A DNA stretch of 64,000 nucleotides from assembly GCF_963921235.1 (NCBI RefSeq), contig NC_086097.1, positions 15,500,001-15,564,000 on the forward strand. Direction: 5' to 3'. Position 1 is the stretch's first letter; each line of letters begins with the position of its first letter. Source of the DNA: Mobula hypostoma. Lineage: Eukaryota. This document shows positions 1 through 64,000 of the stretch, in pieces. Position numbers and translations under genes: made by a program. The notes under the pieces were generated by a model. It saw nothing but the letters and a program-made list of their open reading frames with translations. It ran no database searches and was not told the origin of the DNA.

Positions 1-44
1 TAAAGGCTCAAAGGTTCATTTATTATCAAAAGTATGTATCCGTA

Positions 45-616
45 GACAAGGGTGTGTTTTCTCCCCTGATTTGTTTAATGTGTACAGTGAAACAATATTA
101 CAAAAAAAAGAGACATCTTGGGAATCAAAGTTGGCGGTGAAAACATCAATAATTTCAGATATGCAGATGACATTGTGTTAATTGCAAGTACAGAGAAAGA
201 ACTACAAAACTTAATATAATTGTTGAACAAAGTGCAAAAATGGGTCTATCTATCAATTGCAAAAAGAAAGAATGTATGGTGATATCCAAAAAGAAGGAGA
301 ATCCTATCTGCAGGCTGAGAATAAATAGGGAAGACATAAAACAAGTACAGAACTTTTACTACTTAGGAAGCTGGGTGACATCAGATGGCAGGTGCGACTT
401 GGACATTAAAAGAAGAATAGGGATGGTAAAAGACACCTTTACAAGAATGAAGAGTATACTGACCAATACTAAACTAGGCATGACAACCTGCCTCAGAGTA
501 CTGAAATGTTACGTTTATCCAGTTGTTATATGGCTCAGAATGTTGGATAATATCTAGTAACATGAGGAAACGAATTGTAGCAGCAGAGATGTGGTTTTTG
601 AGGAGGATGCAAAGAA
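45..616 (+). mobile_element. RTE-clade LINE reverse transcriptase fragment (frameshifted)
   Basis: Translates RQGCVFSPDLFN...NNFRYADDIVLIA...GLSINCKKKECM...FYYLGS...DIKRRIGM...EMWFLRRMQRI, typical of an RTE RT. Ends at the TA where a Tigger element begins. Confidence 0.85.
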
Positions 617-618
617 TA

Positions 619-2238
619 CAGGTTTCCCCTGCCATCTGAAGGTAGAGCATCCTATGAAACGGTTCGTAAGCCGGAATGTAGTAAAGCGAAGAAGCAATTA
701 CCATTTATTTATATGGGAAAATTTTGTGAGCGTTCACAGACCCGAAAATAACTTACCAAATCATGCCAAATAACGCATAAAACCTAAAATAACAGTAACA
801 TATAATAAAAGCAGGAATGATATGATAAATACACAGCCTATATAAAGTAGAAATACTTTTCCACAATCATTGCCGGCACTGTTCTCCGTAGCGAAAATCT
901 CACGCAAGCGCTCTCGGCAGAAAATCTCATGCAAGCGCTGTTGGCAAAAACACTCTCTCCAGTAACCTTTCAGTTATGAAGCTGCCAAATCATACCAAAT
1001 AACACGTAAAAATACACAGCCTATATAAAGTAGAAATAATGTATGTACAGTGTAGTATCACTTGCCGGAATTGGGACAGCGCAGAGCACACTGATGATGG
1101 TATGTTAGACTGAGTCGTCGGAGTTTGGGTGGTGCAGTCACCCGATACCGATCCGCAAAGCATGCAGGGGTGCAGCGGTAGCCGGGAGGCACACAGCACA
1201 TCTTTAAGAAAAAAGCTGAAATAAACAAGCTAATTAATTAGGTGCCGCCCGGCACGTAAATGTCAGCCCAGATCAGAGGCAACGCAATCGGCAATCGCCT
1301 CTGATCTGTGCCGACATTTACGTGCCGGGCGGCACCTAATTAATTAGCATGTTTATTTTGGCTTTTTTCTTAAAGATGTGCTGTGTGTCTCCAGGCTGCT
1401 GCTGCATTCTCTGCGAATCGGTATCTGTCCGCGGCCTGGGGATTGGGGTGGTGGGACACTGAGGTGTCAATTCATCGTCTGTTTCCATTAGGGCAGGCAG
1501 CTCATCTTCTCCTATGACTGCCCGCCTTGATGTCGAAGGTTGAGGTTCGTCGTCTGCTGTGGCTGATGTGGAAGGCTTGCTTGACTGCTTAGCCTCGCGC
1601 ACTTTTCTATCATACAGTTCTTTGTAAGGACTCAAACCATCTCGCAAATATGCCCTAAAGCTACGTACCCTTTCAAAATTAAAGTCGTACTTTATCATCG
1701 CAGCGAAAATCTCATGTAGTTGTCTCACGTCCAGTTCTTGGATGACTTCACTTTTGCTACTGAATTCGGTTTCGATTGTTATCCTTTCCTCTTCCAATTG
1801 CATCAGCTCTTCATCTATCAGTTCTTGGTCATGGGATGCCAAAACCTCTTCAACATCATCTTCGTCAGTTTCCACAAGCCAAACTTACCTTGTCCTTCCT
1901 TCGTTCACCACGATGGAAACGCTTAATTATGTCTAGTTTTATGCTAAGTGTAACACCCTTACGAGCTCTTTTAGGCTTTTCCGATGCTTTAGAACTCACC
2001 TTGCTAACGGCTGCACACAGGAGCGTGTTTAAGCAATGCTGGCTAAAATGCAGTTCCAGATCCGGGGAGAGCGGCTGCTTGGGGCGCGCGCTGCTTTTTA
2101 TCGTGCACTGCTTTTCCCCGCGCACTGCCTTCTTCATAACAGTGAAAGCACCTTCTGTTAGCGAAAACGGAACTAATGTAGGTCTTTCGAAACAGTGAAG
2201 TTTCGTAAAGCGAACGTTCGAAAAGCAAGGGACACCTG
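619..2238 (-). mobile_element. Tigger/pogo DNA transposon, internally deleted
   Basis: TA on both flanks. Imperfect ~22-bp TIRs (caggtttcccctgccatctgaa / revcomp caggtgtcccttgcttttcgaa). Minus-strand remnants of a CENP-B-type N-terminus (KRARKGVTLSIKLDIIKRFHRGER) join directly to an acidic C-terminus (EDDVEEVLASHDQELIDEELMQLEEE). No DDE domain. Confidence 0.85.
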
Positions 2239-2489
2239 TAACGCTCTCTAGAAAACATTTTTGAAGGCAATCTAATTGAGCTCAATCAAGTTTCATGTCT
2301 TCATTGAGTATAATTATGTGGAAAATATTCAGTCATATCTGTTCACATAGTGCACAAGTCATCAACTGATACAGTGTAAAATAATATTTACTCTGGACAG
2401 AATAGTCAGCATGACTAATACTAGAGTTATGAAACTGATAGCTGAAGATATTTGCCAACGTGGAGAGTTCACGTGTGATTAACAACTAG

Positions 2490-2750
2490 CTATTGGAGCT
2501 CTGGCATCAGAGTTCGGACTTCAATTCCGTCATCCTCTATATGGAATTTGTACATTCTCCCTGTGACTGCGTGGGTTTCCTCCAGGTTCTCTGGTTTCGT
2601 TCCACAGTCTAAAGGTGTACTGGTTAATTGATCATTGTAAGTTGTCCTACGATTAGGTTAGGGTTAAATAGGTAGGTTGCTGGATGGTGCAGCTTGTTGG
2701 GCTGGAGAGCCTGTTCCACACTGTAGCTATATCTCTAAAATAAATAAATT
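2490..2750 (+). mobile_element. V-SINE (HE1-like), decayed
   Basis: V-domain core tttgtacattctccctgtgactgcgtgggtttcctccagg...cacagtctaaag and an A-rich tail. Confidence 0.7.
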
Positions 2751-3477
2751 TTAAAACAGCCACTGGACTTTACATGCTGTTCACTAACACTCACACGACA
2801 AACAAATGATATAGGTGTGAAGACTCATTTTAATGAACCATGGCTTATGTTTAGATTCAACTCTGCAAAAAAAAACATTTTAAAAAGGCATTTTGATAAA
2901 GTTGGCATTAATGAGTAGAAAAGTCTGGCTCACATTGCAGACAGTTGAAGCTTTTGAAATAACTAACACTAGATCAATTTTCAAACCATTAAAAGTGTTT
3001 TTGTCTGAAAATCACAATTTACACAACAAAGGATGGATTGTGTATTAAGGACTTTGAGATGTTCTGAGGGGCATAGTGAAGTGGCGTAGAAATGCAAGTA
3101 TTTAAAAGTTCATATCCACTTCAAATAGCTATTGAACCATGCCCAGATTAAATTATCTGGTTGAGTTTGGCTTCTGTCAAGAACCAATTTTAACCAGCTC
3201 CATTCATCCATGTGATATTGGATCGCAAAGGCAAACATCAAGAATATCACATCACTGCATGATGCATGGAAGAGAGACAGAATAGTTCAGTAATGTAAAG
3301 GCTTGTTCTTCTCTGCCCACACCCCGGTTGCTTTTTCTAGTAGGTTTATATAACTGAATTTTATATTAGCTACTAATAGGCAAGATGTTGCAGGGTGCTG
3401 GAAATTCAAAACAACTTACACAAAATGCTGGAGGAACTCAGCAGGTCAGGCAGCATCTGTGGAGGCCTTGATAGAAG

Positions 3478-3715
3478 CATAGAAAACCTACAGCACCATA
3501 CAGGCTCTTCGGCCCACAAAGTTGTGCCGAACATGTCCCTAGTTTAGAAATTACTAGGCGTACCTATAGCCCTCTATTTTTCTAAGCTCCATGTACCTAT
3601 CCAAAAGACATCTTAAAAGACCCTATGGTATCTGCCTCCACCACCGTTCCTGGCAGCCCATTCCATGCACTCACCACTCTCTGAGTAAAAAACTTACCCC
3701 TGACATCTCCTCTGT
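3478..3715 (-). mobile_element. CR1 LINE 3' end inserted in a Penelope-like terminal fragment
   Basis: atagaagcatagaa tail and reverse-complement CR1 3' UTR. Flanked by pLTR-like pieces at ~3390-3465 and ~3720-3790. Confidence 0.6.
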
Positions 3716-4460
3716 ACCTCAGCCTGAAATGAGGACTGTTTACTCTTTTCCTGCCCTGTTGAGTTCCTCCGGCGTTTTGTGTGTTTGTTGCTTTTAAACT
3801 GCATGCATTTATTCTATGGGAAAACGTAGCATTATGTTTTTATTCAGTGAGGTTCCTCAGATATGTGAAGAGACACTTTAAAGAGGAAAATGTTGATAGG
3901 GACACCAGGGTAACTCCCAGCTTTTATTGAAGCATAATGATGAGATCTTGAAAGACCACCTGGGCATAAGGATGAGCTTGTGACTCATTTTCTTGCCTGA
4001 AAGAATTTCCCGCCTTCAGTGAAGCAGTGTTTCATTGCTGCTTTGAAGTATTTATGAGATTAGATACTTAAGACTTTAGGGGGTTTAAGTCCTCAAGTTT
4101 AGGATTTACCCAAGTTTAGCATACTTGAGGAATCTCAGTTACAAGAGAATCTCAGTTGCTTCTGATATATTCCCAAATTGCCATTTTCCCAGCAGATTTA
4201 GTATGTAGTATATGAGTACATGCTGTATTTGTGGCATACTCTGATCTCTCTGGTAGAGGAACCAGGCTGTAGTTTAAATTATTTCATATACAAAAGGGAG
4301 AAGAATGATTTGTACTTGTATTGTAGATTTTGTGGTGTTTGCTTATCCTGAAGTGTTTTATAGTCAATTACAGAATTTTAGTCACTTTTTGTAATATAGG
4401 GCATCAAACCAACCAAGTTATTCTCCACGTGTGTTGTAATCAACAGGTTATTAAGGATAT

Positions 4461-5021
4461 GATTGTTCGTCCATTGTTGACGTCGATGAGGACCTCGACA
4501 CCATTATGATGGTGTCGAGACTGGCGCGTCATTTGGATTTAAGTGAGGGAGAGTTGCGCAGAGTCAGCCTCACTCTCTCTTCCCAATTCCCATCTGGATC
4601 CAGTGGCATGACAGAGTCTAGACGGCTGGAGATGGGACGAGGCGCAGTGGATGACCAGGATGTCTTCTGTGTCGTCCTGCTCTACACGTTCCACGACACT
4701 TGCAGAGACCGCCTTCTTGACCGTTGGACCTTCCATGGGTCTCGTCCGCTCAATCCGCCGGAGTCTGTCTTCACATGCTGGGATAGACAACACCCTATCT
4801 CACCGAGGGTTTGAGACCCGTCGGCTACCCTCACCTGCTTTAGCCGGCTTGTTGAAGCTGTTACCCGGGGTGTGGCCGCTGTCGCATGCAAACAGCTACG
4901 GGGAGCCACAGGTGAGAGCTGAGTGCCAGGTGGGGACCAAAGGTGGACTAACCGCCCTGAAAAGGACACGACATGTTCCCCCACCAGAGGTGCTACCCCT
5001 CCCTGACACCCCATACACCCC
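4461..5021 (-). mobile_element. Non-autonomous, non-coding retroelement (probably RTE-dependent) with 12-bp TSD
   Basis: Direct repeat tattaaggatat at 4449-4460 and 5029-5040. GC- and CpG-rich body in AT-rich flanks. No recognisable protein. Perfect 11-bp hairpin at 4494-4519. Confidence 0.75.
4828..5021 (-). ncRNA. Putative HDV-like self-cleaving ribozyme
   Basis: Manual fold of the minus strand gives P1 GGGGUGU/ACACCCC, P2 CUCACCUG/CAGGUGAG, P3 GGC/GCC, L3 UCCCCGU, P1.1 CC/GG, a short P4 and J4/2 GGCUAA, in the nested double-pseudoknot order. Confidence 0.7.
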
Positions 5022-5244
5022 AAGGATATATTAAGGATATAAGAGCATGAGAAACAGTAAGATTATGCCTAACTGAGACCGCTCCACCACTCAGTAAATC
5101 GTGGCTGACCTGGCTTTGGTGATGTTTGAGGAATCAATGCTAGTTGGAACACAACAGATTATGCAGGCTCCTTGTAATTGATATCGGTTTATTATTGGAA
5201 CAATTGCCAAGGTCAGTGAAAAGCTTGTTTTGCATTTTGTTTGT

Positions 5245-5822
5245 TTGGTATGTGCTGTGTTGTATGACATAGGATAGGTGATCATGGTGTTTCCGTGACC
5301 ATGATTGTTCTTGGCAAATTTTTCTACAGAAGTGGTTTGCCATTACTGCCTTCTAGGCAGTGTCTTTACAAGATTGGTGCTCCCCCCCCTCCCCCCCAGC
5401 CATTATCAATACTCTTCAATGCAAACAACAGGAATCCTGCAGATGCTGGAAATTCAAGCAACACACATAAAAGTTGCTGGTGAACACAGCAGGCCAGGCA
5501 GCATCTCTAGGAAGAGGTGCTTCCTAGAAATGCTGCCTGGCCTGCTGCGTTCACCAGCAACTTTTATGTGTGTTGCATCAATACTCTTCAGAAGTTGTCT
5601 GCCTGGTGTCAGTGGTTGCATAACCGGGACTTGTGATGTGCACCAGCTGCTCATACAACCATTTGCCACTTGCTCTAATGGTCACCTGCTTCACGTGACC
5701 TTGGTGGGAGTGGGGCGAGGCTAAGCAGGTGCTACACCTCACCCAAGGGTGACCTGCAGGCTAGCGGACAGAAGGAGCACCTTACACTTCCTTTGGTAGA
5801 GACATATCTCCACCCTGTCACC
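5245..5822 (-). mobile_element. SINE-like element with RTE/BovB-type 3' tail, interrupted by a Penelope-derived insert
   Basis: Reverse complement matches 30918-31295. The tail aaggcagtaatggcaaaccacttctgtagaaaaatttgccaagaacaatcatgg resembles RTE-partner SINE tails. Confidence 0.65.
5419..5576. mobile_element. Penelope-like terminal-repeat insert, fold-back structure, 14-bp TSD
   Basis: atcaatactcttca at 5405-5418 and 5577-5590. The internal ~60-bp inverted repeat is the same family as 18901 and 46147. Confidence 0.75.
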
Positions 5823-5824
5823 TA

Positions 5825-6515
5825 TATTATTCATACAGTCCAAATGATTACACAGTGCATTGAGGTAGTACAAGGTAAAACAATAACAATGCAGAATGAA
5901 ATGTAACAGCTAAAGAGAAAGCCTGGTGCAGATAGACAAGAAGGTGGAAGATCACAGAAAAGTAGTTAGTGAGGTCAAAAGTCTATCTTCTTTTTATACT
6001 AGTGGAACATTAAGTAGTCTAGTAACGGGAGTAGAAGCTGTCCTCAAGCCTGGTGATACATGCTCTCAGTCTCTTGTATCTTCTGCCAGATGGGAGAGGG
6101 GAGAAGAGAAAATGTCTAGGGTCAAAAGGATTTGGTTATGCTGGCTGCTTTACTGAAGCAGTAAGATTATTGATAGCCCATACAGGGGAGGGTAGTTTCT
6201 ATGTGCTGAGCTGTGTTTGCAGTTCCCATACCAAGCTGTGGCACATCCAAATAGAATGTTTTTTATGATGCATTGATTCAAAATTGGTAAGGGCAATGAA
6301 AGCATGCTAAATTTCTTTAGCCTTCTGAAGAAGTAGAGGCATTGGTGAGTTTTCTTGGCTGTGGAGTCTATATGCTTTCTGCTTGGACAAGGAGAGGCTA
6401 TTGGTGACGCTCACTCCCAGGAACCTGAAGGTCTTAACCCTCTCTGTCTCAACAGCATTGAAGTATGTGCACTTCCTCCTTTCTTGAAGTTAATGTCCAG
6501 CTCTTTTGCTGTCAT
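5825..6515 (-). mobile_element. Decayed Rex1/Babar-like LINE 3' fragment
   Basis: Reverse complement resembles the other Rex-like RT C-termini in the window (ctttagccttctgaagaagtagaggcattg = QCLYFFRRLK). Confidence 0.55.
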
Positions 6516-6749
6516 GTCGTACGTCCTTTTTCCTGTTCAATGCATGAACTGGGCCAATAGTCCGTATACTGCAAGAATACATTAAATACAACAATAGCTT
6601 TAGTGCTTGTGTTAAGATTGCATTCTAATAGATAATTGTGCATTACAAACAATGGTCATGATATTGAAGTGAGATCGACAGTTTGCAAAAGAGAGAATAT
6701 AGAATGACTCAGACATCCCAGAATGTAATTGAATATGTTGATCAGTTTA

Positions 6750-7268
6750 TATGAGCACAATCAGGGCAGAAGCATCGTGTAATTTGATTGTAGTGAATTT
6801 CTGATGGAGGATTTTTGGAATCCATTTGAGCAGAAGGTGGTAATTGATGGCGAAATGTTAGAACACTGGGCTGGGAAGGTATAACAAGATTTGCCTCAGC
6901 CAGAGTTACCAAGTGGTTTAAGTGGTCACTGGTGGTAATATGAGATGACTCCCCTGGTTCTGATGAGAGCTTTCTCAGATTATTGAAGGGGGCCGGAGAG
7001 TAGATTGTTACAGACTGAACAGAGTTCTTTATAGGTGAAGTCACAGAGGACTAGAGAAAGGCCGGTGCTATTCCTTTGTTTGAAAAGGGCAGTAGGGACA
7101 AACTAGGAAGTTACAGGTTAGTGAGCCTTTCATCAGTGGCAGGGAATTTATTGGAGAAAATTCTTGGACTATGGGAACAAGTATGGAGCTACCAGCCAGC
7201 CTGGTTTTGTGTGGGGGGACTGTCATGTTTTGTAAGGAACTGTGTTTTTGAGGAGGTGATGAAGATAA
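6750..7268 (+). mobile_element. Decayed CR1 LINE ORF2 fragment
   Basis: PLFEKGSRDKLGSYRLVSLSSVAGNLLEKI motif. More decayed pieces continue at ~7980-8100. Confidence 0.65.
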
Positions 7269-7474
7269 TTGAAGTTCAAAGTAAATTTATTATCAAAGTG
7301 TATGTATGTGACCATATACTACCCCAAGATTCATTTTCTTGTGGGCATTCACAGTAAATACAAAGAAACACAATAGAATCAATGAAAAGCTTCAACAAAA
7401 ACAACCAATGTGCAAAAGACAACACTGTGCAAATAAAATTTAAAAAAAACAAAATAATAACAACAAATAAGCAA

Positions 7475-7630
7475 ACTCGAGGAAATCTGCAGATGCTGGA
7501 AGTTCAAGCAACACACACAAAAAATGCTGGTGGACCCTTCCTGAAGGGTCTCGGCCCGAAACGTTGACTGTACCTCTTCCTATAGATGCTGCCTGGCCTG
7601 CTGCGTTCACCAGCATTTTTTGTGTGTGTT
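7475..7630. mobile_element. Penelope-like terminal-repeat insert with 15-bp TSD and degenerate hammerhead
   Basis: acaacaaataagcaa at 7460-7474 and 7631-7645. Contains ctgaagggtctcggcccgaaacgttgact. Confidence 0.75.
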
Positions 7631-7744
7631 ACAACAAATAAGCAATGAATATCGATAACATAAGATGAAGAGTCATTGAAAGTGAATCCATAGTTTGTGG
7701 GTACATTTCAGTGATGGGGTGAGTGAAGTTGAGTAAAATTATTC

Positions 7745-7959
7745 TGTAGGCTAGTATAGTTGCTGGAAACATACATAACTCACAACCACCGACATTGACT
7801 TGGGATTGACTTTAAGTGGCTGGTCTGACATGATGACGTATTACATGAAGTTCTGTTACTGCACTTTTTGTGTTCAATGTTCGGAGTATAATAAATGAGT
7901 TGTTACAGATTTTCTTAAACATAAAACACCTCCATTCATTTTATTTGTGAAAACCTACA
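7745..7959 (+). mobile_element. Solo LTR (Gypsy-like), 215 bp
   Basis: Termini tgtagg...cctaca, 4-bp TSD attc (7741-7744, 7960-7963) and an internal aataaa near 7890. Confidence 0.7.
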
Positions 7960-8124
7960 ATTCACTCTGGTTAAGTGGTCAGTAGATGCTGTCAACATGG
8001 ACTTTAGTAAAGCATTTGACACAAACCCTCGTGGTGGCTGTTCAGAAGATTAAGGCACATGGGATCCAAAAGCACTCTACAGATATTAGCATTTAAGAGA
8101 CATAGAAACTGGCAGGGGATAGAG

Positions 8125-8204
8125 CAGGGGTTCCCAACCTTTTTTATGCCATGGACCAATACCATTAAGCAAGGGGTCCAAGGACCCCAGGTTGGCAACC
8201 CCTG
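8125..8204. mobile_element. 80-bp hAT-Charlie-type MITE
   Basis: TIRs caggggttcccaacct / aggttggcaacccctg. Flanks share tagag, an imperfect TSD. Confidence 0.75.
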
Positions 8205-9289
8205 CTAGAGGGATATAAACCACTTGCAGGAAAATGGTATTATGGGCAATACACTCATCAGGGGGTTCCAAATGAGGATAAATAAAAGGTAATGCCTATT
8301 GTCAGGAATTTTTATTTTTTATAGATCATTGCAAATCTTCAGGATTCAAAGCCAACACAACTTGCCAGCACGAAAGTGAGTATAGGAAATCAGTTACAAG
8401 AAACGACTTGAAGTACTTGAGAAGAGAACAGGCCAGAGGGAAATTAATAGATGCTATTAGGATTTATGAGGATTTTGATGTTGTAAAGGCTCGAACAATT
8501 TTAATGGCTGAAAAGTTGGTGACAATTGAGCACAGCTGCTGAGCCTGAAGTTCTTAATTTAGGTGGTTTATGAGGATGAAGTACTTTCCATCAGTGGTGG
8601 TTGCAGCAGGAATCAGTAACTTTCAAGGAGATTGTGGATAAATATTTCAAGTAGTGGGCGATAAAGTTGAGAGATCTGTCTCCTGATACTCTAATGGGAA
8701 CCATTACAGTGCGTTAGCTTTTCTTGTACTGCAGACTTAATGATTTTATGACTCTCAATCTGAGTGTACAGTTTGTACTCTTGTATTTGTGAAGCCTTCA
8801 TATACTCCAAGCACTTGGAGAATTTTCAGAGATTTATGGATCAGGGAAAGGAGCTGACTGCGTTTTGAAAAAAAAAATCTCTACATTAAAACTCATAACA
8901 ATTTGTCAAGCTTTGAACTAGGGTGCCAAAGTGGCAGATTTTCTGGACTATTGGATGCTACAATCAACACATTTTAATTCGCTTTTATTGTATATTACAG
9001 ACATTTATGATAAATTTTCTATTGAAGCAGTAAGTTTAAAGTGAGCACAAGAAATTAGGCCCCAATGAATGGAAAGGGAGCACAACAAATATCACTTGGT
9101 GAGCTTGATGCTGCAGCATAGGGATCTCTACATGGTCAAATAACAGATTAACAGAGAAATACTATTCAAGCTGTCAAATCTGCAGAATCATTACATTTCC
9201 TCCCCAATGCAATAAAAAGACTTTGTAATAAGAGTCAAAGGGTGATTGGTCACCTTTTTCTTCTTAAGATGGCCATTATTAATTTCTTT

Positions 9290-9555
9290 TTATTTAGAGA
9301 TACAGCATGGAACAGGCCATTTCAGCACAATGAGCCACTCTGCCCAGCAAACCACCTATTTAACCCTAGCCTAATGACAGGAAAATTTACAATGAACGAT
9401 TAACCTAGTAATGGCTACATCTTTGGACTGCAGGAGGAAACTTGTGCGTTCACAGGGAGGACATACAAACTCCTTACAGAGGACACTGGAATTGAAGTCT
9501 GATGCCCTGAGCTGTAATAGCATCACACTAATTGCTATGCTACCGTGGTGCGCCT
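9290..9555 (-). mobile_element. V-SINE (HE1-like)
   Basis: Reverse complement has a tRNA-like head (gcgcaccacggtagcatagc...) and a V-domain core. Confidence 0.75.
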
Positions 9556-9676
9556 TATAACTCACCTCTTTGAACAGCTTTAGTTTTGCATTTAAGAGCA
9601 CCATTTAAATGGAAGTTGCCATTGTTCCTATGTTGTGAAAATGTGCATTCATTGCTATGCTTTGCTTGAATTTCAG

Positions 9677-9753
9677 ATGCTACTAGTGAACTACATGTAT
9701 CCAATTCTAAACTGAGGGACATTGAAACAGCCTACACTGCACAGAAATCAGAG
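9677..9753 (+). CDS. TRIP11: TRIP11/GMAP-210 coding exon (exon-2 equivalent)
   Basis: tttcag|...|gttggt, 77 bp, phase 1 to 0. (D)ATSELHVSNSKLRDIETAYTAQKSE resembles human [21 protein letters not shown]. Confidence 0.85.
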
Positions 9754-10006
9754 GTTGGTATGTGATACCTTCATGTTACAGGCACTTAACTAGAGACTTT
9801 GAGGCATTGCTATGGAATATTTTTCAAATGGTGACCAGTTTGCCTAGTTTGTTAAAGTAATTGACAGCTCACATTTTTGTGGTATGAAGTTCAAAGTTCA
9901 GAGTAAATTTATTATTAAAGTGCGTTCGTCACCATATGCTGCCCTCAGATTCATTTTCTCATGGGCAATCACAGTAACTACAAAGAAACACAATAGAATC
10001 AAGGAG

Positions 10007-10839
10007 TTGGATGCCATAGTTGGATGTATCAGCAAGGGAGATGAGGTTGAGTACAGGGCTACAGTAGGAAACTTTGTCACATGGTGTGAGCAGAATTATC
10101 TGCAGCTTAATGTGAAAAAGACTAAGGAGCTGGTGGTAGACCTGAGGAGAGCTAGGGTACTGGTGACCCCTGTTTCCATCCAGGGGGTCAGTGTGGACAT
10201 GGTGGAGGATTACAAATACCTGGGGATACGAATTGACAATAAACTGGACTGGTCAAAGAACACTGAGGCTGTCTACAAGAAGGGTCAGAGCCGTCTCTAT
10301 TTCCTGAGGAGACTGAGGTCCTTTAACATCTGCCGGACGATGCTGAGGATGTTCTACGAGTCTGTGGTGGTCAGTGCTTTTATGTTTGCTGTTGTGTGCT
10401 GGGGCAGCAGGCTGAGGGTAGCAGACACCAACAGAATCAGCAAACTCATTCGTAAGGCCAGTGATGTTGTGTAGATGGAACTGGACTCTCTGACTGTGGT
10501 GTCTGAAAAGAGGATGCTGTCCAAGTTGCATGCCATCTTGGATAATGTCTCCCATCCACTACATAATGTACTGGGTGGGCACAGGAGTACATTCAGCCAG
10601 AGACTCATTCCACCGAGATGCAACACTGAGTGTCATAGGAAGTCATTCCTGCCTGTGGCCAGCAAACTTTACAACTGCTCCCTTGGAGGGTCAGACACCC
10701 TGAGCCAATAGGCTGGTCCTGGATTTATTTCCTGGCATAATTTACATATTACTATTTAACTATTTATGGTTTTATTACTATTTAATTATTTATGGTGTAA
10801 CTGTAACAAAAACCAATTTCCCTCAGGATGACTATGACT
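10007..10839 (+). mobile_element. Rex1/Babar LINE, 5'-truncated
   Basis: RT C-terminus LQLNVKKTKELVVDLRR...YKYLGIRIDNKLDW...LYFLRRLRSF, a (gactat)n tail and TSD aaggag (10001-10006, 10840-10845). Confidence 0.85.
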
Positions 10840-10845
10840 AAGGAG

Positions 10846-11215
10846 AAACCACACACAACAAAGACGGGCAAACAGCCAATGTGCAGAAGACAACTAACTG
10901 TGCAACCACAAAAAGAGAAAAAAACAAAATGATAATAAATAAGCAATAAATATTGAGAACATGAATTGTAGATCCTTGAAAGTAAGTCCATAGGTTATGA
11001 GACTAGTTCAGTATTAGAGTGAGTGAAGTTATCCACTGTGGTTCAAGAGCCTGACAGTTGGGAGGAAAATGACCGTTCCTGAACCTGGTGGTATGGGACC
11101 TTGGGCTCCTGTGCTTCCTTCCTGATGGCAGCAGTGAGAAGAGAGAATGGCAAAGATGGTGGGCATTCTTGATGCTCGATGCTGCTTTCCTGTGACAGCG
11201 CTCCTTGTACATGTG
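10846..11215 (-). mobile_element. Rex/Babar-like LINE 3' fragment (host of the 10007 insertion; its tail is at ~9887-10000)
   Basis: ORF YKERCHRKAASSIKNAHHLCHSLFSLLPSGRKHRS...TTRFRN. Confidence 0.7.
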
Positions 11216-12299
11216 CTAAATGGAGTTGCAACTGTTTTCAAAGACCGATAGTCTTGTTTCAGGTTGTGCATTATGCTCGGCTGCTATTGTCTTAGCACTA
11301 ATTGCCCGTGAGATGCAAGAATGGATGTCATGTTTATTTAATACATTAATTTTTAGGATCAGGCTGTTGGTAAGGCCAGCATTAATTACCCATCGCAGTG
11401 CATTTGTGGTGGACAATTCTTTTGCATTGCTGTTGAGTAGCAATTTCTAGGACAAAATGGCAATGGAGGCACAGTGCCAAATTTCCAAGTCAGGATGGTG
11501 TGCACCTTGAAGGGGAACGTACGGGTTCTGATATCTTCATGCATCTACTCTTCTCACCTCAGTAACAGAAATGGATTTAGACGGTGCTCTCACAAGGGCC
11601 AGGATAGTAACTACAATGCATTTTGGGTATAAAATGTAGTCACTGTGTGCTAACGGTAGGAGAGAGTTCCAATCTTACAGACTGCTTTGACCTGAATGGT
11701 GTTACACTTCAATATAGCAGGACCTGTGCAGCTCCAGGAAGCAGAAAGCTTATGCCATCATACTTAACAATAGCTTGTAGGTGGTGAACTTACTTTGCGA
11801 TGTCTGGAGAGCAGGTACATGCTGCAGTTACCTAATACCTGACCTGACCTGACCTGACCTGCCCTTGCAGTTGCAATAATTACTTGAATTTCCAGTCAGT
11901 GGTCATCCCTAGAAATGTTGATGGATGGGGAACTTGGCGATGGTAATCTTTATTTTTCTCTTGCTACATGGGGGGAGGACATACAGGTTCTCAAATCATT
12001 CTCGTTACTCAGTTCTATTCTCCCACCTTTTTCCCTGTAACCTTTATAATGCACTCACCAACAGCACCCTCTTTATCCACCACAGTTCTCCTATACTAAG
12101 CAGCAATTTATAACAGTCAGTGAATTTATCGATGTCTCTTTGGGATGGGGAAGGAAACCAGAGTAGCATGCAACTTCACAGTATCCAAGTGTGGTGCTTA
12201 GGTCAGTTTGATTTTTATTTTTTCTCTGCTTAAGCATAATGGTTGTGGTCCAACTGAGTGAGGGACCACATTGCTGTGAGCCTGAACAACCGTGTTGCC

Positions 12300-13285
12300 C
12301 AGATAAGAGTCCATAAGATCATAAGACATGGGAGCAGAATTAAGCCATTCAGACCATCGAGACTGCTCTGCCATTCCATCATGGCTGATCCCAGATCCCA
12401 CTCAACCCCATACACCTGCCTTCTTGCCATATCCTTTGATGTCCTGACTGATCAGGAAACAATCAAATTCCACTTTAAATATACCCACTGACTTGGCTCC
12501 AATACAGTCTGTGGCAGAGCATTCCATAGATTTGCTACTGTCTGGCTAAAAAAATTTCCTCCTTAGCTCTGTTCTTAAAGGTTGCCCTTCAATTCTGGAG
12601 CTGTGCCCTCTGGTTCTGGATACCCCACCATAGGAAACATCCTCTCCACATCCACCCTATCTAGTCCTTTCAACATTCAGTAGGTTTCATTGAGATCCCC
12701 CTGCATTCTTCTAAATTCCAGTGAGTACAGGCCCAAAGCTGCCAAACACTCCTCATATGTTAACCCCTTCATTCCAGAATCATCCTCGTGAACCTCCTCT
12801 GAACTCTCTCCAATGACAACACATCCTTTCTGAGATTATGGGGTTCAAAACTGTTGACAATACTCCAGGTGTGGCCTGACTAGTATCTTATAAATCCTCA
12901 GCATTATCTCCTTGCTTTTATATTCTATTCCCCTTGAAATAAATACCAACTTTGCATTTGCCTTCTTTATCACAGACTCAACCTGTATGTAAATTAACCT
13001 TCTGAGAGTCTTGCACAAGGACTCCAAAGTCCCTCTGCACCTCTGTTAGTATCTTCTCCCCATGTAGATAATAGTCCGCACAATTGTTCCTTTTACCAAA
13101 ATACATTATCATACATTTCCCAACACTGTATTCCATCTGCCCCTTTTTTTTGCTCATTCTTCCAATTTATCTAAGTCCTGCTGCAATCGCATTGCTTCCT
13201 CAGCACTTCCGTCCACTTATCTTCATATCATCCACAAATTTTGCCACAAAGCCATCAATTCAATTATTCAAATTATTGACAAACC
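12300..13285 (-). mobile_element. CR1 LINE 3' fragment
   Basis: QVESVIKKANAKLVFISRGIEYKSKEIMLRIYKILVRPHLEYC, with a (cataagat)n-type tail at ~12300-12325. Confidence 0.85.
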
Positions 13286-13371
13286 ATATTGTAGGGGTGG
13301 CAGATTTCCTTCCTATACGGAATCTTTGTTAGAGTAGCAGAGTTTTTAATTACAAATTACAAAGTCGTACC

Positions 13372-13592
13372 ACACTACAGCATAGAAACAGGCCATTTGG
13401 CCCATCTAGTCTGTGCCGAACTATTATTCTGCCTAGTCCAATCGAAGTGCACCCGGACCATAGCCCTCCATACTCCTCCCATCCATGTAACTATCCAAAT
13501 TTTTCTTAAGTGTTGAAATCGAACCCGCAATAACTGCTTCCACTGCTCACCACCCTCTGAGTGAAGAAGATCCCCTTCATGTTCCCCTTCTC
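13372..13592 (-). mobile_element. CR1 LINE 3' end
   Basis: Reverse-complement CR1 3' UTR. The host sequence appears to resume near 14376, after the Rex insertion. Confidence 0.65.
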
Positions 13593-13614
13593 TCTGACAC
13601 AGTGTTCCCCTTCT

Positions 13615-14372
13615 GTCTGACACAGTGGTGTCAAGAAAACAACCTCTCCCTCAATGTCACAAAAACAAAAGAGCTGGTTGTGGATTACAGGAGGATTGGA
13701 GACGGGTTAGCCCCTATTGACATCAATAGATCTGGGGTTGAGAGGGTAAACAGCTTTAAGTTCCTTGGCATCCACATGACCGAGGATCTCACGTGGTCTG
13801 TACACACCAGCTGTGTGGTGAAAAAGGCACAACAGCATCTCTTTCACCTCAGACAGTTGAGGAAGTTTGATATGGGCCCCCAAATCCTAAGAACTTCCTA
13901 CAGGTGCACAATTGAGAGCATCCTGACTGGCTGCATCACTGTCTGGTATGGGAACTGTACCTCCCTTAATCGCAGGAGTCTGCAGAGAGTGGTGCGGACA
14001 GCCCAGCGCATCTGTAGTTGTGAACTTCCCATGACTCAGGACATTTACAAGGACAGGTGTGTAAAAAGGGCCTGTAGGATCACTGGGAACCTGAGTCACC
14101 TCAACCACAATCTACTCCAGCTGCTACCATCTGGGAAGCAGTACCGCAGCATAAAAGCCAGGACCAACAGGCTCCCACACAGCTTCTTCCACCAGGCCAT
14201 CAGACTGATGAACTCACGCTGATTTGAGTGTACTCCATATTATATTGACTGTTCTATTTATTACAAATTATTTTAAATTACTATGATTGCACATGGCACA
14301 TTCAGATGGAGATGCAACATAAAGCTTTTTACTCATGTATGTGAAGGATGTAAAAAAAAAGTCAATTCAGTT
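13615..14372 (+). mobile_element. Rex1/Babar-like LINE (second subfamily), 5'-truncated
   Basis: WCQENNLSLNVTKTKELVVDYRR...SFKFLGIH...LFHLRQLRKF...SFFHQAIRLMN. Confidence 0.85.
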
Positions 14373-14539
14373 AAACATTTCACCTTTCACCCTTAACACA
14401 TGATCTCTAATTCTAGTTTGACTATAAACTGAATTCCAATCCAATCCAATCCTGCCTTGGTGAGATTTGAACCGTTAAGCCTCAAGGTATGTCTGTAGCA
14501 GAGGTATAACTGATGCTCAGGAGCAAGTTCAGGTGCTTG

Positions 14540-14745
14540 TGGGCAGCACAGTGATGCAGCTAGTCTAGTTTCTTCCTCTGCTCAGGTGACCTGGGCTCAA
14601 TCATGATCTCAAGTGCTCTCTGTTGAGAGTTTGCACATTTTCTCTGTGACCCTGTATGTTTTCTCCTTGTGCTCTGGTTTTCCATTGCATCCCAAATACG
14701 TGTGTGTTAATTGGCCATTGTAAATTGCCTGTGGTGCGGCTGGTA
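14540..14745 (+). mobile_element. V-SINE, decayed (a second fragment follows at ~14810-14960)
   Basis: ggcagcacagtgatgcagc head and V-domain gagtttgcacattttctctgtgacc... Confidence 0.6.
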
Positions 14746-15107
14746 AGGAAATTTGTGGAGAATAAGTCACAGGGCACAAGATTCGGTTGCTGAATGCTGT
14801 TCCATTTGTGGCGTTGTTATACAGCTCCGGTAACCCACATTCCATCCTGGCTTTGGGTGCTTTCCATGTGGAGTTTGTATGTGATGCCTGGGCTTTTCTA
14901 ATGTATTCTGGGTTCTTCTCACATCCATGAGCCATTCTGGTTGATATATTAATTGGCTGCTGTGGTAGATGGGTGGCAGAAACACGCGGGGGGGGTGGAA
15001 TTGCTGGGCAAAGGTGACAAAGTAGGTTTGTGGAAATAAGTGGGGAAATTCAACTGATGGATGTTCTCTGAGAGCTGCCATAGACTCACTGGATGCCTTC
15101 TGTGTTA

Positions 15108-15455
15108 AGACCATAAGATATGGAAGCAGAAGTAGGCCATTCGCCCCTTCGAGTCTGCTCCACCATTCAATCATTGACTGATTCAATTCTTCCAGTCATC
15201 CCCACTCCCCCGCTTTCACCCCATACCCTTTGATACCCTGGCTAATCAAGAACCTATCTATCTCTGCCTCAAATACACCCAATGACTTGGCATCACAGCC
15301 GCTTGTAGCAACAAATTCCACAGATTTACCACCCTCTGACTAAAATAATTTCTCTGCATCTCAGTTCTAAAAGGACATCCTTCAATCCTGAAGTCGTGCC
15401 CTCTTGCCCTCGAATCCCCTACCATGGGAAATAACTTTACTATATCTAATCTGTT
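15108..15455 (-). mobile_element. CR1 LINE 3' end
   Basis: agaccataagat tail. Similar to 24978-25320. Confidence 0.8.
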
Positions 15456-15757
15456 AAATGAAAATCATAAATGTGATCTAATCTGGGGGCTGCGGGGTTG
15501 GTGGTGGGATATGCACAGTATCGTTGGGAAGAAAGACCGTTCTTGATAAATTCACCTAGTTTCTTCTGTTAACAAGAATTTGTTGATTAAGTACATGCAT
15601 TTAGACATTTCAAGCAATGCATGAAAGAAGCTACAGCTGAAACAGCTTAACAAGCATTTCATTTACATGGTGAAAAACACAGCAGTTTAACAAATGGAAT
15701 TAGGGCAAGTTAAACTATTAGTAAATCAAGAGTTTAATTCCAGTATTGATAGGAATG

Positions 15758-16005
15758 TTTATTTGTTTAGAGATGCAGTGCAGAGTAGACCCTTCTAGCC
15801 GCCCCAGCAAACCTGACAAATCTGATTAACCCTAACCTAATAAAGGGACAATTTACAGTGACCAATTAACCTATCCGGTACATCTTTGGACTGTGGGAGG
15901 AAATTGGAGGACCCAGAGAAAACCCACGCATTCTATGTACAGAACGGCACTGGAATTGAACTCCGAACTCCGGATTCCCCGAACTGTAATAGTGTCACGC
16001 TAACC
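15758..16005 (-). mobile_element. V-SINE (HE1-like)
   Basis: Reverse-complement V-domain (tctttggactgtgggaggaaatt...aaacccacgca). Confidence 0.7.
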
Positions 16006-16406
16006 TTGGAATTAAATTTCCTGGTGAGCTAAATTTTGCTCTACTTCAGTGCCAGTTAGAGCATCATAACAAATTTAACCCAAGAAGAACAGTTGTGCAG
16101 CTTGATTGTGGCTTTTGGTTGTGTTGAGGTTTGTGATCGACTATTAGTATGAAATATTTCAGGTGCATTGGTACCTTCACTAAGACAGAGAGGCACACGG
16201 CAAGCATTTCCTCTCAAGGGATTGGAGAAGGGTAAAAATAAGATGCTAAACTCTTTCAAGTAGGATGTCAGCACAGAACACAATCTCAAGAGTTGTTTAC
16301 AAAGCTTCTATAATTTACTTTGGAACAAACTGATGCACTAATCATTGCAATTTTATATTGCTTCTTTAGCATATCTGATTGAATTAAAGATGTTATTTGT
16401 TTTTAG

Positions 16407-16517
16407 TATGAACGTTTGAAAAAACTTTACACGGATGTAGAAGAGAAAGCGGCAGCAGCAGAGCTCCAAATAAAGCACCTATCATCAGATTATAGAACCC
16501 AGCTACAGCAGAAAGAA
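16407..16517 (+). CDS. TRIP11: TRIP11 coding exon (exon-3 equivalent)
   Basis: ttttag|...|gtaggt, 111 bp, phase 0-0. [37 protein letters not shown]. Confidence 0.93.
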
Positions 16518-16619
16518 GTAGGTCAAAGACTTTGTGTATTTTTCTTCTATTTAAGGTCTTGTGTTCAGTGTTAATCATAAAGTTATTTCAGCTTTTTAAA
16601 TGTTCCTATTTTCTTCATA

Positions 16620-16675
16620 CAGTGAATCCCTGTTATAGCGCGATCGTTTGGGCGCGTAAAATCGGGGTTTCACTG
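16620..16675. mobile_element. 56-bp Tc1/mariner-Tigger-type mini-MITE
   Basis: TA|cagtgaatccc...gggtttcactg|TA. Confidence 0.65.
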
Positions 16676-17716
16676 TATTAAGGTTTTCTTTTGAGAAATT
16701 ATATGTAAGCAGTGTGAGTACTGGTCCATCTCCAGGACTCTGCCTGTGTAATAGTTTTGTATCTGTCTGCTGTGAGTACAGGCAGGCTATTTGATTATGT
16801 GAATTGTTAAATCAAATGGAATTCAATTTTACTTGTTATTCAACCATACATGAATATAGCTGAATAAAACAGTGTTCTTTTGGGGGGACCAAGGTTCAAA
16901 ACATACTCAGCACAGCAGAAGGCACACAGCACGTAAGCTAGCAAGCACACATACAGTCACGCAAAAAAAAAACACGTGTATAACCCAAGTCCTGGAGTGA
17001 TATGTCCCACAAATTGATGAGGCGGTTCCTGGCAGTCTGCAGACTAGCTTGTCATTCCACTAATCGGAACACTGGAGTGCAGCTCTGACAGGAGTGGCCA
17101 GCCCCCAACTAGCATGGACAACGCTGCACCGCCTCCAGTGTCTCCTCTCCTAGATGGCAGCATCAGGCAAGCCTGCAGCTTGAGGCCTAGTCCTCACTAA
17201 ACCGAGGCCATACAGCTCCCCTGCTGTCTGTTGCACCACCAAACAAGAGAAACAGGCCTGTAGCACCTTACGTTATCAATGTCCAATCGGATCTTGTGAT
17301 CTCAAGAGAAACGCCCAGGACAATCACCCGCAGATATACTACATGCTGCCATCAAGCACCAACTTTGATGCCTTTCTGTAGCAGGCAACAACATGTTCTG
17401 CACCAAGTCCAGCTGCTCTGCCAAGAAGCAACTCACTGATGGGCTAGAGCTGCAGTACCGAAAGTTCTTGGAGGCAGGCACTGCCTTGCGATCATAAAAA
17501 AAAGTAATTTTAAAAAAGAAAAAGCACCTTTGGTTGGTCTTGAGTTTCTGAGTATGCCGCGATCTTGCTAGGAGTGGTTATTAACTGTTCTCTCTCAATA
17601 ACAAACACCTGACATTGGTTACTGGAAATTATTTAATTCTAGCAATCCCACTTTCCTTTTACCAGTGCATCAGAAACTAAACCATTTTTAGCAACCACAA
17701 CAGTTAAGTCGGCTAA

Positions 17717-17877
17717 CACTCACAACACGCTGGAGGAACTCAGCAGGACCTGAGTCCTGACGAAGGGTTCCGGCCCGAAACGTCGACCGATCTTTTCTAC
17801 GGATGCTGCCCGACCTGCTGAGTTCCTCCAGCATGTTGTGAGTGTTGCTTTGATCCCAGCATCTGCAGATTATTTTG
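17717..17877 (+). mobile_element. Penelope-like terminal-repeat insert with 15-bp TSD
   Basis: agttaagtcggctaa at 17702-17716 and 17878-17892. A short inverted 5' piece is followed by a hammerhead-bearing repeat. Confidence 0.8.
17753..17788 (+). ncRNA. Minimal type I hammerhead ribozyme motif (Penelope-type)
   Basis: agtc-CTGACGA-agggttccggccc-GAAA-cgtc-gacc. Confidence 0.7.
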
Positions 17878-18900
17878 AGTTAAGTCGGCTAATTCAGCAA
17901 TGACCACATTAAACTTCAGATATTTTTGGTCACTTATCTTCTTGTTGTTTAATCAGGAAGATCACATAAAACCACTGAAGCATTTTTATCCACCTTCCTT
18001 TCATTTATAATGGATTATTCTGGTGTTGACGGAAAAACAGGTTTATTTCACAACTTTGTGTGAATTACTTTTATAAAGCTATGAAGATATTTTCTGAAGT
18101 TATCTTTGAATTCATGTCAGTATATCATCATACAAAAGTTAATTTGTATCAGGAATGAATGTAAAATCTAACTGTTCGGACACATACTAAGTAAATGAAT
18201 TGTACCAGAAGGTGGTATTGAAATTCCCAAGTCGGAGAAGTAGTAGATTATAAATGTAAATCTAAACGTTGTGTTGTGCAATCAGAAGATGAGCACATGT
18301 TCTCTAGGAAACTGGACTGTTTTCATGAATTATGAGGCCAAATCATGCTGTCTGTCACAGTGCATGTTCTCAGGCAAGGAATTACCAGATTTATCTGTTT
18401 TGCATATTAGATACAGGCAATTTGTCACTATGCTGCATTATCTGTCTCCAACAGCGCAGCCCAGTCTTTCCAGCATTTCCCAATATTACAGTGGAGAATT
18501 TGACTCTCCCCTCCAATCCTGGAAGGATTTGGTGCAGGATTAGAGATACCATTACTTGAGTGGGTTTCCTGGCTTTGAGATTAGAGGAAATTATTTTAAT
18601 TTGATCAATTTCCTGATTTGTTTTAATTAAATTTATTTATTTTGAGTTTTAATCATTTCAAAGTTTTCAATAGTTTGTAAGTTTTAATTGTCTCTCAGTA
18701 ACATGGTCATAATAGGAAGTGGGGTTCTGACCTCAGTCCAGCATAAGTTGCTAGCCTTCTGACCATAGGCCTTGATGGCATGTTGTCTGAGACCTGTTCA
18801 ATACTGTGACCTTGTTATGTCTGTTCAGGTACCTCCAGATGCAGAAGGTTGACTTGACTGGTCATCTGTGTCTGGTTGAAATAAACATCAGTCAGAGGTT

Positions 18901-18936
18901 AGTCCTGACGAAGGGTCTCGGCCTGAAACGTCGACT
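18901..18936 (+). ncRNA. Minimal type I hammerhead ribozyme motif (Penelope-type)
   Basis: Stem I agtc/gact, CTGACGA, stem II agg/cct, GAAA, palindromic acgt, and a GTC cleavage triplet ending at 18932. Confidence 0.78.
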
Positions 18937-19034
18937 GCGCCTCTTCCTATAGATGCTGCTTGGCCTGCTGCGTTCACCAGCAATTTTGATGTATGTTGCT
19001 TGAATTTCCAGCATCTGCAGAATTCCTGTTGTTT
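18901..19034 (+). mobile_element. Penelope-like terminal-repeat insert with 13-bp TSD
   Basis: tcagtcagaggtt at 18888-18900 and 19035-19047. Nearly identical to 46147-46277. Confidence 0.8.
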
Positions 19035-19119
19035 TCAGTCAGAGGTTTTGAGGGTGGTGAGTTGAAGCAGTGGGTCATGTGCAGATTAATATGGTCTTGT
19101 GCATCTGAATTGTCAGGTT

Positions 19120-19484
19120 TAGAATATGGAACAGTAGACAGGAACAGGCCCACAGTGTCTGCAATGCATGTGATGCCAAATTAAACTATCTTCTGTTAAT
19201 GATTTCTATCAAGTCTCATTTCAGGCTCTACAAACATTCAACTACTTTTTCATCACGAGCAATAACAGCCCCATCAGTGTTCCCTACACCACTGGTCTGG
19301 GATCTCCAGCCAGTACAATGCTCTCCTATCACCTCACTTTGTCTTCCAGGGGCAAACTACCTTGCCACCATGGATTTCATGCATTCTAAACATCTGTCTC
19401 TGCCTAAGTGAGGAACATTGTCAGATGTCTTACTAAAATCCATGTAGTCAGTGAGCTGCCCTCCCCTCATCAATTACCTTTGTC
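19120..19484 (-). mobile_element. Old CR1 LINE, first part (continues at ~29557-30400)
   Basis: Reverse-complement RT sequence (..MDFSKTSD..). ...acctttgtc joins acctgctcaaaa... at 29557 to restore the CR1 FxxVTxxxD region. Confidence 0.6.
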
Positions 19485-20860
19485 CAGCAGCCAATCCAGA
19501 CATCAGGAGTTTGGAGAAGAGGAGACTTTAATCAGGTCCACTGCCCAAGGATAAAAAGGGAACAGTGGGTCGCGGCAGTGAGAAAGAGCTTTGACCAGTG
19601 ATCAATCAGCGTTCGGGATTGATTAGTAAGAGCAAATTAAAGGAGGGTAGGGGCAAGCACAGCACTCAGAGAAAGCAAAGGAAAGAAAAGCTCAAGTTTT
19701 TCTTTCCTTATCTTCTTTATATCTGCTCAGCTAGGACAGTAGAGATGCTTGGCAAGATAGTGAAATGTTCCTCTTCTGGGATGTGGGAAGGCAGGGAGAC
19801 CTCCAGTGTCCCTGACGACTATAACTGCAAGAAGTGCATCCAGCTGCAGCTTCTAGCAAACTGCATTAAGGAATTGGAACTGGAACTGGATGAACTCCGG
19901 ATCAGCTGAGGCAGTGATAGATAGGACATATAAAGAAGTAGTTCCACCCAGGAAACTGGGTGACAGTCAGGAAGGGGAAAGGGGTTAAGGAGCCAGTGCA
20001 GAGTACCCCTGTGGCCATCCTCCTCAACAACAGGTATATCACTTGGGGTGCTGTTGGGGGGGGGGGTGCGGGATGTGGATGACCTGACAGAGGAAAGTCA
20101 CAGTGATTGGGTCTCTGGAACTGGGTCTGCCTCTATGACTCAGAAGGGAAGAGGGAGAAGAGGCACACTGTGGTGTTAGGGGATTTGTTAGTTAAGGGAA
20201 CAGACAGGATGTTCTGTGGGCAAGAGCAAGATCCCCAGATGGTATATTGCCTCTGGGTGCTAGGGTCCAGGTAGCTCGGCATTCTTAAGTGAGAGGGTGA
20301 ACAGCCAGAAGTTGTGGTCCACATAGATACGAATGACATGGGTAAGACGAGTAATGAGGTTCTGTATAGAAAGTTCAGACAGTCGGGTGCTAAGTTAAAG
20401 GGCAGGACCTCCAGGGTTGTGATCTCAGGATTGCTACCCATGCCATGTGCTAGTGAGATCAGAACTAGGAAGAGTATGTAGTTTAATACATGGCTAAGGA
20501 GTTGGTTTAGGAGGGAGGGCATAAGGTTTTTGGATTATTGGGCTCTCTTTTAGGGAAGATGGGACATGTACAGAAGGGATGGTTTGCACCTGAACTAGAG
20601 GGGGACTAATATCCTAACGGGAAGATTTGTTAATGCTGCACAGTGGGGTTTAAACTAGAGGGGGATGGTAACCAAAGTGCCAGAGAGGTTGTGGAGGCCG
20701 ATGTTGGTAAGATCTCAGACATAATTAGGAATCAAAAGGTTGAACATGGTGCAACTAGTGCCCTGAGCTGCTCATATTTCAATGCAAGAAATATCGTAGG
20801 AAAGGTGGAATATAGTGCCGTAGATGATGTAGCTGGTTTACAAACAGAGGCAATGTAAAG
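19485..20860 (+). mobile_element. CR1 LINE 5' UTR and decayed ORF1 (zinc finger, coiled coil, SGNH esterase)
   Basis: VKCSSSGMWE...DYNCKKCIQLQLL...ELELELDELR, then VVLGD, VVVHIDTND and DGLHLN esterase motifs, with stops. Confidence 0.85.
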
Positions 20861-20879
20861 GCATTGTCTACAAGAAGTC

Positions 20880-23353
20880 TACAAAATTGTCTAAAGTTGT
20901 GGTGGTAGGGGATTTTAATTTTCCATATACTGATTGGGACTCCCATACTGTTAGGGGTCTAGATGGATTAGAGTTTGTAAAATGTGTTCAGGAAAGTTTT
21001 CTAAATCAATATATAGAGGGACCAACTAGAGGGGATGCAATATTGGATCTCCTGTTAGGAAACGAGTTAGGACAAGTGATAGAAGTCTGTGCAGGGGAGC
21101 ACTTTGGTTCCAGTGATCATAACACCATTAGTTTCAACTTGATCATGGACAAGGATAGATCTGGTCTTAGGGTTGAGGTTCTTAATTGGAAGAAGGCCAA
21201 ATTTGAAGAAATGAGAAAGGATCTAAAAAGCGTGGATTGGGACAGGTTGTTCTCTGGCAAGGATGTGATCAGTAGGTGGGAAGCCTTCAAAGGAGAAATT
21301 TTGAGAGTGCAGAATTTGTATGTTCCTGTCAGGATTAAAGGCAAAGTGAATAGGAATAAGGAACCTTGGTTCTCAAGGGATATTGCAACTCTGATAAAGA
21401 AGAAGAGGGAGTTGTATGACATGTATAGGAAGCAGGGAGTAAATAAGGTGCTTGAGGAGTATAAGAAGTGCAAGAAAATACTTAAGAAAGAAATCAGGAG
21501 GGCTAAAAGAAGACATGAGGTTGCCTTGGCAGTCAAAGTGAAGGATAATCCAAAGAGCTTTTACAGGTATATTAAGAGCAAAAGGATTGTAAGGGATAAA
21601 ATTAGTCCTCTTGAAGATCAGAGTGGTCGGCTATGTGCGGAACCAAAGGAAATGGGGGAGATCTTAACTAGGTTTTTTGCGTCTGTATTTACTAAGGAAA
21701 CTGGCATGAAGTCTATGGAATTAAGGGAAACAAGTAGTGTGATCATGGAAACTGTACAGATCGAAAAGGAGGAGGTTCTTGCTGTCTTGAGGAAAATTAA
21801 AGTGGATAAATCCCTGGGACCTGACAGGGTATTCCCTCGGACCTTGAAGGAGACTAGTGTTGAAATTGCAGGGGCCCTGGCAGAAATATTTAAAATGTCG
21901 CTGTCTACAGGTGAGGTGCCGGAGAATTGGAGAGTGGCTCATGTTGTTCCATTGTTTAAAAAAGTATTGAAGAGTAATCCGGGAAATTATAGGCCAGTAA
22001 ATTTAACGTCGGTAGTAGGTAAGTTATAGGAGGGAGTACTAAGAGACAGAATCTACAAGCACTTATTAGGGAGAGTCAACATGGCTTTGTGCGTGGTAGG
22101 TCATGTTTGACCAATCTATTGGAGTTTTTCGAGGATGTTACCAGGAAGGTGGATGAAGGGAAGGCAGTGGATATTGTCTACATGGACTTCAGTAAGGCCT
22201 TTGACAAGGTCCCGCATGGGAGGCTAGTTAGGAAAATTCAATTGCTAGGTATACATGGAGAGGTGGTAAATTGGATTAGACATTGGCTTAATGGAAGAAG
22301 CCAAAGAGTGGTAGTAGAGAATTGCTTCTCCGAGTGGAGGCCTGTGACTAGTGGTGTGCCACAGGGATCAGTGCTGGGTCCATTGTTATTTGTCATCTGT
22401 ATCAATGATCTGGATGATAATGTGGTAAATTGGATCAGCAAATTTGCTGATGATACAAAGATTGGAGGTGTAGTAGACAGTGAGGAAGGTTTTCAGAGCC
22501 TGCAGAGGGACTTGGACCAGCTGGAAAAATGGGCTGAAAAATGGCAGATGGAGTTTAATACAGACAAGTGTGAGGTATTGCATGTTGGAAGGACAAACCA
22601 AGGTAGAACATACAGGGTTAATGGTAAGGCACTGAGGAGTGCAGTGGAACAGAGGGATCTGGGAATACAGATACAAAATTCCCTAAAAGTGGCATCACAG
22701 GTAGGTAGGGTTGTAAAGAGAGCTTTTGGTACATTGGCCTTTATTAATCAAAGTATTGAGTATAAGATCTGGAATGTTATGATGAGGTTGTATAAGGCAT
22801 TGATGAGGCCGAATCTGGAGTATTGTGTTCAGTTTTGGTCACCAAATTACAGGAAGGATATAAATAAGGTTGAAAGAGTGCAGAGAAGGTTTACAAGGAT
22901 GTTGCCAGGACTTGAGAAACTCAGTTACAGAGAAAGATTGAATAGGTTAGGACTTTATTCCCTGGAGCATAGAAGAATGAGGGGAGATTTGATAGAGGTA
23001 TATAAAATTATGATGGGTATAGATAGAGTGAATGCAAGCAGGCTTTTTCCACTGAGGCAAGGGGAGAAAAAACCAGAGGACATGGGTTAAGGGTGGGGGG
23101 GAAAAGTTTAAAGGGAACATTGGGGGGGCTTCTTCACACAGAGAGTGGTGGGAGTATGGAATGAGCTGCCAGATGAGGTGGTAAATGCGGGTTCTTTTTT
23201 AACATTTAAGAATAAATTGGACAGATACATGGATGGGAGGTGTATGGAGGGATATGGTCCGTGTGCAGGTCAGTGGGACTAGGCAGAAAATGGTTCGGCA
23301 CAGCCAAGAAGGACCAAAAGGCCTGTTTCTGTGCTGTAGTTTCTATGGTTCTA
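20880..23353 (+). mobile_element. Young CR1 LINE, 5'-truncated ORF2 (endonuclease C-half and RT)
   Basis: VVVGDFNFP, LDLLL, SDH, GVPQGSVLGP and FADDTK motifs, few disablements, tail ttctatggttcta. Confidence 0.92.
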
Positions 23354-23938
23354 AGGGTCAGAGCCGTCTCTATTTCCTGAGGAGACTGAGGTCCTTTAAC
23401 ATCTGCCGGACAATGCTGAGGATGTTCTACGAGTCTGTGGTGGTCAGTGCGATCATGTTTGCTGTTGTGTGCTGGGGCAGCAGGCTGAGGGTAGTAGACA
23501 CCAACAGAATCGGCAAACTCATTCGTAAGGCCAGTGATGTTGTGGGGATGGAACTGGGCTGTCTGACGGTGGTGTCTGAAAAGAGGATGCTGTCCAAGTT
23601 GCATGCCATCTCGGACAATGTCTCCCATCCACTACATAATGTACAGGGTGGGCATAGGAGTACATTCAGCCAGAGACTCATTCCACCGAGATGCAACACA
23701 GAACGTCATAGGAAGTCATTCCTGCCTGTGGCCATCAAACTTTACAACTCCTCCCTTGGAGGGTCAGACACCCTGAGCCAATAGGCTGGTCCTGGACTTA
23801 TTTCCTGGCATAATTTACATATTACTATTTAATTATTTATGGTTTTATTACTATTTAATTATTTATGGTGCAACTGTAACGAAAACCAGTTTCCCCCGGG
23901 ATCAATAGACTATGACTATGATTATGACTATGACTGTG
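23354..23938 (+). mobile_element. Rex1/Babar LINE 3' fragment (its 5' stub gtctacaagaag is at 20866-20877)
   Basis: Near-identical to 10281-10839, with a (gactat)n tail. Confidence 0.88.
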
Positions 23939-24977
23939 ATGTGTAGTGAGGAGAGGCTGTTGATAGGTCAGAATTGCAGTCAACAGGATGAGTTGCAATG
24001 TAAAGGCAGATAAAATCGAAAAGGTGGAATATAGGACTGAAGGTGTTGTATTTGAATGCACACAGTATATGGAACAAGGTAGATGGACTTGCAGCACAGT
24101 TGCAGATTGGCAGGTATGATGTTGTAGGCATCACTGAATCGTAGCTGAAGGATTATAGCTGGGAACTTGATCTCCAAGGATACCCATTGTATCGAAAGGA
24201 TTGGCAGGAAGGCAGAGGGGGCGGAGTTGCTCTGTTGGTTAAAAAATTAATCAAGAGCATTAGAAAGAGGTGATATAGGGTTGGGAGGTGTTGAATCATT
24301 GTGGATAGAGCTAAAGAACTGCAAAGGTAAAAAAAAGCCCTGATGGGAGTCGGAAATAGACCCTAAAACAGTATTAGGATGTGGCCTACAAATTACAATG
24401 GGAGAGAGAAAGTGCATGCCAAAAGGGCAGTGTTACAATAGTCATGGGGTACTTTAATATGCAGGTAGACTGGGAGAATTAGGTTGGTACTGGAATTCAG
24501 GGGGGGGGGGGGAATTTCTAGAGTGCCTACCAGATGGATTTTTAAAGTAGCTTGTTGAGCCCACGAGCGGATCAGTTATTCTGGATTGGTTGTTGTGCAA
24601 TGAACCAGAATTAATTAGAGAGCTTAAGATAAAAGAACCCTTGGGGGCAAGCTAAAGTCAGATGTATCAGTATTGCAGAGGAGTAAAGGGAATTATGGAA
24701 ACATGATTGGAAAAGAACACTCGCAGCGATAGTGGCAGAGCAGCAATGGCTGGAGTTTCTGGAAGCAATTCCGAAGGCACAAGATGTATACATTCCAAAG
24801 AGGAAGAAATATTCTAAAGGAAAGATTACACAACCATGGCTAACAAGAGAAGTCAAAACCAACATAAAAGTCAAAGAGAGGGCATATAATAGAGCAAAAA
24901 CTAGTGGGAAGTTAGAGGATTGGGAAGTTTTCAAAAACCAACAGAAGGCAACTAAAAAAAAACAGTTAAGAAGATAA
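23939..24977 (+). mobile_element. CR1 LINE ORF2 endonuclease region, decayed (continuation of the 19485 element)
   Basis: LKVLYLNAHSIWNKVD...YDVVGITES, GGGVALLV, QPWLTREVK. Confidence 0.82.
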
Positions 24978-27743
24978 AGACCATAAGTCAAAGGAGCAGA
25001 AGTCAGCCATTCGGCCCATCGAGTCTGCTCCGCCATTTTATCATGAGCTGATCCATTCTCCCATTTAGTCCCACTCCCCCGCCTTCTCACCATAACCCTT
25101 GATGCCCTGGCTACTCAGATACCTATCAATCTCTGCCTTAAATACACCCAATGACTTGGCCTCCACTGCCGCCCGTGGCAATAAATTCCAAAGATTCACC
25201 ACCCTCTCGCTAAAAAATTTCTTCACATTCTGTTCTGAATGGGCGCCCTTCAATCTTTAAGTCATGCCCTCTCGTACTAGGCTCCCCCATCAGGGGAAAG
25301 AACTTTGCCACATCCACTCTGTCCATGCCTTTCAACATTCGAAATGGTTCTATGAGGTCTCCTCTCATTCTTCTAAACTCCAAGGAATACAGTCCAAGAG
25401 CGGACAAACGTTCCTCATATGTTAACCCTCTCATTCCTGGAGTCATTCTAGTGAATCTTCTCTGTACCCTCTCCAATGTCAGCACATCCTTTCTTAAATA
25501 AGGAGACCAAAACTGCCCACAGTACTCCAAGTGAGGTCTCACCAGCGCCTTATAGAGCCTCAACATCACATCCCTGCTCCTATACTCTATTCCTCTAGAA
25601 ATGAATGCCGGCATTGCATTCGCCTTCTTCACTACTGACTCAACCTGGAGGTTAACCTTAAGGGTATCCTGTACGAGGACTCCCAAGTTCCGTTGCATCT
25701 CAGAACTTTGAATTCTTTCCCCATTTAAATAATAGTCTGCCTGTTTTTTTTTCTGACAAAGTGTATAACCATACACTTTCCAACGTTGTATTTCATTTGC
25801 CACTTCTTTGCCCATTCTTCCAATCTATCCAAGTCTCTCTGCAGATTCTCTGTTTCCTCAGCACTACTGGCCCCTCCACCTATCTTCGTATCGTCAGCAA
25901 ACATAGCCACAAAGCCATCTATTTCATAATCCAAATCGTTGATGTACAATGTAAAAAGAAGCGGCCCCAACATGGACTCCTGTGGAACACCACTGGTAAC
26001 CGGCAGTCAACCAGAATAGGATCCCTTTACGCCCACTCTCTGTTTCCTGCCGATCAACCAACGCTCTATCCACGTATGTAACTTTCCCGTAATTCCATGG
26101 GCTTTTATCTTGTTAAGTAGCCTCATGTGTGGCACCTTGTGAAAGGCCTTCTGAAAATCCAAATGTACAACATCCACTGCATCTCCCTTGTCTAGCCTAC
26201 TTGTAATTTCCTCAAAAAATTGTAATAGGTTTGTCAGGCAGGATTTTCCTTTAAGGAATCCATGTGGAGTTCTGCCTATCTTGTCATCTGCCTCCAGGTA
26301 CTCCGTAATCTCATCCTTGACAATCGACTCCAACAACTTCCCAACCACCGATGTCAAGCTAACAGGTCTATAATTTCATTTTTGCTTCCTTGCCCCCTCC
26401 TTAAATAGCGGAGTGACATTTGCAATCTTCCAGTCCTCCGGAACCATGCCAGAATCTATCGACTTTTGAAAGATCATCACTAATGCCTCCGCAATCTCCA
26501 CAGCTACTTCCTTCAGAACACGAGGGTGCATTCCATCTGGTCCGGGAGATTTATCGACCTTTAGACTATTCAGCTTCCTGAGTACTTTCTCTATCGTAAT
26601 TGTGACTGCGCACACTTCTCTTCCCTGCCACCCTTGAGTGTCTGGTATACTGCTGATGTCTTCCTCAGTGAAGACTGATGCAAAATACTCGTTCAGTTCC
26701 TCCGCCATCTCCTGATCTCCCCTTACAATTTCTCCAGCATCATTTTCCATCGGTTCTATATCTACTCTCACCTGTCTTTTACTCTTTATATACTTGAAAA
26801 AGCTTTTAGTATCCTCTTTGATATTATCTGCTAGCTTCCTTTCATAGTTAATCTTTTCCCTCTTAATAACCTTCTTAGTTTCCTTTTGTAAGGTTTTAAG
26901 AACTTCCCAATCCTCTGTCTTCCCACTAATTTTTGCTTCCTTGTATGCCCTCTCCTTTGCTTTAACTTTGGCTTTGACTTCTCTAGTCAACCACTGTTGC
27001 ATCCTTTTTCCATTCAAAAATTTCTTCTTTTTTGGAATATACCTGTCTTGCACCTTCCTCACTTCTCGCATAAACTCCAGCCACTGCTGCTCTGCCGTCC
27101 TTCCCGCCAGTGTCCCTTTCCAGTCAACTTTGGCCAGTTCCCCTCTCATGCCACTGTAATTTCCTTTACTCCACTGAAATACTGACACATCGATTACGGC
27201 TTCTGTTTTTCAAATTTCACAGTGAACTCAAATCATGTTATGATCACTGCCTCTGAAGGGTTCCTTCACCTCAATCTCTCTAATCACCTCCAGTGCATTA
27301 CACAATACCCAATCCAGTACAGCTGATCCCCTAGTGGGCTCTACAACAAGCTGTTCTAAAAAGCCATCTCGCAGACATTCTACAAATTTTCTCTCTTGAG
27401 ACCCAGTGCCGACCTGATTTTCCCAATCCACTTGCATGTTAAAATCCCCCATAATTATCATAACACTGCCCTTCTGACAAGCCTTTTCTATTTCCTGTTG
27501 TAATTTGTAGTCCACATCACTGCAGCTGTTTGGAGGCCTATAAATAACTGCCGTCAGGGTCCTTTTACCCCTGCGATTTCTTAGCTCAACCCATAAAGAT
27601 TCTGCACCTTCCGATCCTATATCACCACTTTCTAATGATTTAATATCATTTCTTACCAATAAAGCCACGCCTCCCCCTCTGCCTACCTTCCTTGGACGTT
27701 CAGCTCCCAGAGACATGCGTCCTTTAGCCACGTCTCAGTGATC
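24978..27743 (-). mobile_element. Young CR1 LINE, 5'-truncated ORF2, antisense
   Basis: Chain of minus-strand ORFs with GGGVALLV, GDFN, SDH, KSPGPDG, FADDTK and RPHLEYC. Tail agaccataag. Confidence 0.92.
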
Positions 27744-29556
27744 AAAGATAGAATACAAAAGTAAGCTAGCCAATAACATTAAAGAAGATACCAAAAATTT
27801 CTTCTGGTACATAAAGTATAAAAGGGAGGTGAGAGTGGATATTGGACCACTGGAAAATGATGCTGGGGAGGTGGTAATGGGTAACAATGAAATGGTGGAC
27901 AACCTGAATAAGTGTTTTCCATTAGTCTTCACTGTGGAAGACACTAGCAGTATGGTGGAAGTTCCAGGTGTCGGGTCATGAAGTGTGTGAAGTTACCATA
28001 ACGAGAGAGAAGGTTATTGGGAGACTGCAAGGTTTGAAGGTAGATAAGTCACCTGGACCAGATGGTGTACATCCCAGAGTTCAGAAAAAATGGCCAAAGA
28101 GATCATGGAGGCATAAGTAACGATCTTTCAGGAATCCACTGGATTCTGGACTGGTTCAGGAAGACTGGAAAATTGCAAATGTCTCTCCACTCTTCGGGAA
28201 ACCGTAGGCCAGTTAGCCTGACCTCAGCTGGGAAGGTTGGGAAGATGTTGGAGTCAACCATAAAGGATGATGTCATAGGGTACTTGGAAGTACATGATAA
28301 AATAGGTCATAGCGCAGTTTCCTTGAGGGAAAATCTTGTCTGACAAATCTGTTGGAATTCTTTGAAGAAATAACAAGTAAGATGGACAAAGGAGAATTGG
28401 TTGATGTTGTGCACTTGGATTTTCAGAAGCCCTTTGGCAAGATGCCGCACGTGAGGCTGCTAACCAAGCTACGAGCCCATGGTATTACAAGGAAAGATTC
28501 TAGCATGGATAAAGCAGTGGCTGAGTGGCAGGAAGACAAAGAGTGGGAATAAAGGGAGCCTTTTCTGGCTGGCTGCCAGACTAGTGGTGTTCCACAGAGG
28601 TTTGTGTTGGAACAGATTATTTTTATGTTATATGTCAATGATTTGGATGATGGAATTGATGGCTTTGTTGCAAAGTTTGCAGATGATATGAAGACAGGCA
28701 GAAGGGCCGGTAGTTTTGAGGAAGTAGAGAGGCTACAAAAGTACTTAGATTAGGAGAATGGACAAAGAAATGGCAGATGGAATACAGCATTGGGAAGTGT
28801 ATGGTCACGCACGTTGGTGGTTGACTTATTTTCTAAGTGGAGAAAAAAATACGAAACAAGTGAAGTGCAAAGGGGCTTGAGTGTCCTTGTGCAGGATTCC
28901 CTAAAGGTTAATTTGCAGGTTGAGTCAGTGGTGAGGAAGACAAATGTGATGTTAGCATTCATTTCAAGAGGGCTAGAATATAAAAGCAAAGATGTAATGT
29001 TGAAATGTTATAAAGCACTGGTGAGGCCCAGTGGAGTATTGTGTGCAGGTTTGGGACTCTCATCTTAGAAAGGATGTGCTGAAACTAGAGAGGGTTCAAA
29101 GGAGGTTCACGAAAATGATTCTAGGATTGAATGGCTTGTCATAAGTATTCACTAGAATTCAGAAAAATGCGGGATGATCTCATTGAAACCTATCAAATGG
29201 TGAAAGGCCTTGATAGAGTGGATGTGGAAAGGATGTTTCCTGTGGTGGGAGAGACTAAGACCAGAGGACACAGTCTCAGAATAGAGGGGCGTCCTTTTAG
29301 AACGGAGATGAGGCGGGATTTCTTTAGCCAGGGAGTGGTGAATCTGTGGGATTATTTGCCACAGACAGCTGTGGAAGCCAAGTCTTTTTGTATATTTAAG
29401 GCAGAGGTTGAGAGATTATTGTTTGGTCAGGGCATGTATGGATACAGGGAGAAGACAGACGATTGGGGCTGAGAGGAGAATTGGACCGGCCATGACGAAA
29501 CAGTGGAGCAGATACGATGGACCAAATGGCCTAACTCTGCTCCTAAATGTTATGGT
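27744..29556 (+). mobile_element. CR1 LINE RT and 3' end, decayed (last part of the 19485 element)
   Basis: Resumes at EYKSKLANNIKEDTK. Contains FADD, KVNLQVESVV and a CR1 3' UTR. Confidence 0.85.
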
Positions 29557-30660
29557 TACCTGCTCAAAACACTTAATCAGGTTTGTAAGACATACCTGCC
29601 CTGCATAAAACCATACTGACTGTCCCTAATCAGGCCGTGTTTTACCAAATACATGTAAATTCAGTCTCAAGGAATCCTCTCCAACATCTTCCTTATATTG
29701 ATGTGAGACTTTTCTGACTGTTATCCCAATTTCCCTTTTTGAACAAATCAACAACATGGGCTACTGTACAGTCCCCCAGGACCTTGCCTCTTGCTAATAA
29801 GTATACAGAATTCTTCATCAAGGCCCCAGCAATCTCACCTGTTTCCTCTATATCCCATCAGGATTTGAGTTCTTATCCACTTTAATACTCTCCAGAAGAC
29901 CCAGCACCACCACCTTCCTGCTCTCAAAATGTCCTGGCACATCATCATGCACTTCTCTACTCTCCTCCATGTCCTTCTCCTTGGTGAATCCTGAAGCAAA
30001 CTGTTAATTTAGTACCTCATCGACATCCTCTGATTCCAAGCATAATTACTTCATCGTTGTATTCCTGCTCTCTCCCTAGTTAGCCTCTTGTTTTTCATGC
30101 ATGTAGAAAATGCCTTGGAATTCTCTTTAATCCTACTCACCAAGGATATTTCACGGCCTCTTTTGGTCTTCCTAACCCCCTGCTTGATCTTTTTCCTGCT
30201 ATCTTAAAACAAGAGGTTGTGATCATTATTCCCCAAATGCTTTTCCTTTGCAAGGCCAGTCTGTTGTCTAGCTTTATTTCTTAATGCAAAGGTGTAGTAT
30301 GCTCCCTCCTCTAGTTGGGCTATCCACTTATTATTTCTAGAAACTCTGTCCAATGCACTATATAATTCTGCCCCATCTAAGTCTTTGCCCATCAGTTCCA
30401 CCAGGTACATGAATGTGGTCTTCCCTGTCTTCCTTTCAGACTTCAATAATATCTGCTTTCCTTTTCATCCCTTCCCTTTGGTACCGTGCTGCACTGGTTC
30501 CCAGCTTGTTGTTCTCCCATTAGAATCCTTATCACCTTATCAGTTAATATGTAGTTTTATCAGTGAGTTTAAGAACTCTTGATTATCACTGGTTCAGCAT
30601 GGGATCTGAATTGCACGGTTTTGCTTTTTCTTGTCACTTGGATTGCAGCACATATTTAAT

Positions 30661-30870
30661 CACGGGCACGGGCAGCAGTGGAGGCCAAGTCATTGGGTGT
30701 ATTTAAGGCAGAGATTGATAGGTATCTGAGTAGCCAGGGCATCAAAGGTTATGGTGAGAAGGCGGGGCAGTGGGACTAAATAGGATAAAATGGATCAGCT
30801 CATGATAAAATGGCGGAGCAGACTCGATGGGCTGAATGGCCTACTTCTGCTCCTTTGTCTTATGGTCTTA
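30661..30870 (+). mobile_element. CR1 LINE 3' end (short 5'-truncated copy)
   Basis: Matches the reverse complement of 24978-25177. Flanks share ttaatc. Confidence 0.8.
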
Positions 30871-30917
30871 ATCTTTCAGGGATCTGCTCAGTTTTTAACC
30901 AGTTTATATTTTAATAT

Positions 30918-31295
30918 GGGTGGTGGGGTGGAGACACATCTCTACCAAAGGAGGTGTAAGGGGCTCCTTCCCTCCACCAGCCTGCAGGTCACCCTTGGGC
31001 AAGGTGTAGCACCGCCCCCCTCCCAGAATCAGGTTCACATGAAGCCATGGGAGTAGGTAGTGGATGGTCCTATGGTCCTATGAGCTCTGGTGTATATCAC
31101 AAGCTGGTGCAGCTGGCTATGCGACCACTGATGCCAGGCAATCTCTGAAGAGTTGTGATAATGGCTGGGGGAAAGACACTGCCCAGGAGACGGCAATGGT
31201 GTACCATTTAAGTAGAAAAATTTGTCAAAAACAAACACGCTAATGGAAAGACAATGATAGTCCATGTCATAAAACATGGCACTTAATGAACAAAC
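30918..31295 (+). mobile_element. SINE-like element with RTE-type tail
   Basis: Same family as 5245-5822. Confidence 0.65.
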
Positions 31296-31945
31296 AATAT
31301 TTTAATGCAACTGGTAGTCAAATGGGAATTTATTTATTTATTCATTCATGTTATTTCTTAATATTTATTTTTCAGTTACTATCAGTTCTTTCAGTTCAGG
31401 TTTTAAATGCATTTGTTGTAGGAGAATATGATACCTGGTATATGTATGACGCCAGGGTGTCCCAATCTGTCAGTCAGAGTTTGGGTTTGCACTGGGGATG
31501 TGCCATGCATGATGAGGCGCTGTTATTTGTATGGCGAGAGCAATGGGCATGTTGGCAGCTTCAGTGCACTTTCAGGTCTAGCCCTGAGAGATTTGACACT
31601 CATTTGACTAGTGGAGGGTCAAATCTGCCAAAAAGCTGAAAGTGTTCAAAGTAATAGCAACAATAAAAAGTTGTTGGAAACTGTTTAGCATTAAATGAAA
31701 CATTTAAAGCCTGAGCTGAAAGTGTTGACAGTAATTGAAAGATAAATAACATTTGACCACCAGTTGTATTCAAAATAAACTTTGGGTAGAATCTCTTTAA
31801 ATTGGCTTCAAGGTGAGAGAGGACCAATTTTTTAGTCTACTTCTTGAACAGCTAGTTTTTCAGGACTCTAAGGTGCTGTTGGATTAATTGCCTTGGGAAA
31901 TTATTTCTGTGTGTTGGAACTCTGTAATTAGTAAGAGATTAACTG

Positions 31946-32192
31946 TGGCAGCATGGTAGTGTAGTAGTCAGTCTAAAGCTATTACAGTGCCAGTGATCTG
32001 GGTTCAATTTCGCTGCTGTCTGTCAGGAATTTGTTTATTCTGCACATGCCTGCAAGGGTTTCCTCCAGTTCTCTGTGGGAGGAATGTGGAATTTCAGGTT
32101 GGTAGTTAATTGGTCACATGGTGTAATTGGGGGCATGGGTTCATTGGGCCAAAAGGGACTGTTAACTGTGTTCTCTCTGTAAGTAAATAAAT
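31946..32192 (+). mobile_element. V-SINE (HE1-like)
   Basis: tggcagcatggtagtgtagtagtc A-box-like, gggttcaatttc B-box-like, taaataaa tail. Confidence 0.7.
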
Positions 32193-32454
32193 GTAATGCC
32201 AAAGCAATGCTATCTGACGAATAAAGTTACCACAAAAATAAACGGCACAAGGGTGTACATTTTGGGATCTTGGCATCTTGATGGCTTCCTGTGATCTTGA
32301 GATTCTCAATTCTTAAAAGCGTACTTAACCTGTTTAGTACACATTGTGTTTATATTGTAAATGAGCCTTGTCACTTGCAAGACTTTTGTATGTTTTAAAG
32401 TAAACCTAGCTGGCCTCTAGACACTTTTAAAAATGGCATTCACTTCTAAAAATG

Positions 32455-32972
32455 GCATGGCTTTATTAGGTACACCTGTACACCTGCTCATTCATGTAAA
32501 TATCTAATCAACTAATCATGTGGCGGCAACTCATTACATAAAAGCATGTAGACATGATCAAGAGGTCCAGCTATTGTTCAGACCTAACTTCCAGATGGGG
32601 AAGAAATGTGATCTAAGTGACTTTGACCATGATATGATTCTTGGTGCTAGATAGGGTGGTTTGAGTTATCTCAGAAACTGCTGATTTCCTGGGATTTTCA
32701 TGCATAGAGTTTACAGAGAATGTTGCACAAACCAAAAAAACACAGTGAGTGACAGTTCTGTAAGTGAAAATGCCTTGTTAATGAGAGAGATCATAGAAGA
32801 ATGGCTGAACTGTTTCAAGCTGACAGGAAGGTGACAGTAACTCAAATAACCAAGTGTTAAAACACTAGTGTGCAGAAGAGCATCTCTGAATGCACAGCAT
32901 TTCGAACCTTGAAGTAGATGGGCTATAGCACCAAAAGACTATTCCTGTACCTCATAAAGGGACCACTGAGTA
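32455..32972 (+). mobile_element. Non-autonomous Tc1-like element with transposase N-terminal remnant
   Basis: MGKKCDLSDFDHDMILGAR...SETADFLGFS. Inverted ends ctttattaggtac / gtacctcataaag...cactgagta. Confidence 0.75.
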
Positions 32973-33345
32973 TAGATGAAAGAACAACAACCTGTTGCTT
33001 GGATCGTATCAATGAGCCCAGGGATTAAATTAAAACTTTATTTTCATTGTACCCATGAAGTGATATGTAATTTCATGACCCTTATGATAGCGGCCTGTAC
33101 ATTGATCATCATTGTGATTCTGGGTTGTTGATGTAGTTCAAAGTTTAGTTAAGGTGATTCCTCTATGCTACTGGTTGGAGTCTCTGGAATTGCTGATTTT
33201 GTTGATGGCAGAAGAAACATCTGGATTCTTTTTGTTCTAAGGCAGTTGAAACTTATTTGTTGTTTTTAATTTTATCTCACATAAATTTGAATTTTCATTT
33301 GGATTGCTGGATGTGGCTCTCTGATTTATTGATTTTTATTTTAAG

Positions 33346-33621
33346 GTGACGATAAGCCTTTTGAAGGCCAAGCAGATTGCATTGCAAGACCAAGTGCAGA
33401 AGCTTCAGTCTGTTGCTCAGCCAGCGCACACAGAAACCAGTGAAAGCACGTCGACAGCCTCTACTGCCTTTCTGCCTGACGATGTTCCGCTCCGTGCTAC
33501 GTTCCATGGGGACACCATGGATTTTGGAGATGTCATCTGGTCCCAGCAGGAGATCAACAGACTTTCCAAACAGGTGTCAAAGTTAGAAACTGATGTTGCC
33601 CATTGGAAAGCTTTGGCACAG
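33346..33621 (+). CDS. TRIP11: TRIP11 coding exon (exon-4 equivalent)
   Basis: ttaag|...|gtcagt, 276 bp, phase 0-0. VTISLLKAKQIALQDQ...MDFGDVIWSQQEINRLS...HWKALAQ. Confidence 0.95.
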
Positions 33622-34234
33622 GTCAGTGAATTGTATCAATGCTGGTTATATAATTGTTAAAGCTGAAGTTGATCCCAGAATCCTAGCATTTCCCTTGTTT
33701 CTCCATTCATCCATGTGATCAGAACATTTGAATACTATCTCTCAGCTATTCCAATATTTTCTTGAATAAGAAGTTGGATTTGTCTCGGAGGATACAAACC
33801 AAATCAGTGCATTCAGATCATAAACAAGAGAAGGTATGCAGATGCTGGAAATCTAAAGCAACATACACAAAATGCTGGAGGAATTCAACAGGTCAGGCAG
33901 CATCTATGGAAATGAATAGACAGTCGACATTTTGAACTGAGACACTTTTTCAGGTAAAGTACCTAAGTGCTATAATAGGCCATGCACCTCTTCCCTCATC
34001 TCCATTCAGGGCCACAGGCAGTCATTCCAGGTGAGGGAACACCTCACCTGCGAAAATGTTGGTGACCAAACAATTTAATTCCGATTACCTCACCTATTCC
34101 AACATGTCGGTCCATGGTCTCCTCTTGTGCCAAGATAAGGTCACCCTCAGGTTGGAGAAACTACACCTTATATTTTAACACTCACAGCACGCTGGAGGAA
34201 CTCAGCAGGTCAGGCAGCATCAGTGGAAATGATG

Positions 34235-34270
34235 AGTCGACGTTTCGTGCTGGAACCCTTCTTCAGGACT
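34235..34270 (-). ncRNA. Minimal type I hammerhead ribozyme motif (Penelope-type)
   Basis: Reverse complement is agtc-CTGAAGA-agggttccagcac-GAAA-cgtc-gact. Stem II is weakened. Confidence 0.6.
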
Positions 34271-34780
34271 GAAGAAATAAGGAGGGGGAAACATTTGAAG
34301 AATGCTTGTAGTTTCAGTTGAAAAACCAGTAATTTGAAAGACAAATGGGTGGGGGAGGGGAAGCAGGGGCGTCATAGCCAGGAAAACAATGGGTAGTAGA
34401 AGAAGGAGGCGGAACCATGAGGGAGGTGATAGGCAGCTGGGGGAGGGGGCAGAGTGAAATAGGGATAGAGGAAGGGAGGGGGATGGAATTACTGGAAGTT
34501 GGAGAATTCTGTGTTCATACCAAGGGGCTGGAGACTACACCCAGACGGTATATGAGGTGTTGCTCCTCCAACCTGAGTTTAACCTCATTATTGCAGTAGA
34601 GGAGGCCATGTATGGACATATCTGAATGGGAATGGGAAGCAGAGTTGAAGTGGGTGGCTACCGGGAGATCCTGTCTGTTGTGGCGGACGGAGCGGAGGTG
34701 CTCGCCGAAGCGGTCCCCCAATCTGTGTTGGGTTTCACCGATGTAGAGGTGGCCGCACCAGGAGCACTGGATGCAATAGG

Positions 34781-34886
34781 TGATCCCAGCATCTGCAGAT
34801 TATTTTGTGTTTACTTTGATCCCAGCATCTGCAGATTATTTTGTGTTTACTTTGATCCCAGCATCTGCAGATTATTTTGTGTTTAC
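34781..34886 (+). repeat. Three tandem copies of a 36-bp Penelope terminal sequence
   Basis: tgatcccagcatctgcagattattttgtgtttactt starts at 34781, 34817 and 34853. Confidence 0.92.
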
Positions 34887-36142
34887 ACCTTATATTTTGT
34901 CTGGATAGCCTCCAACCTGATGGCATGAATATCAATTTCTCCTTCTGGAAAACAAATTCCACTCTCTCCCCCCCCCCCCCATTTCCTTGATTTCCCCCCA
35001 CCTCTTCGTACCTGCCTATTACTCCCCCATCCCGGGTCCTCTCCTCCTTCTCTTTATCCTGTGGTCTACTCTCCTCTCTAGTCAGATTCCTTCTTCTCCA
35101 GCCCTTTTCGCACCCATCTGGCTTCACCTATCACCTTCCAGCTCGTCTCCACCCCACCCTTTTTATTCTGGCATCTTCCTCCTTCTTTTTCAGTCCTGAA
35201 TAATGGTCTCGGCTCGAAACATCGATGATCTATTCATTTCTATAGATGCTACCTGATCTGCTGAGTTCCTCCAGCATTTTTGTCTGTGTGTTGCAGTGCA
35301 TTCAGATTTCAGTTTTGATTTGATCTATTTACTACAAGTATAATTCCGTGCTTATGCATCTGACTGAACTGTCAATTACTAGAAAACACACCGTATGTAA
35401 TTTCTGGGCAAGCATATAACTCCTGATTCACCTGCCGGATGCTTAAAATATTGGGGGGTGGGGGGGTGAAATTGTACATGAAGATACACTCACTGCAGAT
35501 CTAGTCAGGTTCTTTGGAGAAATGAGTAAAAAAATACACATTTTTGATAACAGTTTCTTGAAAATACTGTTCAGTATTATAATACAAATTACTGTTGTAT
35601 TCCTTATAGACCGAAGATGTAAATGACAGAGGATGAATGATGTGCAGGATTTTCTATTCAGTGTCTTTCTCTAAAGATTTATTTCTGTTTGTCTAGAAAT
35701 AGGACTTTGAAAGGTTACAAGCAAGGTATTGGACTTTCTTGCTGTGGCTTTTTGCACGAACAAATGTAAATCAATTGCACTATCCCAACTACTTGCAATA
35801 TCATTTCCTGCTTCAAATATTTTTTTGCAATATTTGCTTGAAGGATGGAGGGTTCCACTTACAACTTTTCTCAACAGGAAAGCACTCAAAGTCCAACTAT
35901 CATCCATGTAAAACATTGTCTTCTAATCATTCTAAGCCACTTTGAAATTGACTCCCTTCGTCATAGACTCCTTAACCAGAAGCAATGTTCTTTCACTCTA
36001 TCCTGTGCTAGTGGATACTTTATCAGGACTATAAAATTTATCTTCATAGTATATTACAACACCTTGGAGATTCCATACTATAAGGTTTTTTAATTTTTTA
36101 ATACCCTTTTTGTAAAGTTGCTAAACTGTTTGTATTTCAAGT

Positions 36143-36757
36143 TAGACAATAGACAATAGGTGCAGGAGTAGGCCATTCGGCCCTTCAAGCCAGCACCACC
36201 ATTCACTGTGATCATGGCTGATGATCCACTATCAGTATCCAGTTCCTGCCTTATCCCCATAACCTTTGATTCTGCTATCTCTAAGAGCTCTATCCATCTC
36301 TTTCTTGAAAGCATCCAGAGACTTGGCCTCCAGCCTTCTGGGGCAGAGCATTCCATATATCCACCACTCTCTGGGTGAAAAAGTTTTTCCACAACTCCGT
36401 TCTAAATGGCCTACCCCTAATTCTTAAACTGTGGCCTCTGGTTCTGGACTCACCCATCAGCGGGAACATGCTTCCTGCCTGCAGCGTGTCCAATCCCTTA
36501 ATAATCTTATATGTTTCAATAAGATCCCCTCTCAGCCTTCTAAATTCCAGAGTATACAAGCCTAGTCGCTCCAATCTTTCGACATATGACAGTCCCGCCA
36601 TCCCGGGAATTAACCTTGTGAACCTACGCTGCACTCCCTCAATAGCAAGAATGTCCTTCCTCAAATTTGGAGACCAGAACTGCACACAGTACTCCAGGTG
36701 TGGTCTCACCAGGGCCCTGCACAGCTGCAGAAGGACCTCTTTGCTCTTATACTCAAT
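36143..36757 (-). mobile_element. CR1 LINE 3' fragment
   Basis: RPHLEYCVQFWSPNLRKDILAIEGVQRRFTR with a tagacaatagacaatag tail. Confidence 0.88.
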
Positions 36758-36882
36758 TATACTCAGTTAAGAACTCTTTTTACTGGTCTCTGTGTTTAAT
36801 CTAGATCTCATTGCACGATCATGCTAACTGCTCATTGCAGTTTTAGAAGAGAAAAGTTAATTCTTTTTAATGTTATTTTTAG

Positions 36883-36951
36883 GTAACTAAGAGTCAAGGG
36901 TCAGTCAGCTCTGATGAGGATGATATCTACAAGCTGCAAAAGACAATAGAA
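36883..36951 (+). CDS. TRIP11: TRIP11 coding exon (exon-5 equivalent)
   Basis: tttttag|...|gtaaga, 69 bp. VTKSQGSVSSDEDDIYKLQKTIE. Confidence 0.9.
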
Positions 36952-37565
36952 GTAAGAACATCTTGCAAATTTAAGAACTCCATTAGTCAATGGAACTGCA
37001 GTTTCAGCAGTCATCTTAAAATATAATGTAAATATAATGTTGGAGTATTAGGGCATGTTGCTTAGCTATTAAGGTAACAACAGGAGGGCACTGAATTATC
37101 ACTTAATATAAGTGATTGCTGTTTCTGTTTCCCCATATCTGCCTGCATTGACTTTTATTTTGCCATTCTCTTTATATGGTAGTAATAGGAATACGATATC
37201 ATTTCTGTTAAAATCCGTTTGGTACTTTATCATGTGCCTATTAATTTGTATAGTGGATAGTCTATTTCATTATCCTTCAAGAAATGGTACCACAGACAAA
37301 GCAAATTTTGTCTTCATCTAGCAACTGTACTTACTGGTTGTAATCAGTTGCTAAGACTGACGATAACCTTCTTATCATTAGGCTATGGGTCCTGCAACCG
37401 ATAAAAGTACTCCTGTCACTAACCAACTGAAATCTGCTTGGTTGGTGCATTCCATTTGTGCAAAACTTTCGGCTTGTATCAATGGACAATATGTAACAAC
37501 TAATTTAACGAAACCGGTAATTTACTAGGTGTCTTTGAACTGTAAGATAATGATTGTTGTCAGTT

Positions 37566-37842
37566 AGCCACGGTAGCGTGGTGGTTAGCATAACGCTTTA
37601 CGGTACAGGTGACCCGGGTTCAATTCCTGGTGCTGCCTGAATAAGGAGTTTGTGCGTTCTCCACATGACTGCCTGGGTTTCCTCTAAGTGCTCTGGTTTC
37701 CTCCCACAGTCCAAGGACTTACCAGTTAATTGTAATTAGGCTAGGATTACAAATTTGGGGATTGCTATGCGGCATGGCTGAAAGAGCCAGAAGGGCTTAT
37801 TCCACTCTGTGTGTAAATAAATAAATAAACAAACAAACAAAC
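37566..37842 (+). mobile_element. V-SINE (HE1-like)
   Basis: tRNA-like head (cacggtagcgtggtggttagc, gggttcaattcc), V-domain, (taaa)n(caaa)n tail. Confidence 0.82.
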
Positions 37843-38368
37843 TCATGGAGTACATTGGTCATATTTGTTCAGGTATTCAAGTCATCTGCTACATTATTTA
37901 GCATGTGCCCATCCATTGAATCTCTCCTAAATTATAAAGAATGAATGTTATCTGATATTTTAAATAAGATTGTAAAATTAATGCATCTGGTATTTGCTCA
38001 GCTGTTATGTACAGCAGTAAGGTGATACTAAATTAACAGTGAAGATGATCACTAAGCACTGAACATCATCGTCTGGGTCTAGGAACTCTTTTTATCATAA
38101 TGCTGCCTTCAGTACTCATTTTAACCATATTTATGCCCAGCAGTTTTAATATAATTTAATTTTGTCTAAGGGAAAAATTTTCTCATGATAATCTAATGAT
38201 GTGTTCGTATTACCACTGAATCTGTTGCAGTATTCTTCGGGAGGTTCTGAAATCCCAAAGAAATTGAAATCATATAGTTCATGATTAATGTTCCTCGTGA
38301 AATATTTAGATTATGCTAATGTTTAGTTCGTTCCGCTCTAATGATAACCAGTTGGCTCATTATTACAG

Positions 38369-38531
38369 GAGGTGAAGCAGCAGCTTAGCCGGGAGATTGA
38401 TGAGCATCAGCATGAATTGTCTACGCTGCAAGATGTACATCGGCAGAAAATAAATAGTCTCACAAAGCGACACAGGGATGAGCTTGCAGAGTACGAGGAG
38501 CGGATAGAAGAACTGGAGCAGCAATTGCAAG
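38369..38531 (+). CDS. TRIP11: TRIP11 coding exon (exon-6 equivalent)
   Basis: ttacag|...|gttcga, 163 bp, phase 0 to 1. EVKQQLSREIDEHQHELSTLQDVHRQK...ELAEYEERIEELEQQLQ. The donor is weak. Confidence 0.9.
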
Positions 38532-38904
38532 GTTCGAAGTAGCTATTCGTGCATTGGAACTCCAAAATGCACTGTAACTTGGCAGAGAAACTGTTCAGGA
38601 TTGCAGTAACATAAGATAACAATATCATCATGTGAATATATATTCTCACCTGTGTCATTACACATATCATACTAAGAAGCCATTCAGGAGTCATAACGCA
38701 AACACGAGGTTACCCATAGCCCTCTATTTTTCTAAGCTCTATATACCTATCCAGGAGGCTCTTAAAAGACCCTATCATATCTGCCTCCACCACCATAGCC
38801 GGCGGCCCATTCCACACACTCAGCACTCTGTGTAAAAAAAAAACTTACCCCTGACATCTCCTCTGTAGCTACTTCCAAGCACCTTAAAACTGTGCTCTCC
38901 CAGA

Positions 38905-39400
38905 GCCACTGGGCAGTTGTCATCAAGGAACGTTACCTTGTTTTTCTTAGGGCACCAGGATAATATTACTTTGTGTTAGGTGTGCGAATTATGTTTTGTG
39001 TTGTGCACTTTGGTCCAGAGGAAAATTGTTTCGTATGTATGGTTGAATGACAATAAACTGAACTTGAACTTAATAGTGCTAGTTTTAAAGCAGGTGAGAA
39101 CTTTGGATTGAAGAAGGGAGTGGTTAAAAATATCTGCAAGTACCCCAACCAGCTGATCTGCGCAGGATCTAATTACACAGCTAGGGACACCATCTGGGCC
39201 AGATGCCTTCCACGGTTCACTCTGTGGAAGACTTGAGGTTTGGGTGCACTCCAAGATTCCTGTTGGAGTAGGTGGCGACATACCAATCCTCTTTTGTTCA
39301 AAACATGCATAGAGTGCATGAAGTTCATTGGGAAGGGATGTGCTGTAATTGTATTGCTGCCTGACTTTGCTTTTAGCTCCTATAGCAAGTAAGTTCATCC
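38905..39400 (-). mobile_element. Decayed Rex/Babar-like LINE RT N-terminal fragment
   Basis: KASGPDGVPSCVIRSCADQLVGVLADIFNHSLLQSKVLTCFKTSTI. Confidence 0.75.
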
Positions 39401-39789
39401 ATGCTATTCCAGAGATAGTGATAAGTGAGCAATGAGATAGACTACCTAATTACAGTTGTTATTTTCTTACTGATTTCCAAACACTTGTATGGCTACTAAA
39501 TCAGAATCAGGTTTGTTATCACCGGCATGTGATGCAAAATTTGTTAACTTAGCAGCAGCAGTTCAATGCAATACATAATCTAGCAGAGAGAGAGAGAGAA
39601 AAAATTAAAGCATAATAATAAACAAGTAAATCAATTATGTATATTGAATAGATTATTAAAAAATGTGCAAAAACAGAAATACTGTATATTAAAAAAAGTG
39701 AGGTAATATCCAAAGCTTCAAATTTCATTCAGGAATCAGATGGCAGAGGGGAGGAAGCTGTTCCTGAATCGCTGAGTGTGTGCCTTCAA

Positions 39790-42030
39790 GATAAAGATAA
39801 GAGTCCATTGTATTACAAGAAAGATACTAGCATGGATATAAGATTGACTAACTGTCGGGGACCATTGGTACAGAATAAATTGCAGGACATGATGCTGAGG
39901 GCCAGGATCTGCCAACATTTGGAACAAACGGGGTCTGACAGGATAGTCAGCGTGGCTTTGTGCATGTAAAGTCTTGTCTGCGAAATCTGTTGGAGGATTT
40001 CTTTGAAGAGATAACCAATAGGGCAGACCAGGGTCAGGCAGTAGATGTTGTGTATATGAACTTTAGCATGGTCGTTGACAAAGTCCTTCATGGCCTGGAA
40101 GGTTAGATTGCATTGTATCCAGGGGGAGATAGCAGACTGGATTTGTAATTGTCTTGGTGGTAGGAAGTAGAGGTTTGGCTCTCAGACTGGAGGTCTGTGT
40201 CTAGTGATGTGCCACAGGGATCAGTTATGGGACCTTTGTTGTTTGTAATTTATATAAACAATGGATGTGAACGTACAAGGCATGGTTAGTAACTTTCTGG
40301 ATAATACCAAATTAGCTGGTATTATAGATAGTGTAGAAGGTTATTAGAAATTTCAGGGGATCTAGATCAGCTAGCTATGAGGGCTGAGGATTGACAAATG
40401 GCTTCAATTCAGATAAATGTGTGGTATTGTATTTTGGAAGATCAAACTAGGTTAGGACTTGTGCAGTGATTCTAGGGATGCCATTACATAGTTCAGAAAA
40501 GCATTGTGACAAGTAAATAGGGTAGTGAAGAGGGCATTTGGCATGCTGGCTTTTGTTAATCAGGGTATTGAGTATAGGAGTTGGGAAGTTATGATGCTGT
40601 TATACGAGATATTGGTGAGGCTGCACTTGTATTGAGAATTGTGGATCACAGGCAAAATTCTTGAGGCAACATCTGTGGAGGGGAATAAACAGTTGATGAT
40701 TCGGGTCAGGACCTTTCATCAGAACTGGAAAGGAGTGTTGTGTATAGCTTTGCTCACACTATTAAAGGAAATAGGTGATTAAACTCGAAAGAGAGCAGAA
40801 ATGATTTACCAGGATGTTACCAGGACTTGGGGAGCTTGAGTTACAAGGAGAGGCTGTGTAGGTGATGACTTTAACCTCTGGAATTGAGGGCAGGGGTCCG
40901 CAACCTTCTTTGCACCACAGACTGGTTTAATATTGACAATATTCTTGCGGACCGGCTGACTGGGGGCGGGGGGTGTTCAAGTAGGGTTAAACTCACCTCG
41001 ACATGTCTTTTACAGTTAGGGTTGCCAGCTTTCTCACTCCCAAATAAGGGACAAAAGTAGCAGTCAAATACGGGACACTTGTGTTTACCCCAGGAAAGAC
41101 TACCATGACCATGAAGCCTTGCGCAGGCACCTGTGTGGGCATGCGCATACGTGCTGATTTTTTTTCCACAAATTGGTTTTGGCTTAATCTTCCTGACTAC
41201 ACTGTACATACATTATTTCTACTTTATATAGGCTGTGTATTTATCATATCATTCCTGCTTTTACTATATGTTAGTGTTATTTTAGGTTTTATGTTTTATT
41301 TGGTATGATTTAGTAGGTTATTTTTTGTCTGAGAATGCTCAAAAATTTTTCCCATATAAATTAATGGTAATTGCTTCTTCACTTTACGCCATTTCGGCAC
41401 GAAAGGTTTCATAGGAACGCTCTACCTTAGCGGGGGAAATACGGGACAAGGGCGGTCCCGTATGGGACAAACCAGTTTAGCCCAATGTACGGATGTCCTG
41501 GCAAATACGAGACAGTTGGCAACCCTATGTTCAAGTTCAACAGTGCGTGACAGGGAATGAGGAAAGGTGTAGCTGACTCATATTGTTTCCTCGCGGCCCG
41601 GTAGCACATGCTTTGCGGCCCGGTAGTTGGGGACCGCTGATTTAGGGGATTGGGGGTAACCAGATAGAGGTGTATAAGATCATGAGGGGCATAGACAGGG
41701 TGAAAGGACATTTTTTTTTTTTTTTTACCAGAGTGGGGAGTGGGGTTGCTCAAAACAAGAGGGCTTGGGTTTAAGATTAAAGACGTAAAATTTAGAAGTG
41801 ACATCAGGGCAACTTCGTCATGCAAAGAGTTGTGCATACATGGAATGTACTACCAGAAATTGTAATTGAGGCAGACATATTAGTAATATTTAAAAAAAAA
41901 CCATAGATAGGTACATGAGTAGGAGGTATTTATAGGGCTGTGGGCCGAATGTAGTCAGATGGCACTAGCTCACTGAATAGCATAGTCTGCAGAGTTAGGC
42001 CAGAGGGTCTGTTTGCATGCTGCATGACTG
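39790..42030 (+). mobile_element. Old CR1 LINE RT/3' region, interrupted by a Penelope fragment (~40640-40735) and a hAT composite (40891-41639)
   Basis: Decayed VPQGSVMGP, QGIEYRSWEVM and IEVYKIMRGIDRV motifs. Confidence 0.75.
40891..41639. mobile_element. Composite hAT-type MITE (outer Charlie-like, inner second hAT-like, captured Tigger end)
   Basis: Outer TIRs caggggtccgcaac / gttggggaccgctg with TSD attgaggg/atttaggg. The inner element 40982-41527 runs tagggtt...aacccta with perfect TSD tgttcaag. Confidence 0.82.
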
Positions 42031-42319
42031 TACTGTTCTCAGAGCCTCCTATCACGTAAATTTATCACTAATCCTCAATTCTGTGCAATACAAAATATTT
42101 TCCTCTCACCTGGATGGCATTTTAAAGTTTCAATGAGGGGAGTCTTTTCTGTGCTGTCAGGATTTGTGAAGAGAAACTTGACAACTGGATCAGAAACTAG
42201 TGTTCCAACTCTTTGATAAAGCGCATGAATAAATTGTACCCCTAATTTTACCCCAGCAGTTTGCCTTAAGGTAAAGGCCATAATAATTATTCTATTTTAG
42301 TTGTGCAAACTACATCAAA

Positions 42320-43182
42320 TTGAATTGACTTATTTCTTACATCCTTCACATACATAAGGAGTAAAAATCTTTACGTTATGTCTCTTGTCTAAATGTGTAA
42401 TTTATAGTCATTTGTAATAAATAGTATGTACAGTAGGACAGTCAATATAACATAGAAATACACTCAAATCAGCGTGAATTAATCAGTCTGATAGCTTGGT
42501 GGAAGAAGTGGTCCCGGAGCCTGTTGGTCTTGGCTTTTATGCAGGGGTAACATTTCCTGGATGGTAACAACTAGAATAGTTTGTGGTTGGGGTGTCTCTG
42601 ATCCCCAATGATCCTTCTGGCCCTTTCTACGCACCTGCCTCTGTAAGTGTCCTGAATAGTGGGGAGTTCACATCTACAGATGTGCTGGGCTGTCTGCACC
42701 ACTCTCTGCAGAGTCCTGCGATTGAGGGAAGTACAGTTCCCATACCAGGCAGTGATGCAACCAGTCTGGATGCTCTCAATTGTGCCCCTGTAGAAAGTCC
42801 CTAGAATTTGGGGACTCATACCAAACAACTTCATGGGTCTGAGGTGAAAGAGGTGGTGTTACGCTTTTTTAAAACCACAAGCCGGTATGTACAGACCACG
42901 TGAGATCCTCGGTGATGTGTATACCGAGGAACTTAAAGCTGTTCACTGTCTCAACCCCAAATCCATTGATCTCAATAGAGGTGAGCCTCTCTCCATTCCT
43001 CCACAGTCCACAACCAGCTCCTTTGTTTTTGCAATATTGAGGGAGAGGTTGTTTTCTTGACACCATTGTGTTAGGGTGATGACTAAGTAAGCTACTTTGT
43101 AAGCTACCTCATTATTATTTGAGATAAGGCCGATTAATGTAGTATCGTCAGTAAATTTAATTAGCAGATTGGAGCTGTGTGT
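42320..43182 (-). mobile_element. Rex1/Babar-like LINE 3' fragment (same subfamily as 13615)
   Basis: SFKFLGIHITEDLTWSVHT and FYRGTIESIQTGCITAWYGNCT. Confidence 0.85.
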
Positions 43183-43781
43183 GTCCAGTGCATATTGGGT
43201 GAAAACATAGAAGAATCTATGTGGCGATGAGCCAGAATAATTTTGTGTAACATCCTCGGGAGAGGTTGGCCTTCATTTTATTAATCACATCCCCAGAGTT
43301 GAAAAGGAAATGTGTTAATCCACTGCAACTTGTGGGCAAATCATCAGTGTATGATTCAATTATTTTATTAATAGTGTTTGAAAAAATTTGGTTCGAAATG
43401 ATACCTCAGTGTATGTAAAACTTCACTGCTTTAGATGATGCAAATCTGATGCCAGACTGGATCGGACTTTACTTATCGGAATCCAGTAGTTTTCTAGTGC
43501 TATGTGTTGTATAGTTAGTCAGATGCATAAATCTGACAGTGAATTTTTGGCTAATTTATCTAATTATTAAATCATGAAGATTTATCTGTATTTCAACAGT
43601 AGGCTAGAATACTTAAGGTTTTATTTTCAAGTTACTTCTAATGTAAGTTAATTTTTTTTGAATAATTCTAAACAGTTCACATTTACGGAAAGCTTGTGTC
43701 CTTAGCTGGTGAGTTGTAAGGATGAATAAAGATATGTTTTATTCCTTATAATTTAACATAATTTCATATTGTCTGTTATAG

Positions 43782-43822
43782 ATGCAGAGACAGAACAGAA
43801 GGGAATGAATAACTCTCAAGAT
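43782..43822 (+). CDS. TRIP11: TRIP11 small coding exon (exon-8 equivalent)
   Basis: ttatag|...|gtatgt, 41 bp, phase 1 to 0. (D)AETEQKGMNNSQD resembles human DAENEIMRLSSLNQ. Restores frame between the neighbouring exons. Confidence 0.75.
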
Positions 43823-44254
43823 GTATGTATGTGCAGGTGGCTTCCTGAGCAATGTCTTACCTTAATTTTGTGTTAAATATTCCTGCTCCTTATTCAGATA
43901 AGATTCACATGATAAACAAAATCTATACTGTATTCAAGATGTCTTGATAACTCTAGAACAGCAAGTTCTAAATTCCAGTGAGTAGTATCCATGAGTGGGT
44001 GCAAGTTGCACATTGTGAGACCTTTGTAAAATATGCATTAATTAATAGCCATCTGTAAACAGATCTGTAAATCTGCAAAGGATGGACTATAAGTTCAGTA
44101 TTTATTATTGAATGGTTTCAAAGGTCAAGTTTCAATTAGTAAATATCTGTATGAAGTATTGAGTATTAAATTATCACGTAAACCAATTATGCAGATCTTT
44201 GTGTGAGGAATGATATCTGAAAAATTTGAGAATTTTTGTCTAATTGAGAATGCT

Positions 44255-45360
44255 TGTCTAGACAGCTCTTAAATGCTGTTAGTAACTCTGCTTTTGCCAT
44301 TCTCTCCAACAGTGCAGTATTAATACTTGACACTATCTGGGTGGATAAATTCCCCTTACATCCCTGTTAAATCTCATACTCCTTTTCCTCAATCTGGCTC
44401 CTCTGGTTTCATCTACTTCTGAAAAGGAGAGAAAATTCCCATGACCTACCCTATTTAGACCTCTCAATAATTTCTTTATCTCAGTCGTGTCTTCTCTTAA
44501 CCTTCTGCACTCCAGGGAGAATAGATGTAATCTTTCTAATGTAACTAAAACACTCCATCTCATTTTGGTGAATCTTCTTTATACCCTGTCCACTGCGTTC
44601 TTCCATTAGTGCAGTGACCAGAAGTGCATATAATACTTAAGCTGAAGTTTGACCAGTGATTTATAAAATTGGAGCATAATTGCCCTGCTCTTGTATCCAG
44701 TGACCTGATGACTGAAAACCATTGTCTGATATAGCTTCTTAACCATTATCACCTTCAAAGATCTTTGGACATGCACACTTCAATGCTTCCTAGAACCTGG
44801 TGTTATGACTTAATCTCATTAGTATTCACAAAATACATCTCTTCACATTTATCAGGATTGAAATACATCTACTATTTCTCATGTTGTTTCCCAGATACAT
44901 TGATACCCCCCCTGTAGCCCAAGACTACCTTCCACCCTGTTAATGGCGCCGCCAATCTTGAGTCACTTGCGAACTTGCTGATCACACCTTCTATATCCAC
45001 ATCGAAATCATTCATGTATATTTCAAAGAGCAAAGGCCCCAGCACCACTGATTTGAGGCAAACAATCACAGTCCTCAGCCATCATTCTCTCTTCTACTGG
45101 CAAGTCAATATTGGATCCGATTAGCCAACTTGCCCATGATCCCTGGACCATTTGGACCACGTTGAAGGCCACACCAAAGTTCATGTTGGTCACATCTACT
45201 GCCCTATCCTCATCTGATGCACTTGTTACCTTCTCAAATAACCCACTTTGATTGGTTGTCCAAGATTTATCCCTGACATGGTCATATTGGCCATCTCTGA
45301 TTTGTCCCTACCTGTCCAATTCATCATTTATCCTGCCCTTCAGAATTTTTTCAATTACTG
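44255..45360 (-). mobile_element. Old CR1 LINE fragment
   Basis: SVVLGPLLFEIYMNDFD...SKFASDS and LERLHLFSLECRRLRED. Confidence 0.75.
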
Positions 45361-45777
45361 CAACTTGTTGTAATTACATTTTTCAATAATTTACTATTTT
45401 TTTGGGAAGTTTTTGCTTTTAATTGCTTCTCAATATCAAACAGGTTTTTGACAACTATCTTTACCAATGTGCATAGATTTAGCCAACTGTCCAGGTTCAC
45501 TTTGGCTTTTATTATTGGGCCTTTGTTCTGGTATCACTTTCAGAGCAGTAGTGGGAGACAGCTGATCATGGGTTCCGGGCTTGTATTTATTTTCCTCTCA
45601 AGACGTAAGTGTGGAACAGCTTGAGCTTATAAAATATTCAGTAACTTTCTTCAGATGTTTGAAATCTAAGAAAGTATGCTGAAGTCATGGGACTGCTTTA
45701 ATGTGTCTACTTTGAACCACTTCTCAGAAACCTACTCATTCCTTAGTAGTCTTTTCCCCTAAAGAGGGTTCACACTG

Positions 45778-46016
45778 CCCATGGCGCTATGGTAGCATCA
45801 TATTTAGTGTGATGCTATTAAACTTGGGGCTTTCTAGGGTTCAGAGTTCTGTAAGTGCTTCCCGTGGAATGCATGGGTTTTCTCTGGGTCCTCCTTTTTC
45901 CTCCCTCAGTCCAAAGACGTACCATGTGGGTTAACTGGCCATTGTAAGTTGTCCTGTGATTTGGATTAGGGTTATTCGGGGGTTGCTGGGCAGCCAGAAG
46001 GGCTTACTCTGCACTA
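45778..46016 (+). mobile_element. V-SINE (HE1-like)
   Basis: V-domain gggttttctctgggtcctcctttttcctccctcagtccaaagacgt. Confidence 0.7.
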
Positions 46017-46277
46017 TCGTATCCCCTTTTGCCTATCACCTGTCCAGCTCTCGGCTCTATCCCTCCCCCTCCTGTCTTCTCCTATCATTTTGCATCTCCC
46101 CCTCCCCCTCCAGCTTTCAAATCCCTTACTCACTCTTCCTTCAGTTAGTCCTGACGAAGGGTCTCGGCCTGAAACGTCGACTGCGCCTCTTCCTATAGAT
46201 GCTGCTTGGCCTGCTGCGTTCACCAGCAACTTTGATGTATGTTGCTTGAATTTCCAGCATCTGCAGAATTCCTGTTG
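46017..46277 (+). mobile_element. Penelope-like terminal repeat (pyrimidine-rich leader and hammerhead)
   Basis: 3' half is nearly identical to 18901-19034. Confidence 0.8.
46147..46182 (+). ncRNA. Minimal type I hammerhead ribozyme motif (Penelope-type)
   Basis: agtcctgacgaagggtctcggcctgaaacgtcgact, identical to 18901-18936. Confidence 0.78.
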
Positions 46278-46726
46278 TCCACCTGTATTAATCCCATTTA
46301 TTTGAATTTGGCCTGTAGCCTTCGATCCCTTGGCAATTCATGTGTTCAGCTAAATATTTCTTAAATATTCTTGGAGTATTCACTTCTACCTTCCTGTCAA
46401 CATAAAAACTGTTTTAGATTTTTAAATTTTACCTTTGCTTTGTTATTGATGCATTGTGCTGGCATACCTTTTAGGTTATCATGCTTGTTTTGATCTAGGG
46501 TAGGGGTAATCAAAATTGTGCCTTTGTGTCAAGATTTGGGACGATAATAAAAATGAAGGAAAAATAAATTAAACATACTTCATTTGAAAAGATTTTAAAC
46601 AATCTTTATTAAGAGTTTTTAAAATTAATTTTTTTAGGAGTTTTCTAAGAATTTTTGATCAAATAACCAACTTTCATATTTGGTAGATAATTGTGTAGTT
46701 TAATTTTGATTTTGTGTACTTTTAAG

Positions 46727-46816
46727 GGTAAGTATAATGGACAAGAAGATATTCATGAGCTAAAAGCAAGTCTGGAATTGTTAAACCATGAAAAAGAAGA
46801 ACTACAAAAGGAAAAG
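46727..46816 (+). CDS. TRIP11: TRIP11 coding exon (exon-9 equivalent)
   Basis: tttaag|...|gttagt, 90 bp, phase 0-0. GKYNGQEDIHELKASLELLNHEKEELQKEK. Confidence 0.85.
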
Positions 46817-47896
46817 GTTAGTGTTGGATCATGAATTTTTTTTCAGATTGATATTAGGATATGTTTGCACTCTTTTGTTTGGAATGGTCTTTTAAAATCA
46901 AGATGATTTCTGTATCATAAACTTCTTCAGAAAGGCCCCCAATGTTGTGCTGAGGGTGGAGAAAATAAAACCCTTGGCAACAGCAACTGTAAGCACCTCT
47001 TACAGGTTGTTTTTGGAATCGCATGCTTCAATATCCAAAAATCTGCCTTTGAGACATGATATGTGCTCCACCCAGCAATGTGATAAAAGTGCACCAATGT
47101 TGTTCATGAAGAGATTCCAATTTGTTGCATTCTTTCTAACTGAGACCAATACGCAACCTGTGTTGTCTAATGATTATTGTTAGGACAGAAAATTTTAAAT
47201 AGGTATTTTGTCATTCATGTGTTTTCCAAAATAACATGGGAAGGCATTTGAAGATCAAGAGCAAGTTAAGCTTTTATGACGGAACATTTATCCACTGTCA
47301 GTAAAATGGTTGTTGAGCACTGTTAGATAATTGAGTAAATTAATAGAATTTGGAGGAAATGACCTGTTCACAATTTCCTCATCAGATTCCAGATAATTTT
47401 GCAAAGTAAGATTGCCTAGATAGGCAGTAGAAAGTTTAAGCCTGATGATGTAATTGATAGATTACCAACTTTGCTTGTATAGTCAGGGTCTCTGAATTTT
47501 GGGGAATGCCCCCATAGTTAAGTTCTTAGGTTTGTGTTTATGTTTACAAGATGGTATGAACTTCATGTTGGACAGCAGCTGCTATATTTGTAGATTGCTG
47601 GATTGTGATTTGAGTAATGCTGGAAATAATTCAGTATCCAATAGTTGTCTGATGTGGAAAATAAGCTAATAACCATTTGAAACTGAGTAATCATTTAGCA
47701 GTCTTAAGCTCTTCATTGCAAAATTGCACGAATGTAATTCTAATGAATTTTGAGTGTTTCAGATGCACATTTTAGATTGGTGGTATCCATTCTGGTTCAT
47801 CTCTGAATTAACAGGACTTTGCAATTGATCATGTGATATGTTGATTGTGTTTAAAGTTGATCAAATGTGCAATTAAAGAAATCCTTTGAATGGCAG

Positions 47897-48097
47897 GAGG
47901 CAATGCAACAGGAACTCTCAAACCTGCAGAATATTCAGAAGAGTGAATCGGACCTTAATAGTCTGGCCTTGGAAGTGAGTGAACTGAAGCAGAATTTGTT
48001 GACCAAAGAGAATGAGCTGTCGGACATCTCCATGCAGAGGGACAGATTAATGTCTGAATTGGAAGAACTGGACAAACAGAATCAAGAAGCTACTGAA
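47897..48097 (+). CDS. TRIP11: TRIP11 coding exon (exon-10 equivalent)
   Basis: tggcag|...|gtatgc, 201 bp. EAMQQELSNLQ...ELEELDKQNQEATE. An alternative in-frame acceptor is possible at 47879. Confidence 0.88.
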
Positions 48098-48260
48098 GTA
48101 TGCATTGTACCATTCATTATTTATAATGGTGTTACTGTAGCTCCTGATTCCTTGTGTAAGGTTTGTAAATTGTAACAAACTAATATCCTTTGGATTAATG
48201 GAAGAAAGTATTTCCTTTGTGGCAAAAAGATTTTCAAATTGCTTTTTACAGTCAATTGTA

Positions 48261-49859
48261 CAGTGGTGCTGGAAAGTTTGTGAACTCTTCAGAATTTTCT
48301 CTGTTTCTGCATAAGTATGACCTAAAATGTGATTAGATCTTCATGTAAGTTTTATCTATAGATAAAGAGAACCCAATTAAATAAGCAACACAAAAAAAAC
48401 ATACTTGTTCATTTATTTATTGAGAAAAATGATCCAATATTACATGTAGTTGTTGGAAAAAGTATCTGAACCTCTAGTATTATCAGTTCATTTAAAGGGG
48501 AAGTTAGGTGTTTCAATCAATGGGATTACAATCAGGTGTGATTGTAGGAGGCCCTGGCCTATTCAAAGAACATAAAGCTGGGTCTTCATTATCAAAGTCT
48601 GATCTTTACCACATAGGTTTTTGGAAGTGTGCCATACTGCGATCAAAGGTGATTTCTGAGAACCTCAGAAAAATAGTTTTTGATGCTCACGCTGGAAAAA
48701 GGATACAAAACCTTTTCTAAAGAGTTTGGGCTTCACCAATACACAGTCAGGCAGATGGTGTACAAATGGAGGAAATTCAACACTGTCGTTACTCTCCCCA
48801 GAAGTGGTCGGCCAACAAAAATCACTCCAAGAGTTAGGCATGTAATATTCCAGGAGGTCACAAAGATACTCAGGGTTACATCTAAGGAGCTACGCCCTCT
48901 CTTGCATTGGCTAATGTCAGTGTTCATCAGGCAAATACTGAATACCAATGATGTGCATGGCAAGATTGCAAGGAGGAAGCAACTACTCTCCAAGAAGAAC
49001 ATTGCTGCCCACTTACAGTTTGCTAAAGACCACGTGGATAAGCCAGAAGGCTATTGGAAGAATGCTCTGTGAATGTGTGAGTCCAAAATAGAACTTTTTG
49101 GCTTAAACAAGAAGCGTTATATTTGGTGAAAAGCAAACACTGCATTCCAGCATAAGAACCTCATCGCATCTGTGAAACATGGTGATGGCAGTGTCGTGGT
49201 TTGTGCCTGCTTTGCTGCCTTGGGACCAGGACGGCTTACTATATTTGACGGAACTATGAATTTTTTTTAAATCTCCTAGTAAATTCTACAGGAAAATGTC
49301 AGGGTATCCAAACGTAAACAGAAGCTCAAGAGAAAGTGGGTCATGCAGCTAGACAACGATCCTAAACACAAGTCAGTCTACTAAAGAATGTCTAAAGCAG
49401 AAGAAATCTCACGTTTTGGAATGGCCGAGTCAAAGTCCTGACCTTAATCCTATAGAAATGTTGTGGAAGGACCTGAAGCAAGCAGTTCATGCAAGGAAGC
49501 CCACCAGCATTCTAGAATTGAAGCCGTTTTGTAAGGAGGAATGGTCTAAAGTTCCAACAAGTCAATGTGCGGGACTGATCAGCAGTTATCAGAAACGTTT
49601 GGTTGAAGTTATTGCTGTACAAGGGGGTCACACCAGTTACTGAAAGCAAAGGTTCACATACTTTTTCCAACAAATACATGTAATATTGGATCATTTTTCT
49701 TAATAAATAAATGAACAAGTATAATGTTTTTGTGTTACTTATTTAAGTCGATTCTCTTTATCCAATTTTAGGACTTGCGTGAAGATCTGATCGCATTTTA
49801 GGTCATATTTATGCAGAAATAAATATTCTAAAGGGTTCACAAACTTTCTAGCACCACTG
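48261..49859 (+). mobile_element. Full-length Tc1 transposon with inactivated transposase
   Basis: TA|cagtggtgct...agcaccactg|TA with ~210-bp TIRs. Transposase pieces at ~48633-49643 include LPRSGRP, DNDPKH and WPSQSPDLNPIE, with stops and frameshifts. Confidence 0.95.
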
Positions 49860-50175
49860 TATTTCCCACATTATCAGACTGGAAAATGTGTGCCAATGAT
49901 TGGTTTTTAACCCTATTTCAATGCAGTAGTATACCCAGTTGCTATAATTTGGAAAGGGATTGGGGCATAACAGTTGAGTTATAATCAGAAAATACATTGC
50001 ATACTCAAGGAGCTCTCATTGTGTGTTTTGTAAATCATAGAAATATAAACATATTGTAGCTAGCTTTGGTGCTCACAGGATATTAAATACCACATTGAGG
50101 AAATTTGTAATGTAAAGTTTGAACAGTTTTTAGATCATTTATTTTGGCCTTACTGTGGGTGACACAGGAATTTGT

Positions 50176-50445
50176 AGTGGCATGGTAGTGCAGTAGTTAG
50201 CACAACACTTTATAGTACCGGTGACCCGGGTTTAATTCCTGCTGCTGCCTGTAAGAAGTTTGTACGTTCAGCCCATGACCACGTGAGTTTCCTCTGGATG
50301 TTCTGGTCTCCTCCCATGCCAGTACCAGTTTGTAGGTTAATCGGTTATTGTAAATTGTCCTGTGATGAGGCTAGGATTAAATTTGGGGATTGCTGGGCAG
50401 CATGGCTCAAGGGCCTTCTCCGTGCCATATTTCAATAATAAATAC
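50176..50445 (+). mobile_element. V-SINE (HE1-like)
   Basis: Same head and core as 37566. Confidence 0.78.
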
Positions 50446-50606
50446 ATTTTGTACCAGCAATTTTGTAAACTGCCTGCAAGTATATGACACACAATCCTAC
50501 TAAAATGGCTAAAAGTTAGAAGCGATTTATGCTCATAGTATGCACTACAAGTGAGTTGCGTTTGAGCCATGCCTGAATAACATTATCATTTCTTGATTTT
50601 CTGCAG

Positions 50607-53600
50607 CATTTGATTAGATCCAAAGATCAGCTGGCACAGCAGCGAAAAGATTCGGAGGGAAAGACCACGCAGCTGCAGTCAGAGCTGGAGGTCATCATGG
50701 CTGAAAAGGCATCAATGGTGCAAGAGCTGGAAGTGCAGAAGGGCAAGCTGAGCCAGAGTGCTTTTGCACTTAATGAATTGCACATGAGCAAAGAACAACT
50801 GAACACGAAAGTCAGTGACCTAACAGAGAAGTTAAAGAAATCGCAGGTGGATAACTTGGAGTTGAAGGCAGAAGCTGCAGATCTGACAAAGAAGCTAAAG
50901 AGTGCCGAATCACAGCTAGAGGTTGCCAAGATGGAGTTTGCCCAAGTAGTTCAGCAAACTCAGAGCAGTGCATGTCAAGAAGGATTACTCGAAGATAAAG
51001 ATCGAGAAATTTCAGAGCTGAGGAAGCAAATTATGGAAACCAGAGCTATAAATGATGATTTGCAAACAGAGCTTTATGATCTCAAAATCCAAAATAAAAA
51101 ACTTGTTGCAGATAAAGATGAAGCCAACTTGGCTTTGAATAAAGTTAGAGGACAACTTGAGGAAACTGTTTCCAGTAACAGTGAGGCTTCCAAGGAGAAC
51201 AGCACCTTGCTGGAGGCAATGAAAATGGAAAAAGCTCAGCTGCAGTCTGAATTGAGCCAGGCTGAGAAACGACTGAACGAAGAAGCAAAAAAATACGAGC
51301 AAACCATCAAGGAGTTAACAGAGGCTCAAAGTTTAGATGCTACAACTTTGCAGAAAGAACATAATCGTTTGATCAAGACGATCCAAGAGAAGGATTTTGA
51401 GGTTGAAGAGCTCAAACGCAATATAGAGCAGTTGGAAGTGGACCATGAAGAGACCAAAGAAATGCTGAAATCTAGTTTGGAGGGACAGCAGCAGTTGACA
51501 GATCTTTTGGAGGAAAAACAGTCATTTGTTGAAATGCTAAAAGTGCGAAGTTTAGAACTGCAGCAAGAAATTGAAAAGAATGTAAAGATTTTAGGGGAAT
51601 GTGAGTCTTTGAAGCAAAACCTCGAAGAGAAAGATCGGCAATTAAGTGTGATGAAGGAAGAGAACAACCACCTCAAGGAAGAGATAGATAGACTGGGGGA
51701 CCAACAAAGCAGACCTCAACCTATTGCTGAACCGAAGACCCTTGATATAATAATAGAGCTGGAGACGGAAATAACTGAACTGAACAACAAAAGGAACAGT
51801 CTTGAAGAGGAAGTAAGGCTTCACAAGAAGACTATTGAGGAACAAAAGCAGGATATCCTTCAGCTCCAGCGCTCCGTACAGGATCGAGTGGACGAAGCTA
51901 AAACCCAGTGTCAGGAAATCAGTTCAACGTATGAAAAGTTAATTTGTGAGAAAGATGATGAAATCCATAGCCTTCAGGAATCCATCAATCAGATGAAAAT
52001 GCAAAGAGAATTTCAGGATGACCCCACAGATGCTCCAGTTATTCTCCAAGAGATTAAAGTACAAACAGTAAATGGAGAAAATGGAAATGAAAAACATGAT
52101 TTGTCTAAAGTGGAGATTGATAGATTAGTTAATGGTATAAAAGAAAAAGAAATGGAGATAAAGGTACTGAATGAGAAGAATGTGTCTCTGATTAAGCAGT
52201 TAGATCAGTTTACTATTTTTAAGGATGAAGCCGTTAAGCTAACCCAAATCATTCAACAGAAGAACATGGAAATCCAGACTCTTAATGCTAGGATAACCTC
52301 TGGCACCTATGGGCAGGCTGGTGCAGATGTGGCCTACTTGCAGCAGCAATTGCAGGCCTATGCTATGGAGAGAGAGCAAGTATTGGCAGTGTTAAATGAA
52401 AAGACAAGGGAGAACAGTCAGCTAAAGACAGAATACCATCGAATGATGGACATTATTGCTGCAAAGGAAGCTGCTCTTTTGAAACTCCAAGAGGAGAATC
52501 TGAAAATGGTCAATAAAACTGAAAATGAGGGTCAGGATATGATACGGGAAACAATCCAGAATTTGTCTCGGATTATCCGCGAGAAGGACATTGAAATTGA
52601 TGCTCTTAGTCAAAAGTGCCAAACTCTAGTCACCGTTCTGCAGACCTCTGGAATGGAGGCGAATGGCGAGTCAGGCCTCGTGAGTAGTAATCAGTTTGAA
52701 GAGCTCTTGCAGGAGCGTGACAAGCTAAAGCAGCAAGTGAAGAAGATGGAAGAGTGGAAGCAGCAGGTGATCACCACTGTTCAAAACATGCAGCATGAGT
52801 CAGCTCAGCTCCAGGATGAGCTCCTTAAGCTTCAGGGACGATTGTCTACAGATGGTGAGTGCAACTCTCGGCTCCAGATAGATTACAACAGCTTAATTTA
52901 TAGTTATGAGCAAAAGGAAAAGAAGTTGCAGAGCCTAAGCCAGGAGCTTGCTGAGGTCCAGCAAAGCATCGGGCAACTCAGCAGCACCAAGAATCTGATT
53001 TTGGGCAAGTTGGACAGTGTACCAACAGAACCACAAATGTTGGGAACAAGCACAGGAATATTGCACGTGAAGAATACTTCCCATGAATGTTCATCAGCAG
53101 AACATTTGAACCGAATAGAAGGACTACAGCAAGAGGTGGAACGTTTGAATAAAATATTGGAGGGGAAGGATGCCACAATATTGGCACTTCAGAATAATAC
53201 TGAATTATCTGCCTCTCAGCCAATGAATGCTAACATTGGAAAAAGCATACACGAGGATGTAGCCCTGGAGATAAAGCAAATGAAAGAAAAGAATGAAGAA
53301 TTACAAAGGTCATTCAAGGAAAAAGACCTTCTCATCAAATCAAAGAGTGACCAGTTGTCATCAGTGACAGGATGCTTGAGGAACAAGGATAATGAAAATG
53401 AAGTTTTAAAGCAGGCAGTCACTAATCTGAAAGAAAGGATTTCGCTTTTGCAACTGGACATCCAGAAGGCTCAAGAGGAGAATGACCAGATTATGAGCAA
53501 GTCGAGGGAAAAGGAAACCGAATTTCGAGCCCTTCAGGAGACTAATATGCAATTCTCCATGATGTTGAGAGAAAAAGAGTTTGAATCAAATTCTATGAGA

Positions 53601-53645
53601 GAAAAAGCTTCTGCATTAGAAAAATTGTTAAAGGAGAAAGAGGAG
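50607..53645 (+). CDS. TRIP11: TRIP11 giant coiled-coil exon (exon-11 equivalent), 1013 codons
   Basis: ctgcag|...|gttagt. HLIRSKDQL..., EPKTLDII, NGNEKHDLSK, YLQQQLQAYAMERE, RETIQNLSRIIREKDIEIDALSQKCQTL and KETEFRALQETNMQFSMMLREKEFE are GMAP-210 motifs. Confidence 0.97.
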
Positions 53646-54317
53646 GTTAGTTCAAAACTCTTTAATTGGTTGCTTTGTCGGTTGAACAAGTTTTATACAG
53701 TAATGGGGCAATACCGCATTAGCAATCAGCAGGCTAGGCTAGTAGAAGATTTTGTAAAGCTTTTAAATGTTGAAATATTGTAAGAGTATCTGTCCTTTTT
53801 AAAAAAAAAAGTTGCTAATTGTAACAGTCAGTCATTGATTTTGAAGTTATTTGCATTTTCCTGCTTGGTTACTTTGATAATTTAAAAGAATAATGCACAT
53901 ATATCCTAGTGGTGGCTCCTTTTCCCCTCAGCCTAAAAGTTATCACTTAGATGTAACTGTGTTAGAATTTGCTACTTCCATTTAAAAGAATGGATTCCGT
54001 AGGTTGAGCAGCCCCACTATGGATTTTAATGTAGTTTAAAGCAAAGGCTCTCCTTGATCTCCTGTACCTACTGATAATAGCAAAATGGTCCTGGGATCCT
54101 TCAAGTGATCATTACAAATGTTGAAAAAATACTTTGTTGTTTCTCAGTTACTATTTTCATGTCAGCAGTCAATTAGATGTTTCAAATAGCAATTTTGAAA
54201 AAGGAAATCAAAACCTTATATACAGTAGTTCCATAGCTAGAACATGGCTTTTTAAAACTTTATTTCCAGGTATGAGTTTTGTTTTAGAATTGATCAGTTA
54301 TTTTTCACAACTTGAAG

Positions 54318-54458
54318 GGGAAGACTGGCGAGTTAAATCAGCTGCTTAATGAAGTGAAATCTATGCAGGAGCAAGCAGGCATGTTTCAGCATGAGAGGGA
54401 CCAAGTTATGCTGGCCCTTAAGCAGAAGCAAATGGAAGCCACTGCATTAGTGAATGAG
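54318..54458 (+). CDS. TRIP11: TRIP11 coding exon (exon-12 equivalent)
   Basis: ttgaag|...|gtaaga, 141 bp. [47 protein letters not shown]. Confidence 0.95.
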
Positions 54459-55071
54459 GTAAGATATCATTAGAATTGTGGTTAAGTTCAAACATTATAG
54501 AGGAGTAAGTAAGGCACATTAAGCATGACTCACAATTATGTGTGAGGCACCAGAGTTTAAATCTAGTTCCAAAACAAAATATTGCTGATACTGGAATTTA
54601 GAATTATAATTGAAAATGCTGGAAAGATCTAGATCAGTTGTCCTCCTGTGGGAAGAGGGAGCGAGAGTGTTAGTGCTTTGGGTTATGATGAAAGGTGTAT
54701 CTGTCTCCAACTGTAATTCTCTTTCTCTTTCCCTAGATGTTTCCTTAACCGCTGAGTATTTTCGTCACTTTCAGTTCCTAATATTAAGTGTGTAGCTCAC
54801 TGAAACCCTGAATCAGAATGGTCTCTTCTAATTATTTTTCAAGTTCAAGTTCAGTTAATTGCCATTCAACCCTGCACAACACAGTACATATAGCTCAGAC
54901 ATACAACACGTAAAGTAATATTACCACAAATAAATTAACAAATAATAAAGTGCATTTACGACACAAGTTTAAAAGTAAACAGTATAACACAACTGGTGCA
55001 TCATATGTGATGAAACTTGGGTGGTGGCAGGGAGTTCAGTATTCTTACAGCCTGGCAGAAGAAGCTGTTCC

Positions 55072-55205
55072 CATCCTGAAGAAGGGTCTCAGTCCAAAAC
55101 GTTGATTGTTCACTCTTTTCCATTGATGCTGCCTGATCTGCTGAGTTTCTCCAGAATTTTGTGGATGTTCCTTTGGATTTCCAGCATCTGCAGATTTTCT
55201 CGTGT
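55072..55205 (+). mobile_element. Penelope-like terminal repeat with degenerate hammerhead
   Basis: cctgaagaagggtctcagtccaaaacgttgatt...ccagcatctgcagattttctcgtg. Confidence 0.7.
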
Positions 55206-55441
55206 GCCTATTTCCAATCATAACAGGTCTTATCCCAATGCTATGGTACCTCCTGCCAGTTTGTTTTCTATTTGATGATAATAGAGAAACAAACCCTTCA
55301 TATCTGAAACTGCATCACTCTCAAAATTCTGTCAATGGGTAGCCCATTGTGGCATCAGTGTAGCCAATATACAAAATGCACTGCACGTACTTGACTGCAT
55401 TGCTCTTGAAATCCCCTCTGACATCTGCAGTATTTATTTAT

Positions 55442-56204
55442 CTTTGTCACATGGTGTGAGCAGAATTATCTGCAGCTTAATGTGAAAAAGACTAAGGAGC
55501 TGGTAGTAGACCTGAGGAGAGCTAAGGTACCAGTGACCCCTGTTTCCATCCGGGGGTCAGTGTGGACATGGTGGAGGATTACAAATACCTGGGGATACGA
55601 ATTGACAATAAACTGGACTGGTCAAAGAACACTGAGGCTGTCTACAAGAAGGGTCAGAGCAGTCTCTATTTCCTGAGGAGACTGAGGTCCTTTAACATCT
55701 GCCGGACGATGCTGAGGATGTTCTACAAGTCTGTAGTGGCCAGTGCTATCATGTTTGCTGTTGTGTGCTGGGGCAGCAGGCTGAGGGTGGCAGACACCAG
55801 CAGAATCAACAAACTCATTCGTAAGGCCAGTGATGTTGTGGGGATGGAACTGGACTCTCTGACGGTGGTGTCTGAAAAGAGGATGCTGTCTAAGTTGCAT
55901 GCCATCTTGGACAATGTTGCCCATCCACTACATAATGTACTGGGTGGGCACAGGAGTACATTCAGCCAGAGACTCATTCCACCGAGATGCAACACAGAGC
56001 GTCATAGGAAGTCATTCCTGCCTGTGGCCATCAAACTTTACAACTCCTCCCTTGGAGGGTCAGACACCCTGAGCCATTAGGCTGGTCCTGGACTTACTTC
56101 CTGGCATAATTTACATATTACTATTTATGGTTTTATTACTACTTATTATTGTGCAACTGTAACGAAAACAAATTTCCCCCGGGATCAATAAAGTATGACT
56201 ATGA
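55442..56204 (+). mobile_element. Rex1/Babar LINE, 5'-truncated
   Basis: Near-identical to 10072-10839. Inserted in the A/T tail of the adjacent SINE. Confidence 0.88.
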
Positions 56205-56452
56205 TTTATTGAGCTACAGCGCGAAGTTGGCCCTTCTGGCACTTTGAGCCATAGTACCCAGCAATCCCTGATGTAACCCTTGCCTAATCACATGATAGTT
56301 TACAATGACCAATTAATGTACCAACCAGTAGGTCTTTGGACTGTGGGAGGAACCCCATGTGGTCACAGGGAAAATGTACAAGCTCCTTTTTAGACAGTGG
56401 TGGGAATTGAACCAAGGTCACTGGTACTGTAACCACTATGCTACTGTGCCCC
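56205..56452 (-). mobile_element. V-SINE (HE1-like)
   Basis: Reverse-complement head (gggcacagtagcatagtggtta) and V-domain. Confidence 0.75.
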
Positions 56453-56680
56453 CCCAACATGATCTGTGAAGATATCTGCCAACAAGAGACCAACAGGTGT
56501 GGGGGACACCACCATCTGCTGGATCTCCTCTCAGTCACACAGAGATGAACACACTATCCTGACCTATAAATACATTGCTGTTACTTCACTTTTGCTGAGT
56601 CATGTGGAATGCCTCACCGAAAAGATTTCTGCATCTGAAGAGCATGGCTCCATGTCAATTAGACACGGGCAATAAATGGT

Positions 56681-58680
56681 GACACAAGAGATTGCAGATG
56701 CTGGAATCTAGAGCAATAGACTATCTGCTGGAGGAGCATGGTGGGTCGAGTAACATCTGTGGGTGGGGAAAGGAGTTGTTGAAGTTTCAGGTTGAGATCC
56801 TCTGTCAGGACTGAGAGTCAAAGGGAAGGCAGTCGGTATAAAGAGGAGAATGGGAGTGATGTGACAGGCTAGTACGTGAAAGGTGGACTGAGGCAGGGTG
56901 AGATGATGGGCAGAAGGAGTGAGCTAAAGGTGAGGAGGTGGGATGGAATTGAGAGACAGGCAGGTGGGTGATAGGTGGAAGCAGATAAGATGAGGAGGAA
57001 GTAAAGGGGCCTTTGGAGACAGGCTGAGCTGTGGGGTAGATGGGGAAAAGTAAGGGTGGAGACAAGCTAGTCATGAGCGGGGAAGTAAAGATTACAAGTG
57101 CTGGAATCTCAGAGATAAGGAAGGTGATAATGGGAATTTTAATGGAGAGGTAGGCAGATGGAGGAGGGAATCTGGTGAGTGCAGTGTTTGGGTAGTAGGT
57201 GGATAGACCCAAGTGTGGAACAGAAATGAATGATGGGTGTTGGAGGATTAGATTATGAAGACACGCAGTCCTCTTTTATTGTCATTTAGTAATGAATGCA
57301 TTAAGAAATGATACAGTATTTCCTCCGGTGTGATATCACAAAACACAGGACAGACCAAGACTGAAAAAACTATTAAAACCACATAATTATAACATATAGT
57401 TACAACAGTGCAACAATACTATAACTTGACGAAGAACAGTCCATGAGCACAGTAAAAAGTTCAAAGTCTCTCAGATGTCCCACATTTCATGCAGACGGGA
57501 GAAGGAAGAAAAACTCTCCCTGCCATGCCTGACCACAGTCCAACTCTGAGTCATCTGAAAACTTCGAGCCTCCGATCAGCTCTCCGACACCGAGTACTGA
57601 GCGCCATCTCTGTCCGAACGATTCGACCTCAATCTCGGTTGCCAACAGCAGGCAAAGCCGGGGATTTTGAGGCCTTCCCTCCGGAAGATTCCCGGCCGCG
57701 CAGTAACAACAGCAGCGAACTGGCATTTCAGAAATTTCTCCAGATGTTCCTCTGTGCTTTCACGTCTCTCCATCAAATCAGAATTGTCCACGGCCCCTAT
57801 TTAACGGATACAATATCATTTTTCACCGGAGGGCTGCGCACGCGCGGCGCGCTGCTCTCTCCCCTCCCTATGGGAAAGGGAACATAAATGGATGGATAGA
57901 AGTGGATCAGAAGAAGATAGAGCGAGGTGAACACAGGAGCTAAGGGTTACCTGAAATTGGAAAGCTCAAACTTTGTGTCATTGTGTTGTCAAATTCCCAG
58001 GCAGTACAGGTTTTGTTTTCCTCTAGTTTGTGTTGGGTCTCACCCTGGCAGTGAAGAAGGCCAATGGTTGACAAGTTGGTGTGGGAACAGGAAGGGGAGT
58101 TCAACTAGCATGCAACCCGGCAATCACGGTGACCACTGAGGAGAGAATGCAAATTGACTACCTGCTCTGTACTTGCTCTAGAAGAGGCCACATAAAGAGC
58201 ATCAAATGCAGTAGATAAGGATGGAGGAGGTGCATGTGAATCTTTGCCTTGCCTGGAAGAACTGTTTAGGTCTCTGGATGGTGTGAGGGATGACGTGTAG
58301 GAATAAATGTTGCACTTCCCATGGTTGTATGGGTAAGTTCAGGGGTCAGGGAGGGTTAGATAGGGAGGGAAGTTGTCAAAATGGTGGAGAGCATGTGAGG
58401 TCTCCAGGATGGAGGTGGGAAACGACTGGACAATAGGAGACACAGTAGAGTCAAGGTACGAGGAGATAACATTCAACACGGCAAGAGCAGGTAGAAACAA
58501 TGGGCATACTGGGAAAGTACTGCTTGTGGATCTTGGATAAGAGTTGAGAGCAGCAAGTGCGGGGTTGGGGCACGTTCAAGTTGGAGGCTGTGGATTGGAG
58601 AACTGCTGATGTAATGATATTTGTGACAGTGGGGGAGGTGGTGGTCTGCTTTTTCTTGTTGGGTGATAATCCAGGGTTGT
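56681..58680 (-). mobile_element. Old Penelope-like element (terminal repeat, purine-rich tract, decayed GIY-YIG region), interrupted at ~57247-57868
   Basis: Similar to the 34177-34780 copy. Degenerate hammerhead at ~56777-56812. Confidence 0.7.
57247..57868 (-). mobile_element. Young non-coding SINE/LINE-UTR-like insertion
   Basis: CpG-rich head at ~57830-57868, aataaa and a (tctaa)n-like tail on the minus strand. Family not identified. Confidence 0.5.
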
Positions 58681-59175
58681 TTAAGCAATATCAGAAATAA
58701 ATGATTTTAACCACTTACTGTAAAATAAAACAAAATGATGTCTTCATTCATTCCAGGTACCTGTTAGTTGCTAGCAGTGCTGGGATTTATTGTGCATTCC
58801 AATTACATCTGAATGGAGAAGGAAGTTAACTCAATAACTTAAATAGAGGTGGAATCATATATAGTGCATAAATGTCAGGAGGCAGACTTGGTTCTCAGTA
58901 TCCTGTAGTTTCATGACTACCTATACTGGATCAAGCTTTGTACTTAAAGGTCTGGATTTTATTTACTATTTTGAATTTAAAATGCTCCAAGTGCCACAAC
59001 GAGATCCAAACTTGTGTATCTTGATCCATGTCCAGAATTCTAGCTTTTCAGTAACTTATCTATGGAGTTACCTTAACACAGTAGTTGTTTAATGCAGTAC
59101 TATTCAAATGCCTCCTGTGAGGTAACATGTTTCAAGTGCTTTTGGTTAAGGCAGTCTTGCAATAATAGGGATATA

Positions 59176-59333
59176 CAGTGGCATGCAAAAATTTGGGCAC
59201 CCCTTGGTCAAAATTTCTGTTACTGTGAATAGCTAAGCAAGTAAAATATGAACTGATTTCCAAAAGGCATAAAGTTAAAGACGTTTCTTTAATATTTTAA
59301 GCAAGAAAACTTTTTTTATTTCCATCTTTTACA
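59176..59333. mobile_element. Solo Tc1 terminal repeat
   Basis: TA|cagtggcatgcaaaaatttgggcacccc..., a direct copy of 60259-60419. Confidence 0.85.
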
Positions 59334-60258
59334 TAACCTGCTTGATACCTTGCTAAGGGAGCTCTAAAACAAAATTAATTTTTCTTGTTTTCTGGGGTTT
59401 TTGAGCATCTTCAGATCATTTGAGCTTTCTTAGAGGGGCATGTTTCTTCACGAAGTAGAAAAATCAAAAAATTTGTACTTAAAATATTTATTATCAACAT
59501 TAAGTTCTTTGAAGCACATGCACCAAATAAGTTGATTAATTTACGTCTTTTAAGGTTGTTCCTTAGTTAATAACTCCCCACGTTAAATGAACTATTGGAA
59601 GTGTGTGATGGTATGTAGTTTTGGTTATATTACAGACTCAGTTTTAATTTGGTGTTGGAACTCTTCTGTGCATTCTGATCTTCACTGTGTTTTTCAGTCT
59701 ACTACAGCCCTCGATGATTTAGGCCTTCTGCTTGCTAGGTAAAGGATCAACACATCTTGTTGCAGTTATGCACCATGTAACTGGCAACCAAAGAGTCAAT
59801 TAAAGCTCAAAGTGAGACAAATCATGAGATGTTTGTGATTAACAACTAACATAAATCATATTTTATAAATTACATCTTTTGTATCCTAGGTCAGGGCATT
59901 CAATATGAACTGGTTTCCGGAAATGTGCATTCTACTGTGCCCAGACACATTTAAGGGTACCTGTTGTTGCCTCAGTAGGTTTAGTGAAGCAGTGAATTGT
60001 GTGATTTGCTCGATTCAGAAGAATCAGTTTCTTTAACTTGAAAACACTTGACCACAAGTTTGATTGCAGAGGAGGTTTTGAAGTTCTCTTCACTGGCAGT
60101 TAAGTATAGGAATGCACTTGGTCTTGGGATCTTGTCCGTCTGATGTTTAAGTTCAGATTTCACAGTGTCATTCAACCACGTACATTTACGCAGCTATAAA
60201 AACTATTTTTCTGAGGCCAAGATACAAAACACAGTAATACAGTCACACACAGCACATA

Positions 60259-61879
60259 CGGTGGGATGCAAAAGTTTGGGCACCCCTGGTCAAAATTTCT
60301 GTTACTGTGAATAGCTAAGTGAGTAAAAGATGACCTGATTTCCAAAAGGCATAAAGTTAAAGATGACACATTTCTTTAATATTTTAAGCAAGATTACTTT
60401 TTTATTTCCATCTTTTACAGTTTCAAAATAACAAAAAAGGAAAAGGGCCTGAAGCAAAGGTTTGGGCACCCTGCATGGTCAGTACTTAGTAACACCCCCA
60501 TTGGCAAGTATCACAGCTTGTAAATGCTTTCTGTAGCCAGCTAAGAGTCTTTCAATTCTTGGTTGGGGGATTTTTGCTCATTCTTCATTGCAAAAGTCTT
60601 CTAGTTCTTTGAGATTCTTGGGCCATCTTGCATGCACTGCTCTTTTGAGGTCTATCCACAGATTTTTGATGATGTTTAGATCAGGGGACTGTGAGGGTTA
60701 TGGCAAAACCTTCAGCTTGCGCCTCTTGAGGTAGTCCATTGTGGATTTTGAGGTGTGTTTTAAGAACATTATCCTGTTGTAGAAGCCATTCTCTTTTCAT
60801 CTTCAGCTTTTTTACAGACAGTGTGGTGTTTGCTTCCAGAATTTGCTGGTATTTAATTGAATTCATTCTTCCCTCTACCAGTGAAATGTTCCCCATGCCA
60901 CTGGCTGCAACACAAGCCCAAAGCATGATCGATCCACTCCCATGCTTAACAGTTGGAGAGGTGTTCTTTTCATGAAATTCTGCACCCTTTTTTCTCCAAA
61001 CATACCTTTGCTCATTGCGGCCAAAAAGTCCTATTTTAACTTCATCAGTCCACAGGACTTGTTTCGAAAATGCATCAGGCTTGTTTCGATGTTCCTTTGC
61101 AAACTTCTGACACTGAATTTTGCAGTGAGGATGCAGGAAAGGTTTTCTTCTGATGACTCTTCCATGAAGGTCATATTTGTGCAGGTGTCACTGCACAGTA
61201 GAACAGTGCACCACCACTCCAGAGTCTGCTAAATCTTCCTGAAGGTCTTCTGCAGTCAAACAGGGGTTTTGATTTGCCTTTCTAGCAATCCTACGAGCAG
61301 TTCTCTCGGAAAGTTTTCTTGGTCTTCCAGACCTCAACTTGACCTCCACCGTTACTGCTAACTGCCATTTCTTAATTACGTTACAAACTGAGGAAACGGC
61401 TACCTGAAAACGGTTTGCTATCTTCTTAGAGCCTTCTCCTGCTTTGTGGGCATCATTTATTTTAATTTTCAGTGTGCCAGGCAGCTGCTTAGAGGAGCCC
61501 ATGGCTGCTGATTGTTGGGACAAGGTTTGAGGAGTCAGGGTATTTATAAAGCTTTGAAATTTGCATCACCTGGCCTTTCCTAATGATGACTGTGAACCAG
61601 CCATAGCCCTAACAAGCTAATTAAGGTCTGAGGACTTGGTGAAAGTTATCGGAGAGCTCAAATCTCTTGGGGTGCCCAAACTTTTGCATGGTGCTCTTTT
61701 CCTTTTTTCACTCTAAAATTGTACAAAACAAAAATAATACACTAATCTTGCTTAAAATGTTGAAAAGAATGTTTCATCTTTAACGTTGACTTTTGCAGAT
61801 CAGTTCATCTTCTACTCACTTAACCATTCACAGTAACAGAAATTTTGACCAGGGGTGCTCAAATGTTTGCATGCCACTG
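60259..61879 (-). mobile_element. Full-length Tc1 transposon (second family) with inactivated transposase
   Basis: TIRs c(g)gtgggatgcaaaagtttgggcacccctggtcaaaatttctg / revcomp. Minus-strand MGSSKQLP...RSGRPRK, MLWACVAASG and LLQQDN. Confidence 0.93.
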
Positions 61880-62354
61880 TGTAGATATGATAGTACATAC
61901 AGTCATGAAAAATAATATTAGCACATCCCTGAGTGGGATGGCCTAAAGACTGATGGTGCGTGGATGTTGTCTTGGAGAGTTATTAATTAAGGAGCAACCT
62001 TAAATGGTGTAAATTAATTAATTTATTTTACTGTATGTGCTCGGAAAGAACTTAACGTTGATTATAAATATTTTAAATACAAGTTTTGCAAGAACGGTTC
62101 CTCATCTTGTGCAGGTTCAGCAGATGAAGGCAAAACAGCTTGTCTTGCGCTGGGTCAGCAGCAGGACTGAACACTGGAGAACAGTGACGATGTGTGGGGT
62201 CAGCCCCCAACCCAACATGGGTTCCAGCGTGTCTGCCTTACCTCTCTTCCTTCATGTCATGTCTTCTACTTTCATGTAATTTGCCTTCGGGAAAACAGAA
62301 ACTATTAGGAAACCTGCTTTAAACCCATCACGATATGAATACCCTATTTTTCAG

Positions 62355-62548
62355 TTGCAGCATATGCGTGATAAGGAGCAGCGTCTGAACCAGGAGTTGC
62401 AGCGACTGCGAAACCACTTAATTGAGATAGAAGAATCATACACCAAAGAGGCCTTGACAGCTGAGGACCGAGAGACTGAGCTGAGGAGGAAGATTACCTT
62501 TTTGGAGGAGAAGTTGGCATCCTCATCTTGCGCTGTGGAAAGTGCAAG
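62355..62548 (+). CDS. TRIP11: TRIP11 coding exon (exon-13 equivalent)
   Basis: tttcag|...|gtagaa, 194 bp, phase 0 to 2. [46 protein letters not shown]... Confidence 0.95.
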
Positions 62549-62614
62549 GTAGAAGTCATCCTTTTTAGAAAATATTAGATTTTGAAATGGTAGTTAAGGT
62601 GGATAAGTTTCAGG

Positions 62615-63105
62615 ATTGTTTAATGTCATTTTCAGTATGGAAGTGTAAAGGAGAATAAAATTGTTACTGTAGATCCGATGCAACACAAAAAACACAGTAA
62701 GTTAAAGAACATGATAATAAAATAACACAATAAATATAATAACATAAGATAGCTTATGTATGTCCTGTGGCGCTACGTACAGGAGGTGATTCTGTCAGAA
62801 AATGATTAAATAGTGGTGGTAGGGGTGTGGAGGGGTGAGTTAGTGGGTAGTGTTCATCAGCCTTATTGCTTGGGGAAAGTAACTTTTATTGAGTTTGGTG
62901 GTCCTGGTGTGGATGTTGCGTCGCCTCCTTCCTGATGGGAATGGAACAAACAGTCCTTGAGAAGGTGGGTGGGATTCTTCAGGATGTTATGGGCCTTTTA
63001 GCAGCTTTCTGCATCTATGGCGGGTAGGCTGGTGCCAGTGATACGTTGGGCAGTTTTGACTACCTGTTGGTAGAGCCTTCTGCAGTGCAATTTCCATACC
63101 ACACA
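62615..63105 (-). mobile_element. Decayed Rex/Babar-like LINE 3' fragment
   Basis: Reverse complement shows HNILKNPTHLLKDCLFHSHQEG and rLYQQVVKTAQRI-like remnants. Confidence 0.55.
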
Positions 63106-63804
63106 GTCACTTCCTATGACTTCCCTGAGTTGTTCTTCACAATGAATCATTATGAGTCATGTTTTGTATGACATTACTGACCGAAGTGACTTTAGACTTC
63201 TATAGCATGAGATAAGGTCAAACTAAGGTCAGTCAGCCTGCTTATTTTAGCAACAGGTAAGTAAAAAGAAAGAAGGATAATTAATATATCACCTTCCTTA
63301 TACTGCCAGAATAGGCTACCTGTCATACTGCAACATTTCTCTAGTGGTTGGCCTAGATTTATTCCTATGTTTGGTTTCTACAAGATCCAAAATCCCTGAG
63401 ATAGCTCCCAATTTAATCAAGATGGTGAATTCTAGGGATAGTATTCCATAAAGCAGAGGAGAGGCAAATTTGTAAGTTTTGCTTGAAATTTTTAAAAAAG
63501 TTCACATTTTCTTCTGCATCTCAGCAGGCGTATGAATGTAATTAATCCAAACACATTGACAGTTAATAATTAGCTTCATTCTAAATGTGGTACCAACATA
63601 TATTAATCAGGCAGGTTGCTAATGGAAAATTAGTTGCTCTAGTGTCAGATACGATTTATTTTCTGGGAGGCATGGGTGACTACACAGTTACTGTGATGTT
63701 ATGCATATAATTTCACATTTGCTTCCAAGCCATTTTATCTGAAGGCATGTTATTCTTGAACAGTGTACCTTATCATCAGAACACCATACATTTCTTCCCT
63801 ATAG

Positions 63805-63968
63805 CCACCAAGCCAGTCTTCAAGTGGAGTCTTTGCAAGAACAACTTCAGGCCATCACGAAGCAGCGAGACGATACGATGGTGCAGCTGCGTGCCGCTCA
63901 AGAACAAGTGAAGCAGTATGCAATGTCACTGACTAACCTGCAGATGGTGATAGAGCAATTTCAACAGG
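63805..63968 (+). CDS. TRIP11: TRIP11 coding exon (exon-14 equivalent)
   Basis: ctatag|...|gtgaga, 164 bp, phase 2 to 1. [54 protein letters not shown]. Confidence 0.95.
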
Positions 63969-64000
63969 GTGAGATGTTGCTCAAGCAAAACAAGTGGCTT

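Follow-up and report, generated by a model that had tools for sequence, protein, structure and literature searches.

What sets the 5′ end of a repeat whose copies in the genome of Mobula hypostoma begin at, or within a few bases of, the same G? The question is raised by a copy in the window, a 64,000-nt stretch of contig NC_086097.1 (positions 15,500,001 to 15,564,000 of the forward strand), where a first-pass annotation had proposed an HDV-like ribozyme with an extra hairpin after L3 at the head of a retroelement. In several LINE families and a few of their short derivatives, mostly from insects, nematodes and protists, the 5′ end is known to be trimmed by an HDV-like ribozyme. The repeat considered here is a SINE-like, non-autonomous non-LTR retroelement of ~559 nt (4463–5021), the only copy of its family, family A, in the window. 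Judged from the letters of this copy and of its relatives, the first ~192 nt of the element probably encode an HDV-like self-cleaving ribozyme. All features described below lie on the minus strand, and RNA motifs are written in its sense.

Re-reading of the minus strand from 5021 to 4830 recovered every proposed helix in its proposed place. The 5′ strand of P1, GGGGUGU (5015–5021), starts with G5021, which is the first base of the element and the base just 3′ of the predicted cut (G1), and the same heptamer is repeated at 5012–5006. The 5′ strand of P2, CUCACCUG (4909–4916), can be extended to 4919 and is followed by the 5′ strand of P3, GGC (4905–4907), and by the L3 core UCCCCGU (4898–4904), in which C4903 and C4902 form P1.1. 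Next comes the extra hairpin on the L3 side (4878–4896), with the stem GCUGU/ACAGC (4896–4892 with 4882–4878) and the loop UUGCAUGCG, which contains the palindrome GCAUGC (also UGCAUG). The 3′ strand of P3, GCC (4874–4876), directly abuts the 3′ strand of P1, ACACCCC (4867–4873), and is thus separated by it from the GG of P1.1 (4865–4866), whose partners are C4902 and C4903. The P4 hairpin (4845–4860) was first listed as AGCUU/AAGCC, the family majority being CGGCUU-CGAC-AAGCCG. J4/2 reads GCUAAAG (4838–4844; GCUAAAC in the family majority; GGCUAA in the earlier listing) and holds the candidate catalytic C at 4843 (C179), with A4840 three bases downstream; the 3′ strand of P2, CAGGUGAG (4830–4837), closes the module.

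The proposed nested double-pseudoknot order (P1, P2, P3, L3, P3′, P1′, P1.1, P4, J4/2, P2′) also holds up against a pairing-only descriptor, which requires seven Watson-Crick pairs in P1, eight in P2 and three in P3, GG/CC for P1.1 at L3 positions 2–3, P1′ directly after P3′, a J1/2 of at most 120 nt, an L3 of 7–40 nt and P2′ within 110 nt. Over both strands of the window this descriptor has a single match, the 5021–4830 site, and it has none in 100 dinucleotide shuffles, likewise scanned on both strands. Three sequence signatures of the site lie beyond the descriptor: L3 opens with U-CC and carries G as its sixth base, the C of J4/2 precedes U-A-A, and the base at +1 is G. As in the HDV-like class, P1 has ~7 bp and begins with G at +1; L3 opens with U, carries G five bases on, and offers two C residues for pairing with the GG that follows P1′; and immediately upstream of P2′, J4/2 contains a C for which a catalytic role is predicted. 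The positions of U4904 and G4899 correspond to those of U20 and G25 in HDV; the reverse-wobble pair G25·U20 and its role are treated in PMC3774820 and PMC13635239, the latter also describing how C57 and A60 are arranged in an HDV-like ribozyme of solved structure.

Two features differ from those of familiar members of this class. L3 is 28 nt long because of the GCUGU/ACAGC hairpin, in contrast to the short L3 of 7–8 nt that is closed directly by P3′ in HDV-like ribozymes. Moreover, G1 pairs with C155 and not with U in family A, in a second family of the same genome (family B) and in a homolog from another organism (L061), whereas a G1·U wobble is described at the cleavage site of HDV and CPEB3 (PMC4836649). 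According to PMC4870747, only five nucleotides are conserved across the HDV-like class. The window copy itself is a dead insertion whose sequence has drifted, so that four sites in or beside the core no longer show the base of the family majority: in minus sense, U replaces C at 4863 and A replaces G at both 4859 and 4853, while 4838 has G in place of C. The A at 4859 turns a G-C pair of the majority P4 into A·C.

Between the P1 and P2 strands lies a structured J1/2 domain of ~98 nt (4917–5014) that is predicted to fold as a rod-like hairpin. Its base helix of 10 bp (5011–5002 with 4930–4921) closes next to P1 and P2. The second GGGGUGU copy, noted earlier as a tandem P1 strand, is indeed present, and its identity can now be refined: it is the 5′ strand of the J1/2 closing helix, which resembles P1.2. 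In family A the rod has an MFE of −46.7 kcal/mol (z −3.28), which none of 200 shuffles equalled. Across the alignment described below, the base helix (helix 2) is paired in 90.9% of cells and includes one double change, from U·G in family A to G·U in L061. In L061 the second G-run has diverged independently to GGGGUGG and its alignment columns still match their own partner strand; in the MFE fold of the L061 J1/2 the closing helix takes a somewhat different register. According to PMC4908430, a closing helix of J1/2, termed P1.2, can make large HDV-like ribozymes faster by as much as three orders of magnitude.

Generic searches were less telling. Folded as a whole, the 201 nt have an MFE no better than that of shuffles (z −0.68). 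No Rfam model reached its gathering score, and the HDV-type families (HDV, CPEB3, drz-Agam and HDV-F-prausnitzii) were not matched with E≤10 either. The matches that did appear at E≤10 (c-di-GMP-II-GAG, SAM-II, C0299 and HOTTIP_3) were dismissed as chance. The nulls from Rfam, from the tRNA finder ARAGORN and from the whole-region MFE weigh little, since these tools cannot represent the pseudoknot, the 98-nt J1/2 or the L3 insert. Taken alone, the segment of the extra hairpin folds no better than its shuffles (z 0.08), and the MFE of the isolated P3–L3–hairpin segment favours a different pairing. A rival pairing in the window copy joins AGCUGUU (4897–4891) to AACAGCU (4862–4856); judged by eye, this alternative is weaker in B and L061.

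The position of the module within its host element was established by a search of the same genome, a 3.48-Gb assembly of 200 contigs, with 4700–5100 as the query. It gave 2193 first-look candidates, of which the best 40 were scored; these show 95–98% identity and all begin at query position 60–84, i.e. at ~5021. The 30 family-A loci that were retrieved all cease to resemble one another no more than 5 nt from G1, their upstream flanks being unrelated. Their common sequence opens with GGGGTGTATGGGGTGTCAGGG; the GGGG start is intact in 25 of them, carries a point change in its first two bases in three and lacks 3–5 bases in the remaining two. At the other end, similarity between the window copy and the 29 other loci stops at ~4463, ~559 nt from the start. 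At its 3′ end family A has ...GATGGACGAAC; an (AAC)n or (AACC)n tail comes next, and after it a copy of the upstream flank. Two stem-loops precede this limit: the first (4494–4519) has an 11-bp stem (z −3.89) and is present in family-A copies; the second, which with the tail ...GAUGGACGAAC(AA) occupies 4463–4493, was drawn by eye and is only partly predicted by folding. Exact-pattern counts put the number of family-A copies with an intact head at no fewer than 704.

The window copy is flanked by a 12-bp target-site duplication, ATATCCTTAATA, which is the longest match between the flanks (5′ copy at 5029–5040, 3′ copy at 4449–4460). Seven extra bases, TATCCTT (5028–5022), lie between the 5′ duplicate and G1; an alternative duplication of 8 nt, ATATCCTT at 5029–5022, abuts G1. 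A reverse-transcriptase fragment neighbours the element and has look-alikes in Chordata. Among family-A copies, the duplications measure 8–12 bp and lie at varied sites, and the copies are dispersed. By eye, the duplication lies within 0–1 nt of G1 in six copies (L004, L009, L012, L014, L017 and L027), and 3–9 variable extra bases intervene in nine (L001, L002, L003, L008, L011, L018, L023, L025 and L030). These extra bases differ between copies and often repeat part of the target, like the 5′-junction variability described by Eickbush and colleagues (PMC3774820) for R2 elements whose RNA is cut at its own 5′ end.

Thus, the proposal that the element starts at the predicted cut site before G1 is borne out by all 30 family-A loci and by the duplications, and the B and L061 elements start alike. 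Having G1 as first genomic base, together with duplications and a LINE-type 3′ tail, is what characterizes ribozyme-terminated non-LTR elements. The placement at the 5′ end of a retroelement likewise stands, with its type corrected: it is a SINE-like, non-autonomous element of ~559 nt and not an R2 or RTE LINE. Its shared start and end, its target-site duplications and its (AAC)n-type tail identify it as a short, non-coding, LINE-dependent retroelement. A coding role was considered and rejected: the window copy contains an ORF of 65–86 aa that is shifted in frame when compared with other copies, and in truncated copies no LINE ORF follows.

Relatives of the element were found both in the same genome and elsewhere. 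Contigs of four public runs aligned to it revealed a large subfamily with the L3 UCCAAGU and a variant with a different J1/2. A pattern derived from the variant has 1972 matches in the M. hypostoma genome, against none for the control, and defines family B, which has the length, start and tail type of family A. Its copies are only 70–80% alike, and it is older than A. Seven of 30 B loci, provisionally called ‘family C’, share sequence on both sides of the element and looked like a 5′-extended version. This reading was rejected: the shared 5′ part is a separate repeat, H, with 4299 candidates, and seven of eight sampled copies of H have no insert, the eighth carrying the B module. A B copy truncated by ~3 nt is nested in H, which then spread; therefore, ‘family C’ does not contradict the 5′ boundary. 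Since it is the only group of copies that extends 5′ of GGGGUGU, and does so as a nested copy, extended copies lacking conservation of the core, against which the original proposal was to be judged, are absent from the loci sampled.

Outside M. hypostoma, a scan of metagenome contigs with a 20-nt core word identified L061, a homolog from another organism, which is ~76% identical to family A and likewise opens on a G-run, the flank before it being unrelated and rich in A+T; L061 is represented by one copy, whose P2′ contains a bulge of 1 nt. No L061 relative was found in the M. hypostoma genome, the best matches there being family-A copies at 75–77%, and a core-pattern scan of viral contigs and genome contigs returned no match. 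An RNA-seq contig of 253 nt from another organism (X19) covers 4793–5022 at ~88% identity and differs at 25 sites, 20 of which are listed. At 5022 it runs straight into the letters GATCGGAAGAGCGTCG, which we take to be Illumina adapter, and therefore marks a cDNA fragment end at G1; this hints that the fragment end is an RNA 5′ end at G1. Contigs X17, X20 and X12 show the element and its subfamilies, and by their nature cannot display RNA ends, X17 being only by conjecture RNA at all; those of X20 pass into unrelated flanks at 5018 and 5025. In one of the other organisms (G), the stem of the extra hairpin includes a G·U pair.

Comparison of these relatives points to preservation of the fold. 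The A and B majority sequences agree at every base of P1, P1′, P2, P2′, P3, P3′, P1.1 and J4/2; they differ at L3 positions 4–5 (CC vs AA), in the linker after P1.1 (J1.1/4), in P4 and in J1/2. L3 reads UCCCCGU in A, UCCUCGU in an A variant, UCCAAGU in B and UCCUCGA in L061, such that U, CC and G are invariant. At the fifth pair of P4, family A has G-C and family B has C-G; at the second, the U-A of A corresponds to U·G in B, X19 and L061. In L061, P1 is GGGGGGC and P1′ is ACCUCCC, i.e. U5-A has become G5-C, G4-C has become G4·U and U7-A has become C·A. An alignment of 11 sequences (the window copy, four A copies, five B copies and L061), in all of which C179, U180 and A182 are invariant, was used to count 41 pairs: 91.2% of the cells hold a standard pair, compared to 34–50% when the partners are slid by 1–3 columns. 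Double-sided changes occur in five pairs (shuffle mean 1.9; five reached in 2 of 500 shuffles) and the covariation score is 0.138 against 0.114 (1 of 500 shuffles), figures that are to be read with the structure taken from one of the aligned sequences, most rows decaying neutrally and three to four lineages being independent. The extra-hairpin stem is kept in A, B and L061, and this helix (helix 6) is 94.3% paired with no double change. Conservation of the core exceeds that of the remaining element only to a moderate degree, identity being 87% between A and B (73–81% elsewhere) and 82% between A and L061 (67–77% elsewhere); it is the best-conserved long segment of the element, without a wide margin.

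One subfamily bears directly on the need for an intact P1. In A2, represented by 10 of 60 sampled copies and marked by diagnostic sites 426 and 519, G6 of P1 is replaced by A and P1′ is unchanged. Counts in the M. hypostoma genome are 559 for (G6,C150), 16 for (G6,U150), 125 for (A6,C150) and 4 for (A6,U150). The share of U150 is 3.1% with A6 and 2.8% with G6, and hence no compensating change for A6 was found genome-wide. Since A2 copies share the A·C in P1, a mismatched source element must still have given rise to copies whose 5′ ends are correct. According to PMC3774820, apparently active R2 elements can contain P1 mismatches, but these depress cleavage in vitro.

Several of these observations could also be accommodated by a structured leader that does not cleave, such as a pol II promoter or initiator at G1, a structure bound by the reverse-transcription complex or one acting in translation, in which the HDV likeness would be partial or a relic. 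A transcription start at G1 would account for the fixed 5′ end as well as a cut does, the moderate conservation extends over the whole element and not over the core alone, and A2 spread despite its P1 mismatch; in the same direction point the G1-C pair in place of G·U and the 21-nt insert in L3, which has no counterpart for the HDV-like class in the literature searched. We nevertheless regard such a leader as unlikely. It leaves unexplained why 20 base pairs stand in the exact HDV order together with the U-CC-G signature of L3 and the C-N-A-A signature of J4/2, and why in L061 the 5′ heptamer covaries with a heptamer 140 nt downstream; furthermore, no promoter element was identified. That the pairing pattern is a chance product of a G+C-rich repeat seems hardly credible: the absence of an Rfam match and the ordinary MFE of the whole region would suit such an origin, but the descriptor has no match in 100 shuffles and the pairing has been retained, with compensatory changes, at the ~24% divergence of L061.

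Short, abundant elements with LINE tails are usually pol III SINEs, and a head derived from a tRNA, 5S or 7SL gene, in which pol III initiation sets the 5′ end, therefore deserves consideration. By eye, a loose A-box-like stretch, TAGCACCTCTGG, can be made out at positions ~27–38. Against this, ARAGORN predicted no tRNA gene; A, B and L061 show no match to tRNA, 5S or 7SL at E≤10; and the box-like motifs are not shared across lineages, the B-box-like GGTTAGTCCAC being a feature of family A that B and L061 lack. Family A moreover has a TTTT run at positions ~58–61, and such runs end pol III transcripts. The pol III-derived head and internal promoter that define a canonical SINE are thus not in evidence in these heads, and we consider a pol III origin very improbable. 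An HDV-like ribozyme remains the reading that we favour.

If the head is such a ribozyme, its activity can be pictured as follows. The element would probably be transcribed within longer host transcripts, because it has no recognisable promoter of its own. The RNA is predicted to fold into the nested double pseudoknot, with a P1/P1.1/P4 stack beside P2/P3 and with the outer ends of P1 and P2 clamped by the long J1/2 hairpin; the 5-bp hairpin on the L3 side, which is conserved, would be tolerated. The J4/2 residue C179 (4843), acting with a bound metal ion, would cut the backbone just 5′ of G1 (5021), leaving a 3′ product that begins at G1; scission by the HDV-like class depends on divalent metal and yields a 5′-OH and a 2′,3′-cyclic phosphate. 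The reverse transcriptase of a LINE may then recognise the 3′ stem-loops and the (AAC)n tail and copy the RNA to new sites; we propose that genomic copies begin exactly at G1 because it is this product that is copied.

On this reading, an HDV-type ribozyme heads a family of SINE-like elements that counts thousands of copies in the genome of a chordate and has relatives in several other organisms. Such an element would need no promoter of its own, as any host transcript through a copy could release a precise template for retrotransposition. The literature searched, largely made up of sources other than subscription journals, yielded no HDV-like ribozyme in a vertebrate SINE or with a hairpin in L3, and none for non-autonomous vertebrate elements or sharks. 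The conserved hairpin beside the catalytic loop suggests that L3, usually treated as of fixed length, may accept a helix; descriptors that fix the length of L3 would miss ribozymes with such an insert, and the insertion site might serve as an engineering handle. A wider reading, which we offer tentatively and consider possible at best, is that these families form a chordate superfamily, spanning several species, of promoter-less, ribozyme-capped SINE-like elements, that their ribozyme forms a new structural subclass of the HDV fold, marked by a three-way junction at L3, and that the added hairpin is functional. If so, its conserved GCAUGC loop could mediate RNA dimerisation or protein binding and thereby couple cleavage to the assembly of the retrotransposition complex.

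How, then, does the element compare with known HDV-like systems? Relative to the genomic and antigenomic HDV ribozymes and mammalian CPEB3 (PMC4836649, PMC13635239), it has the same helix order, a 7-bp P1 starting from G1 and a 3-bp P3, as well as the L3 pattern U-CC-N-N-G, a P1.1 of two G:C pairs and, in J4/2, the catalytic C (a candidate here) followed by A residues. It differs from them in its G1-C pair, its structured J1/2 of ~98 nt and its insert of 21 nt (the 5-bp hairpin plus flanking single bases) before P3′. Similar in architecture is drz-Agam-2 of an RTE-type LINE (PMC4908430), which has a double-pseudoknot core and a long J1/2 with a P1.2 base helix adjoining P1 and P2, and which is likewise located at the 5′ end of a non-LTR retroelement. 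Set against the described structure of drz-Agam-2, the present case is distinguished by its chordate host, by the ~559-nt non-coding SINE-like element that carries it and by the extra hairpin after L3. An abundant RTE-like LINE (13,556 candidates) does exist in the M. hypostoma genome; it ends in (GAT)n, not (AAC)n, and is therefore not an obvious partner. No autonomous LINE with a matching tail was present among the best 40 scored matches of the searches of this genome, and a ‘second tail’ at locus L016, followed up as a lead to the partner, proved to be the SINE’s own tail split by an insertion.

A pairing of a LINE with a short non-autonomous element, both headed by an HDV-like ribozyme, is known from L1Tc and NARTc, which share Pr77 (PMC3185411, PMC3383444). 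Pr77 has a length of 77 nt, also serves as an internal promoter and occurs in trypanosomatid (protist) hosts, whereas the module described here measures ~192 nt and is not known to act as a promoter. With R2 (PMC3774820), the element shares a 5′ end that is set by self-cleavage (predicted here) and variable 5′ junctions where the RNA is cut at its own end; a long J1/2 occurs in R2 as well, where its length ranges from 23 to more than 700 nt and P4 varies, L3, P3 and P1.1 being conserved. In contrast, R2 inserts site-specifically into 28S rDNA and is co-transcribed with rRNA, whereas copies of the element are dispersed, and R2 is described without the L3-side hairpin that the element has. No R2-type partner was found in the M. 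hypostoma genome. A further parallel is offered by the R2-derived ‘SIDE’ elements, internally deleted, non-autonomous derivatives that keep the ribozyme (PMC3774820, PMC3414825).

The base preceding G1, the first base of the element, is T in 42 of the 60 aligned family-A copies, and where additional bases are present at the 5' junction they often copy part of the target, as at the fetched loci L001, L002, L003, L008 and L023. Together, the T before G1 and the target-like extra bases suggest that second-strand joining is guided by microhomology.

Within the ribozyme head, AGCUGUU (window 4897-4891, minus strand) can pair with AACAGCU (4862-4856), which comprises the linker and the 5' strand of P4. 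This pairing defines an alternative fold that rivals both the extra hairpin and P4 in minimum-free-energy predictions, and it is weaker in family B and in L061, the diverged relative from a metagenome contig, than in the window copy. The alternative fold may represent either a switch or simply misfolding. In the extra hairpin, the loop (window 4883-4891, minus strand) keeps the palindrome GCAUGC in copies of families A and B and in L061, and UGCAUG overlaps this palindrome. It is pure speculation that the loop might mediate loop-loop dimerisation or serve as a site for a (U)GCAUG-reading protein. In L061, a (CAACCA/CAACTA)n microsatellite (L061:285-330) lies ~120 nt upstream of the G1 of the element; it is similar to the tail type of the family-A and family-B elements and may mark where another element, lying upstream, ends.

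In the majority frame of family A, an ATG in good context at element position ~286 opens a frame of ~90 codons, which meets no stop and continues into the (AAC)n tail (...MDEQQQ). This frame is shifted in the window copy, is not conserved in family B and is probably meaningless. At L007, a tRNA-like SINE (...GGTGGCGCAGTGAC...GGTCCCGAGTTCGAATCC...) is inserted ~520 nt into the family-A copy.

Family-B copies also occur nested within a separate repeat, H, which is found at L042:1578-1830 (minus strand) and at L092-L099, starts with ATACAGTGGATTCCAGTTAATTGGGACA... and yielded 4299 first-look candidates. The H variant with a nested family-B copy accounts for 7 of the 30 B loci and for one of the eight H copies sampled, and is itself amplified.

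Window 1-640 (plus strand) holds a degraded fragment of an RTE/BovB-like LINE, corresponding to the C-terminal part of the RT; the family is very abundant, with 13,556 first-look candidates in the search of its own genome, and in more intact copies ...TGHGT closes the ORF and a (GAT)n tail comes after it. Another LINE family is represented by C-terminal ends carrying the motif FFTQRVV..WN.LP (window 3597-3839 and L010:571-1482, both on the minus strand), and one of its copies interrupts a family-A element. The Atlas look-alikes of these ends are chordate RT fragments.
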